From contig MCFH01000063.1 in assembly GCA_002104945.1 (NCBI GenBank), forward strand, positions 186,001 to 250,000: a stretch of DNA of 64,000 nt, read 5' to 3'. A model generated the notes under the pieces. The model was given only the letters and a program-made list of their open reading frames with translations. It ran no database searches and was not told the DNA's origin. Below, piece by piece: positions 1 through 64,000 of the stretch; position 1 is the first letter of the stretch, and every line of letters begins with the position of its first letter. Source of the stretch: Piromyces finnis finn (lineage: Eukaryota; Fungi; Neocallimastigomycota). Made by a program: the position numbers and the translations under genes.

Positions 1-973
1 ACAAAGTATCATAATGTAAATATTAGTTTCACTCTTTAAAAAGTTCATTGATGTTAATTTATACAATTTGCATATATATATAAACTAATAATTAGTATAA
101 AAGTTAAAGACATATTAAAAACTTATTACGTTATTAATAGAAGCTATTTTAATTTTAATAGTATTTTTTTTTAAAATAAAAATTTTATTCCTCTATCAAT
201 GAACCTTTGCACTTTTTTAAATTTAAATTATTTTTAACCAATAAAATTAATGGAAATTTGTAAAAGTTAAAAAAGTTTTGAAAAAAAGAAATAATGAAAG
301 CTTTTATAATAATTATTATTTTCATTTGGTATATTACAACTATAAGTGAAAATAAATGTGTAATTTTTATTAATAAGAAATATTTATGATTTTATTTTTA
401 TTTATTGAAAGGTTAAATAATAAATAAATAAAAAAAAACTTTATTCAAATGATTTTGAGCTATCGGTTAATGCTACATCATTCAACTTTTTGCATTGACT
501 ATTAATATCTTTTCATTAAAAAAAAAAAAACACCTAATGATTTGAATTGCTAAAAATTCAATTGATCACTCTAGCTTTTTTATTACTATAAAATACAAAT
601 AGAATCAAAAGGTATCAAAAATGACTTTTTAGGTTCATCTCAAAATGAAAGCTCAATACTACATTTATTACTTGAGGAAATTATCGAAATTTTGTATTTA
701 GCAAAAAAAATATTAAAATATTTATTACTATTATCTTTATTTATTAATAATAACAACATCAATAACAATATTGTCATTATTATTATAGTTATAGTTAATA
801 TTAATATTCTCTTTCAATTCATATTTCTTTTTAAATTCATATGAGAATAAAATTTATATTAATAACTAACTAAATAACTAACTAACTAACTAAATAAATA
901 AATAAATAAATAAATTTTAATATACTAAATGACTAATTAAATTTTTATTAAAAAAATTCAAAATTCAAAATTC

Positions 974-1005
<32 letters not shown>

Positions 1006-1223
1006 AAATCTTAAAAAAAAAAAAAAACATTTTTCGGTTGAATCTTTTGAATCAATTAAAAAATAAAAATAAAAATAAACCGAAAAATAGAAATAAGAAT
1101 AAAAATAAAAATAAAAATAAACCGAAAAATAGAAATAAGAATAAAAATAAAAATAAAAATAAATATAAAATATAGAAAAAAATTAATGTATTATATGTAT
1201 TATAATAATTAAAAGTTAATATT

Positions 1224-3652
1224 ATGAAAACAATATCAAGTTTGTTTGTATTATTTTTCTTTTTTGCTTTAGGCTATGGTACAATAATTTGTTATTGATT
1301 CTAAATTCATTATATAATTATATGTATATTTATTCTAATTTTAATAATGCATTATAATTAATTACATATTTGTTTTTTTACTATTATGCAATCATTTATT
1401 TTAATTTAAAATTGTAATTTTTATATAAAAATTAGCAAAAAATTACAAATTCAATGTTGTTTCTATTTTAGGGGAAAATTCATTTATAGGTGTTAAATAT
1501 GGCAATGTTATAACACCTTTAACACCACAACCATTTCCATGTAAGAATGTATAAAAATATTATTTTTGATATATTATATTTAAAATTCCAAATGTTTATT
1601 CAAATAATACATAAAAATAATTATTGAAAATGTTTTTATAATTATTAATAAAAATTTCTTTTGACGGTAATATATATACCAAAAAAAAAAAAAAAAAAAA
1701 AAAATAGTATTTAGTGGTTTAATAAATGCTGATAAAATTGAAGAATATAAATATGTCGAACTTAACAGTCTTGGAAATGTTGTTGGTGAAGAATCTTTAA
1801 CTAGAACATATTCTGATGAAAATTCAAAAATTAATGAAGTATATAATAGGTAACTATTCGTGATTTTGATGATAGTCTATTTATTTATTATGGAAGTTTA
1901 ATCATTTTTATAATTCATTTTGAATTATCATAATTTTAAAATTTTAAAATCTTAAATTTAAAACAACAACAACAACAACAACAAAAAAAAAAAAAAAAAA
2001 AAACAATTTTTAATAAATAAATTTAATGAAGCTAATATATTATTATTAATAAAAATATTATATTTATTATGTATAACATACAATATAAAAATTAATGAAT
2101 TTCAATTGTACAAAGATCAAATAAAAATATTAAACTTCCTGAACTTCCAAAACCATTTCAACAAATGTTCCCAATGGGTTCCAAAAAATATCAACCACTT
2201 CCCAATGTTATTTATAATGTATATGCTAAATGTGATGAAGCTGCCTACAAAAATTTATCTAGTCAACCATTTTTAAATGGAACTAAACAACAAAATGATA
2301 ATTTAGCCATTTGTCAATTTACTATCATTTCTCCAGAGAATGTATTCCAAACAACAGGTTCTATTCATGTTATTGGTTATGGTAGTCGTCTGTATAAAAA
2401 ACTTTCCTGGACCATGAAATTTGATAAAAAATTTTTAGGAAGAAAAGCTATTAAAATGAGAGCAATGGCAAATGACCCTTCTCTTATTCGTGAAAAGTTT
2501 GCCTCTGAATTATATAAATCAGCAGGTATTCCAGTACAAGAATGTACCTATGCTCGTTTCTTTATCAATGGTGATAATTACGGTTTATATACTATGTTGG
2601 ATAGTCTTAATAGAAAATGGATTAAAAATTATATCCATGGTAATAGTAAAGCTGATATTGGTTTTGCTTATAAACTAGATTCCGCTCATCCTGAAGGACC
2701 ATTTGCTGATTTTAAATACATTGATGAAAACTATTTATCCTATCGTAAAAGACATACCTATAAAATTGATGAATACGAAGAGGATAAGTTAAATCCAATG
2801 GAAGAATCAAAACAATATTATCATTTAGTTCAGTTTATAAAACTTTATCGTAATTGGGTTGTTAACTATGGCAATGATTTTTCGGATAAAGCCGTCATTG
2901 AACTTGAAAAGTTCTTTAATATTGAATCCATGCTTAGGGTATTAGCAGTAGAATCATTAACCCTTGCCACAGATAATTTCTTTATGGTAATGAGTAATTC
3001 AGATTTATACTACAACCCAGAAAAGAAATATTATCAAATTCTTCCATTTGATTTTGATCGTATGCTTTGTGGACCATTTGACAATGTTATGTTTGATCCA
3101 GTGGGCTATATGGATGATTGTATTACATGGGTAAATTATGATGAAAGTCACTTTGATCACTATTTCACCAATAATTTATTGAAACATCCACAAATCAAGA
3201 ACAGATATGACGTTATTCTCGCAAAAATTAGTAGATATACTTTTGATAAAAATGTTGTTGCTCGTTATATTCATGCTGTTGCTGATTTTATTAGAGAAGA
3301 TGTACAATGGAACTTTGAATTAAATGATAAATTAACTATTTCTTACAATGGTATTCATAATCATTTTACTGTAAATGATTTTGAAAATAATCTTGTAAAT
3401 AGAAATCTTGAACTTTCGACTTTTACCAAAAATAATATTACTCAAATTGATCTTATGCAATTTATTGAAATGAGAGGGGATCGTTGCAGAGCTTATACGT
3501 CTTCCATAGATTTATCGAAAAACAAAAATCATTCATTTGATATTGATTTAACCGATGATGTATTAAAATCTTCAGGTGTCTCATCGATAACTAAAAGGAG
3601 TTTTATGCTACTTTTTACCTTCACTTCTGTCCTTTTATTTTTTATGATATAA
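1224..3652 (+). CDS. CotH-family protein kinase, secreted, probable GPI anchor (4 exons: 1224-1278, 1437-~1541, 1708-1849, 2116-3652)
   Basis: Signal-peptide exon MKTISSLFVLFFFFALGY, GT..AG introns spliced by eye in frame into the 495-aa ORF. CotH motifs GYGSRLYKKLSW, DPSLIRE, FFINGDNYGLY, TDN..SN..LY...ILPFDFD. Ser-rich then hydrophobic C-terminus (SSGVSS...MLLFTFTSVLLFFMI). Confidence 0.9.
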
Positions 3653-3881
3653 GAGGAAAGGAATTAAAATAATATAAAAAAGATGAAGAAGAATCATTAT
3701 AATACACTCTCGCTGCATTATATTTCATTACTTAATATAGTCAAAGAATTTATTAATTCTTTGTTGTATTATATTAATATATATTTTTTTTAAAAAAAAA
3801 AAAAAACAGTAATAAAAATTTAATAGATAAATATAAAATATAGTAAAATAACTAAAAATAAAAAAAAAAACTAAAAGTTTA

Positions 3882-3921
<40 letters not shown>

Positions 3922-6322
3922 CAATAAAACAACAAAATAATAAAATATTGTAATATAATATAGTATTACAAGTGTATCTTGAAAATTATTCCTTTTATAT
4001 AAATTATGATTTATTTTCTATTATGATGAAACTATTAAAACAGAAAAACTAAATATTATTTTTATAAAATTTGATTAAAATTCAAACTAGAAATTTTAGA
4101 AAAAAAAAAAGAAAAAAAAGGACAATTAATATGGATATATTTTTATTCTCTTCTTTATTATTATTGCTAATTTAAACAAAAGTTTAAAAATACATATATA
4201 AAGAAATAACAACTATTCATGTTTTTATATTAATTAAATATATATATATAAATTTATTTTTTTATTTATAATAATTATTTTTAATATTTATTATAAAAAA
4301 GCGATATTTTCTTTTAATTAGTTTTTAATTAATTATTTGGATATTATAAAAATAATATTAATTAAAATACAGTAGAATTAGTAATTTATAATACTAATGT
4401 TAACACGATTAACATATTAAATAATAAAAATATGATAGTTAGGTAGCAGCAGTCATGTATTATGCTTATTTTTATGAAACAAGAAAAAATATGAAAATTG
4501 CAGATACTCTAGTTATGATGATATAGATATGCCTAAATATTTTCATTAAAAGTTTAATAAAAATGTATATTTAAACCTGTAATTAGAATTATTCAATAAT
4601 TTATAATTATAATTAAATGTAATAATAATTAGTTTAAAGCACTTTTAATAAACTTTATTTAATAATAAATTTTATTTAGTAATTTGGTAATTACAAAGAT
4701 TTAAAAAAGAAAGTTAAATTACACTTTTATTTTTATACTAATTGTGGATTGATAATAATAAGTATAAAAATACATAAACAACGAGGATTGAAACGTATTT
4801 ACATTAGTTTAAAATACAACGAGATTTAAGTTTATTACATATATTTCAAATTTATTTCTCTTTATTTTAACAATTAAATAATAATGATATATAAAGAAAA
4901 ATTAGCCTATTTTTTATGATAAAATTTTCATATAAATTTTTAACCCTCTATCTTTTTAATTTTGCCAATATTTATATATACTTTTTATCTTCTTTTTTAT
5001 ATAAAATTTTAATTATTAAAATATCATTTTTTTTTATTCATATTTAATCGATTATTTTTACTTTATCATTATGAATATTCATTTATTATAATAATAATTT
5101 AAAAAATTATTAATCTTAATTATTATAATTATTTTTTAATATATTCTCCGAGACAAAAAATAAATCATAGAAAGTCATAACAATAAAATATCTATCATAA
5201 ATCCAATTAAAATAATAAAATTATAAATAAATAAATAAATAAATAAAATTATAAATAAATAAATAAATAAATATTAATAGAAGTTTATAGAAATGCCAAT
5301 TTTTTCAGGTTCATATTAATAAATCAAAAAAAAAAAAAAAACTTTTTAAAATAATGTAGAAAAAAAAAATCTTATTCTATTTTTATGAAATATTATTATT
5401 GCTGGTTCATTTAGAAAATATTTAAAATTTTATAAATTAATTAGTGTTAATTAATAAAACTTGGCGAAAAAAATATCCTTTTCAAAATACAAAACAAGTA
5501 AATAAACAAACAAAGGAATAGCATAAATATATTTTATTATAAAAATCATAAAAGATAATTATATAAAAAAAGATATTATTGCTTTTGAGTAATATAATAT
5601 AATATTATTTATTATACATTTATTCATATATAGTTTTTTTAATTAAAAATAAGATTTCTATTTACCTGTTGTTGAATAATGTTATTAAACTTTAAAATTT
5701 TTTATAGCTTAAATCTAATTATTATTAATATAATAATAATATTTTTTCTACTTTATATTTAATAATATTATTATTTCTACTTTTTATTATTATCTCTACA
5801 TTATTTCTTAAAATTAATGCAAAGTCCTTTTATCATTTTTTTCTATTTTATATTTTATGTATGATCCCTTTATAATATTATTAATAAAAATTTTAATATT
5901 TCCATTTATATTCAATATTTATTAAATTAATTTATTAAAGTTTATTTAAAAACTAGAATATTCAACTTTACTTTAGACTCAATTCTCAAATATATAATAA
6001 TAAATAGAAATTAAATACAAATTTATAGTTTCCATTGAATTAAAGTATACAAACTTTAATTGAAAATGGTGTAACCTTAAGAAAAAGTATATTTTTAAAT
6101 GTGTGTAACGGGAATATTTTTTTTTCTCTTAAAAAGCCAAAAACCAAAAACCAAAAAAAAAAAGAAATATCCTTTAAATAATAAAATATTTCCTTTCCTT
6201 TAAACTCTAGAAATACAAAAAACATTTTAACAATAAAAAAAATAAATGTATTAAAAACTAAAAAAAAAAACTAAAAAAAAAAAAAAAAATTTAAATTCAT
6301 TTTATTATAAAAAAAAGGTACC

Positions 6323-8519
6323 ATGAGAATTAGATCTTTTGGAATTATAATTTCTTCAGTTGTAACTCTTGTAAATGGTAAAAGAAAAAGCATATAATAG
6401 TTTGATTTTATATAAAAGATAATAACAAAAGTATCCTAGGGATAAAAACAAAATATAAAGAAAAAAAATTATATATTAAATTATAACTATATAAAGATGA
6501 AAGACAAAAATGATATTAATATTAAATTTTATGGTTTAAAATAAATAAAAATAGCAAAAAGTCATTTTTTTAATGTCATATCTATCTTAGGTGAGGGCTC
6601 ATCTATTGGTGTTAAATACAATGGTATAGTAAAACCACTAGCAGTATCTACATTTCCATGTAAGTAATTAATGTCCTGTTAATTGCATGAAATATTGAAA
6701 AAGAGTAAATGAATACAAAAAATTAATAAAAATAAATAAAAAATTATATATATATATAATTAAATAATTAGTATTTAAGGGAACAATAGAAGCAGATGAT
6801 ATCAAGGAATATAAATATGTCTCACTTGATAGCAATAATAATGTATTAGAAGAAGAAACTATTAATAGAGTCTATTCAGATGAAAATTCTAATATAAATG
6901 AAGTATATAATAGGTATTTATATATTTATTTCTATATATATTTTATTTTAAGAATAAAATATTAATTTTTTTTTCTATTTTATGGAATTAACTATAAATG
7001 ATATAGATCAAATAAAGAAGTTACTATAACTGAACTTTCCCAACCTTTTAAACCAATGTTTAAAATGGGATCTAAAAAATTTCAACCTATTCCTAAAAAT
7101 AAAATCTATAATATATATGCAAAATGCCTTCAAGAGGATTATGAATATTTAACTAATAATCCATTTGTTGACAACCTTGTTAATACAATGGAAGTTAACT
7201 GTACTATTAACATTATTTCTCCAGATAGCGCCTATCAAAGCGATGGTTCTCTTCATGTTATTGGTTATGGTAGTCGTCAATATAAAAAGTTATCCTTTGG
7301 AATGAAGTTTAATAAAAAATTCTTAGGAAGAAAAGGAATAAAATTAAGAGGTATGCCTAATGATGCCTCTCTTGTACGTGAACCATTAACTACTGAATTG
7401 TATAAAGCAGTAGGAGTTCCAGTTCAAGAAGGAACTTATGCTCGTCTCTATATTAATAATGATATTTATGGATTATATAATATGGTAGATAGTTTTAATG
7501 ATCGTTGGGTCGGGGCCTATGTTCATGGTGATGCAAAATCCAAAATTGGTTTTAGTTATAAATTTTATTCATCTACTCCAAATGGTCCATATGCCAGTTT
7601 AAGATATTTTGGTGAAAGTGTACCATTATATCGTGATAGTGGTACTTATGCACTTGATGAATACGAAAAAAAGGATATTAAAGAAGATGATAGTCAAGCC
7701 CAATGGTCTCCTTTAATTCGCTTTACTAAATTATTCCATGATTGGGTAGAATCCTATGGTAATGATAATTCTGAAAAAGCTATCGATGAATTAGAAAAAT
7801 TTTTAAATATTGAATCTCTTCTTCGTTTGTTGGTTATTGAAACTCTTATCATGGCCCTTGATAATTTCTGGTTAGCTTTAAGTAACGTCGCCTTGTATTA
7901 CAATCCAGAAAGAAATAATTATCAATTTCTTCCTTATGACTTTGATTTAGGATTAATTGGTTCCAAGGATTCTGTTTTAATTGAAAAGGTCGGTTATTTA
8001 AAGGATTGCATTACCTGGGCCGAAAGTAAGGTATCTATAGTAGATCACTACTTTACAAGTAATATTATGAAGCATCCACAAATCAAGAAAAGATACGATG
8101 TTATTTTAGCCATTACCACTAGAGAAATATTTCACAGTAAATATCTTACTCCTTATATTCATTCCCTTACTGATTTAATAATGGAAGATGTGGAATGGAA
8201 TTTTGAAACCATTAATCATTTATCTATTGCCTACAGCGGTAAAGAAAAGCATTTTACTCTTCAAGATTTCTTAGATAATTTAGATTATGATAAGACCAAT
8301 TATGATAAGGCAGCCAGATCAAATCTTCCTCAACTTGGTCTTTCTGAATTTATTGATTTAAGAGGAGATTATTGTAGAGCCTACACTTCAAATGTCGATA
8401 TTTCCAATAATGTTAATATATCTGATGATGTTGATGTATCCTCTGGTTCTTCCTCCCTCGTTAAATCATCCTCTCTTCTCTTGACCTTTGCATGTTTATT
8501 ATTTTTATTTTTGGCATAA
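6323..8519 (+). CDS. CotH-family protein kinase paralog, secreted, probable GPI anchor (4 exons)
   Basis: ATG at 6323 (MRIRSFGIIISSVVTLVNG), same exon layout as the 1224 gene. Main ORF has GYGSRQYKKLSF, DASLVRE, LDN..SN..LY...FLPYDFD and ends SSGSSS...LLLTFACLLFLFLA. Confidence 0.9.
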
Positions 8520-8829
8520 GTCAATAGAATAAGTATATAGAAGTCAAAAAAAAAAATACAAAATGATAATTTTATTCCCCCTTATTATCATGTCAGAAAA
8601 AAAAAGTTATAAAACATAAAATAATATGCATAACAAAAAAAAGCATATAACTATACAAAATACAATAGCAATGATTATATAATTACAAATATAGAAAAGA
8701 AATATCTATTAGATATTATCTAACCATCAATCAACAAATATATTGTAACTAAACTTTCTATTTTTATGAATTTTGTTATAATCAAATCATAGAAATAGTT
8801 ATAATACCAATCAAATATTATTAATAATT

Positions 8830-8985
8830 AATAATAATACTTAAACAATAATGATTAAATAATTAATATCAATACTTAAAAATAATAACAATAATGATTA
8901 AATAATAATATCAATACTTAAAAATAATAACAATAATGATTAAATAATAATAATAATATCAGTACTTAAAAAATAATAACAATAA
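8830..8985. repeat. Minisatellite, about 4 imperfect copies of a ~37-40 bp AT-rich unit
   Basis: Recurring AATAATAACAATAATGATTAAATAAT..ATATCAATACTTAAA units. Confidence 0.75.
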
Positions 8986-9667
8986 TTATAAAAAAAAAAC
9001 ATTATCTTATAAATTCAATATTAATAACATATATCCATCTTATACAAATATAATTATTTTTTTAAAAAAAAAATATTAATTAATAGGATTTAATATTGAA
9101 TCTATAAAATTTCATAAACATTTATTTTATTATAAATGAAAAGTATAATACCTTGTGAATTAAAGTAGTCCTTTTAATAGGATATCAAAAAAATTATTAT
9201 CTTTTTTTTTATTTCTTATATAATTCATTAGTATTAAATAATTTGCAATACTTTTTTTTTTTTGCCTATATTATTATCAAATACAAAAAGATATATCTAA
9301 TTCCATATCTAAAAGAAAACAAAGCAATATTAATATTAGAAAAATAATAATCAAATTAAAAGTAATTTTAGTAAAAGGATAAAGAAAAAAAAATTAGTTT
9401 TAAAAAATTTTTAATAAGTTTAAAGGATAAAATGAAAATAAAACAAATAAAACAAAACTCATTATTGTGTGTGTGTTTATTTTTTTCTTTTTTTTTTTTT
9501 AATTTTTATTAAAAATATTTCTTTTTTTTTATGTATTTTTATTTACAATTATTCTTTAAAAGTTTTTTATTATAATTTTAAAATAAACTCTATTTTTTTT
9601 TATTCTTTGCATTAGTTATATACTATAGTATAAAAAAATTTCTTAAAATAATTTAGATGAATGCCTT

Positions 9668-9944
9668 TTAATTATATCTGAACCACATTTCATTCTTATC
9701 ATTCAAGATTTCCAAATAACCAGTAAAACCACCATAACAAGCAGACATTCCAATATCAATGATAATTAATTTATCATTACATCTCGTAATCATTTCTCCA
9801 TAGTTTTGAATAGTATGGCCAACAATCATTCTTTTTGTCTAAATTATCATAAATAAATATAATGTTAATATAACCATTTATAATATAAATTAATTGATGA
9901 AGAATATAATAAGAAAATAAATAAAAATTATGCTATAGATAATC

Positions 9945-9979
<35 letters not shown>

Positions 9980-11759
9980 TTTTTTTTCTAAATAAGACTT
10001 ACATTTGTAAGAGTTAAAGTTTTTTCAACTTCAGGACAAATTTCACTTTCAGAAAGTGAAGCAAAATCTCTAGTACCTATTGGACTTTTATCACCATTTA
10101 TTATTTCATCTGAATAAAGAGGATGTTCAATTTGGTTTTTCTTTAATTCACATATATCAACAAATGACGGAGCTGTACTTAAAATATTATGAACATGATC
10201 ATTAATTTTTTTTAAACCGAGTTCAGCAAATTCTGGATATAAACTATAATATTAAAAAAAGGTTATTTTTTTTAAAAAAAAAAAAAAAGAATAATAATAT
10301 TCAATAATTTTTCTTTTACATTTCATTAATTATAACAAACAATAAAAATAAAAATTAAAAAAAAAAAAATTACCCAGCATGAACAAAAAGTGAATCCTTA
10401 ACAGCTACTGTAACATCCATTTCTTTTCTAAGTAATTTTCCATATTTACCATTTATGGAAAATGCCTTTTCACGTTCTTCTAAAGTATTGAATGATTTGA
10501 TATCATCGGCAGAAGTGAAGAAATATCTAGCTTGTAAATTATCGATTTCATGATTACCTAATAATAAATGGACAGCACTATCCTTCTTTGGAGCTTGCTT
10601 CTTTAAATTTTTCATTAAATCTAAAATTTTTTTAATTCCTTTTTCACGATCCATTAAATCACCCTATTATATATATATATATATAATTTTAATTTTTTAG
10701 TTAGTTTCTTGTTATTACTAAAAATTTTTATTTATGAAAATTTTAGTAGGTTTAACAGAAATATTTTTTTTAAAACAATGATTATCAACTATAGTAACTA
10801 TAATAATAATAATTATAGTTATAATATTGATAAAATTAAAAATAAGTACTTACAATTTGCACAAGAACAGTTTTTTTAGCAATCCATTGATTCTTTTTAT
10901 CAATAATTTTTGCATTACGTAAAATAGTAATTAATTTTTGATAATCTCCATGAATATCACCAACAGCAACAACACGTTTATAATCTTTTTTAGAGAGTTT
11001 CTTTGGATGACCATGACTAAGTAATTTATCTTTCCAGTGGAAAATGGAATTAAGTTTATTTGATTTAAATTTTGTACAAGAAGCGTCTTGAGTATTGGAA
11101 ATTCCTTGAAGTAAAGTTTCATTCTTGTTACGCTCTAAAATATTACAAATATCATTATCTAATATAAATGGAAAAATAGATCTCATTTCATAATTACTAA
11201 CATTATTGGAGGCTTTCATGGATTTAATGACTTGCATTGGTATTTTTTCTAAAAGGAATCCTGGAACCCCACCTTCAGGGACAGAATCATATGGAGTTTT
11301 TAGTTTATTTAATTTTAATAATCCTTTCATTATTTCTTTGATAGCATAATTTTTGTATTCATTATTATCATTCTTCAAGTAGTGACGATTACTTTCGAAA
11401 TTATTAAAAAGAAGAATAAAATCGTCTTCAGTGTAATTTTTTCCTGAACCCATTTTTTTTATTAATTTTTCGGCATTTGGATAAGGGGATTTAATATTAT
11501 AATATTTATTGTCTATTGGGTTGAATTCGGAGTTTACTGTAACAGCAAATACTTCTTTGGTCGTATCTTCTCTGTATTTAGATAAATCATCCACAAAAGC
11601 ATCAAATTTTATGGCTGGAGAGAAATCTTTTATGAAATTCAAAAATATTTATATTAGTTAATAAAATATTTATCATTACTACTACTACTAATACTACTAC
11701 TACTATCATTATCACTATTATTATTATGTTTATTATTATTATTATTATTATCATTATTA

Positions 11760-11808
<49 letters not shown>

Positions 11809-11809
11809 G

Positions 11810-11877
<68 letters not shown>

Positions 11878-12135
11878 GTTTATTATGTTTATTATGTTTA
11901 TTAGAATTAGAAATAAATATATAAATATATAGATATGTTTTTATTTACCCATAAGAGTTGAAATTGAATTAAGTGCATTATTTAATTCTTTTTTTACAGT
12001 ATCACATAAATTTCCATTTTTTTTTGAACAATAAAAGTTATAAGTGAAATTGTTATTATATTTAGTGTTTACTGCTTTAGAACTGGAATATTGAAAAGCT
12101 AATGAAGTCAATAATAATATTTTTGGAAATAACAT
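9668..12135 (-). CDS. Secreted Shewanella-like (Shelph) calcineurin-like metallophosphoesterase with ~250-aa N-terminal domain; multi-exon
   Basis: Signal peptide MLFPKILLLTSLAFQYSSS. Motifs across exons: VAVGDIHGD, GDLMDR, LLGNHE, FVHAG, IVGHT, IDIGMS. Last exon read on the - strand ends MWFRYN* with the stop at 9668-9670. Confidence 0.85.
11712..11895. repeat. (ATT)n microsatellite inside the first intron of the phosphatase gene
   Basis: Direct reading; accounts for the spurious poly-Ile ORF. Confidence 0.95.
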
Positions 12136-12337
12136 TTTTTTTTTTTAAATTAAATTATATTTATTTTTTATTTTTTGTTTATTTTTGTTTTCTATTGATA
12201 TTTATTTCTATATATATTTATCTTATTATTATTTTTATTTTATTTTTATTTTTGAAATTGTTTTTTTTTTTAATTAATTAAAATGATTAACATAAAATCA
12301 TTTAATTTCTTTTTAATTTTTAGGTGTAAAAAAAGTA

Positions 12338-12374
<37 letters not shown>

Positions 12375-12785
12375 AAAATGACTCAAATTAAAATTAAATT
12401 ATATGAATAATTTTTTAATTAATTTATTAAATTAAATTTTATTAAAGTTTATATGATATAATTTTTATATGGTATGATTAAAGTTACACAAGGTAAAAAT
12501 GTTTCAATTGTTAAAATTAACTTTTTTTTTCAAAAATAATACATAATTAAGATATAAAAAAAATATATATAAATATATATAATTACTTTATAATAAACTA
12601 TGATATTTTCTTTTTTTAAGTATAGCAGAGTATAGTTTATTATTCATTACTGTTTTATAATTATAAATAATAAATGATATTTTTAAAAAATAGATATAAT
12701 TAAAACTAATAATCTTATTTAATAATGTATTTCTATTAATTGTCTTAACGGTATACTATTATTGTCTTTTATATATACATATTTG

Positions 12786-15700
12786 TTAAATTAAATTTCT
12801 TTCTTTAGAACAGTATAATCTAAAGTCCATTGATTGGCCTATCTTAATATCACAGTCTTTTTCTTGTAATTTTTCTTCTAATAAACCTATTTCATTATTA
12901 AACATTCTTTCATTTTCTGGAGTATAAGTCAATTCATTTTTCCATAATTCTGGCTTATACGATAACATATTAAAAATACTCCAATCATAATTTTTAAATT
13001 GATCACTTATTAAATATCTAGATATAACCTTTTGAATAGCATAAAAATAATCTACTTCTTTAATAAAAAGATTATCTTTTTTAAAGTATTCATCCAAAAT
13101 ACTAATTTGTTGCTTGTTCAATTTATTATTGGCTTCATTTGAAACGTATTCTTCAATATTTTTAAAACTTCTTGCTTCTAAATAGTCATACATACTAATT
13201 AATTGATTTAATTTAATCTTTAATGAATCCTTATGAATACCAATTAATTGATTTAATCTATTCTTTAATGAATCCTTATGAATCTCATGAATAAATTAAC
13301 AAAACTTCTCATCTAGTTTAACACTTTTCTTGGGTAATCTATTTATTTCATCCAGTAAAAGTTCATCGCCATTAATATTTTCAGTTGCAAAATATATAAA
13401 GAGATTTTGTAAATTATTTAAAATAGAACAGATATCAATTTGTGTGTTGTTATTATAGCATGTTTGATATTGTTTTTAATTGTTTTGGATAAAGACCTTT
13501 CCTCATGTAGCTTTTGTTTGAAATTGTATATAATATTAAAGTTTTTGGTAAATCTTTCATTTTTATATGAAATAAAGTTTTGTTCATCTTTAGATTTTAA
13601 CAATATTTTCCCTGGAAGTAGTAGATTACAAAGTTCCACTTCAATTCTTTGAAAATCATAGACCACATTTTTATAGTTGGTATAACTAAGCTTTCCATTT
13701 TGTTCTTTATAATATTTATTATTTGAAAATACAGAAATGACATCCTTGATGGAATCATAAAGTTTATTAAATGAGATAATCTCATTGTATGTGGCATCCT
13801 GAACCGTAATATAGTTTTCCGTTTGATTTTGAAAAGGTTTCAAGTAATATTTTAGATTGTTTTCCGGAATCAGAGATTTTAAAATTTCATTATGAATAGA
13901 GATAATATCATTATAATAGGTAGCCATGTATTTTCCAAAACCATCTTCGAAAGTATCATTTAAAACATAGGCCAGGCAATCATTTTCATCAATATTCTTG
14001 GGAGTTAATCCACCATGACAATCAAAGTTGGTTAAAATTTTATATACACTATTCCAACCTTTTTTAAAATTTACAAAAAGGTTTTTCATTTTTTCATCTT
14101 TTTCTAATTCATTCTTTATACTTGATTGTTTTGCTTCATTTCTCGTTAGTTTATTGGAATACTTTTCCAATACATATACAACAAATGGATTTATGAATTG
14201 GAAACTTTCCAGAATTTTTATTTTATCAGGATTTTCAATGGTATATTTGAAATAGGTAGTGAGTATAGGATATTTGTGCTCCTTATCGGAAATGTCCTTA
14301 AATAAATTATAAAATGTATCGTATGTGGAGTAATTTATGGCAAAAAAATATCTTATCAATGGAAATTCGTTATTAGGTAAACGTTCAATATCAGAGATTT
14401 CTTCTAAAATACATTTTATGGTGAAATCATCGTAATTAAGAATGGCATTTCTGTCTTTTATGGATTGTTGATAGAAATTATTAAAATTGGTTTCTAAAAG
14501 AGCAGATTCAATTATTTCATTACATTTTTTTTCAAATTGATTTCTTTCCTCCGCCGTCACCATTTTCATATCATTATTTAATATTAAATGGGCAATTTTT
14601 GGAATTATCATATTTAAAAAGCATGGCACTTTATTTTCAACACCTCTTCTTCCCAACTCAATATTTAATGTATGCCAGATATCATTTAAAATTGAAATCA
14701 TTGATGAATTGGAATCTAAATACGAAAATTCTTTTAATTCACTTTCACCAATATAATTTAATTTTCCGTCAATGTACAGGCATGAGAAAAAAATAAAACT
14801 TAATATTCGATAGGTAACATTAGAAATATTTCTTATTTTCTTGTGTATATTATGGAAACAGTTTTTGTGTAATCTTCTAAATCCAGGTGTTTCTTCTTTT
14901 ATTTTTTGATTAATATCATTTAATAAATTATCAATAAGTATACCGGGAATATGTGGGAAACTATTTTTTTCTTGTTGATTTGAATAAATTCGCATATGAT
15001 CTTTTCTTGAAATCAATATATGATTAATACCACCGATTTGCTTTTTACAATTGGCACAAGTACCGATATACCCAGGTTGTGTACAATCCCCCAGATAGTA
15101 TGATTTTCCACAATCACATACATAGGCACCATATAGGCGAGTACTGTTATTATTAAAGTATTCTTGAATTTCTTTTGCCGAATCCACTAATAAAGTATGG
15201 TATATTTCACCACCAGGAATATATAATTTTTTAAGAATTTCCACAGCATTGCCTGAAATAATATCAGAATAGAAGGTGTTTGGCTTTGAAAGTGAACTAA
15301 TTAACGCAAATTTATTGGCGTACATTAACACTTCGAATTCCGTATTGGATAAATTTTTAATTGTATTATACTCCTGGCTTAAGGAGGCGTAGTCATAATA
15401 AATTTTTAAAATATTTTCAGAAGGTGTTGGTAAATTTAATTTACTTTTAACGTTTTGATAAGATAAGAACATAACTTTTTATAGTATGATTTGTTAAAGT
15501 TTTCCGAGTGAATAAAACTTGATATTTCTTTATTTATTATCATATCATAAAAAATCAAAAGTGTATCTTTATTTAACATATCATTTAGTTCATGATCACT
15601 TTCATTTTGAAACTTAGCAATTTTATTTATGTCGTACAATTCACTAAACTTTTTGTATTGTTTGACGGAACCCTCTTGTAAAAATAAATGGTTTAAAACG

Positions 15701-17332
15701 AAATTTGACTTTTCAGAAAAATCAAAATCATTTATAAACAATTGCTTTTTCTTTACAAATTTCAGTAAATCTGAATAATCATTTATAATGATTTTGTTTA
15801 ATATTCTCAAGATATAAATTTTTATTATTTTATTTAATTTTGTTTTGTCTAAAAATTCAAATACTTGAGATAAATTAAGATTTGTAGCATCTTCCTTGTA
15901 GAGGGTATTACACAGGTGGAAACAATAACATTTTATATACGAAATTGTATATAGCATACTTACCTTGTTTTCTCTTGTAATTTAACTATTATTCGCATCT
16001 ATATAATTAACATATTTTTTAAAAAGATCGAAGGATTGCTCTAGAATTTTGTCTTCATCACTGTACTGAGAATTAAAATAATTGATGAAATAGCCATTAA
16101 ATACTGATATTAACACCTCATCGACCAAATAATTAGTGGTTTGATTTAAGAATTTAATAATACTATGACTATTTCTAATATTTTGTAGTGCTAGGAAAGT
16201 ACAATCATTTAAATCATTAGGAATACTATTATTGTTTTTAATATTCATATTCTTATAATTAATACCAGTGCATCTGTTGAACAATAATTTAAAAAAGTTT
16301 TTAAATTTAAAAATATTATCTTCTTGGGAACAAACAATCTTTAAAAGTTGTATTTGATATTCATCATCTTCACATATTTTTATTTTATTATTGATTAATT
16401 TTACCACTAAACTATCATATATATAAGAATAGGATAGTAAATTCTTTTTTAAGAAATTGAATTCCTCTTCAATCAAAATAATCATAAGTATTTCCAAAGG
16501 GAGTATAAAATTTTAAATTAAAGCGTTCATTTTCTTTCTTTAAAATTCCTAAATAATAGGATAAACAAGATTTTAAATGACAGACAGTGTCATTAAAGGC
16601 ATCCTTAACACAAATGAAATCTTGAATATAGAATAGTTGTTTAAATTTTAATTTTAATTTAAAACTTGTTTTCATCGACAAATCCCTTAATCCTCTTAAT
16701 TTTTCTGTAAATAACTCAATACTTTGAGTTGATACATTGTTTTTATTGAACCATTCTTTAAGATTAAGAATATGATTAAAGGTGCTTTCATACAAATTAT
16801 ATATAATTAGTATTTCCTTTGGAACTTCATCTCTCTTTTCATAAACTAGGTTTATTGTTTTTACATCAAATTGAGAAAGTGAATTGAAGTAATCAACATA
16901 CTCTGTTAAACCCATTATTTCATCTTTAAATGATACAATAAATAAAATAAACTTTGCTATATTTTTCTTTGTATAATTTAAAGAGCCAAATAATAAATGA
17001 TAGAGTCTAAAATACAATTTACCTATATATTCTTCACCCACTATTGGGTTTTTGGATTTAGATAAATAAAAGTAAATATATTTCTCTAATACATTGTATT
17101 CCTTATTATTATATCTATTAAATACGAGTTTATTTAAGAATATTTCATCACTGAATTTATTATAAATATTATCATATAAATTTTCTTTATATGAATAATC
17201 ATCATTTTCAGAATTTTTATTCAAATTGACAGCTTCAAAGTAACACTTTTTTAAACTTCTAATAATATATTCATATATGGCCTTGAATTCGGTACATGAT
17301 CTATCATTTTGTTGTTGTTGATTATAATTCAT
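12786..17332 (-). pseudogene. RNF213/mysterin-like E3-module gene with RZ-type zinc finger; intronless, broken by frameshifts and stops
   Basis: Five consecutive ORFs. Frame changes near 16480, 15450 and 13430; in-frame TAA at 15982 and near 13297. RZ motif CDCGKSYYLGDCTQPGYIGTCANCKKQIGGINH at 15020-15118. No Walker A/B motif seen. Confidence 0.75.
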
Positions 17333-18079
17333 TATTAATAATTAAAGTGAAGTAAATACTATAAGTTTGTTTTATTATAATACTATATTGTAATAAAATA
17401 AAAAAGAACTTTAAAAAACAAGTTATCTTTCAAACTTTTTTTTTTTTTTTATAGTTTTCTACTATCAACATTTTTTTTTTTTTGAAGTATTTATATATAA
17501 TATTGGAACTAAGGTTATTGAATTTTTTAAAAAAATTTTTTTTTAATTTAAAAAATTAAAATATAGCCAATAAGCAAAGAAGTTTATAGATTATGTCTAT
17601 TTTTTATAATAAAAATTAAAAATTTAAAAAAAAAAGATTTCTTTTATTCGTATGAAAATAATAATTCTATTCTATTATAAACTGTAAACTACTACTACAT
17701 TTTAAACATATTTAGACAAATAAATCAAAGTGTGGAATAAACACAATGAATTATGGACAAATAAACTAAAAAAAATAATAGAATCATTTGATATGTTTTT
17801 ATTTAAAAAAAAAAATATTTACATTTGGACTTTTTTTATTTAATTATATAATTATGATTATTATTAATATGATTGAATTTTTAAAATAATTGATCTAAAT
17901 ACTAATTTTTAGTATATTCCTTTTATATATTTTTATTATTAATTATTTAGTAAAAAAAAACATAGCTATAAAATATTATTTAAAATTCATAGAAAATCAA
18001 TAATTATTAAGATAATGAAATATGAAATATGTCTATTCATCTTTTTTTCTAAATATATTTTATATTTTATATTTTATAT

Positions 18080-18771
18080 TACTATTACTATTACTATTAC
18101 TATTACTATTACTATTACTATTACTATTACTATTACTATTACTATTACTATTACTATTACTATTACTATTACTATTACTATTACTATTACTATTACTATT
18201 ACTATTACTATTATATTACTATTACTATTACTATTACTATTACTATTACTATTACTATTACTATTACTATTACTATTACTATTACTATTACTATTACTAT
18301 TACTATTACTATTACTATTACTATTACTATTACTATTACTATTACTATTTACTATTACTATTACTATTACTATTACTATTACTATTACTATTACTATTAC
18401 TATTACTATTACTATTACTATTACTATTACTATTACTATTACTATTACTATTACTATTACTATTACTATTACTATTACTATTACTATTACTATTACTATT
18501 ACTATTACTATTACTATTACTATTACTATTACTATTACTATTACTATTACTATTACTATTATTACTATTACTATTACTATTACTATTACTATTACTATTA
18601 CTATTACTATTACTATTACTATTACTATTACTATTACTATTACTATTACTATTATATTACTATTACTATTTATTTATTACTATTACTATTACTATTACTA
18701 TTACTATTACTATTACTATTACTATTACTATTACTATTACTATTACTATTACTATTACTATTACTATTACT
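18080..18771. repeat. (TTACTA)n hexanucleotide array, ~690 bp, few interruptions
   Basis: Direct reading; accounts for the poly-IT/L/Y ORFs. Confidence 0.97.
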
Positions 18772-20129
18772 TATCTATTCATATTTATTACAATAAAATA
18801 TATTTAAATAAAGGATTAATTTAATATTATCATTAATATATTTATTTATTTATTATGATTTAATGTATTATTGATAATAAAAAATCATTATTTTCTTTGA
18901 TAATTAATTTTTCTATTAAATAGTTATTTACAATAAGTATATCAAATATAATATAATTAGGCAATACATATGGATAAATTACGTAGTTTCTCCGAGAAAA
19001 TAATTTTACTAGTTTTTGATACTTCTTTTTATTAAATATCATAAAAAATGACCGATTTTCACCTTTTGCAGATACTATTTAAAGTATTTTCAAAAAGTAT
19101 TACAAATTGAAATGATGCGTTGACCAATATATTTTTGAATAATATAATGTTTTTAATAAATAATAAATTCTATATTATTATGATGAAACAATAAATTTAA
19201 AATAAAATAAAATATGTTTTATAATTAACAAATAAATCACTCAAAACTCGAAAATAAACTCTTATTATGTTTTAAATTAAATCTTTATTATATTTTATAA
19301 TTTATTTATTATCTATTTATTGTCTTTTTATTCTCTATTTATCGTCCCCCTTTTTATGAAGAAGAATTTTATCTTCCTTTTATACATTTTCATTTATTAC
19401 ATGTATTATTATTTTTAACTATTAAATATTATTATTACTATTGTTATTATTTACTAAAATTAAAAGAATGAATTAAAATTATGTCTTAGTATTATAAAAT
19501 ATTATAGAATATTACTTATTTGATTTTCTTATTACTTCAAAATGTTTAAATTTAGAAAAATTATTATTAATTATCATTGACTATCATTAAATGTATAATA
19601 CCTTGAATAAAATAATTAAAATTTAAAATTAAAATAATATTAAAATAAAATTAAAATAAAATTAAAACAAAATTAAAATATTAAAAGTATCAATTATTAT
19701 AAGTACACACTTTATACAGAAACATAAAAGAGTTCTGTATTTTATCTTAAAATCGTTATTACTGTTCTATTTCCAGGTTTTAAGTTTATCATTTTTAGTA
19801 ATAATTACTCAATTTTCTATTTATTAATTTATAAGTTTACAAGAATTTCTAGAGAACACTTGGATAAAACACTAGAATTAATAATTTGATGTATACCATT
19901 TTATTTTTAGTTTATTTATTCATTTTTATTTATTTATTATTATTTTATTATTTTAGTACATTATTGGATTAAGTCGTTTTATTTTATTTAATAATTTATT
20001 TTATTTAATAATTTATTTTATTATTATCACTATTAGGTCATTTTTACTCAGAATTTATTATATAATAAAGAGAATATTATTTATTTAAGAAAGGGTTATA
20101 TTTTCATAAAATTATTATTCATTCATTTT

Positions 20130-21380
20130 TAAGGGTTATTATCATTTATTTTTATTATAAGTTACTATGGGTTAAGTCGTGTTTATTCAGCTAGTTTTTA
20201 TTATGTTTTTATGTGAGTAGTGTATCAAAAATGGTACAGAATTTCTATAAGTATCTTTTTATTTATTATTTGGGACAATACAACAATTATAAATAACAAA
20301 TTTATATTCTAGATGAATAGTTATTATTTTATTTTATTATTTATTTATTATTTTATTATTTTATTACATGTTTTATTATTATAAATAGGATTTATTAGGA
20401 TACATGTATTATTATTTATTCTTAAAAATAGGTATAATCTTAGAAAATAAACTAATATTATTGTTAATTCCTTCACTAAATCTAACAACAATATTATTTA
20501 TTCTTCTATTATTATCACCTTTATTTATTTTATTTATAATATAACTAATATTAACTAATAAACTCACTAAACTAAAACTAACTTTTTTTTATAAATGCGT
20601 CTTTCTCTTCCTTAAATAATTATATTTTTATCATCATTATATTAAATTATAAAAAGTTTATTTTACTTTATTAAATTATTTACAAGGTATTAATTTTGTG
20701 AAATAAATTTAATTAATAAATAATTTTATTAATAAGGTTAACAAAGAGAAAAAGTTACATTGTAAATATTACAGTTATATAATGAGATATAAGGTTATGT
20801 GATCATAAAAAATAAAATAAAAATCTCTAAAACACGTAGACATTACGTTTACAACACTTTTAATACATGTTTATGTTTTTATAAACTAGACACGTGTGTT
20901 TATAAATATTTGATATAGATAAATAAAATTATGTGTCCATAAATGTTCACAAATTTAATTTACTTATTATTACTATCGCTATATAAATTTATTAATTAAA
21001 AATATTTATATATATATATTTTATAAGGGTTATTTCATTTACCAAATATATGGATTTATTACATTTTTCTAAATATGTTGTATCAAAAATGGTACAACCT
21101 GTTTGTTTTGTTTGTACCTTTATATGGATCAATACAACTAGAATGAATAAAACAATTATTATATTATAATGAAATAACACAACAATAAAAAATGATTTTT
21201 ATATTTTATGTATTATTGTTTATATTCTTTTTATTTATCTTTGATCAATAATGTACTATTAATGATTTAAACTCTTATAATAGAAATAAATAAGTATAAT
21301 TCACTAGATTATAATCTGAATATCACTATTAATTCCTACTTAAATCTAATAATAATATTATTTATCTATCTAGTATTATC
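20130..21380. repeat. Diverged direct repeat pair (~20130-20520 vs ~21024-21380), possibly old LTR relics
   Basis: Shared anchors TAAGGGTTATT(A)TCATTT, TGTATCAAAAATGGTACA (20221/21079) and TTAATTCCT..CTAAATCTAA.AA.AATATTATTTAT, with an offset of ~860-890 bp. Confidence 0.5.
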
Positions 21381-21652
21381 ACTTATGCCTATTTTCTTAT
21401 TATTATTTCTTATTATCTTCTTATATCGTTTCTTCTCTTTTAATTTTTATTAATTCTCTTTTATTAAATACTCTTTGTTGTAATTAAGGTTTTTAGTCTT
21501 TTTAATTAATTTTATTTATAATTTTTATTTTAGTTATTGCTATAAGCGTTATTAATTAAATCAATAATTGTTAGCTTATAAATTTATATATTAAATTTTT
21601 ATTAAACCTAAAATACTTAAAGTAGAATTATTATTAGTAAAATTAAAGGTTA

Positions 21653-22298
21653 TGTCAAGAGTTAGAGTGGATTTAGAATTATAATTAAGTCTATTAGGTT
21701 AGGATAGGCTTAATTATATAGTAAATAATAAATTTTTATAAATAAAAGAGTAATAAATATTATAGTTTTTTAAGAAATATTTTATTTAATTTTTATAATA
21801 TAAGTAAATGATAATTATTAATTTTAAATATTGAATTTACTATATAAAAATGAGTATAATAATCTCACAAAGAACTTCTTAAAGTTGTTCTTTGTTCAAC
21901 TTATTTATACTTCATTTTTAATATAATGTTGATATTAATAAAGTATAATAATAATATAATTTAAGTTATACATGTATAATAATATAAATATAAATATTAA
22001 TAAAATATAATAGTAATAATAATATAATTTTCTTTAAATATCGATATTAATAAGTTGTTAAAAATAATATTAATAATTATTTAAATGAATCTTATTTTAC
22101 TAATTGGTTTGTTTAATGTTAATTAATTGTTACACTCTATTTATCTCCGGATAATAAATAGCTTTCCAATTAATATTTATATTAAATAAACTATTATTAG
22201 TAAAATATTATTAAATTAATATTTTAATTAATTTAACTAATAATTCAAAATTATGAAATTTCATGAAATGTCAAATTTCATGAATTGTGATTTTGACA
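21653..22298. mobile_element. Solo LTR, family A (646 bp)
   Basis: Ends TGTCAAG...TTTTGACA; 5-bp TSD GGTTA at 21648-21652 and 22299-22303; near-identical inverted copy at 37317-37962. Confidence 0.9.
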
Positions 22299-22303
22299 GG
22301 TTA

Positions 22304-23435
22304 TGTTAAGTTTTTGGGTTTGGTTATGCGGCCAGGTCAGAATGTTATTAATTATATAGTAAAAATGTTTTTTAAGAAATTAAATTTAATTATAAAATAA
22401 CACCTTAAACTCCCAAATGAAAAATGAAAAATTTATATTTACTTTAAAATAACTTTTTATAAATTTTTTATTTATTTAATAATAATAATATAAATGATAT
22501 TATAAGTAACTATATAATTAAGATTATAACTATAATCTTTACAAAGAATTAAAATCGAATTCAATTCATTCTCTTTTATATTCTTTGTTCAGATTATTAA
22601 ATTGATATTAATAAGAATAAAGTATTACATGTAATATATTAGTAATATAATTAAATAAGTAATAAGATTGTTTGTTTGTTTGTTTGTTTGTCATGACATA
22701 AAATAAAATAAACATATGATTAATCATTTAAACAGTTGATCCTAATTAGTAATTATAAAAACTATTCAATTAATAATTCATCATTATTAATTGATATTAC
22801 CATAACATATTTGTTATAATTAAATAATTATTATTTTCAAAATTATTTCTAATAAAACTTGCCGTTAACCTATTTTATAATAATTAAGATTATTTAATTT
22901 ATAGGTGTTAACTGTTACACCTAGATGGGTCTAGTTCTATTTTTAGTAACAATCGTTATCATTAATTAAATTAATATAACTAAAATTCCTATTGATATAT
23001 TTTTAATTTCATCAAGTCATAAGAAATATTTATGATCCATACTTGATATCATATTGATTTTAATTTACCTAATAAAATCTTTAAATGATCATAACTTCCT
23101 TAAATGATCAGTTAGAAGGACCGCGATTGTACCAAATTGTAGCTTTCTTCCTAAGCTTTCCAATAAACCTAGTTTCATCACCGTAGCACTTACAGCCGTA
23201 GCGATCGTTTTTGGCGAGTTACACCTTATTTCGTACTTGCTTATTTTTGGTTAAGGGTTATAGTGTATTGATATTAAATTTTTGAAATCATAACCCTTTC
23301 ACTGAATCAAAATTTAAAAGGTGACTTTTAAAAGTGTTTTAAAATAATTATTGAAATTACTTAATTATAATTATTATGTTTAATTAATTATAGATATTAT
23401 CTGAATTTGTTTTAAATCCAGTTAATATCTTCACA
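22304..23435 (-). mobile_element. Solo LTR, family B (1132 bp)
   Basis: TGTTAAG...CTTCACA; flanked by GGTTA (22299-22303, 23436-23440); ~99% identical to the LTRs of the adjacent full element. Confidence 0.93.
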
Positions 23436-24976
23436 GGTTATGTTAAGTTTTTGGGTTTGGTTATGCGGCCAGGTCAGAATGTTATTAATTATATAGTAAA
23501 AATGTTTTTTAAGAAATTAAATTTAATTATAAAATAACACCTTAAACTCCCAAATGAAAAATGAAAAATTTATATTTACTTTAAAATAACTTTTTATAAA
23601 TTTTTTATTTATTTAATAATAATATAAATGATATTATAAGTAACTATATAATTAAGATTATAACTATAATCTTTACAAAGAATTAAAATCGAATTCAATT
23701 CATTCTCTTTTATATTCTTCGTTCAGATTATTAAATTGATATTAATAAGAATAAAGTATTACATATAATATATTAGTAATATAATTAAATAAGTAATAAG
23801 ATTGTTTGTTTGTTTGTTTGTTTGTTTGTCATGACATAAAATAAAATAAACATATGATTAATCATTTAAACAGTTGATCCTAATTAGTAATTATAAAAAC
23901 TATTCAATTAATAATTCATCATTATTAATTGATATTACCATAACATATTTGTTATAACTAAATAATTATTATTTTCAAAATTATTTCTAATAAAACTTGC
24001 CGTTAACCTATTTTATAATAATTAAGATTATTTAATTTATAGGTATTAACTGTTACACCTAAATGGGTCTAGTTCTATTTTTAGTAACAATCGTTATCAT
24101 TAATTAAATTAATATAACTAAAATTCCTATTGATATATTTTTAATTTCATCAAGTCATAAGAAATATTTATGATCCATACTTGATATCATATTGATTTTA
24201 ATTTACCTAATAAAATCTTTAAATGATCATAACTTCCTTAAATGATCAGTTAGAAGGACCGCGATTGTACCAAATTGTAGCTTTCTTCCTAAGCTTTCCA
24301 ATAAACCTAGTTTCATCACCGTAGCACTTACAGCCGTAGCGATCGTTTTTGGCGAGTTACACCTTATTTCGTACTTGCTTATTTTTGGTTAAGGGTTATA
24401 GTATATTGATATTAAATTTTTGAAATCATAACCCTTTCACTGAATCAAAATTTAAAAGGTGACTTTTAAAAGTGTTTTAAAATAATTATTGAAATTATTT
24501 AATTATAATTATTATGTTTAATTAATTATAGATATTATCTGAATTTGTTTTAAATCCAGTTAATATCTTCACAACGCCCTCCCTAGGAATTCGTATTCCA
24601 GACGAATTCTATGAACTGGAGCGAAAAGTAAAAATTTTTGATTTTTAAAAAAATTTTTTCGAGAGGAAGTAATAATTTCAAAAGGTCACTTGGCCATTGT
24701 GAGATTTTTGAAATTTCACTTTTTGAAAAATTTTCTTGTAGGTAAAATTTTAATAATAAAATTGATACTGCAGATTTTGAATATGAAAATAAAAATAAAA
24801 AATAATAAAGTTTTAATATGATAATTGAAAAATATTCGGTGTAAAAATTTTTGAAATGTTGAAATTTCAAAATTTTGTGATGAGTTAAATTTCGAAATTT
24901 AGTTGTTATAAAAATATTTTGTAAATGGTGTAAAAGTTATTTTAAGAGAATTATTGACTTATTAATATTATTTTAA

Positions 24977-25197
24977 TTAATTATATGCTATAGAAGCATA
25001 ATGTCGTCCACTTTTTAAATATTTTTGATAAATGTATTGATTACGTGGATTGTCTTCTACTTCACTTGCTGGTACCCAATTATAAGCGGAACGGTATTTG
25101 TATCGAATTTTATATTCATATCGTTGTTGTTTATAATTTGTACGGAATCCAGATATTTCCACTATATCTTTTATTGATTCTGGATCCGCAGTTCTAT
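24977..25197 (-). CDS. Chromodomain-like C-terminal extension of integrase, out of frame with pol by 1 nt
   Basis: RILNRTADPESIKDIVEISGFRTNYKQQRYEYKIRYKYRSAYNWVPASEVEDNP resembles the chromodomain pattern (I..R....EY.V.W....TW.P...). One extra T in the TTTT run just before the pol stop would fuse it in frame (EF-LNRT). Confidence 0.65.
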
Positions 25198-28100
25198 TTA
25201 AAATTCTTTTGGAGTTGATCTATAAGGTTCCAACTCAGATACATGAAATATTGGATAGTGTTTGGGAAAAGGTGATTTTTTGATATCGATTTCATAATTG
25301 TTATTTCTCAAAACTTGAGTTATTTTATATGGACCATATTTACAAGGAGCTAATTTGGAACTATTTTCAATATTTAGAGAAGGTGGGGCTTGAATCCAAA
25401 CTAAATCATCAATTTTAAATTTTGGAGCTTCTAAACGACTTTTATCCACTCTTCTTTTATACAACTCTTTGGAGCGTAGTAACACTTCTTTTATGTGGTT
25501 GAATGCATCATTAACGTTTTGAACTAGTTTATGATTAATATTACATTGTGGTAATAGGGTCATTTCATCCATCGGAGGGTGGAAACCATAATTAATGAAG
25601 AATGGTGTTTCTTTGGTTGATTCATTAACAGCGTTGTTATAGGCGAATTCTGCAAGTGGAAGCCAATCAACCCAGTCGTCATGATAGAAAGACTTGGAAT
25701 AACATCTAAGATACTGTTCAATAAAAGAATTTGACCTCTCGACCTGTCCAACAGTTTCATGGTGGTCAGTAGTAGCTATTCTTGGATGAATATATAATAA
25801 ATCCAAAAATTCGAGCCAAACATCACTTGTAAATTGTGAGCCTCTATCAGTATATAGGTCATAAGGGAGACCATGTAAACGATATACATTGTTCAAAAAA
25901 GCTTTTGCAGTTTGTGCTGCGTTTGGAACTTGTTTAAACGGCACTAAGTGAATCATTTTAGAAAAGCGGTCAACCACTACCATAATTACGGTGTACCCTT
26001 TAGACTCAGGAAGGCCACAAAGAAAGTCAATTTCTATAGATTTCCATGGACGTTCTGGAGTATCTAAAGGTTGTAATTTTCCATATTTCCGATGTCTAGT
26101 TACTTTATTTCTTGTGCATGTCTCACAAGAATTAACAAATTTAGTGACATCATCCTTAATTTTAGGCCACCAAAAATTTCGAGTTATCAATTCTAAAGTC
26201 CTTTTTATACCAAGATGTCCAGCAGAGGGTTGTTCATGATATTTCATAAGAACATCTAAACGTAGTTTCTCAGGGATATAAACTAAGTTATTATATAAAA
26301 TAAGATTATTTTTTAATTCAAACTTGTTCATTTTCCTAAATGGTCTATAAGCCTTTTGGTCATTATGTGGGCTGAAATATAGCATAATATCCTTAGCAGT
26401 TTCGTCGTCCTTTAAGTATTGAATAACTTGTTCCAAGAAGTTACTCATAATACCAATGAAACTTGGTATTAGTTTTACATTTTTTGAGTCTAAAATATAT
26501 TCTGGCTTTTCTTCATAAGTCCTATCCATGTAGTCAGGTCTGCGAGATAGACAATCAGGTTTACCATTCTTACGACCTTGTCTGTATATAAGTTCAAAGT
26601 CGTATTCATGAAAGAAAAGGTGCCAACGATGTTGTCTTTGATTACCTACCTTTCCTCCAAGAGTATAAAGTAAATTTCTATGATCAGTGTAAACTTTTAT
26701 TTTATATTTAGCACCAAGAAGAAGGTGCCTCCAAGTAGAGAAAGAATCCTTAATGGCTAATAGTTCTTTATCTGTTATAGAATAATTAACTTCAGAACTA
26801 CTTAGACTTCTGGAGTAGTAAGCAACAGGATGTAGACGATTTTCTGAATCATATTGAGAAAGTATAGAACCGATAGCAACATTACTTGCATCACATTCTA
26901 AAATATATTGTTTTTGAGGATCAGGATGTGATAAAATAGGTGCTGAAGTTAAACGCGTTTTTAAAATGTTAAATGAGGATTCACATTCTGTGGACCATTT
27001 GAACTTTGCATTCTTTTTTGTTAGGTTGTGGAGGGGTTTAGCCAAGTCTGCAAAATTCATTACAAAGCGTCTATAGTAGTTACAAAGACCTAAAAATCTT
27101 TGTACATCCTTAACTGTAGTAGGAATAGGCCAATTTTTGATTGACTCTATCTTTTTTGGGTCGGTAGCAATTCCTGAACCTGAAATAACATATCCTAAGA
27201 ATTCAACTTGTGGTTTGTCAAATTCACATTTAGGAAGTTTAGCATATAAATTATTTTCTAATAGTTTAGAAAGAACTTCACGTACATGTTGGTGGTGTTC
27301 TTCTAAGGTTTTTGAAAATATAAGAATATCATCCAAATAGAGAATAACAGATTTTTCCAAGAAAGGTCTGAGAACAGAATTTATAAATGCCTGAAAAGTA
27401 GCAGGAGCGTTACGTAAACCAAATGGCATCACTAAATATTCATAGTGACCAAACTTTGTGCGAAAAGCAGTTTTATATTCATCACCATTTCTTATTCTAA
27501 CTAAATTATAAGCAGAGCGTAAGTCGAGCTTGGTGAAATACTTTGCACCTTTGACACGTTCTATAATGTCGGTAATAAGTGGTATTGGGTAGGAGTTACG
27601 TATCGTTACAGAATTGAGTTTTTTATAATCAATACAAACTCTAAGAGTACCATCTTTCTTTTTCTGAAATACCACTGGATATCCTGCAGGTGATTCGGAT
27701 GGTCTAATAAAGCCTTTTTCTAAATTTTCCTTGATATACTCTTCTAAAACTTTTGATTCTTCTTCTGATAAGGGATAGATGGGACCATAGTGAAGAGTAG
27801 CATCTTTTTCTAGTACTATTTTACAATCTGTAATTCTATGTGGTGGTAGTTTATCAGCTTCTTGTTTGCTGAAAACTTTTGCCAAATCTCGATAGGGTTT
27901 TGGAATATCCTCAATAGTATGTTCTTCTAAATTGCTTACTTCTTCTGGTTTTTCGGACAAAAAAGTATGAATTAAATAATTATAATTATATCTATCATAA
28001 TTATTTTTATTTAATATAACTTTTCTAAAAAATTTGGAACGTTTAGGGTTAAATTTGTGAAATCGACCATTTTTCTTCTTACTAAAGGTTTTAGATCTGA

Positions 28101-28797
28101 AATAAAAATTATGAATTTTATTTTTTAAATTATAAAAATTGGTGGAATAATTTTTATTTTTATTTTTTGTGTTATTTACACCTGTAGAAGTGGTAGGTGT
28201 AACATTTATGTCATTTCTATTATAAGAAATGAATTGTTCTAATTTTAAAAATTTAGTAGCATGCTTCATATTGAATTTCTTTCTGTTAAAATCATATTTT
28301 AAATTTGAATATAAATAATTTTTATTATAATTATAATGAATTTCATATTTGGACATGAATATATTTCCAAATAATAAATCTGTCGGAATATAATCCGCTA
28401 GTAAAAATTTTTCTTTGAAATTGATGAAATGGAATTTATTGTTGATAAATAGTTTTAACTGAAAGTTTAGGTTGATATATTCATCAAGTTCAATTGAAGT
28501 ACCACTGATACCTTGTACAGTGATAACATTATTAATTTTATGAGGATGTAATTGTAATGTACGTAATAGTTTGTACGACATAAAATTACAATAAGATCCA
28601 CTATCTAATAGTGATGTACATGCAATTTTATTATGTACATTATTTGTACCTCCATTATTGGATAATACATATGTATTAAAAGTAAAAAACGTTGAAGGTA
28701 ATGTATTATCTTTGTTGATAGTGGGAAAAGTGTAGTTTAATATTTTTGTATTCGAGTGGTGATGGGACTTCAATGGAAGTCCTTTATTTAGTTTTTT
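25198..28797 (-). CDS. pol: pol polyprotein (protease, reverse transcriptase, RNase H, integrase)
   Basis: LLDSGS protease; YLDDILIFS RT; LECDAS RNase H; H..SAGH...CETC zinc motif; DDE core (SIEIDF, YTDRG, GQVER); GPY motif. Domain order is Ty3/gypsy. ORF lies in the -1 frame relative to gag. Confidence 0.97.
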   Translation of the reverse strand, partial: KKLNKGLPLKSHHHSNTKILNYTFPTINKDNTLPSTFFTFNTYVLSNNGGTNNVHNKIACTSLLDSGSYCNFMSYKLLRTLQLHPHKINNVITVQGISGTSIELDEYINLNFQLKLFINNKFHFINFKEKFLLADYIPTDLLFGNIFMSKYEIHYNYNKNYLYSNLKYDFNRKKFNMKHATKFLKLEQFISYNRNDINVTPTTSTGVNNTKNKNKNYSTNFYNLKNKIHNFYFRSKTFSKKKNGRFHKFNPKRSKFFRKVILNKNNYDRYNYNYLIHTFLSEKPEEVSNLEEHTIEDIPKPYRDLAKVFSKQEADKLPPHRITDCKIVLEKDATLHYGPIYPLSEEESKVLEEYIKENLEKGFIRPSESPAGYPVVFQKKKDGTLRVCIDYKKLNSVTIRNSYPIPLITDIIERVKGAKYFTKLDLRSAYNLVRIRNGDEYKTAFRTKFGHYEYLVMPFGLRNAPATFQAFINSVLRPFLEKSVILYLDDILIFSKTLEEHHQHVREVLSKLLENNLYAKLPKCEFDKPQVEFLGYVISGSGIATDPKKIESIKNWPIPTTVKDVQRFLGLCNYYRRFVMNFADLAKPLHNLTKKNAKFKWSTECESSFNILKTRLTSAPILSHPDPQKQYILECDASNVAIGSILSQYDSENRLHPVAYYSRSLSSSEVNYSITDKELLAIKDSFSTWRHLLLGAKYKIKVYTDHRNLLYTLGGKVGNQRQHRWHLFFHEYDFELIYRQGRKNGKPDCLSRRPDYMDRTYEEKPEYILDSKNVKLIPSFIGIMSNFLEQVIQYLKDDETAKDIMLYFSPHNDQKAYRPFRKMNKFELKNNLILYNNLVYIPEKLRLDVLMKYHEQPSAGHLGIKRTLELITRNFWWPKIKDDVTKFVNSCETCTRNKVTRHRKYGKLQPLDTPERPWKSIEIDFLCGLPESKGYTVIMVVVDRFSKMIHLVPFKQVPNAAQTAKAFLNNVYRLHGLPYDLYTDRGSQFTSDVWLEFLDLLYIHPRIATTDHHETVGQVERSNSFIEQYLRCYSKSFYHDDWVDWLPLAEFAYNNAVNESTKETPFFINYGFHPPMDEMTLLPQCNINHKLVQNVNDAFNHIKEVLLRSKELYKRRVDKSRLEAPKFKIDDLVWIQAPPSLNIENSSKLAPCKYGPYKITQVLRNNNYEIDIKKSPFPKHYPIFHVSELEPYRSTPKEF
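28765..28797 (-). promoter_or_regulatory. -1 programmed ribosomal frameshift signal (slippery A AAA AAC plus hairpin)
   Basis: - strand: TCA AAA AAC TAA ATAAA GGACTTC-CATT-GAAGTCC, i.e. a heptamer at the gag stop, 8-nt spacer and a perfect 7-bp stem. Confidence 0.8.
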
Positions 28798-29813
28798 GAA
28801 CTAATTTTTTGAGCTTTATAATTGTTGTTATTGTAATTATTATTATATTTTTGGAAGTTATTGTTGTTATTGTTGTTGTTGTTGTTGTATGATCTGTGGT
28901 GGTTGAAATGTGAATTTCTTTTCTTGTTAGATTTAGAGTTGGAAGACTGGTTAATCTTATTCTTTGTAGAAAGAGAACTTTCGATCAAAATACATCTAGT
29001 TATAATGGACTCCATGGTGGTTGGAAATACCTCCATCTTTTCAATTTCTTCCTGATATTTGGGATGTAAACCATTATAAAAGATTAAAGATAATACTTCT
29101 TCATTCCATTTAAATTGTTGTGAAAGAGAGCGGAATTCCTCGATATAATCATTTATTTTACCATATTGTTGTTTTAAACGCATTATTTTGATTTTAGCTA
29201 TCTTGTAACTAGCAACATTTGAGAAAGCAATTCTTAGTCCATCCAACAATTCTTGCATGGTAGATGGATAAATATTATCCTTGTACTTGGCAAGATACCA
29301 ATTTCTAGCAGCATCACGAAGACGGGATTGTACAAAATTAATTTTTGTTTCTTCTGGTAAAGTTCGATTTGGTAGAGTTTTGAAAGTATCTTCACATAAT
29401 TGACAAAACAAATCGGTATCACTAGTCTTACCGGAGAACATACCTGGATCTGGCACTTGAGTGATTGGAGTAGCAAAACGGCCTCTCATGATAACATCAT
29501 GATCCAAATCAAATCTTGTTGAAGTAGATTCATCATCTCTAAAGACAGTAGGTCTTGGAGTAGCTATCCTATCATAATTGGTATGTAACAATGGTTGTTC
29601 ATCTTCATTCTGAGCAGTTTGATTATTATTCATATTGGTTAATACACTCATGATTTCATTTAAACGATTATTCACATCATTGGAAAAATTTTGAAAATCT
29701 TCACGGAAAACCAAATTTTCATTGATACCCTCAATGATATCCTTGGCAGTCTGAGTAGCATCCTCTCTTAGTTGGTTTACCTCGTCTGGGAAATTAGGAA
29801 CCGGAGTGAACAT
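28788..29813 (-). CDS. gag: Gag (retrotransposon capsid-like), 341 aa
   Basis: VPDPGMFSG, KINFVQSRLRDAARNWY, LKQ..GKINDYIEEFR, IFYNGL motifs typical of Ty3/gypsy Gag; sits between the 5-prime LTR and pol. Confidence 0.92.
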   Translation of the reverse strand: MFTPVPNFPDEVNQLREDATQTAKDIIEGINENLVFREDFQNFSNDVNNRLNEIMSVLTNMNNNQTAQNEDEQPLLHTNYDRIATPRPTVFRDDESTSTRFDLDHDVIMRGRFATPITQVPDPGMFSGKTSDTDLFCQLCEDTFKTLPNRTLPEETKINFVQSRLRDAARNWYLAKYKDNIYPSTMQELLDGLRIAFSNVASYKIAKIKIMRLKQQYGKINDYIEEFRSLSQQFKWNEEVLSLIFYNGLHPKYQEEIEKMEVFPTTMESIITRCILIESSLSTKNKINQSSNSKSNKKRNSHFNHHRSYNNNNNNNNNNFQKYNNNYNNNNYKAQKISSKN

Positions 29814-29837
29814 TCTAAAGTAGCCACTAAACAGCGG

Positions 29838-29848
29838 GTAAAGATTAT
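29838..29848 (-). promoter_or_regulatory. Primer-binding site of self-priming (Tf1) type
   Basis: - strand ATAATCTTTAC immediately follows the LTR with no TGG tRNA-type start; its exact complement GTAAAGATTAT lies in the LTR at 30084-30074. Confidence 0.75.
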
Positions 29849-31044
29849 TGTTAAGTTTTTGGGTTTGGTTATGCGGCCAGGTCAGAATGTTATTAATTAT
29901 ATAGTAAAAATGTTTTTTAAGAAATTAAATTTAATTATAAAATAACACCTTAAACTCCCAAATGAAAAATGAAAAATTTATATTTACTTTAAAATAACTT
30001 TTTATAAATTTTTTATTTATTTAATAATAATATAAATGATATTATAAGTAACTATATAATTAAGATTATAACTATAATCTTTACAAAGAATTAAAATCGA
30101 ATTCAATTCATTCTCTTTTATATTCTTCGTTCAGATTATTAAATTGATATTAATAAGAATAAAGTATTACATGTAATATATTAGTAATATAATTAAATAA
30201 GTAATAAGATTGTTTGTTTGTTTGTTTGTTTGTCATGACATAAAATAAAATAAACATATGATTAATCATTTAAACAGTTGATCCTAATTAGTAATTATAA
30301 AAACTATTCAATTAATAATTCATCATTATTAATTGATATTACCATAACATATTTGTTATAATTAAATAATTATTATTTTCAAAATTATTTCTAATAAAAC
30401 TTGCCGTTAACCTATTTTATAATAATTAAGATTATTTAATTTATAGGTATTAACTGTTACACCTAAATGGGTCTAGTTCTATTTTTAGTAACAATCGTTA
30501 TCATTAATTAAATTAATATAACTAAAATTCCTATTGATATATTTTTAATTTCATCAAGTCATAAGAAATATTTATGATCCATACTTGATATCATATTGAT
30601 TTTAATTTACCTAATAAAATCTTTAAATGATCATAACTTCCTTAAATGATCAGTTAGAAGGACCGCGATTGTACCAAATTGTAGCTTTCTTCCTAAGCTT
30701 TCCAATAAACCTAGTTTCATCACCGTAGCACTTACAGCCGTAGCGATCGTTTTTGGCGAGTTACACCTTATTTCGTACTTGCTTATTTTTGGTTAAGGGT
30801 TATAGTATATTGATATTAAATTTTTGAAATCATAACCCTTTCACTGAATCAAAATTTAAAAGGTGACTTTTAAAAGTGTTTTAAAATAATTATTGAAATT
30901 ATTTAATTATAATTATTATGTTTAATTAATTATAGATATTATCTGAATTTGTTTTAAATCCAGTTAATATCTTCACAGGTTAAATTGGAATTCCTATGCT
31001 CTTACATTTTTCTGAATCAGTCGTACCAAAAAAACAATAGCGAG

Positions 31045-31115
31045 GCGTTAATAGTATAGAGGTAGAATATTTGCCTTCCAAGCAAATGGCCCGGGTTCGA
31101 TTCCCGGTTAACGCA
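31045..31115 (+). tRNA. tRNA-Gly (anticodon TCC), intronless
   Basis: GCGTTAA acceptor stem pairs with TTAACGC; anticodon arm TTTGC-CTTCCAA-GCAAA; T-loop GGTTCGATTCC; T-run terminator just downstream. Confidence 0.97.
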
Positions 31116-31636
31116 TGTATTTTTATTATTAAAGAAACCGATAGTTTTGCACTTGTACCCATTTACCACTTAAAACAATTCAAAAAAAAAAAAAAAAAAA
31201 AAAAGAAAACAAACATATAAAAAATATTATTTTTATATAAATATATATTTTTTTAAAGAAAATACTTTTTATTATTTTAATTTTTATATTTCATATTTTA
31301 AAAAATTTACATTTTAAAAAATGGAGAAAAAAAAAAAGTTATATATATATTTATTACTAATAATAATAACACATTTTAAACTACTAAATATATATATATA
31401 TATATACTTTTTAATAAAAAATGATTTGTATATATGAAAGGAATATTATAACATTCAATTTTATATATTTATAAAGAGTTAAAGTGTTGATATAAAAAAT
31501 AATTTTATATACTATTAATTAATTCATTTGTTATTATTATTATTATTATTCTTTTTTGGTTTGATTATTAATATTTAATAATATTGTTATCCTTATTGTT
31601 ATTGTTTATTTTAAGGATTATTTATTTTGTGTTAAT

Positions 31637-33894
31637 TTAGTGGTTGTAGATGGCCCATACTTCATTCTTGTCATTTAAAATTTCTAAATAACCAAAGTAG
31701 TTACCATAACAACTTGACATACCAAGATCAATTAAAATTAATTTATCATCACATCTTGTTTGAATTTCACCATATTCTTGAACATTATGACCAATAACCA
31801 TTCTTTTAGTCTATTTTTTTTTTTTAAATAAAATTATAATAAAAAATGATTAATAAGACAATGGTATTTTATTATTTTAAAACAATATTTTAAAAACAAA
31901 ACTATTTTAACTAATTATTATTTATTTAATGTCTACCTTTGTAATAGCTAAAGTTTTTTCTAAATCAGAACATATTTTGTCTTCACTATCATTAGCAAAG
32001 CTTCTTGTAGTTAATGGACCATTTTGATCATTCAAAACAGGTTCAGTGTAAATAGGATTGGTAATATTGTTTTTACTTAAGGTACACATTTCATCAAATG
32101 AAGGAACATTGATTAAAATATCACGTATACGTTCATTAATGGCATCAATACCTTGTTCAGCGTAGGTTGAACTTACACTAATTAAAAATGGAAAAAAAAA
32201 TTTTTTTTTTTTTTGACAAAATAAATTAATATATATTGTTTAAAAAATAGGAGTTATTTTTTTAATTTATTTTCAATGACATGATATGTAATTAATATTT
32301 ACAAATAATTACAATAACAATAATAATAAATAAAATAATTACCCAGCATGTGCAAAAAGTGAGTCATTCACAGCAACCATTACATCCATTTCACCTCTAA
32401 GCATTCTACCGTATTTACCATTTACAGAAAAGAACTTTTCACGATTTTTCATACTATTAAATGTAGTAATATCACCTTCAGAAGTAAATTGGTATTGACC
32501 TTGTAAATTATTGATTTCATGGTTACCCAATAATAAATACATAACACTATCATACTTTGATACCTGACTTTGTAAGTGTCTTAAAAATTCCAAGATTTCT
32601 TTAATATCATTACCACGATCAATTAAATCACCCTAAATAAATATAGGTAAATAAGTATATATATATATTTTTATTGTTTGTTAGTTCATTCATTTTACTT
32701 TTATAAAAAAAAAAAAAAACAATATTTTAAATATTTATATTTATGCTTATGTATTACAGTTTGAACGAGAATAGTATTTTTAGCAATCCATTTATCTTTA
32801 CTATCAATAAGTTTAGCATGACGCATGACTGAAATAAGTTTGTTATAATCTCCATGAATATCACCAATAGCAACTAAACGTTTGTACTTGTAGTTGGAAG
32901 TTTCTGATGGATCACCTTTTTTAATTAATTTATTTTTCCAATTTATTATAGAGCTAAGTTTATTTGCTCTTTTATTTTCACAAGTTTCATCATTAGATCT
33001 GGCATCTTCAAGTACAGCAGTGTTATTTTTATTACGTTGAACGGTATCACAAATATCCATTGAAGAAGAAGAGGGTGGTGGAGGATTTCCTCCATTTCCA
33101 CCTGGTGGTGGATTACCACCTTGACCACCTGGTGGTGGAGGTGGAGTACTAGTAGACGAATTATATGGACTTTTTAATTTATTTAAAGCTTGTAATCCCT
33201 TTACAATTTCTTTAATGATATTATTTCTAAAGTCGTAATTAGATGATTTTAAGAAATCGGAGTCACTGTTAAAGTTGTTAATAAGAAGGATAAAATCATC
33301 TTTACTAAATTTATTGTCTGAATCAAAACTCTTTATTAAATTTTCAGAATTTGGGTATGGTGATTTAACGATACTTCTACTGTCCAAGAGAACAAAATTA
33401 TTATTAACAGTAGTTGCAAAAGTTTCCTTTTTAGTGTTACTTCTGTATTTGGAAATATCATCAACAACGACATCGAATTGAACAGAAGGAGATATATCTA
33501 AATTATTAATAATATGATATCATTAATGATATATTTTATAGAGCATAATGATATAATAGATGATACAATTATTATAAGATGTCATAGGATATCATAGGAT
33601 ATCATAGGATAGTGTTAATATATAAATAGATAGTATATAAAGTATTATATATATTTGTCTATTATATCTATATTGTTTTTTTTTTTTACCTAAAATGGTT
33701 GATAAAGAAAGAACAGCATCAGTTAATTCTTCTTCAATTAAACTACATAAAGAAGTTTCCTTTTTAGAACAATGGAAATTATAATTGAAACTATCATAAT
33801 AAGTGGTTGAACTTGAACTTGGGTTTTTTATTGATTTTGAGTTGGCATAGCCCAAGGCTAAAGTTGATAATAATAAAATTTTTGGAAATTTCAT
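31637..33894 (-). CDS. Secreted Shewanella-like metallophosphoesterase, paralog of the 9668-12135 gene; multi-exon
   Basis: Signal peptide MKFPKILLLSTLALGYANS; VAIGDIHGD, GDLIDRG, LLGNHE, FAHAG, VIGHN, IDLGMS; same exon layout; contains a Pro/Gly-rich insert; stop at 31637-31639. Confidence 0.85.
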
Positions 33895-36448
33895 TTTTTT
33901 TTTATAAATAAAAATTATATAAATAAAAAAATATTAAACAATTCTTTCCTTTCCTTTTTTTATTATTAATTCTACAACAACAATTTCTACTTTTTTTTTC
34001 TTTTAAAAGGTTTCTTTTTTATAATTTTATTAGTGTTATTAAATAAAAAAAAAAAAAATAGAAAAAAAGAAAAAATCTTTTTATTTTTATAATTTTCTTT
34101 TTTTTTTTTTTTTTAATTTATGAACCATTTTTCTTTTTTTAAAATTTAATTTATTTGTGGTGATTTTGGTTGGTGAATTTTTTGATTTCACTTTTTTGTA
34201 CAAATTTTTTTTTTTTTTTTTTTTTTACTATTATTATTCATTTTAATTAAAAAAAATAAAAAATATTTTTTTAGGCACTTTTTCTCCTTTTTTTTTGGTA
34301 TTGTTTTTAAATTTACACCAGAAAATTTTAATTTTTTCAAACCTGTCAATGTTAAAAGTTGTACAAGTTTTATCTTTGGAAATTTAAATTTTTTTTTTTT
34401 TTTTTTTATAAAATGGATTATATTCAATTAATGGATGGTGATAAAAGTTTAAAAGATTTTATCACTTAAATAAATATCATTCATTAACCTCATTACGAAA
34501 TAGTTTTAAACGGTGGTATTGGTATAATTGATATACTTATAATGGTATAAAAATGTATGACAATTACTATGATTCATTTATTATCCATGCCATGATAATT
34601 ACTTTATTCATTATAATTATACCTCATTATCCTTTAGCATTCTTCATCATTTTCTTAATGATTCGTTTAAAAGAGGTTTCAAAATATTTTATTTTAAACT
34701 TTTTTATTAGTATTCTCTCATGAATGATGAATTAGTTTTAATATTATTATAGTTTATCATGAATTATTAAAAAAAAGTGTTTTTTTTTACCATTCTTTCT
34801 TTTTATTATTGTTTGAAGAATGAACCGTTTTTTTTTGCCAAATTAAAAAGAAATGATTTGTGGTGTGGTGTTTAATTTTTAAAATTAGGTGAAACTTAAT
34901 TAATTTTAAATTAAAAATTTAAATTAAATTTGGTAATTTTAATTTATGATAAAACTTTTCGTGTAACCCTAAAAATTTAATTAAAAAGTAAAAGAGACAA
35001 AAAAAGTGAAAGAAAGAATAAAAAAAGTCAAGAAGGCTATAATAATAAAAGAATTCAAGGAATAATAAAAATAAAGCTGATTATTTATTTATTTATAATA
35101 TTATTTACTTGATTATTTATACCAGGTATCATCATTATTATATTATAATAAGAATACTAAATGGGGATTAAAAAAAAAAAAAAGAGTGGACCAAACTATA
35201 ATAATAATAATTTTAAAACAACACAATAATAGTATAGTGTTTTAATTATTATGATACTTTTTAAAATTATTATTTAATTAGTATAAAATTATTATTATTA
35301 TTGTTGTTGTTGAAATAACAACAACAACAACAGCATTAACAATCTTAATTATTGTTGTTATTTCAACGACAGCAGTATTCACTGTCTTAATTATTATCAT
35401 TTCAATAATAACAACAACAACAGCATTAACTCTTAAACGGTTTTAACTATTGTTGCTCTACTTTTCTTATTATTTTTAATAATTGTTTGAGGATCTCCAA
35501 ACTTTTTTTAATTAAAAAATTTATTGGTAAAATTCATCAAACAATAAAAGTTTTTTTTTAGGCAAAAGAAGGATCAATGGCAATTTGATTAGTTTTTAAA
35601 CTTTAAAAATAAAAACCATTCAACATTCACTTTATCAAAAATAGTTTATTTTTTTAAAAGAAAAGAAAAAGGTATAATACTAAAAAAAAAAAAAAACTTT
35701 TGAATAATACTATAGTTAGATAATAATAATAATAATAATACTATAGTTTGTATTATTATTATTATTATGCTTACACTTTTTTTTTAAAAAAATAAAAAAT
35801 TTATGATTTAAACTTTAATTAGTAATAAATTTTATTTATTAAAGAAAACATAGAATAAATTAAAAAATCACGAATATACGTGACTAAATAAATTGAGGCA
35901 AAGTAACTATGAGTTTTAATGAAAATATAAATTTATTTTAATAGACCTTTTTGAAATAAGAATTTATATAATTTGTAATTTGTATAGAAAAGAAATAGTT
36001 TTTTTTTTATTTTATTTTTACTACTATCCTTTGTTTTTTGCTTTTTTTTTTTGAGAAAATAGTATAAAATAGTATTAAATATTTTATATAAAAAATAGTT
36101 ATATTAATAGTTACACAAATGAAGAAACTTTTTTTTTTAGTAAATTAAAAAAATGATTGTTTTGACATATGAAAATGTTTTTTAAAAGGGAGATATTTAA
36201 TGTTTAAATTTAATATTTTTTAATATTTTATAAAAAAAAAAAAGTTAAATAATTTCTCTACTACTATTTTTTTCAAGTAAAATAAATGATGTCGATATTT
36301 AATTATTTCTTACTAAAAATTATAATAATAAAATAAAAGAATATAAATATTAGATAGATTAAAAAAATATTGTATGTGCATATCTAATAATTTTTATCTT
36401 TCTAACATGGCCTACATAAATTTTTTGTGTTTACATCCAATGTCTATA

Positions 36449-37005
36449 GTCGTTCCAGTTTTTATCCTGGTTGTTAAGGCGTTGCCTTAGTATACATAAG
36501 GCTTCTGGTTCGACCCCGCAGATGTCAGTGCCTGTGGATTTTCCCACTGGGTTTGCCATGGGTTGGGTTATGATATTCAGGTAAGTATAAATGAACTTTC
36601 TAATTTACTACTATGATAATAACACTCGTCTAGCCGGCCTGAGAGGGTCTAGTGTACATGGTACATTCCAAATTAGAACTTAATAAGTGGTGACTTAGGC
36701 TATGCCAAAAACACATAATATTCCTTAATCAATTTAAGTGTAAACATTAGGGGGCGGTTGACACGTGATCAAATTGACTATAAGAGGCTTAGCATTGTAG
36801 TTGTGAAATATCGTACAACGACATGCATCTAATGTACATGGATTAAGTGAGCGTCGAAGCTGAAGAAACAGTATGACAGACCAGGAGGGTCACAACCACC
36901 TAGCAATAGGAATGAGCCAACGTTTCTCTAAGAACCACCATTGGAGCTAACTCTGATCGATGGGAGAAATGCACTCGGAAGTTAAAAAAAAAAAAAAAAA
37001 AAAAA
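36449..37005 (+). mobile_element. tRNA-derived SINE, copy 1 (535 bp plus poly-A)
   Basis: Head with A-box-like TGGTTGTTAAGG, stem GCCTTA-GTATACA-TAAGGC and B box GGTTCGACCCC; poly(A) tail; 14-bp TSD ATCCAATGTCTATA (36435-36448, 37006-37019). Confidence 0.9.
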
Positions 37006-37316
37006 ATCCAATGTCTATAAACTTGTAAAAATTTAATACGCCTCAATTTATTTAACCACGTTGTCTCATGATTATTTTAATTTATTTTATGGATAATTCT
37101 AATAAATAAAATTAAACTTTATTTTAATAATTAGTTTTTCCACTTTCAAAAAAAAGTTTTTCCTAATTCATCAAATGGTGCTTCTCTACCTATGAATAGA
37201 ATAGTTTAAAGGTATTTTATCTCTATTTAAATAAATAATCTTTTATAGTATATTTTTTTTATTTGATAGGAATAGGAATAGGCGTAAACTTTAAATTTTA
37301 GTAAAAGTTTATAAAT

Positions 37317-37962
37317 TGTCAAAATCACAATTCATGAAATTTGACATTTCATGAAATTTCATAATTTTGAATTATTAGTTAAATTAATTAAAATATTAAT
37401 TTAATAATATTTTACTAATAATAGTTTATTTAATATAAATATTAATTGGAAAGCTATTTATTATCCGGAGATAAATAGAGTGTAACAATTAATTAACATT
37501 AAACAAACCAATTAGTAAAATAAGATTCATTTAAATAATTATTAATATTATTTTTAACAACTTATTAATATCGATATTTAAAGAAAATTATATTATTATT
37601 ACTATTATATTTTATTAATATTTATATTTATATTATTATACATGTATAACTTAAATTATATTATTATTATACTTTATTAATATCAACATTATATTAAAAA
37701 TGAAGTATAAATAAGTTGAACAAAGAACAACTTTAAGAAGTTCTTTGTGAGATTATTATACTCATTTTTATATAGTAAATTCAATATTTAAAATTAATAA
37801 TTATCATTTACTTATATTATAAAAATTAAATAAAATATTTCTTAAAAAACTATAATATTTATTACTCTTTTATTTATAAAAATTTATTATTTACTATATA
37901 ATTAAGCCTATCCTAACCTAGTAGACTTAATTATAGTTCTAAATCCACTCTAACTCTTGACA
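37317..37962. mobile_element. Solo LTR, family A, inverted relative to the 21653 copy
   Basis: TGTCAAAA...CTTGACA, 646 bp; TSD TAAAT at 37312-37316 and 37963-37967; two substitutions noticed versus the 21653 copy. Confidence 0.92.
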
Positions 37963-38022
37963 TAAATTGAAAGAATTTAAATATTATATTTTTATATATT
38001 TAAAATTGTAACATTATAAAAA

Positions 38023-38572
38023 GTCGTTCCAGTTTTTATCCTGGTTGTTAAGGCGTTTCCTTAGCATACATAAGGCTTCTGGTTCGACCTCGCAGATGTC
38101 AGTGCCTGTGGATTTTCCCACTGGGTTTGCCATGGGTTGGGTTATGATATTCAGGTAAGTATAAATGAACTTTCTAATTTACTACTATGATGATAACACT
38201 CGTCTAGCCGGCCTGAGAGGGTCTAGTGTACATGGTACATTCCAAATTAGAACTTAATAAGTGGTGACTTAGGCTATGCCAAAAACACATAATATTCCTT
38301 AATCAATTTAAGTGTAAACATTAGGGGGCGGTTGACACGTGATCAAATTGACTATAAGAGGCTTAGCATTGTAGTTGTGAAATATCGTACAACGACATGC
38401 ATCTAATGTATATGGATTAAGTGAGCGTTGAAGCTGAAGAAACAGTATGACAGACCAGGAGGGTCACAACCACCTAGCAATAGGAATGAGCCAACGTTTC
38501 TCTAAGAATCACCATTGGAGCTAACTCTGATCGATGGGAGAAATGCACTCAGAAGTTAAAAAAAAAAAAAAA
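38023..38572 (+). mobile_element. tRNA-derived SINE, copy 2
   Basis: About 8 substitutions versus copy 1 over 535 bp; poly(A) tail; ~13-bp TSD AACATTATAAAAA (38010-38022, 38573-38585). Confidence 0.9.
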
Positions 38573-39053
38573 AACATTATAAAAAATAATAAAAAAGGTA
38601 TAAAAAGAAAGAGGTAAAGATATTTTCATTTTATTCTTCAGTCTGTGGATTAATCGAATAATGGTAATGATCATCTTTAAACTCGAATGATTTTTTTCCT
38701 AAAAAAAAATAAAGTGTTTTATATTATCATAAGATATTGAGAATCAATATTTCATTTTTATTATTATTCTTTCTCTCTCTCTCTTTCTTTTTTTTTAAAT
38801 TAGATTGATGGATAAATAAGATCATAATAATTCTATTTTCACGTAAAAATAACTGAAAATTTAATACATTAATCCTTTTTTTTTTCAATAAAAAATTACT
38901 TATAATCTAAACTTTAAGATCATTTCAAATAATAAAGATTAATTAAGATTATTAAAGTTTTTAAAAAAAATAGAAAGAAAAATATACATCAAATTTAAAA
39001 AATACAATTTAAAGTTTTTTTTTAAAAAAAAAAACAATTTATCTATAGATTAA

Positions 39054-39092
<39 letters not shown>

Positions 39093-39342
39093 TGAATTTG
39101 TTAATAAAAAGTAATTAAGACTTAAACAAGGATAGAATGTTAAGGAACATTTTTTTTTATTTCATTTTTATTATTAAATATAAATAATAAAAGATAAAAT
39201 ACTGAAAGGCATAACAATAATATAATATCAATAATATTAATATTAATAATATTATTATTTTATTAAAGAAAAATGATATTAGTATTGTGATTTTTTTTTT
39301 TTTTTGATGATAAATATTCTTATATATAAAAGTGTTAATACT

Positions 39343-39373
<31 letters not shown>

Positions 39374-39379
39374 GCAATA

Positions 39380-45650
<6,271 letters not shown>

Positions 45651-46649
45651 AAAAAAAAAAAAAAAGGCATGTATATACCCTAAAATAATACAATCAAAAT
45701 GTATACATATATACATTACTTTTTTTTTTTTTTTTTTTTTTTTTTCATTATTCCTATCAAATTTAAATATATTTTTTAATATCTAGAATAATTCATTTTT
45801 TATAAACAATCATATATATATACATTTTTTTTTTACTTTTTTATTCATAAAATAAAAACTTTATAATTATCTTTCTTTTATATATATATATAATATAATA
45901 TAACAAGTAATTAAATTATTTCATTTTTTTGTAAATTGATGTTAAAATTATAAAGAGAATAAAGGCCACTCTTATAAAAAAAAAATTTTTTATTTTTTAT
46001 ATTTAATAAACTTTTTTTTTTTAATACCAATAGAAAATTAAAAATTAAATTAAATTTTTGGGATAAATGAAAAAAAAAAAAAAGTAAAAAAGAACAATAA
46101 TAACTTGAAAGGAAAAAAAGTTTATTCAATAATAAAAAAAAAAGGACACTTTTGGCCTTTACTTTTTATAGTGTAGTAGTAAAAGATAAAAAAGAATACT
46201 TTGACCATTTTATTTTATTATAAATAAAACTATAGATAAAATGAAAATATAAAATCTTTGGTTTTATTTTTTGCTTTTATTTAATTAGGATGATTATTAT
46301 ATTATATATATATAAATATATAATAATTTTAATTTCTAAATTTATGCATTATTTACTAAAACTATTATTGTTATATAACAATTATTTTTATATAGATACA
46401 TTTATTTTTATATAATAGTAGTTATGATATATGTATTTAGGTTAAATTAATGATATTCATCTTTTCTTATTTATATAATTATATAATTATATTATAAAAT
46501 ACAATGTGTGGTGTGTTCATTACTTTTCATTATATTATTTGACAACTATATATCCTTTTCTTATTAAATAAAAAAAAAGGATACATTTTGAAAAGATATA
46601 TAAAAAAAACATTATTTTTTATATATCATAGTGTAAAAGACCACTATTC

Positions 46650-47639
46650 TTAATTAGAGGAGGTACATTTAGTACCGGTAAAAACTTCGTGAGTTTGTTG
46701 ACCATTGAATTCATCTGGGTAACCGTAGTTAGTGTAGTAAACGTAGAACTTGTTAACAGTGATTCCGTAGTCTTCAGAAAGTCTTTGTTTGAAAGCACCA
46801 TCACTAAGGAAGAATGGCTTCTTGGAAACAGCAGAACTGTAAGTACTGTAAACTCTGTAAGAATAGTTAATGTCAACATTGGACCAGCAATTACCAATCT
46901 TAACATAGTTCCAGTAGTAACCATTGCCATCACCACCAACACGAATATCGCTTTCTGGGAAACCAGAAGCAATGCAAAGAAGACGGAAAAGTCTAGCGTA
47001 ACCGTCTCTGGTACCGAACTTAGTAACAAGGTTAACAGCAACACTACCAGAATCCTTAACATCAGAAGTACGTAAGTAAGTTTGAGTCTTCTTAGCAATT
47101 TCGAAAAGGTTTTCCTTCTTGTAATAATTAGCTAAGCTACTGTAGTTTTTCTTTTCAATACCTAAAGACTTGGCTAATTTTTCAACATAGTCATTAACAA
47201 AAGACTTAGTACCTCTACTGTAGAAGGTAACATCCTTGTTAACATCCTTGAAGGAAGTGAGTTCAGCAGTAACCTTTTGGTTACTTAAGTAAACACGCTT
47301 TAAGTTCTTACAACCGTTGAAAGTGTAATGATCAAAGTGGAAACTTTCAACACCAGAAGCGATGTAAATAGATTCGAATGGACAGTAACTGTCATTGAAA
47401 GTGTGGTCAAGAACACCAGTAACCTTGAACTTAATACCTTGAACATAAACGTAAGCTGGGAAGGTAACAGACTTGGCAGTAGTAGCATTGTTTCTTAAAC
47501 CAACAATAGTAGCGGTACCACCATTTGGACCAGAAACCCAGAAGTTGAAGGTATCATCGTGTTGTTGCTTATCTAAAATAGCAGCTCCAAAAGCAACTGA
47601 AGCGTTAAGAACAGCGAAAAGTAATTTACCTAATTTCAT
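46650..47639 (-). CDS. Secreted BspA-type LRR plus transglutaminase-like protein, copy 1 (329 aa, intronless)
   Basis: Signal peptide; VTFPAYVYVQGIKFKVTGVLDHTF and TFNGCKNLKRVYL resemble LRR_5; GTRDGYARLFRLLC...YYWNYVKIGNCWSNVD resembles the transglutaminase core with the Cys replaced. Confidence 0.75.
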   Translation of the reverse strand: MKLGKLLFAVLNASVAFGAAILDKQQHDDTFNFWVSGPNGGTATIVGLRNNATTAKSVTFPAYVYVQGIKFKVTGVLDHTFNDSYCPFESIYIASGVESFHFDHYTFNGCKNLKRVYLSNQKVTAELTSFKDVNKDVTFYSRGTKSFVNDYVEKLAKSLGIEKKNYSSLANYYKKENLFEIAKKTQTYLRTSDVKDSGSVAVNLVTKFGTRDGYARLFRLLCIASGFPESDIRVGGDGNGYYWNYVKIGNCWSNVDINYSYRVYSTYSSAVSKKPFFLSDGAFKQRLSEDYGITVNKFYVYYTNYGYPDEFNGQQTHEVFTGTKCTSSN

Positions 47640-50021
47640 TTTTTTTTTTTTTAAATTATTATTATTTATTTAATAATAATGTTTGATGTTTGTGTTGAAT
47701 TTAATAAAAATTGAGGATAAACCTTCTTTTTATACTCGTTTCTTTCAAATTAATAAACCATCAATAGTTAAACTATTTAATATATTTAAAATATTAATAA
47801 ATAAAGTTTGTAGATATAATAATTAAAAAAAAAAAATTTTTTTTTATTGGAAATTAAAATAAATTAATTGATAAACACAATGTTTATTATTATTCATTTA
47901 AATTAAAGGTTAAATCTTATAAAATAAAATTAAAAAATAATATTCTTTTTTTTATTATTATTATTATTCTAATGATTGATTGTTTAAATGGTATTATTAT
48001 TATTATTAAAATAAAAAAGAATTCCTTATTAAAAGTATTAAATAAATAAACAAATAATATTAAATATTATTATTATAATAATAATAATAGTGTTATAATA
48101 ATAAATAATAATAGTATAATTATTAAATAACAATAGTATAATAATAATAATAATAATAATAAAATGTTATTATAATAGTATTATCTTTTTATTATTATTA
48201 CTCTATTTATTAGTATTATTATAATTATAATGGTTACTTTATTATGTATAAACTTTATTCTTTTAATAAAAATAAAAAATAATACATAATAATAAACTTG
48301 GCCATAGTATAATAGTATCTTTATTTTATTATTATAAAAGATATATTCTTTTAATAATTATTATAATTAATTATTGTCTTAATTTTTTTTTAACATAGTA
48401 CAAATTTAATAGAGCCAGCAACACCTTTATTATTTTTTTTTATAAAAACTATAAAATATTCAGTAATGTATTTTTAAATCGTTATTTTATATAGATAACT
48501 TTGAAATATAAAAGGGTAATTAACATATTTAAGTTTGATAAAAAAAAATAATAATAATGTAATTTCTTTTTTCTTTTTTTTTTTTTTTTGACAATGTATT
48601 TAAAATCCCATTCAACCAATTTAATTAAAAAAAAAACATTTCATTTTTATAGGTGTGTTGAGTTGTATAATGGAAGTTGCTATTTTATTGGAAAAACTGA
48701 AGCAACTATTTTAATTAATATTTTGATCCATGATATAAATTATAAAAAAATAAACTATTGAACACAAATAGAAATAGATAGTAATGCCTAGTCATTTTAA
48801 TTAAAAGAAAGTAAAATAAAAACAAAAATATAATAAAATGGGATAGTACTTTATGACTTTTTTATGAGACCCTTCAATGCTAAATATAAAATTTTAGTAA
48901 TATTATGAATTGTGATGACGTTAGTGTTTTGTCTTGCTATTTCTTTGGTATCGGTAAGTCTAGATGAGTAATCTAAACATTTTAAATATTGGCCATTTAT
49001 GTCCTTTAATTACACAGACAAAAAATGTTAATGATTTTTTTTTTTTAAAAAAAAATGGTTATTTTCAAGTGAAAGAATTTAAAATGCACTTTTCATTCAT
49101 TTCATAGAATTTTTTTATTTAGTATTTTCTTCTTTCTTTCTCCAAAAATAATTTTAAATACTTTTTTTTTATTTTCTGAACACATTAAATTAATAAATAA
49201 TTATACACAAATTAATATCCACATTAATATCCACATATTCTCTCAAAAAGATTATTAATAAAAAAAGCTATTCTTTTCAATTATTATTTTTTTTAAACTA
49301 AAAATAAAATCAAAATTTAAAAAAAGAATATTCTATTATAAATTTGTCTCCATTTTATTTTTATTATTAAATAAAATTAAATATTTTAATTAAAAATAAA
49401 TTAAATATTTACTTTATGTGATAAATTAAAAATGAAAAGAAAAAGAGAACAATAATAACAATGAAATGAAAATCTTTTTACTTATTTAAAGTTTATTCAA
49501 TAATAAAAAAAAAAAGGACACTTTTGGCCTTTACTTTTTATAGTGTAGTAGTAAAAGATAAAAAAGAATACTTTGACCATTTTATTTTATTATAAATAAA
49601 ACTATAGATAAAATGAAAATATAAAATCTTTGGTTTTATTTTTTGCTTTTATTTAATTAGGATGATTATTATATTATATATATATAAATATATAATAATT
49701 TTAATTTCTAAATTTATGCATTATTTACTAAAACTATTATTGTTATATAACAATTATTTTTATATAGATACATTTATTTTTATATAATAATAGTTATGAT
49801 ATATGTATTTAGGTTAAATTAATGATATTCATCTTTTCTTATTTATATAATTATATAATTATATTATAAAATACAATGTGTGGTGTGTTCATTACTTTTC
49901 ATTATATTATTTGACAACTATATATCCTTTTCTTATTAAATAAAAAAAAAGGATACATTTTGAAAAGATATATAAAAAAAATATTATTTTTTATATATCA
50001 TAGTGTAAAAGACCACTATTC

Positions 50022-51012
50022 TTAATTAGAGGAAGTACATTTAGTACCGGTAAAAACTTCGTGAGTTTGTTGACCATTGAATTCATCTGGGTAACCGTAG
50101 TTAGTGTAGTAAACGTAGAACTTGTTAACAGTGATTCCGTAGTCTTCAGAAAGTCTTTGTTTGAAAGCACCATCACTAAGGAAGAATGGCTTTTCGGAAA
50201 CAGAAGAACTGTAAGTACTGTAAACTCTGAATGGGTAGATAACGTTAACCATGTGCCAACAATAGTTAATCTTAACATAATTCCAATAATGACCATTGCC
50301 ATCACCACCAACACGAATATCGCTTTCTGGGAAACCAGAAGCAATGCAAAGAAGACGGAAAAGTCTAGCGTAACCATCAGTAGTACCGTACTTGGTAACA
50401 AGGTTAACAGCAACACTACCAGAATCCTTAACATTAGACATACGTAAATAGTTATAAGTCTTTTTAGCAATTTCGAAAATGTTTTCCTTCTTTTGATTAG
50501 CAGTTAATTTATCATAATTTATCTTTTGAATACTTAAAGATTTGGCTAATTTTTCAACATAAGAATCAACAAAGGACTTAGTACTTCTGCCGCGGAAAGA
50601 AACATCCTTGTTAACATCCTTGAAGGAAGTGAGTTCAAGCAGTAACCTTTTGGTTACTTAAGTTAACATACTTTAAGTTCTTACAACCTTTGAAAGTGTA
50701 ATGATCAAAGTGGAAACTTTCAACATTAGAAGCAACAGTAATAGATTCGAATGGACAGTAAATGCCATTGAAAGTGTGGTCAAGAACACCAGTAACCTTG
50801 AATTTAATACCTTGAACATAAACATAAGCTGGGAAGGTAACAGACTTGGCAGTAGTAGCATTGTTTCTTAAACCAACAATAGTAGCGGTACCACCATTTG
50901 GACCAGAAACCCAGAAGTTGAAGGTATCATTGTGTTGTTACTTATCTAAAATAGAAGCTCCAAAAGCAACTGAAGCGTTAAGAACAGCGAAAAGTAATTT
51001 ACCTAATTTCAT
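50022..51012 (-). pseudogene. LRR/transglutaminase-like copy 2, pseudogene
   Basis: 991 bp versus 990 for copy 1. CAA-to-TAA nonsense at 50938-50940 and a 1-bp insertion at ~50637 (GAGTTCAAGC versus GAGTTCAGC). Confidence 0.85.
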
Positions 51013-51757
51013 TTTTTTTTTTTAAATTATTATTATTTATTTAATAATAATGTTTGATGTTTGTGTTGAATTTAATAAAAATTGAGGATAAACCTTCATT
51101 TTATACTTTTTTTTTCTCTTAATCTTGAATAAAATTAATGAAATATTAATAAATAGAGTTTATAAACAATAAAACTAATTAAAAATTACAATAATAATTA
51201 TTAATATATAAAAAAAAAAAAAGATTTATTTATTTAAATGAATGAAACATTATTAAATAAAATTAAATAATAAATTGTTTATATTATTATGTTTGAAGGT
51301 CACTCTTTTAGATTTTATAATAATATCAACTTTATTAATAATAATTAATGAAAAAAAAAAAGAAAAAGCTACTCATATTAATATTCACTAAGATTATTAA
51401 AACTATCATTAATTAACCTATTTAAACTATGAGAATTATTCAAATTTAATAAGGAATTAGAATTAGAATCATCATCATTACTAAAAATACAATTAAATCT
51501 AGCATAATAATTACAATTATCACTATTATTATTATTAATATTATTAATGATATTCCTAATATTATTATTATTTTTATTATTATTACTCTAATTAATATAA
51601 TATATATATGTTATACAATATTAATTAACAATAGTGATATTGGAATGTATTCTGAAGATTCATATCATAAAATCATGTCCTTAAACTTGTATAAGAATAT
51701 ATGTGAAAAGGCTACCAAAAATAAAGACATCATTAAACCTAAACTAGATTATCAATA

Positions 51758-51788
<31 letters not shown>

Positions 51789-52980
51789 ATAGGATGTAAA
51801 AGCTTATTAAAAGTATTAAATAACAATATTACTGACTTATTATAATTTATTTGTATTATAAATAGGATTAATAATTCAATAAATAAATTTAAAAAAATAT
51901 TTAAATATATGCAAAAAAAATTTTTTTTATAAAAATTTTTCTAATTGTTAATAAAATATTTTATAATTTTTACTTTTAAAAAATAATATAGATTATAAAT
52001 TATTTTTATTTTTACAATATTTTTAAAAAATAGTTTCTTATTTAAAATTTTCAGTATTTTCATTTTTTTTTCATCTTCTTCATCATTGTATATTCCTGTA
52101 ATCAACTTTGAAAGACATCTTGAATTATCCTAAACGGATCTTCAAAAGATAATCGAGAAATAAAAGAATAATTTTCATTCCAAAACGAGACATGAGTGTA
52201 ACTGTATTATCACGACACATGAAATTAGTTAGTAATAATTGTTATTAAAAATATATATTGTTTATATAGATTAAAAACCTTTATTTAAATTATAAAAATA
52301 TATATTACATATGTATTTTAATAATTAAAAAAAAAAAAATAAATATTATTGAATACAGGCAAGAATATAATAATTGTATTTTTTGACTCTTTTAATGTGA
52401 TTCAATGGCTAAAGACAAAAATTTTAGTAGAATTATGATCATTTACTACCTCAAACTTATTATATTTCTTTTTAATTATCCAGTAACTACATAAGTAAAG
52501 AAATTTTAAATTAACCATCAAAAATAATAATTCCTTTAAAAATATAAGGATTAATTTAACACTTTGAAAATTTAATAAATGAAAAATAAAATAGAAAAAA
52601 AAAAAAAAAAAAAAAAGAATATTAAAACTTTTTTTTAATTAAAATAATATTACTTTTTTGCTTTTATTTAATTATGGTGATTATAAATATATATATAATG
52701 ATTTTAATTTCTAAATTAATGTATTATTAAATATGACAATTATTTTTATATAGATACATTTATTTTTATATAATAATAATTATGATATATGTTAATTTAA
52801 TTGTATTTATAAATGATTTTATAATTTGTTATAAATATAATGATGTGATGTTCATTACTTTTCACTTTTTATTAAATCATATATACCTTTTCTTTTTTAA
52901 AAGGGATATATTTTGAAATGATAAATAAAAAAAACATTATTTTTTATTATCCATTATAAATTGGATGATGATATATCAGT

Positions 52981-53988
52981 TTACTTTAAACGTTCACCAA
53001 CTTGAGAATTAAGGTAGTAGTCAAGTTTATCATAGGTTTGTTGACCTCTGAATTCATCTGGGTAACCATAGTTCTTGAACCAAACAATGTAGTTACTTGG
53101 ATTAACATTGATACCTTGTTCTTCAGAAAGTCTTTGTTTAAAAGCAGCATTACCAAGGAAGAATGGCTTCTTGGAAACAGCAGAACTGTAAGTACTGTAA
53201 ACTCTGTATGGGTAATCAATATTAACATTGTACCAATAACCACTGAATCTAATATAGTTCCAGTAGTGACCATTGTTATCACCACCAACAAGAATACGGT
53301 TTTCTGGTAAACCAGAAGCAATGCAAAGAAGACGGAAAAGTCTAGCGTAACCGTCTCTGGTACCGAACTTAGTAACAAGGTTAACAGCAACACTACCAGA
53401 ATCCTTAACATCAGAAGTACGTAAGTAAGTTTGAGTCTTCTTAGCAATTTCGAAAATGTTTTCCTTTTCTTCATAAGTAGTTAATTTATCATAATTTATC
53501 TTTTGAATACTTAAAGATTTGGCTAATTTTTCAACATAGTCGTTAACAAAAGACTTAGTACCCATGCTGTAGAAGGTAACATCCTTGTTAACATCCTTGA
53601 AAGCAGTAAGTTCAGTAGTGATCTTTTGGTTGAATAAGTAAACACTCTTTAAGTTCTTACAACCGTTGAAAGTGTAATGATCAAAGTGGAAACTTTCAAC
53701 ATTAGAAGCAACAGTAATAGATTCGAATGGACAGTAACTGTCATTGAAAGTGTGGTCAAGAACACCAGTAACCTTGAACTTAATACCTTGAACATAAACG
53801 TAAGCTGGGAAGGTAACAGACTTGGCAGTAGTAGCATTGTTTCTTAAACCAACAATAGTAGCGGTACCACCATTTGGACCAGAAACCCAGAAGTTGAAGG
53901 TATCATCGTGTTGTTGCTTATCTAAAATAGCAGCTCCAAAAGCAACTGAAGCGTTAAGAACAGCGAAAAGTAATTTACCTAATTTCAT
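52981..53988 (-). CDS. LRR/transglutaminase-like copy 3 (335 aa, intronless)
   Basis: N-terminus identical to copy 1; GTRDGYA...HYWNYIRFSGYWYNVN; distinct C-terminus. Confidence 0.75.
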   Translation of the reverse strand: MKLGKLLFAVLNASVAFGAAILDKQQHDDTFNFWVSGPNGGTATIVGLRNNATTAKSVTFPAYVYVQGIKFKVTGVLDHTFNDSYCPFESITVASNVESFHFDHYTFNGCKNLKSVYLFNQKITTELTAFKDVNKDVTFYSMGTKSFVNDYVEKLAKSLSIQKINYDKLTTYEEKENIFEIAKKTQTYLRTSDVKDSGSVAVNLVTKFGTRDGYARLFRLLCIASGLPENRILVGGDNNGHYWNYIRFSGYWYNVNIDYPYRVYSTYSSAVSKKPFFLGNAAFKQRLSEEQGINVNPSNYIVWFKNYGYPDEFRGQQTYDKLDYYLNSQVGERLK

Positions 53989-56900
53989 TTTTTTTTTTTA
54001 AATTATTATTATTTATTTAATAATAATGTTTGATGTTTGTGTTGAATTTAATAAAAATTGAGAATAAACCTTCTTTTTATACTCGTTTCTTTCAAATTAA
54101 TAAACCATCAATAAAAATAATAGTTAAACTGTTTAATATATTTAAAATATTAATAAATAAAGTTTGTAGATATAATAATTAATTATTTCAATTGGAATTG
54201 AATAAATTAATTATCCATAAACATTTATAAAAATAAATTAAAATTTTAATAACTATAAAACCAAACATAAAATAGTATTAGATAAACTTTTTTACTATGT
54301 AATAATAATAATAATAAAAGTGATTATCATTTTAAATAAGATTGAATAACAATAATAATAACCAATAAATAATAATAATAATTAATATTATAGTATTCAT
54401 ATTACTATTATAGGTAATAGGTAGTGGTAGTAGTAGTTGTTGTTGTTACTATACTAATGATTATTATCTATTATTACAACTTATTATTTCCTAAGTAATA
54501 AACTTTTAAACTTTAACTTGATAATAAATTTAATTATATTATTCATTAGAGAATAATATTATTTTAAACTTACATATCATTATTTTAGTAATAAAAGTTA
54601 ATTCAACCAATGTCTAAAAGAAAAATAGAATAATCTTTAAAAATAAGAGAATTAATACAAAAAATGAATATTTTTTCAATATTTCTTTTCTTCAACAAGA
54701 ACAAATAACAAAGAAAAAATAGACACAACTTTTCTCTTATGAATAGATTATTTAATTATTATAATATTTAAATAATAATAAATAATAGTAAATAATAATA
54801 AATAATAATAAATAACAATGGACAATAATAATAAATATTATTTAAATGATATTTAAATAATAATAAATTATAATGGACAAAGGCAATCAATATTCATTTT
54901 AAAAGTTATTTTGATTTTACTATTGAATTATAAAAAAAGTTTTAATTAGTTTGTGTAACTTTTTTTATTATCAAACACTTTTCTTTATTTGTATAAAAAA
55001 CAAAGATTTTAATTAAAAATTAATTTAAAAAATGTTTTATTAAAAAATATTACACAATAAAAATAATAAAAATGGTAAAAGAATTAATATTGTTAAAACA
55101 ATAATTAATTAATTTTTATAATATTTAATGTTTACTTTTTTTTAAATAAAATTGTTGATCATCCTCAAATTTATATTAAGTAATTATTTTTAACCAATGA
55201 ATTAAGGTTTCCAGACTTTTAAAATAATAATTAATTAAATTATAGAATATTATTTTAATTAAATTCATTTAATTAACTCTTTAAACTTTAAAATATCTAT
55301 TTTTTATTTAATATTTAATATTTACCAAAAACTTTTTTTAATATTTCTATTTTAATTTAAAAAAAGTTAAATGTAACAGAATAATAAATAAATTAAAATA
55401 AAATGAAATAAATAATGAAAAATAATAAGGATAAAACAAATCAATTTATATAAAATATTTTAAACCTTTGAAATAGAATAAAAAAGAAATATAGAAAATA
55501 AATAACTGGTTTTATGGAAATATTATTTATATTTATGTTATATAATAATAGAGTTGTCTTTAAAAAATTAAAAAATATTACTTTTATATTTTATTTTGTG
55601 GTGTTTCAATATTCTTTTCATTCATTAAATTAATTGAATATATCTTTTATTAATAAATAAAATTAATTAAAGTTTAATTAATAATAAATTTAATAATTAA
55701 AGTTTTTTTAATTTATTGAAACTATTTAATATACATTTAATATAATAATTTTTTATACAGAAATTTAAATTGATCACAAAAAATTTGTTTATTATTAAAA
55801 GAAAAATTAATTAAAATTAATGGAATGGGATGATTTTCTTTTAACTCTACATAATAATAGAATGAATGAAAGAAACATTTCCTTCATAAATAGGTTTGAA
55901 AAGGTTAAAAAAATAATATATAATATATATTTTATTTTTAAAAAAGTTTAACAATACTTTATTAAATACCTTACATAATGATTTTAAAATTGTCTTTTTT
56001 TTTTTTTTTATTTTTTTATTTATAATATTATTATTGAATTAAAATATACTCTTTTTCTACTATAAATTTATTTTTATAGTAAAAGGATTAGAATATATAT
56101 CTTTTATTTATTTATTTGTCACTTTATTAATACCTATAAACATAATACTTTATTCTTGTTTAAAATAACAACCAAATGAAAAAATTGTTTTTAATAAAAT
56201 AATAAATGAAATATATGAATAATACAGTTATAATAATTTGTTTTTCCTTTATAATTGAACAAAAATGAAATGTTTATGCGTTTTTGTTAAAAACAAAAAA
56301 GGAAAAAATGGTGTAAATTATAATAGAATGGATTAAAAGTTTTTTTTTAAAATAGATGAAAAATAAAAATAATATTAAATTATAGTTTTCACAAAATATT
56401 ATTTTCGTGTTTGTTTTATATTAAACAAAAATATATATAATATTTAATCCTTTTTTTTTTTTTTTACTTCCAGATATATGTATATTTGATTCAAAATTAA
56501 TAATAATAAACAACTAAAAAAAAGGTTAGTTTTAAACATATAAATTAAAATTATTTAGATTGTAAAATTTAGATTGTAAAAATAAAATAATATTTATGTT
56601 TTTTTTTTATGTATTTGTATTTTATAAAATTATTAATTGAACCACTTTTTTTTATTATTTTTTGGTTATTTTTAGGGATTTAAGAAATTTACAATATTTA
56701 TATTATAAAAAATAAATATAAATAAAAGATTATAAAACCCAAATAATTTTTTAAGTGTAAAGTAAATTTATTTCTGACAAGAATTATATATATATTGTAA
56801 TTGTAAAAAGGTTAATTTATTTGTGAATGAATTAACTTTTTTGTAATGATAAAATATTAATTATTATATTTATAGTAGTATTCTAAAGGTTATATTAAAA

Positions 56901-57286
56901 ATTCTTCATATCAAATAATCTAGTTTATAAAACGAATTTTTAAATTTAGTTTTATATCTTTAATAACTAAAAATGTTTTATTTATCTCTTTTAATAACAC
57001 TAATATAAACTGTTAATTCTTTTTTATTATTATTATTATTATTATACTTTAAAGTTTTTTATATTTTTAAATTATGTATTATTTATTTATATAATTATTT
57101 ACATTTTATTAAATATTATATAATATTCTATTATAATGAAACATTTATATAAGTATTAAAAAAATTAAAAAAGAAAAAGGAAAATGAAATATTTATATTT
57201 TTATTTCTATATAGGATCCCCTTTTTTTTAATAAGGTTTTTTCCTCTCTATTATTATGATAATATTATATATAATTTATTTTTTTA

Positions 57287-58952
57287 TTAATAATTATCTT
57301 CTATTGGTGGTAATTCTGCTCTCTCTATACAGTTTGGTAAACGTTGATTTCTATTGGAAAAATTATTTGAATAGGAATTTATATTACTAAAATTAAAAGT
57401 TACATTAGTATATTCATCCTCATTACTATTGGATCCTTTACTTCTATTAGATAAAAATGAAGGATCATTTAAACCCATCGCTGTGAACCTTAAATTATTT
57501 GCATTAATTGTAATGCTGGTATCACCGGAATATCTATTTTCTAATAAATTACTTTTACTTTCCTCAGCTTCTTTATTTAAATTGAGATTACTTAATTTTT
57601 CGTAGTACAATTTAGAACCATTGATATTTTTATTAAATTGATTACTAATACTACTTAGATTAAAATTATTGCATGATTTATTACAAGAAGGTGTTGTTGT
57701 TGCATTGATACTGGATTCATTCTTTAAATGAAGTAGTAAAATTTGATCAATAAAAATCATATAGTATTGTACATTAGCAATCATTGTTCGTATATCTTCA
57801 AAAGAGAATTCTAAGTTTTGATATCCTTTTTTATTTCGATAGTAAAATTTGAGAATAATGGATACGGAACATATTGGCAGGAAAACAATAGAAATAATAA
57901 TAGAAATAAGAATTCTAAATTCTGAAACATTTCTAAATCTTTTTAGGAAACCAAATTCAGATTGTCCCATTTCATTAAGTTTTCTTTTCAGGACAAAGAA
58001 TACCGTGAAATCGTATATTAATGAAGTATATATAATGGATATTTGAATAACCCAATAGGTGTTATAAAAATTATTGACCACTTGTCCATCAAAAACACCA
58101 TTAACATCATATAATTTTTCGGGTTTGAGGGTGAAATGGAAAAGGATAAGAGAAAGTTTTGCCAAATTGAATAAGGCACAAGATAAGTAGACATACCATA
58201 TGGATCTATCTTTTGTTACTGCTTTCGTACGAATCAGTGGATACCAATCAGCAATCATTTCCCCAAAATACCAACAAACTGTACCTATTTGACGTGTGAA
58301 AAACCATCTAAATGGATGCATTTCCGTAAAATATACATTATTTTGACATATATAGGATACATTTCCATTTTCGTCAGTTATTGGAGTATTGGAATAATAA
58401 TGTTTAAAATATTCACCCAATTTATCTATTACATCTCCAGAACCACTATAAAGAAAAAATATTATTTATTTATATTAATATAGTTAAAAAAAAAATTAAA
58501 TAAATTTTTTTTAAATTATTATAAAAAGTGTAATATTAATATCCTATTAAAATTATTAATTATTAATTTATATGTATATATTTAATATGTAATTTCATAA
58601 TAATTAATAAAGAGTATTATTGATATTTTTACCGTATAAGAAAATGAAGTAAAATAATTTTCATTACAGGTTTTTTAAAGCTGAATCGATGAATAATGAA
58701 AATAAGTAAAGTCCAATAAAAGAAATTAAATGTAAAAATTTTAGATATTGCATAAATGGCAATTCTAATAGATTCAATTTTATTATTGATAACGTCTTCT
58801 TCTGAAAGTGAATTTAAATATTGTATATAACATGTAAAATTAGTTCCTTTACTTCTTAACCATTGAAAATATGTAGCTTGATCTCTATTACTTTCAATAA
58901 AATATTGTCTTTCTGATTGTTCAATAGCTTGAATCTGCTCAAGTGTTAACAT
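57287..58952 (-). CDS. Multi-pass membrane protein of unknown function (2 exons: 58952-~58633, 58445-57287)
   Basis: Exons join in frame (..HFLIR-GSGDVIDKLGE..). About 6-7 hydrophobic segments, motif WYFGEMIADWYPLIRTKAV, Asn/Ser-rich cytoplasmic tail. Confidence 0.7.
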
Positions 58953-60328
58953 TTTTTTTTAAATATATATTTATAATTATAATATTTTTTTTTCACTGTA
59001 ACATTATATATAAATGTTATTTAGAGTATATTTATTTTTTATTTTAATGTTTTAAATTATTATAATTGCTTAAAAAAATAAAAAGTAAAAAGGAAAAAAA
59101 AATTAATAAAACTTTTACTAATTTTTATATTTTTATATTCTTTTTTTTTTTTTTTTTTTCATTTTAACTTTTGTCATTGCCAATAATTCAAATATAATTT
59201 AAAGTTCAGTTAAGTAAAAAAAAAAAAAAAAAAATTAACCAATAATTTAGGAAAATCAAAAATCTCGATAGGTAATTAAATGTAAAATAATAAAATTGTT
59301 ATTTTGAATGGAGCATTTTTATTTATAAAGTTTTTTTAATTAATTAAATAGGAATATACTTATCATTTAAGTATAAAAAACCCAATTTTTTTTATGAATT
59401 ATGGTAAATAATTATAAATGTGTAGTAATTAAAGGTAAAGTTTAATAGTTAATATTTTTTTAATAATAGTATTAAAATCTAGAAAAAAAAATATTAATTA
59501 TGAATATAAAAGTATGATTGATACTAAAGTTTTTTTTATTTATTATTTTAATATTTGAATATAATATTTTATATGATATAAAAAAAATGAAATAGGAAAC
59601 CTAATTAATAGTAATGTTATAGTAATAGTAGTATTTTTTTTTTAAATTTCTTTTTTAAAATTATAATACATAACAATATTGGTATATTTAATTGTATATA
59701 ATTTTTAGTTACGAATTTCTTCTGGCTAAAAAGTTTGGCTAAAATGGTCAAAAACCTAGGATAAATATTAATTTTTTAGTGTAATTACATTGATTTATCT
59801 CTTTTAACTATTAAAAAAAAGATATTAATTTGGGTATAAAAGATTAAATTAGTATATAGTTCTATACTACTTTTTTTTTTATGATCTAACCTTATAAAAT
59901 GTATATTAAATATTAAATATTTATAATAAAAAATATTATAATATATATATTGATTTATAATAAAGATAAACAAAAAAAAAAGTAGTATTTGTGAATATAA
60001 TAAGTTATATAATATTATCTATGTGTACCTTTTTTTATATATATAACAAAATATAAAAATATTTTTATTCATTCAATTCAAAATGGGAATTACATACATT
60101 TTATATAACTATTGTTTTTATTCTATTTTTTTTTTATTTATTATAATATTAAAATTAATTACTAAACTTTATCAATTTATTCTCTATACACTGTAAATAT
60201 AAACATATTTTTTATATATTTTTAAAAAAAAGTATTAAAAACTTTATAAACTAAAAAACAATAAATATTAAATATTATTTCTATTCTTATTATTTAATTT
60301 TTTTTTAATTATTGTATGTTATGTACTT

Positions 60329-63300
60329 TTAATTATTAAAATCTAAAACACACATATGGAAGTAGTCATTGATTACTTGACATTTATAACCTTCAACACA
60401 ACATGGAGAGGCGTCTGGATGACCTAATCCACCACATGGTTGATAGGCTTGAGTATAGGAAGAGCAAGAATTTGAACTGATATTAGTAGTATAGCTTTTA
60501 ACAGCGGAATTTGTAGAAGTAGCAGGGTCAGTAATATAGTATACTTCGTTAAGGTATAATTTAAGACCAATATTTTTGGCATCTTGGAAGGAAATTCTAT
60601 CGAATTTTCTATCAGTATTGATTTTAATACTATATTTAGTCATTCCTGAAGTAGCAATATTTTGAATGGTACCAACATTAACATATTCATCAATATCTGC
60701 AAGATGAATTAAGATTTGAAGAGAAGCATTGGCAATAGTGGTTTTAGATTTGAAATATAAAGTACCTGAACCAAATTGTATATTATCATTTCTCTTAAAG
60801 GATACAGCACCCCAAGCACCAGTATTGATGTAGTTTACCATATAACCTTGACTATTGAATCTGGTAGATTCCACACCCCATGACCAATTATCCCATTGAC
60901 TTGAAACCTTAAAGGAATTTGCAACAATAATATCATATCTTTGTCCTGTACTTGTTGCTACAGCTGAAGAAGTTGCGGTTTTTGTTACTGTAGTAATAGC
61001 AGTAGCAGTCTTTGTTACTGTAGTTGTTACTGGTTTAATTGTAGTAGTAGTAGTAGTAGTAGTAGTAGTTGTTGTTGTTGTTGTTGTAGTTGGCTCAACA
61101 CTGGTAGTAGTAGTTGTTGTAGTAGTAGTTGGTTTAACTGTGGTAGTAGTAGTTGTTGTAGTAGTTGGTTTAACTGTAGTAGTCGTAGTAGAAGTAGAGA
61201 TTGTACCTGGAACAAAGTAAACATCATTAAGATATAAGGTAAGACCTTTGTTATTACCATCTTGAATAGAAATTCTATGGTATTTTCCATTAGCTGGTTC
61301 CTTAATAGCAACACTATATTGAGTCATTTTAGACTAGTTAAGATATAAATATATATATATTTTAATAGTTATTATTAAAGATAAAAATAAAAAAAACCTT
61401 TTTTTTTTGATAAAATATTTTTATCATTATATCATGGTAATAGTATTATTCATTTACTTACTGTAGAAATATTTTGAACGGTACCAACTTTAACATATTC
61501 ATCCACAGAGACAAGGTGAACTAAAATTTTAAGAGTAGCACTGGTATCATTGGTTTTAGCCTTAAAATATAAAGTTCCATCACCTAAATGAAGGTTATTA
61601 CCACTCTTAAATGAAACAGCACCCCATTTACCAGATGTAATATAATTAATCATATTACTTTCACTATCAAATTTACTACTTTGAACACCCCATGACCAAT
61701 TCTTCCAATCACTAGAAATAGCTGAAGAACCTTGTTTAATAATATCATACTTTACACCAGTACTTGTTGCAACTGGAGAGGAAGTCGTAGTAGTGGTAGT
61801 CTTAACAGTAGTAGTTGTTTTCTTTGTTGTGGTAGCTGCAGCACCACCAGTAACAAAGTAAACATCATTAAGGTATAATGTAAGACCATTATTCTTACCA
61901 TCTTGAATTGTTATTCTATCGTATTTACCAGTAGATGTTGCCTTCACAGCTACTTTATATTGTGTCATTTGAGTCTATAGCATAAATATTTGTATTATTT
62001 ATAAATATATATATAAACATAAATAATTTTTTTTAAAAAAAAATATTAGATATAAATAAAAATTAAAAAAAAGAAAAAGAAATCTTTCTTTCAATTATAT
62101 AAAAATACGTACTGTTGAAACTTTTTCGACAATACCAGCATTAACATAATCATCAAGATCGGCAAGATGTAATAAAACTTGAAGGGTAGCATTTGTATCA
62201 TTAGTTTTAGCCTTGAAATATAAAGTACCTTCACCAAATTTAACAGTGTCACTTCTCTTAAAAGATACACCTCCCCAAACACCAGAAGTAATATAATTGA
62301 CCATATTACCACTGGTATCAAATTTGTAACTTTTTACACCCCAAGACCAATTAATCCATTCAGAAGAAATCTTTGAAGATCCTTCCTTAATAATATCATA
62401 TCTTTCACCTACACTAGTGGTTGGTTCGGCTGAAGAAGTAGTTTCAGAGGTTTTTGTGGTTGTTGTGGAACTTTTAGTTGTGGTTGAAGTTTTAGTTTTA
62501 GTACTAGATTCTGATGATGATGAACCACCATAATTGTATGGTTTTGGAACAAATGAAGCAGCATCTGATAAAATTTCATTTTCGTTTAAACCATAGTTAC
62601 TTAAAGCAACCTTAAATTTATTTTTAATCCAAGTCTTAAGACTGTTTTCAACATTATTTTCAAAGGAACTTACTGATAAAGATTTTTTAGATCCTTTCTT
62701 ATTAATTCTACCTGGTAATGTACCATCAGCATTTGCAGTACAATCTTCTTGAATGTATGGTTTAAGGAATGATTTAATTTCACTTATACGAGAATTTAAT
62801 AAGTTTGGATTAAAGGCACCTACTAAGACTTCATTAACAATTTTCTTAAATTTAGTTTTATTTTGGAAAATTATTTTTTTAAGGATTGGAATATTTTTTT
62901 CCCAATCAGCTATCGTGAAATCAACGTATTGCTTGTTAGGATTAAATGTAGTACCATCTTGGTTTGAGGATTTACTAGACCATAATGAACTAGAAAGACC
63001 ATTACCAAAAGTATTATCAAAATCGTAATAAATGACCACCCATTTACCATCACTATCTTTTTTATACCAGTTGAAGTTATGACCATAAATCATAAAGTGA
63101 TCAAATGAACCAATTAACCATTCAAATGCTAAATACTTTAAAAAGATATCAACATCCATATATTTTTCAATATCCGAAACGGTATTACAATTATTAATAT
63201 TTGTAATAAATGTTTTAAATTGATTCATATCTGGGTAATCATCGTTTGCATTAAGACAAGCATAGGAAGAATTTGGTTTGAAGTTGAAACCACCGGATTT

Positions 63301-63982
63301 ACATTGAATTAAAGTTGTAACTTCTTCAACAGGTGGATTGAAGGTTTGTTTAATCCAAGAAGTTTTAATAGAATCCATGAATACGTATAAACCCCAGAAT
63401 TCTCCATTCATATAAAGTCTAGCATAGGAGGCTTGAGGAGATGGTAAACCTAATCTATTAGCAATATCACAACAAATCTTTGAACGAATTTTACTGGAAT
63501 CTCCAGGATCTGGTCTTAACTTGAAATTTTTACGACCTAAAAATTTCTTATCAAACTTTAAATTAAAACCTACTTTATCGTAGGAACGACCATACATACC
63601 ACCAGTTTTATAAGTGACTTTATCATAAGTTTTTGAATTTCTAGATATTTTAATAAAAAATAAATAAAAAAATTTTTTTTTTATAAATAATGAATGAATT
63701 ATTTTTATAATGTAATTAATATTATAAAGAAAATATTATTTTAGTAATAATAGTAATCACTCTACCCATTCCATTTAACAAGAATAGTAGCATTTTTATA
63801 TTCAAAATCTGGAATATTTGCAGCACCTTTTGCTTGAATATCACTTGAAGAAACTTGAGCCATTTTAATTAAATTATTAACTTCTGAAGTAGGCATAGTA
63901 ACATATAGATCAACCATTGTCAAATCTATTTCATCAAAAGTTCTATCTAAACCGCTTAAGAAAGCACCAAATACGGTTGTAA
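60329..63982 (-). CDS. CotH kinase + three CBM29-like modules + C-terminal CBM1; first exon(s) outside the window
   Basis: CotH: YGRSYDK, DSSKIR, LYMNGEFWGLY, FDH..HN..WY...YYDFD. Thr/Ser linkers. Three ~135-aa repeats (NWSWG...WG.VSFK...G.GTLYFK.K...DRI..QD) resembling Piromyces NCP1 CBM29. Terminal QPCGG.G......CC..GYKCQVINDYFHMC fits CBM1. Confidence 0.85.
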
Positions 63983-64000
63983 CTTTATATATAAAATAAA

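Follow-up and report, generated by a model that had tools for sequence, protein, structure and literature searches.

The region upstream of a tRNA-Gly(TCC) gene in the anaerobic gut fungus Piromyces finnis is very probably a record of repeated, position-specific integration by Ty3/gypsy retrotransposons, with a target-site duplication about 62-66 bp before the mature 5′ end of the tRNA; the order of the insertions and a mechanism involving TFIIIB are parts of this reading that we infer. The duplications are real and the insertions are separate events; distance, diversity of target genes and bias in orientation hold across the genome. The locus lies in a stretch of 64,000 nucleotides (contig MCFH01000063.1, positions 186,001 to 250,000), hereafter the window, and coordinates count from its first letter. 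The distal stack of insertions, with GGTTA copies read directly from the sequence, is laid out as follows:

21648-21652, first GGTTA, which is also the end of the left part of LTR G
21653-22298, plus strand, solo LTR-A (646 bp, TGTCAAG...TTTGACA), with GGTTA on both sides
22299-22303, GGTTA common to LTR-A and solo LTR-B
22304-23435, plus strand, solo LTR-B (1132 bp, TGTTAAG...CTTCACA), assigned to subfamily B1 by alignment and subfamily-diagnostic sites
23436-23440, GGTTA common to solo LTR-B and full element B
23441-30977, minus strand, full element B (about 7.5 kb), with LTRs at 23441-24573 and 29849-30977
30978-30982, fourth GGTTA, the copy nearest the tRNA
30983-31044, spacer of 62 bp from the fourth GGTTA to tRNA-Gly(TCC)
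31045-31115, plus strand, tRNA-Gly(TCC), the anchor for both stacks (ARAGORN; Rfam RF00005, 67 bits)

A sequence-only reading of this DNA had described three insertions bracketed by GGTTA copies, the last of them 62 bp before the tRNA gene, and all of these coordinates were reproduced from the sequence, with the tRNA gene called by both ARAGORN and Rfam. Its further description, in which each element has TG...CA ends and shares GGTTA with its neighbours, agrees with the junctions, every one of which consists of an exact LTR end plus a 5-bp duplication, and with empty-site paralogs. At least 10 paralogous copies of the host repeat have the left flank joined directly to the spacer, with an overlap of exactly one 5-bp copy. 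Because these LTR G paralogs carry a single uninterrupted GGTTA, the GGTTA copies in the window are confirmed as true target-site duplications.

The distal stack lies inside an older LTR, G, which itself belongs to a second, Ty3-like stack with AAAAA duplications:

19113-20227, plus strand, LTR M, ending ...GTGTATCA; its left boundary is approximate and its left duplication not clear
20228-20232, AAAAA duplication common to M and N, read directly
20233-21084, plus strand, LTR N (TGGTACAG...GTTGTATCA), the second proximal-register insertion
20697-20951, solo LTR nested in N (255 bp, TG...CA), with AATTT on both sides
21085-21089, AAAAA duplication common to N and G, read directly
21090-21652, plus strand, LTR G, left part (563 bp, TGGTACAACC...), ending in the first GGTTA and hosting the distal stack
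30983-31028, plus strand, last 46 bp of LTR G (...GTCGTACCA), ending 16 bp before the tRNA
31029-31033, AAAAA duplication of G, matching 21085-21089 and followed by 11 bp (31034-31044) to the mature tRNA 5′ end

All three LTRs recur in the genome. LTR M has at least 40 copies at 92-96% identity that align to window positions 19110-20257, copies of LTR N align to 20262-20696 and 20952-21086, and LTR G has at least 11 copies at 94-99% identity, whose left ends align at about 21087-21089 and among which homology ends, in several copies, at the CA of GTCGTACCA (query positions 1-51). LTR M would be the oldest recognisable member of this proximal (about -16) stack. Neither the host LTR with its second stack, nor the sisterhood of families A and B, nor the broken pol frame of element B had featured in the sequence-only reading.

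Full element B is encoded on the minus strand, so that its 5′ LTR faces the tRNA gene. Its parts are:

23441-24573, minus strand, 3′ LTR, subfamily B2 by diagnostic sites
24575-24584, minus strand, polypurine tract AGGGAGGGCG (minus-strand reading), one base off the 3′ LTR
25198-28773, minus strand, pol ORF of 1191 aa from the first start, with Pfam matches and a broken 3′ end of the frame
28788-29813, minus strand, gag ORF of 341 aa (Pfam Retrotrans_gag, E 8.6e-10)
29838-29848, minus strand, putative self-priming primer-binding sequence of 11 nt, the exact complement of 30074-30084 within the LTR
29849-30977, minus strand, 5′ LTR, toward the tRNA gene

In alignment the two LTRs are 2 substitutions and one 4-bp indel apart. 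The Pfam domains of pol are ordered RVT_1, RT_RNaseH, Integrase_H2C2 and rve, and a Tf2-1-type SH3 domain is also present. The element nearest the tRNA had been called intact; it does have its full length, but a break in the pol frame near 25198-25200 leaves the last 74 codons in another frame, while other B copies hold a single unbroken pol ORF of 1274 codons. The polypurine tract is kept in all full B copies and has a variant form in family A. The 11-nt self-complement of B was equalled in 73 of 20000 shuffles, family A has an equivalent 10-nt self-complement in which the differences are compensating, and the primer-binding region of element B matched none of ten sampled tRNA species. Both families thus appear, from these complementarities, to be self-primed in the manner of Tf1.

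The elements have direct LTRs with TG...CA termini, and the duplication measures 5 bp here as well as in dozens of copies elsewhere. Further features of Ty3/gypsy elements are gag, a pol order of PR-RT-RNase H-integrase, a polypurine tract and a self-complementary priming sequence. LTR-A has at least 40 genomic copies at 98-100% identity, and a full family-A element elsewhere (L035) encodes PR-RT-RH-IN, with the same Pfam matches as B plus RVP_2 and likewise a Tf2-1-type SH3 domain. The involvement of two LTR families, as first proposed, stands and can be refined, in that A and B are placed by Pol comparison (62% identity) as sister Ty3/gypsy families; their common targeting was therefore probably inherited rather than convergent. 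Within family B, the solo LTR has the sites diagnostic of B1, namely a TAA indel along with several substitutions, in common with about 20 other copies; just 2 of its differences are private and the rest are subfamily markers. The full element shows B2 states in its two LTRs. Solo and full B fall in different subfamilies and thus represent separate insertion events, and these subfamilies, along with the different family A, agree with the proposal of three successive integrations into one 5-bp site.

The spacing at tRNA-Gly(TCC) is repeated across the genome. Copies were scored in a sample of 40 of about 370 LTR-B candidates and 40 of about 260 LTR-A candidates. In 13 of 14 non-redundant pairs, the LTR-B edge lies 63-69 bp (median 66) upstream of the tRNA gene, the scatter around 66 bp being about 3 bp, and the genes so adjoined serve six amino acids (Gly, Cys, Ala, Ser, Trp and Arg). 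One LTR-B lies 97 bp from its tRNA (L075). The gap is 64-68 bp for family A, 65 bp for C and 66 bp for D. The same LTR end points toward the gene in every LTR-B case beside a tRNA or tRNA-like gene. Duplications at distal insertions vary (TCACT, ATATA, ATTAT, TAATT, CACTT, TCGTG and others), so it is the position that is recognised and not GGTTA. Most other LTR-B copies either belong to stacks or lie in the 50-bp tail of an LTR proximal to a tRNA gene, and further stacks with duplications shared between neighbours occur at L025/L026, L001, L012, L013, L016 and L038. Among the scored copies, no recognisable Pol III gene was found within reach at L002, L005, L009, L019, L028 and L056/L057. The sequence-only reading had expected other copies to lie by Pol III genes, with a distance peak near 60-65 bp, varied duplications and a landing site further upstream than that of Ty3. 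The neighbouring tRNA genes and varied duplications are as it predicted, the distances seen in the scored sample fall close to its range, and none of the three refuting conditions that it had named was upheld. The insertion site of A and B is about 50 bp upstream of a Ty3-type edge, which falls some 10-17 bp from the mature 5′ end of the tRNA. In the window that position is occupied by G (16 bp), with N and M stacked behind it. A broad periodic window of the Ty1 type is not seen for A and B.

Targets may extend beyond tRNA genes. A second solo LTR-A in the window adjoins a tRNA-derived repeat:

37312-37316 and 37963-37967, duplication ATTTA/TAAAT of the second solo LTR-A
37317-37962, minus strand, second solo LTR-A, 59-60 bp upstream of the SINE head
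from 38022, tRNA-derived SINE head (repeat D10), with A-box-like TGGTTGTTAAGGCG and B-box-like GGTTCGACCTC

In another case an LTR lies 71-77 bp from a tRNA-like unit that has a T-run as well as box A/B motifs. From their motifs, this unit and the SINE are candidates for other Pol III-type promoters that may also be targeted.

Other readings of the locus can be weighed against this evidence. Were integration sequence-specific, with GGTTA or a motif in LTR G recognised and the nearness of the tRNA incidental, all four junctions in the window would read GGTTA, as they do, and certain duplications (TAAAA, ATATA) do recur within the same host LTR families; such recurrence is explained by the same host LTR lying at the same distance from different tRNA genes. 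However, most duplications differ among copies, no insertion occupies the same GGTTA in at least 10 paralogs of G, and the tRNA gap is kept across unrelated flanking sequences, so that recognition of GGTTA or of a motif is largely refuted and has scarcely any chance of being correct. The stack could instead have arisen locally, if tandem duplication, unequal crossing-over or LTR-LTR gene conversion acted on a single insertion. Recombination between LTRs is active in this genome, where several LTR-B copies have mismatched duplications, one contig holds a reciprocal TAACA/TATTT pair and one locus (L024) is a partial tandem repeat of the LTR-B end. Yet LTR-A is of a different family and cannot derive from B, the subfamilies of solo and full B differ by markers common to many dispersed copies, and each junction retains its exact LTR end and 5-bp duplication, all of which makes local rearrangement very unlikely. 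A mis-joining of repeat copies from different loci during assembly is slightly less probable still. All parts are high-copy repeats, and public reads yielded short contigs that break in repeats, none of which bridged the junctions, but repeat mis-joins are not expected to create perfect TG...CA ends with exact local 5-bp target copies, and many contigs show the same architecture, each time with another duplication. Differences at particular sites set the three LTR-B copies apart, so these were not collapsed.

A different kind of alternative accepts that targeting is positional and sets the distance by something other than TFIIIB: the first upstream nucleosome, a Pol III subunit in the style of Ty1 and AC40, or the end of a resident proximal LTR. 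In 11 cases LTR-B does lie 49-52 bp from the CA end of the proximal LTR, and Pol III subunits and nucleosome surfaces serve Ty1 (PMC5911963). However, where the proximal LTR end is moved to -11, -12 or -22 (L045, L066, L064), the distal insertion keeps about 66 bp from the tRNA rather than its spacing from that LTR end, and at L066 an LTR-C lies at 65 bp with no recognisable LTR-like CA end at -11 to -18. The spread of about 3 bp is also far tighter than the periodic window of Ty1 (up to 1 kb). We regard a ruler other than TFIIIB as improbable, albeit well ahead of motif recognition, rearrangement or misassembly.

Under position-specific integration measured from the tRNA, M, N and G would have inserted in turn at the Ty3-like site, leaving AAAAA 12-16 bp before the tRNA. 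Then A, a B1 element and a B2 element would have entered the GGTTA of G at the distal distance, each re-duplicating GGTTA and shifting the earlier ones outward, and the two older distal elements would later have been reduced to solo LTRs. Solo LTR-A would accordingly be the oldest distal-register insertion; this order is derivable solely if targeting is measured from the tRNA, and not from the shared duplications alone.

The C-terminal part of the integrase is a candidate for the module that gauges this distance. The integrase tail of A and B aligns to chromodomains of distant relatives (hhalign 96%); it has no Pfam Chromo match even at E 10, and its close relatives are without PF00385. An AlphaFold model (mean pLDDT 84.6) has as its best PDB match the Ty3 integrase in the Ty3-TFIIIB-tDNA complex (7Q5B, E 4e-4), a modest fold match (TM about 0.35-0.38) whose high rmsd reflects a different domain orientation, and it also matches the MPP8 and cpSRP43 chromodomains. 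The model suggests that the tail comprises an SH3-like CTD and a degenerate (vestigial) chromodomain. In Ty3, the integrase CTD and chromodomain contact TBP and Brf1 (PMC8632968). By analogy, the module would dock on Pol III pre-initiation factors, the likeliest partner being TFIIIB reached from its upstream side, so that the intasome would sit some 50 bp upstream of where Ty3-like insertions occur. Tethering of the integrase to TFIIIB is what we infer from this analogy, and a distal site at the upstream edge of TFIIIB is plausible.

A broader proposal is possible but tentative: gut fungi may use two distinct base-precise docking modes on one Pol III pre-initiation complex, one Ty3-like at the start site and another on the upstream face of TFIIIB about 50 bp out. 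The second would have come through a chromovirus-derived, self-priming lineage whose degenerate chromodomain serves as a TFIIIB-binding ruler, with an origin independent of Ty3 and DGLT-A, and the stacks would be ordered fossil records from which transposition waves could be dated.

Targeting of tRNA genes is the textbook 'safe-haven' strategy of retrotransposons, practised by a class that includes Ty3, DGLT-A, TRE5, Tj1 and others and studied until now mainly in budding and fission yeasts and dictyostelids. With the present elements an early-diverging lineage of fungi would join these hosts, one whose many LTR families occupy two exact registers on the same genes, about 50 bp from each other. 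This offers a natural experiment in how an integrase gauges its distance from TFIIIB and possibly a second example of a degenerate chromodomain turned to Pol III targeting. New copies displace older ones, so the stacks should be readable chronologically. They also account for much of the repeat structure near the tRNA genes, which are very numerous, and for the difficulty of assembly there. In practical terms, integrases of this kind could guide tools for inserting DNA at safe sites in anaerobic fungi, a group that is difficult to engineer.

Among known systems, Ty3 of Saccharomyces cerevisiae is also Ty3/gypsy, base-precise and TFIIIB-dependent at Pol III genes. Its register lies 1-4 bp ahead of the site where Pol III starts, and M, N and G lie at a Ty3-like position, whereas A and B lie about 50 bp further upstream and, unlike the tRNA-primed Ty3, are apparently self-primed. 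The Tf1/sushi group, including Tf1 and Tf2 of Schizosaccharomyces pombe, has the Tf2-1-type SH3 domain and 11-nt self-priming complementarity seen in B, the priming sequence just downstream of the 5′ LTR pairing in this group with the transcript start within the LTR, but Tf1 targets Pol II promoters and not Pol III genes. Ty1, Ty2 and Ty4 also insert upstream of Pol III genes and beyond Ty3, but they belong to another superfamily (Ty1/copia) and use a nucleosome-periodic window of up to about 1 kb and an integrase-AC40 tether, with no single-site precision. In Dictyostelium, Skipper-2 is chromovirus-derived, has a diverged chromodomain and has acquired tRNA-gene targeting (PMC5006619), but it inserts downstream of tRNA genes over a broad range of 8-136 bp. 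TRE5-A of Dictyostelium discoideum inserts narrowly, 40-54 bp upstream of tRNA genes, past the TFIIIB-covered region, and its ORF1 protein binds TFIIIB subunits (PMC5911963); it differs in being a non-LTR element that uses target-primed reverse transcription without an integrase, and it inserts closer to the gene and over a wider window than A and B. These two families share their distance class with the Ty3/gypsy LTR elements DGLT-A.1 and DGLT-A.2 of Dictyostelium lacteum, which occupy a discrete site upstream of the mature tRNA, at 63-64 bp in 4 copies and at 55-65 bp in 2 copies (Spaller et al., 2016, PMC5006619). DGLT-A belongs to an amoebozoan host and another Ty3/gypsy lineage, defined as lacking a chromodomain, and is known from a handful of copies, with no shared-duplication stacks or strict orientation bias described, whereas P. 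finnis has hundreds of candidate copies, its families number at least four, and a -12/-16 register exists alongside.

Two stacks of long terminal repeat (LTR) insertions stand on one tRNA-Gly(TCC) gene: a proximal, Ty3-like stack of the probably older LTRs M, N and G, which are separated by AAAAA, and a distal stack of LTR-A, LTR-B and a full element B, which sits inside G. The features of the window are as follows.

Ends at 20227: LTR M, left of N
20233-21084: LTR N, directly left of G and flanked by the same AAAAA as G
Starts at 21090: LTR G, beginning TGGTACAACC, with flanking AAAAA at 21085-21089 and 31029-31033
21648, 22299, 23436 and 30978: copies of the GGTTA target-site duplication, read from the sequence
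21653-22298: solo LTR-A, 646 bp, TG...CA ends
22304-23435: solo LTR-B, 1132 bp, TG...CA ends
23441-30977: full element B, 7537 bp, TG...CA ends
25198-28773, minus strand: pol of element B, with reverse transcriptase, RNase H, integrase zinc finger, integrase core and a Tf2-1-type SH3 domain
28788-29813, minus strand: gag of element B
31045-31115: tRNA-Gly(TCC), found by ARAGORN (Rfam, 67 bits)

The GGTTA-bounded solo A, solo B and element B, with a gap of 62 bp from the last GGTTA to the tRNA gene, are as the sequence-only reading described them. The DNA left of the distal stack (21300-21652) is repeat G, present in at least 11 copies of 94-99% identity, and the 67 bp to its right match the same loci. 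In ten repeat-G loci the left and right flank matches overlap by exactly 5 bp (for example 95564-95915 and 95911-95965 on contig C176 of the same genome), so an uninterrupted repeat G holds a single GGTTA, which three insertions in the window have each duplicated to give four; the GGTTA copies are thus true target-site duplications, as had been proposed. Logan short contigs from one sample, which break within the LTRs, show only the empty-site form of G, and none spans a stack junction.

The 62-bp spacer includes repeat sequence: the 46 bp that adjoin the last GGTTA form the tail of LTR G, which terminates in ...GTACCA at 31028, leaving 16 bp to the tRNA gene, and homology among G copies stops exactly at that end. 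LTR N carries, 46-51 bp from its end, the TCATT sequence into which LTR-B has inserted in paralogous copies (L009 and L017, among the loci L001-L080 fetched for comparison); this site is empty in the window, which fits G arriving before A and B. N also contains a nested 255-bp TG...CA solo LTR (20697-20951) with AATTT duplications, which lies 133 bp from the N end and outside both tRNA registers.

How the stack arose is best judged from its LTRs. In an alignment of 41 LTR-B copies, the solo LTR-B carries the states of one subfamily (B1; a TAA indel and several substitutions), common to about 20 dispersed copies, and only two differences private to itself. The two LTRs of the full element match a second subfamily instead (B2), whose states occur in about 10 copies; two substitutions and a 4-bp indel separate these LTRs from each other. 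These different dispersed-subfamily states lead us to reject a tandem duplication as the origin of the stack and, since LTR-A belongs to a different family, three separate integrations are the economical reading of these sequences, in keeping with the successive integrations initially suggested. Elsewhere, eight LTR-B copies have mismatched duplications (L018 and L023, both on contig C156, and L003, L004, L006, L010, L014 and L021), which are signs of ectopic LTR-LTR recombination and an inversion. The two C156 copies form a reciprocal TAACA/TATTT pair in inverted orientation, and L027, on another contig, is an unrearranged element that has kept TAACA/TAACA. At L024 (contig C101, about 625774-627034), GTTAT comes after an LTR-B, then a second copy of the last 60 bp of that LTR, then GTTAT again, an odd partial tandem duplication of the LTR end.

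The genome (56.46 Mb, 232 contigs) contains hundreds of candidate copies each of LTR-A and LTR-B, of which 40 each were scored; 60 loci were fetched around such copies and a further 20 were picked by tRNA gene alone (tRNA-Arg). The duplications in this sample vary (TCACT, TTATT, ATATA, AATTG, ATTAT, TCATT, TTTCA, TAATT, CACTT, TCGTG, GGATT and others) rather than all reading GGTTA, and the GGTTA in G is not itself a hot spot, because repeat-G paralogs that carry it are empty; specificity for the GGTTA sequence is therefore rejected. Where a tRNA gene is present, LTR-B lies 63-69 bp (median 66) from the first base of the tRNA in 13 of 14 non-redundant cases, at genes for Gly, Cys, Ala, Ser, Trp and Arg, with one outlying pair at 97 bp, while family A lies at 64, 66 and 68 bp and two further LTR families, C and D, at 65 and 66 bp. 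With no more than about 2900 tRNA candidates across 56 Mb, a random site would land in a 7-bp window of this kind with a probability under 1 in 1000. A peak near 60-65 bp with varied duplications had been predicted; the tight clustering and the variety held among the sampled loci. LTR-B always turns the same end towards the gene, with the 5′ LTR adjoining, and LTR-A occurs in both orientations.

Copies of A and B in the sample are not mostly away from Pol III genes, being tRNA-adjoining or LTR-stacked bar a few. Most tRNA-less copies have a second LTR directly next to them with a common duplication (L001, L007, L012, L013, L016) or lie 49-55 bp from the CA end of an LTR that has a further insertion after it, leaving L002, L005, L009, L019, L028 and L056/L057 without explanation. 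In the loci picked by tRNA gene, a repeat with a CA terminus at -11 to -22 accompanies nearly every gene, and about a quarter additionally have an LTR in the distal register. Ends of the type ...TATCA, ...TACCA or ...TTACA occur 11-18 bp before the mature 5′ end at almost all sampled tRNAs (window 31029-31044 and L004-L080); at tRNA-Ser genes the repeat end is at -18 and the distal register at 68-69 bp, compared with 65-67 bp elsewhere. A rough first-look count gives about 2900 tRNA-like candidates in the genome, and many share the same score, pointing to massive amplification of tRNA genes, putatively linked to the LTR clusters. Close tandem tRNA pairs, which may be co-transcribed, are found in L008, L029, L063, L066 and L080 (Gly-Thr 5 bp, Ser-Met 8 bp and Glu-Arg about 10 bp apart); the Glu member of a pair has an internal deletion in L067-L069, and in L076 an LTR end stands in place of most of it.

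Distal insertions could be measured either from the gene or from the resident proximal LTR, as LTR-B lies 49-52 bp from the CA of the latter in 11 cases. With that end shifted (to -11 in L045, -12 in L066 and -22 in L064), the distal insertion is still 66 bp from the tRNA, and the stretch from -11 to -18 in L066, where LTR-C lies at 65 bp, shows no recognisable LTR-like CA end. The proximal LTR end is therefore rejected as the point of measurement, and the reference is the gene or a complex assembled on it. Two putative Pol III targets other than tRNA genes agree with gene-referenced placement. One is a tRNA-like unit near the start of another LTR, defined by box A/B-like motifs and a T-run alone (an Rfam search gave no match at E ≤ 0.01), with A or B 71-77 bp upstream (L015, L030, L032, L037, L048, L049, L051, L052). 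The unit reads GTCTTAGTGGTTAGTA..., with B-box-like GAGTTCGAAACC and then the T-run, and lies about 27 bp inside an LTR starting TGTAACGAATC; in L049 and L051 a purine tract comes before this LTR, and proximal-type LTR ends lie about 19-23 bp upstream of the unit. The other is a tRNA-derived SINE head, 59-60 bp downstream of a second LTR-A in the window (37317-37962). The SINE is present at 36449 onward and 38022 onward, 1574 bp apart and 99% identical over 300 bp, the second copy being the one with LTR-A upstream.

With the genes of element B on the minus strand, its 5′ LTR faces the tRNA gene and transcription runs away from that gene. A and B share 62% Pol identity, the polypurine tract region and the first bases after the 5′ LTR. 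In B these bases (29838-29848) are complementary to an LTR-internal site (30074-30084), 11 nt exactly; in A (L035) the match is 10 nt, with compensating differences. The site lies 213-236 nt from the LTR end, and such a self-complement was matched in 73 of 20000 shuffles. None of ten tRNA species sampled has a 3′ end that would pair with a primer-binding site here, and the predicted design of both families is Tf1-type self-priming. Other B copies (L027, L028, L032) have a single pol frame of 1274 codons, the last 74 of which follow the SH3-like domain. In the window's element the minus-strand frame breaks at about 25198-25200, just after ...STPKEF, placing this tail out of frame, so "intact", as the element was at first called, is too strong. 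The tail matches no Pfam family even at E 10. It is conserved among some 30 relatives, likewise without a called chromodomain; they come from metagenomes and from an Orpinomyces genome, the latter being the source of the nearest named protein relative. In more distant relatives (about 40% identity) a chromodomain is called, and profile alignment places the B tail on it (96%). An AlphaFold model of the integrase tail (mean pLDDT 84.6) contains two small beta-barrels, and its best PDB match is 7Q5B, the Ty3 integrase in the Ty3-TFIIIB-tRNA gene complex (E 4e-4), followed by retroviral integrase C-terminal domains and chromodomains.

Several related families thus integrate with base precision, gene-referenced and with an orientation bias, repeatedly at one site; for A and B, the base-precise integration near Pol III-type genes first envisaged stands among the sampled loci, with tight gaps for LTR-B at six tRNA identities. 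Mechanistically, the integrase tail would dock on TFIIIB or on another Pol III factor close by. Should Pol III transcription start near the proximal register, as for Ty3, the distal duplication would fall about 46-55 bp upstream of the start, a position that, judged by the yeast footprint, is at the upstream border of TFIIIB or slightly past it. A new element would insert at whichever copy of the duplication lay at the appropriate spacing, and older copies would thereby move outward. From this distance-measuring logic, and not from direct dating, we infer the insertion order N, G, A, B1, B2.

In Ty3, the integrase C-terminal domain touches TBP and a vestigial chromodomain touches Brf1, so that the insertion site is fixed (PMC8632968). 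Ty3/gypsy elements of yeasts and dictyostelids are well known to target Pol III genes (PMC5911963); a literature search found nothing on such targeting in Neocallimastigomycota, consistent with the earlier remark that none was known in anaerobic gut fungi. The closest distal register is that of Dictyostelium lacteum DGLT-A.1, at 63-64 bp in a few copies (PMC5006619), compared with 63-69 bp for A and B. What is new here is the host lineage, the element lineage, the coexistence of two exact registers, and the strict orientation of one family, B.
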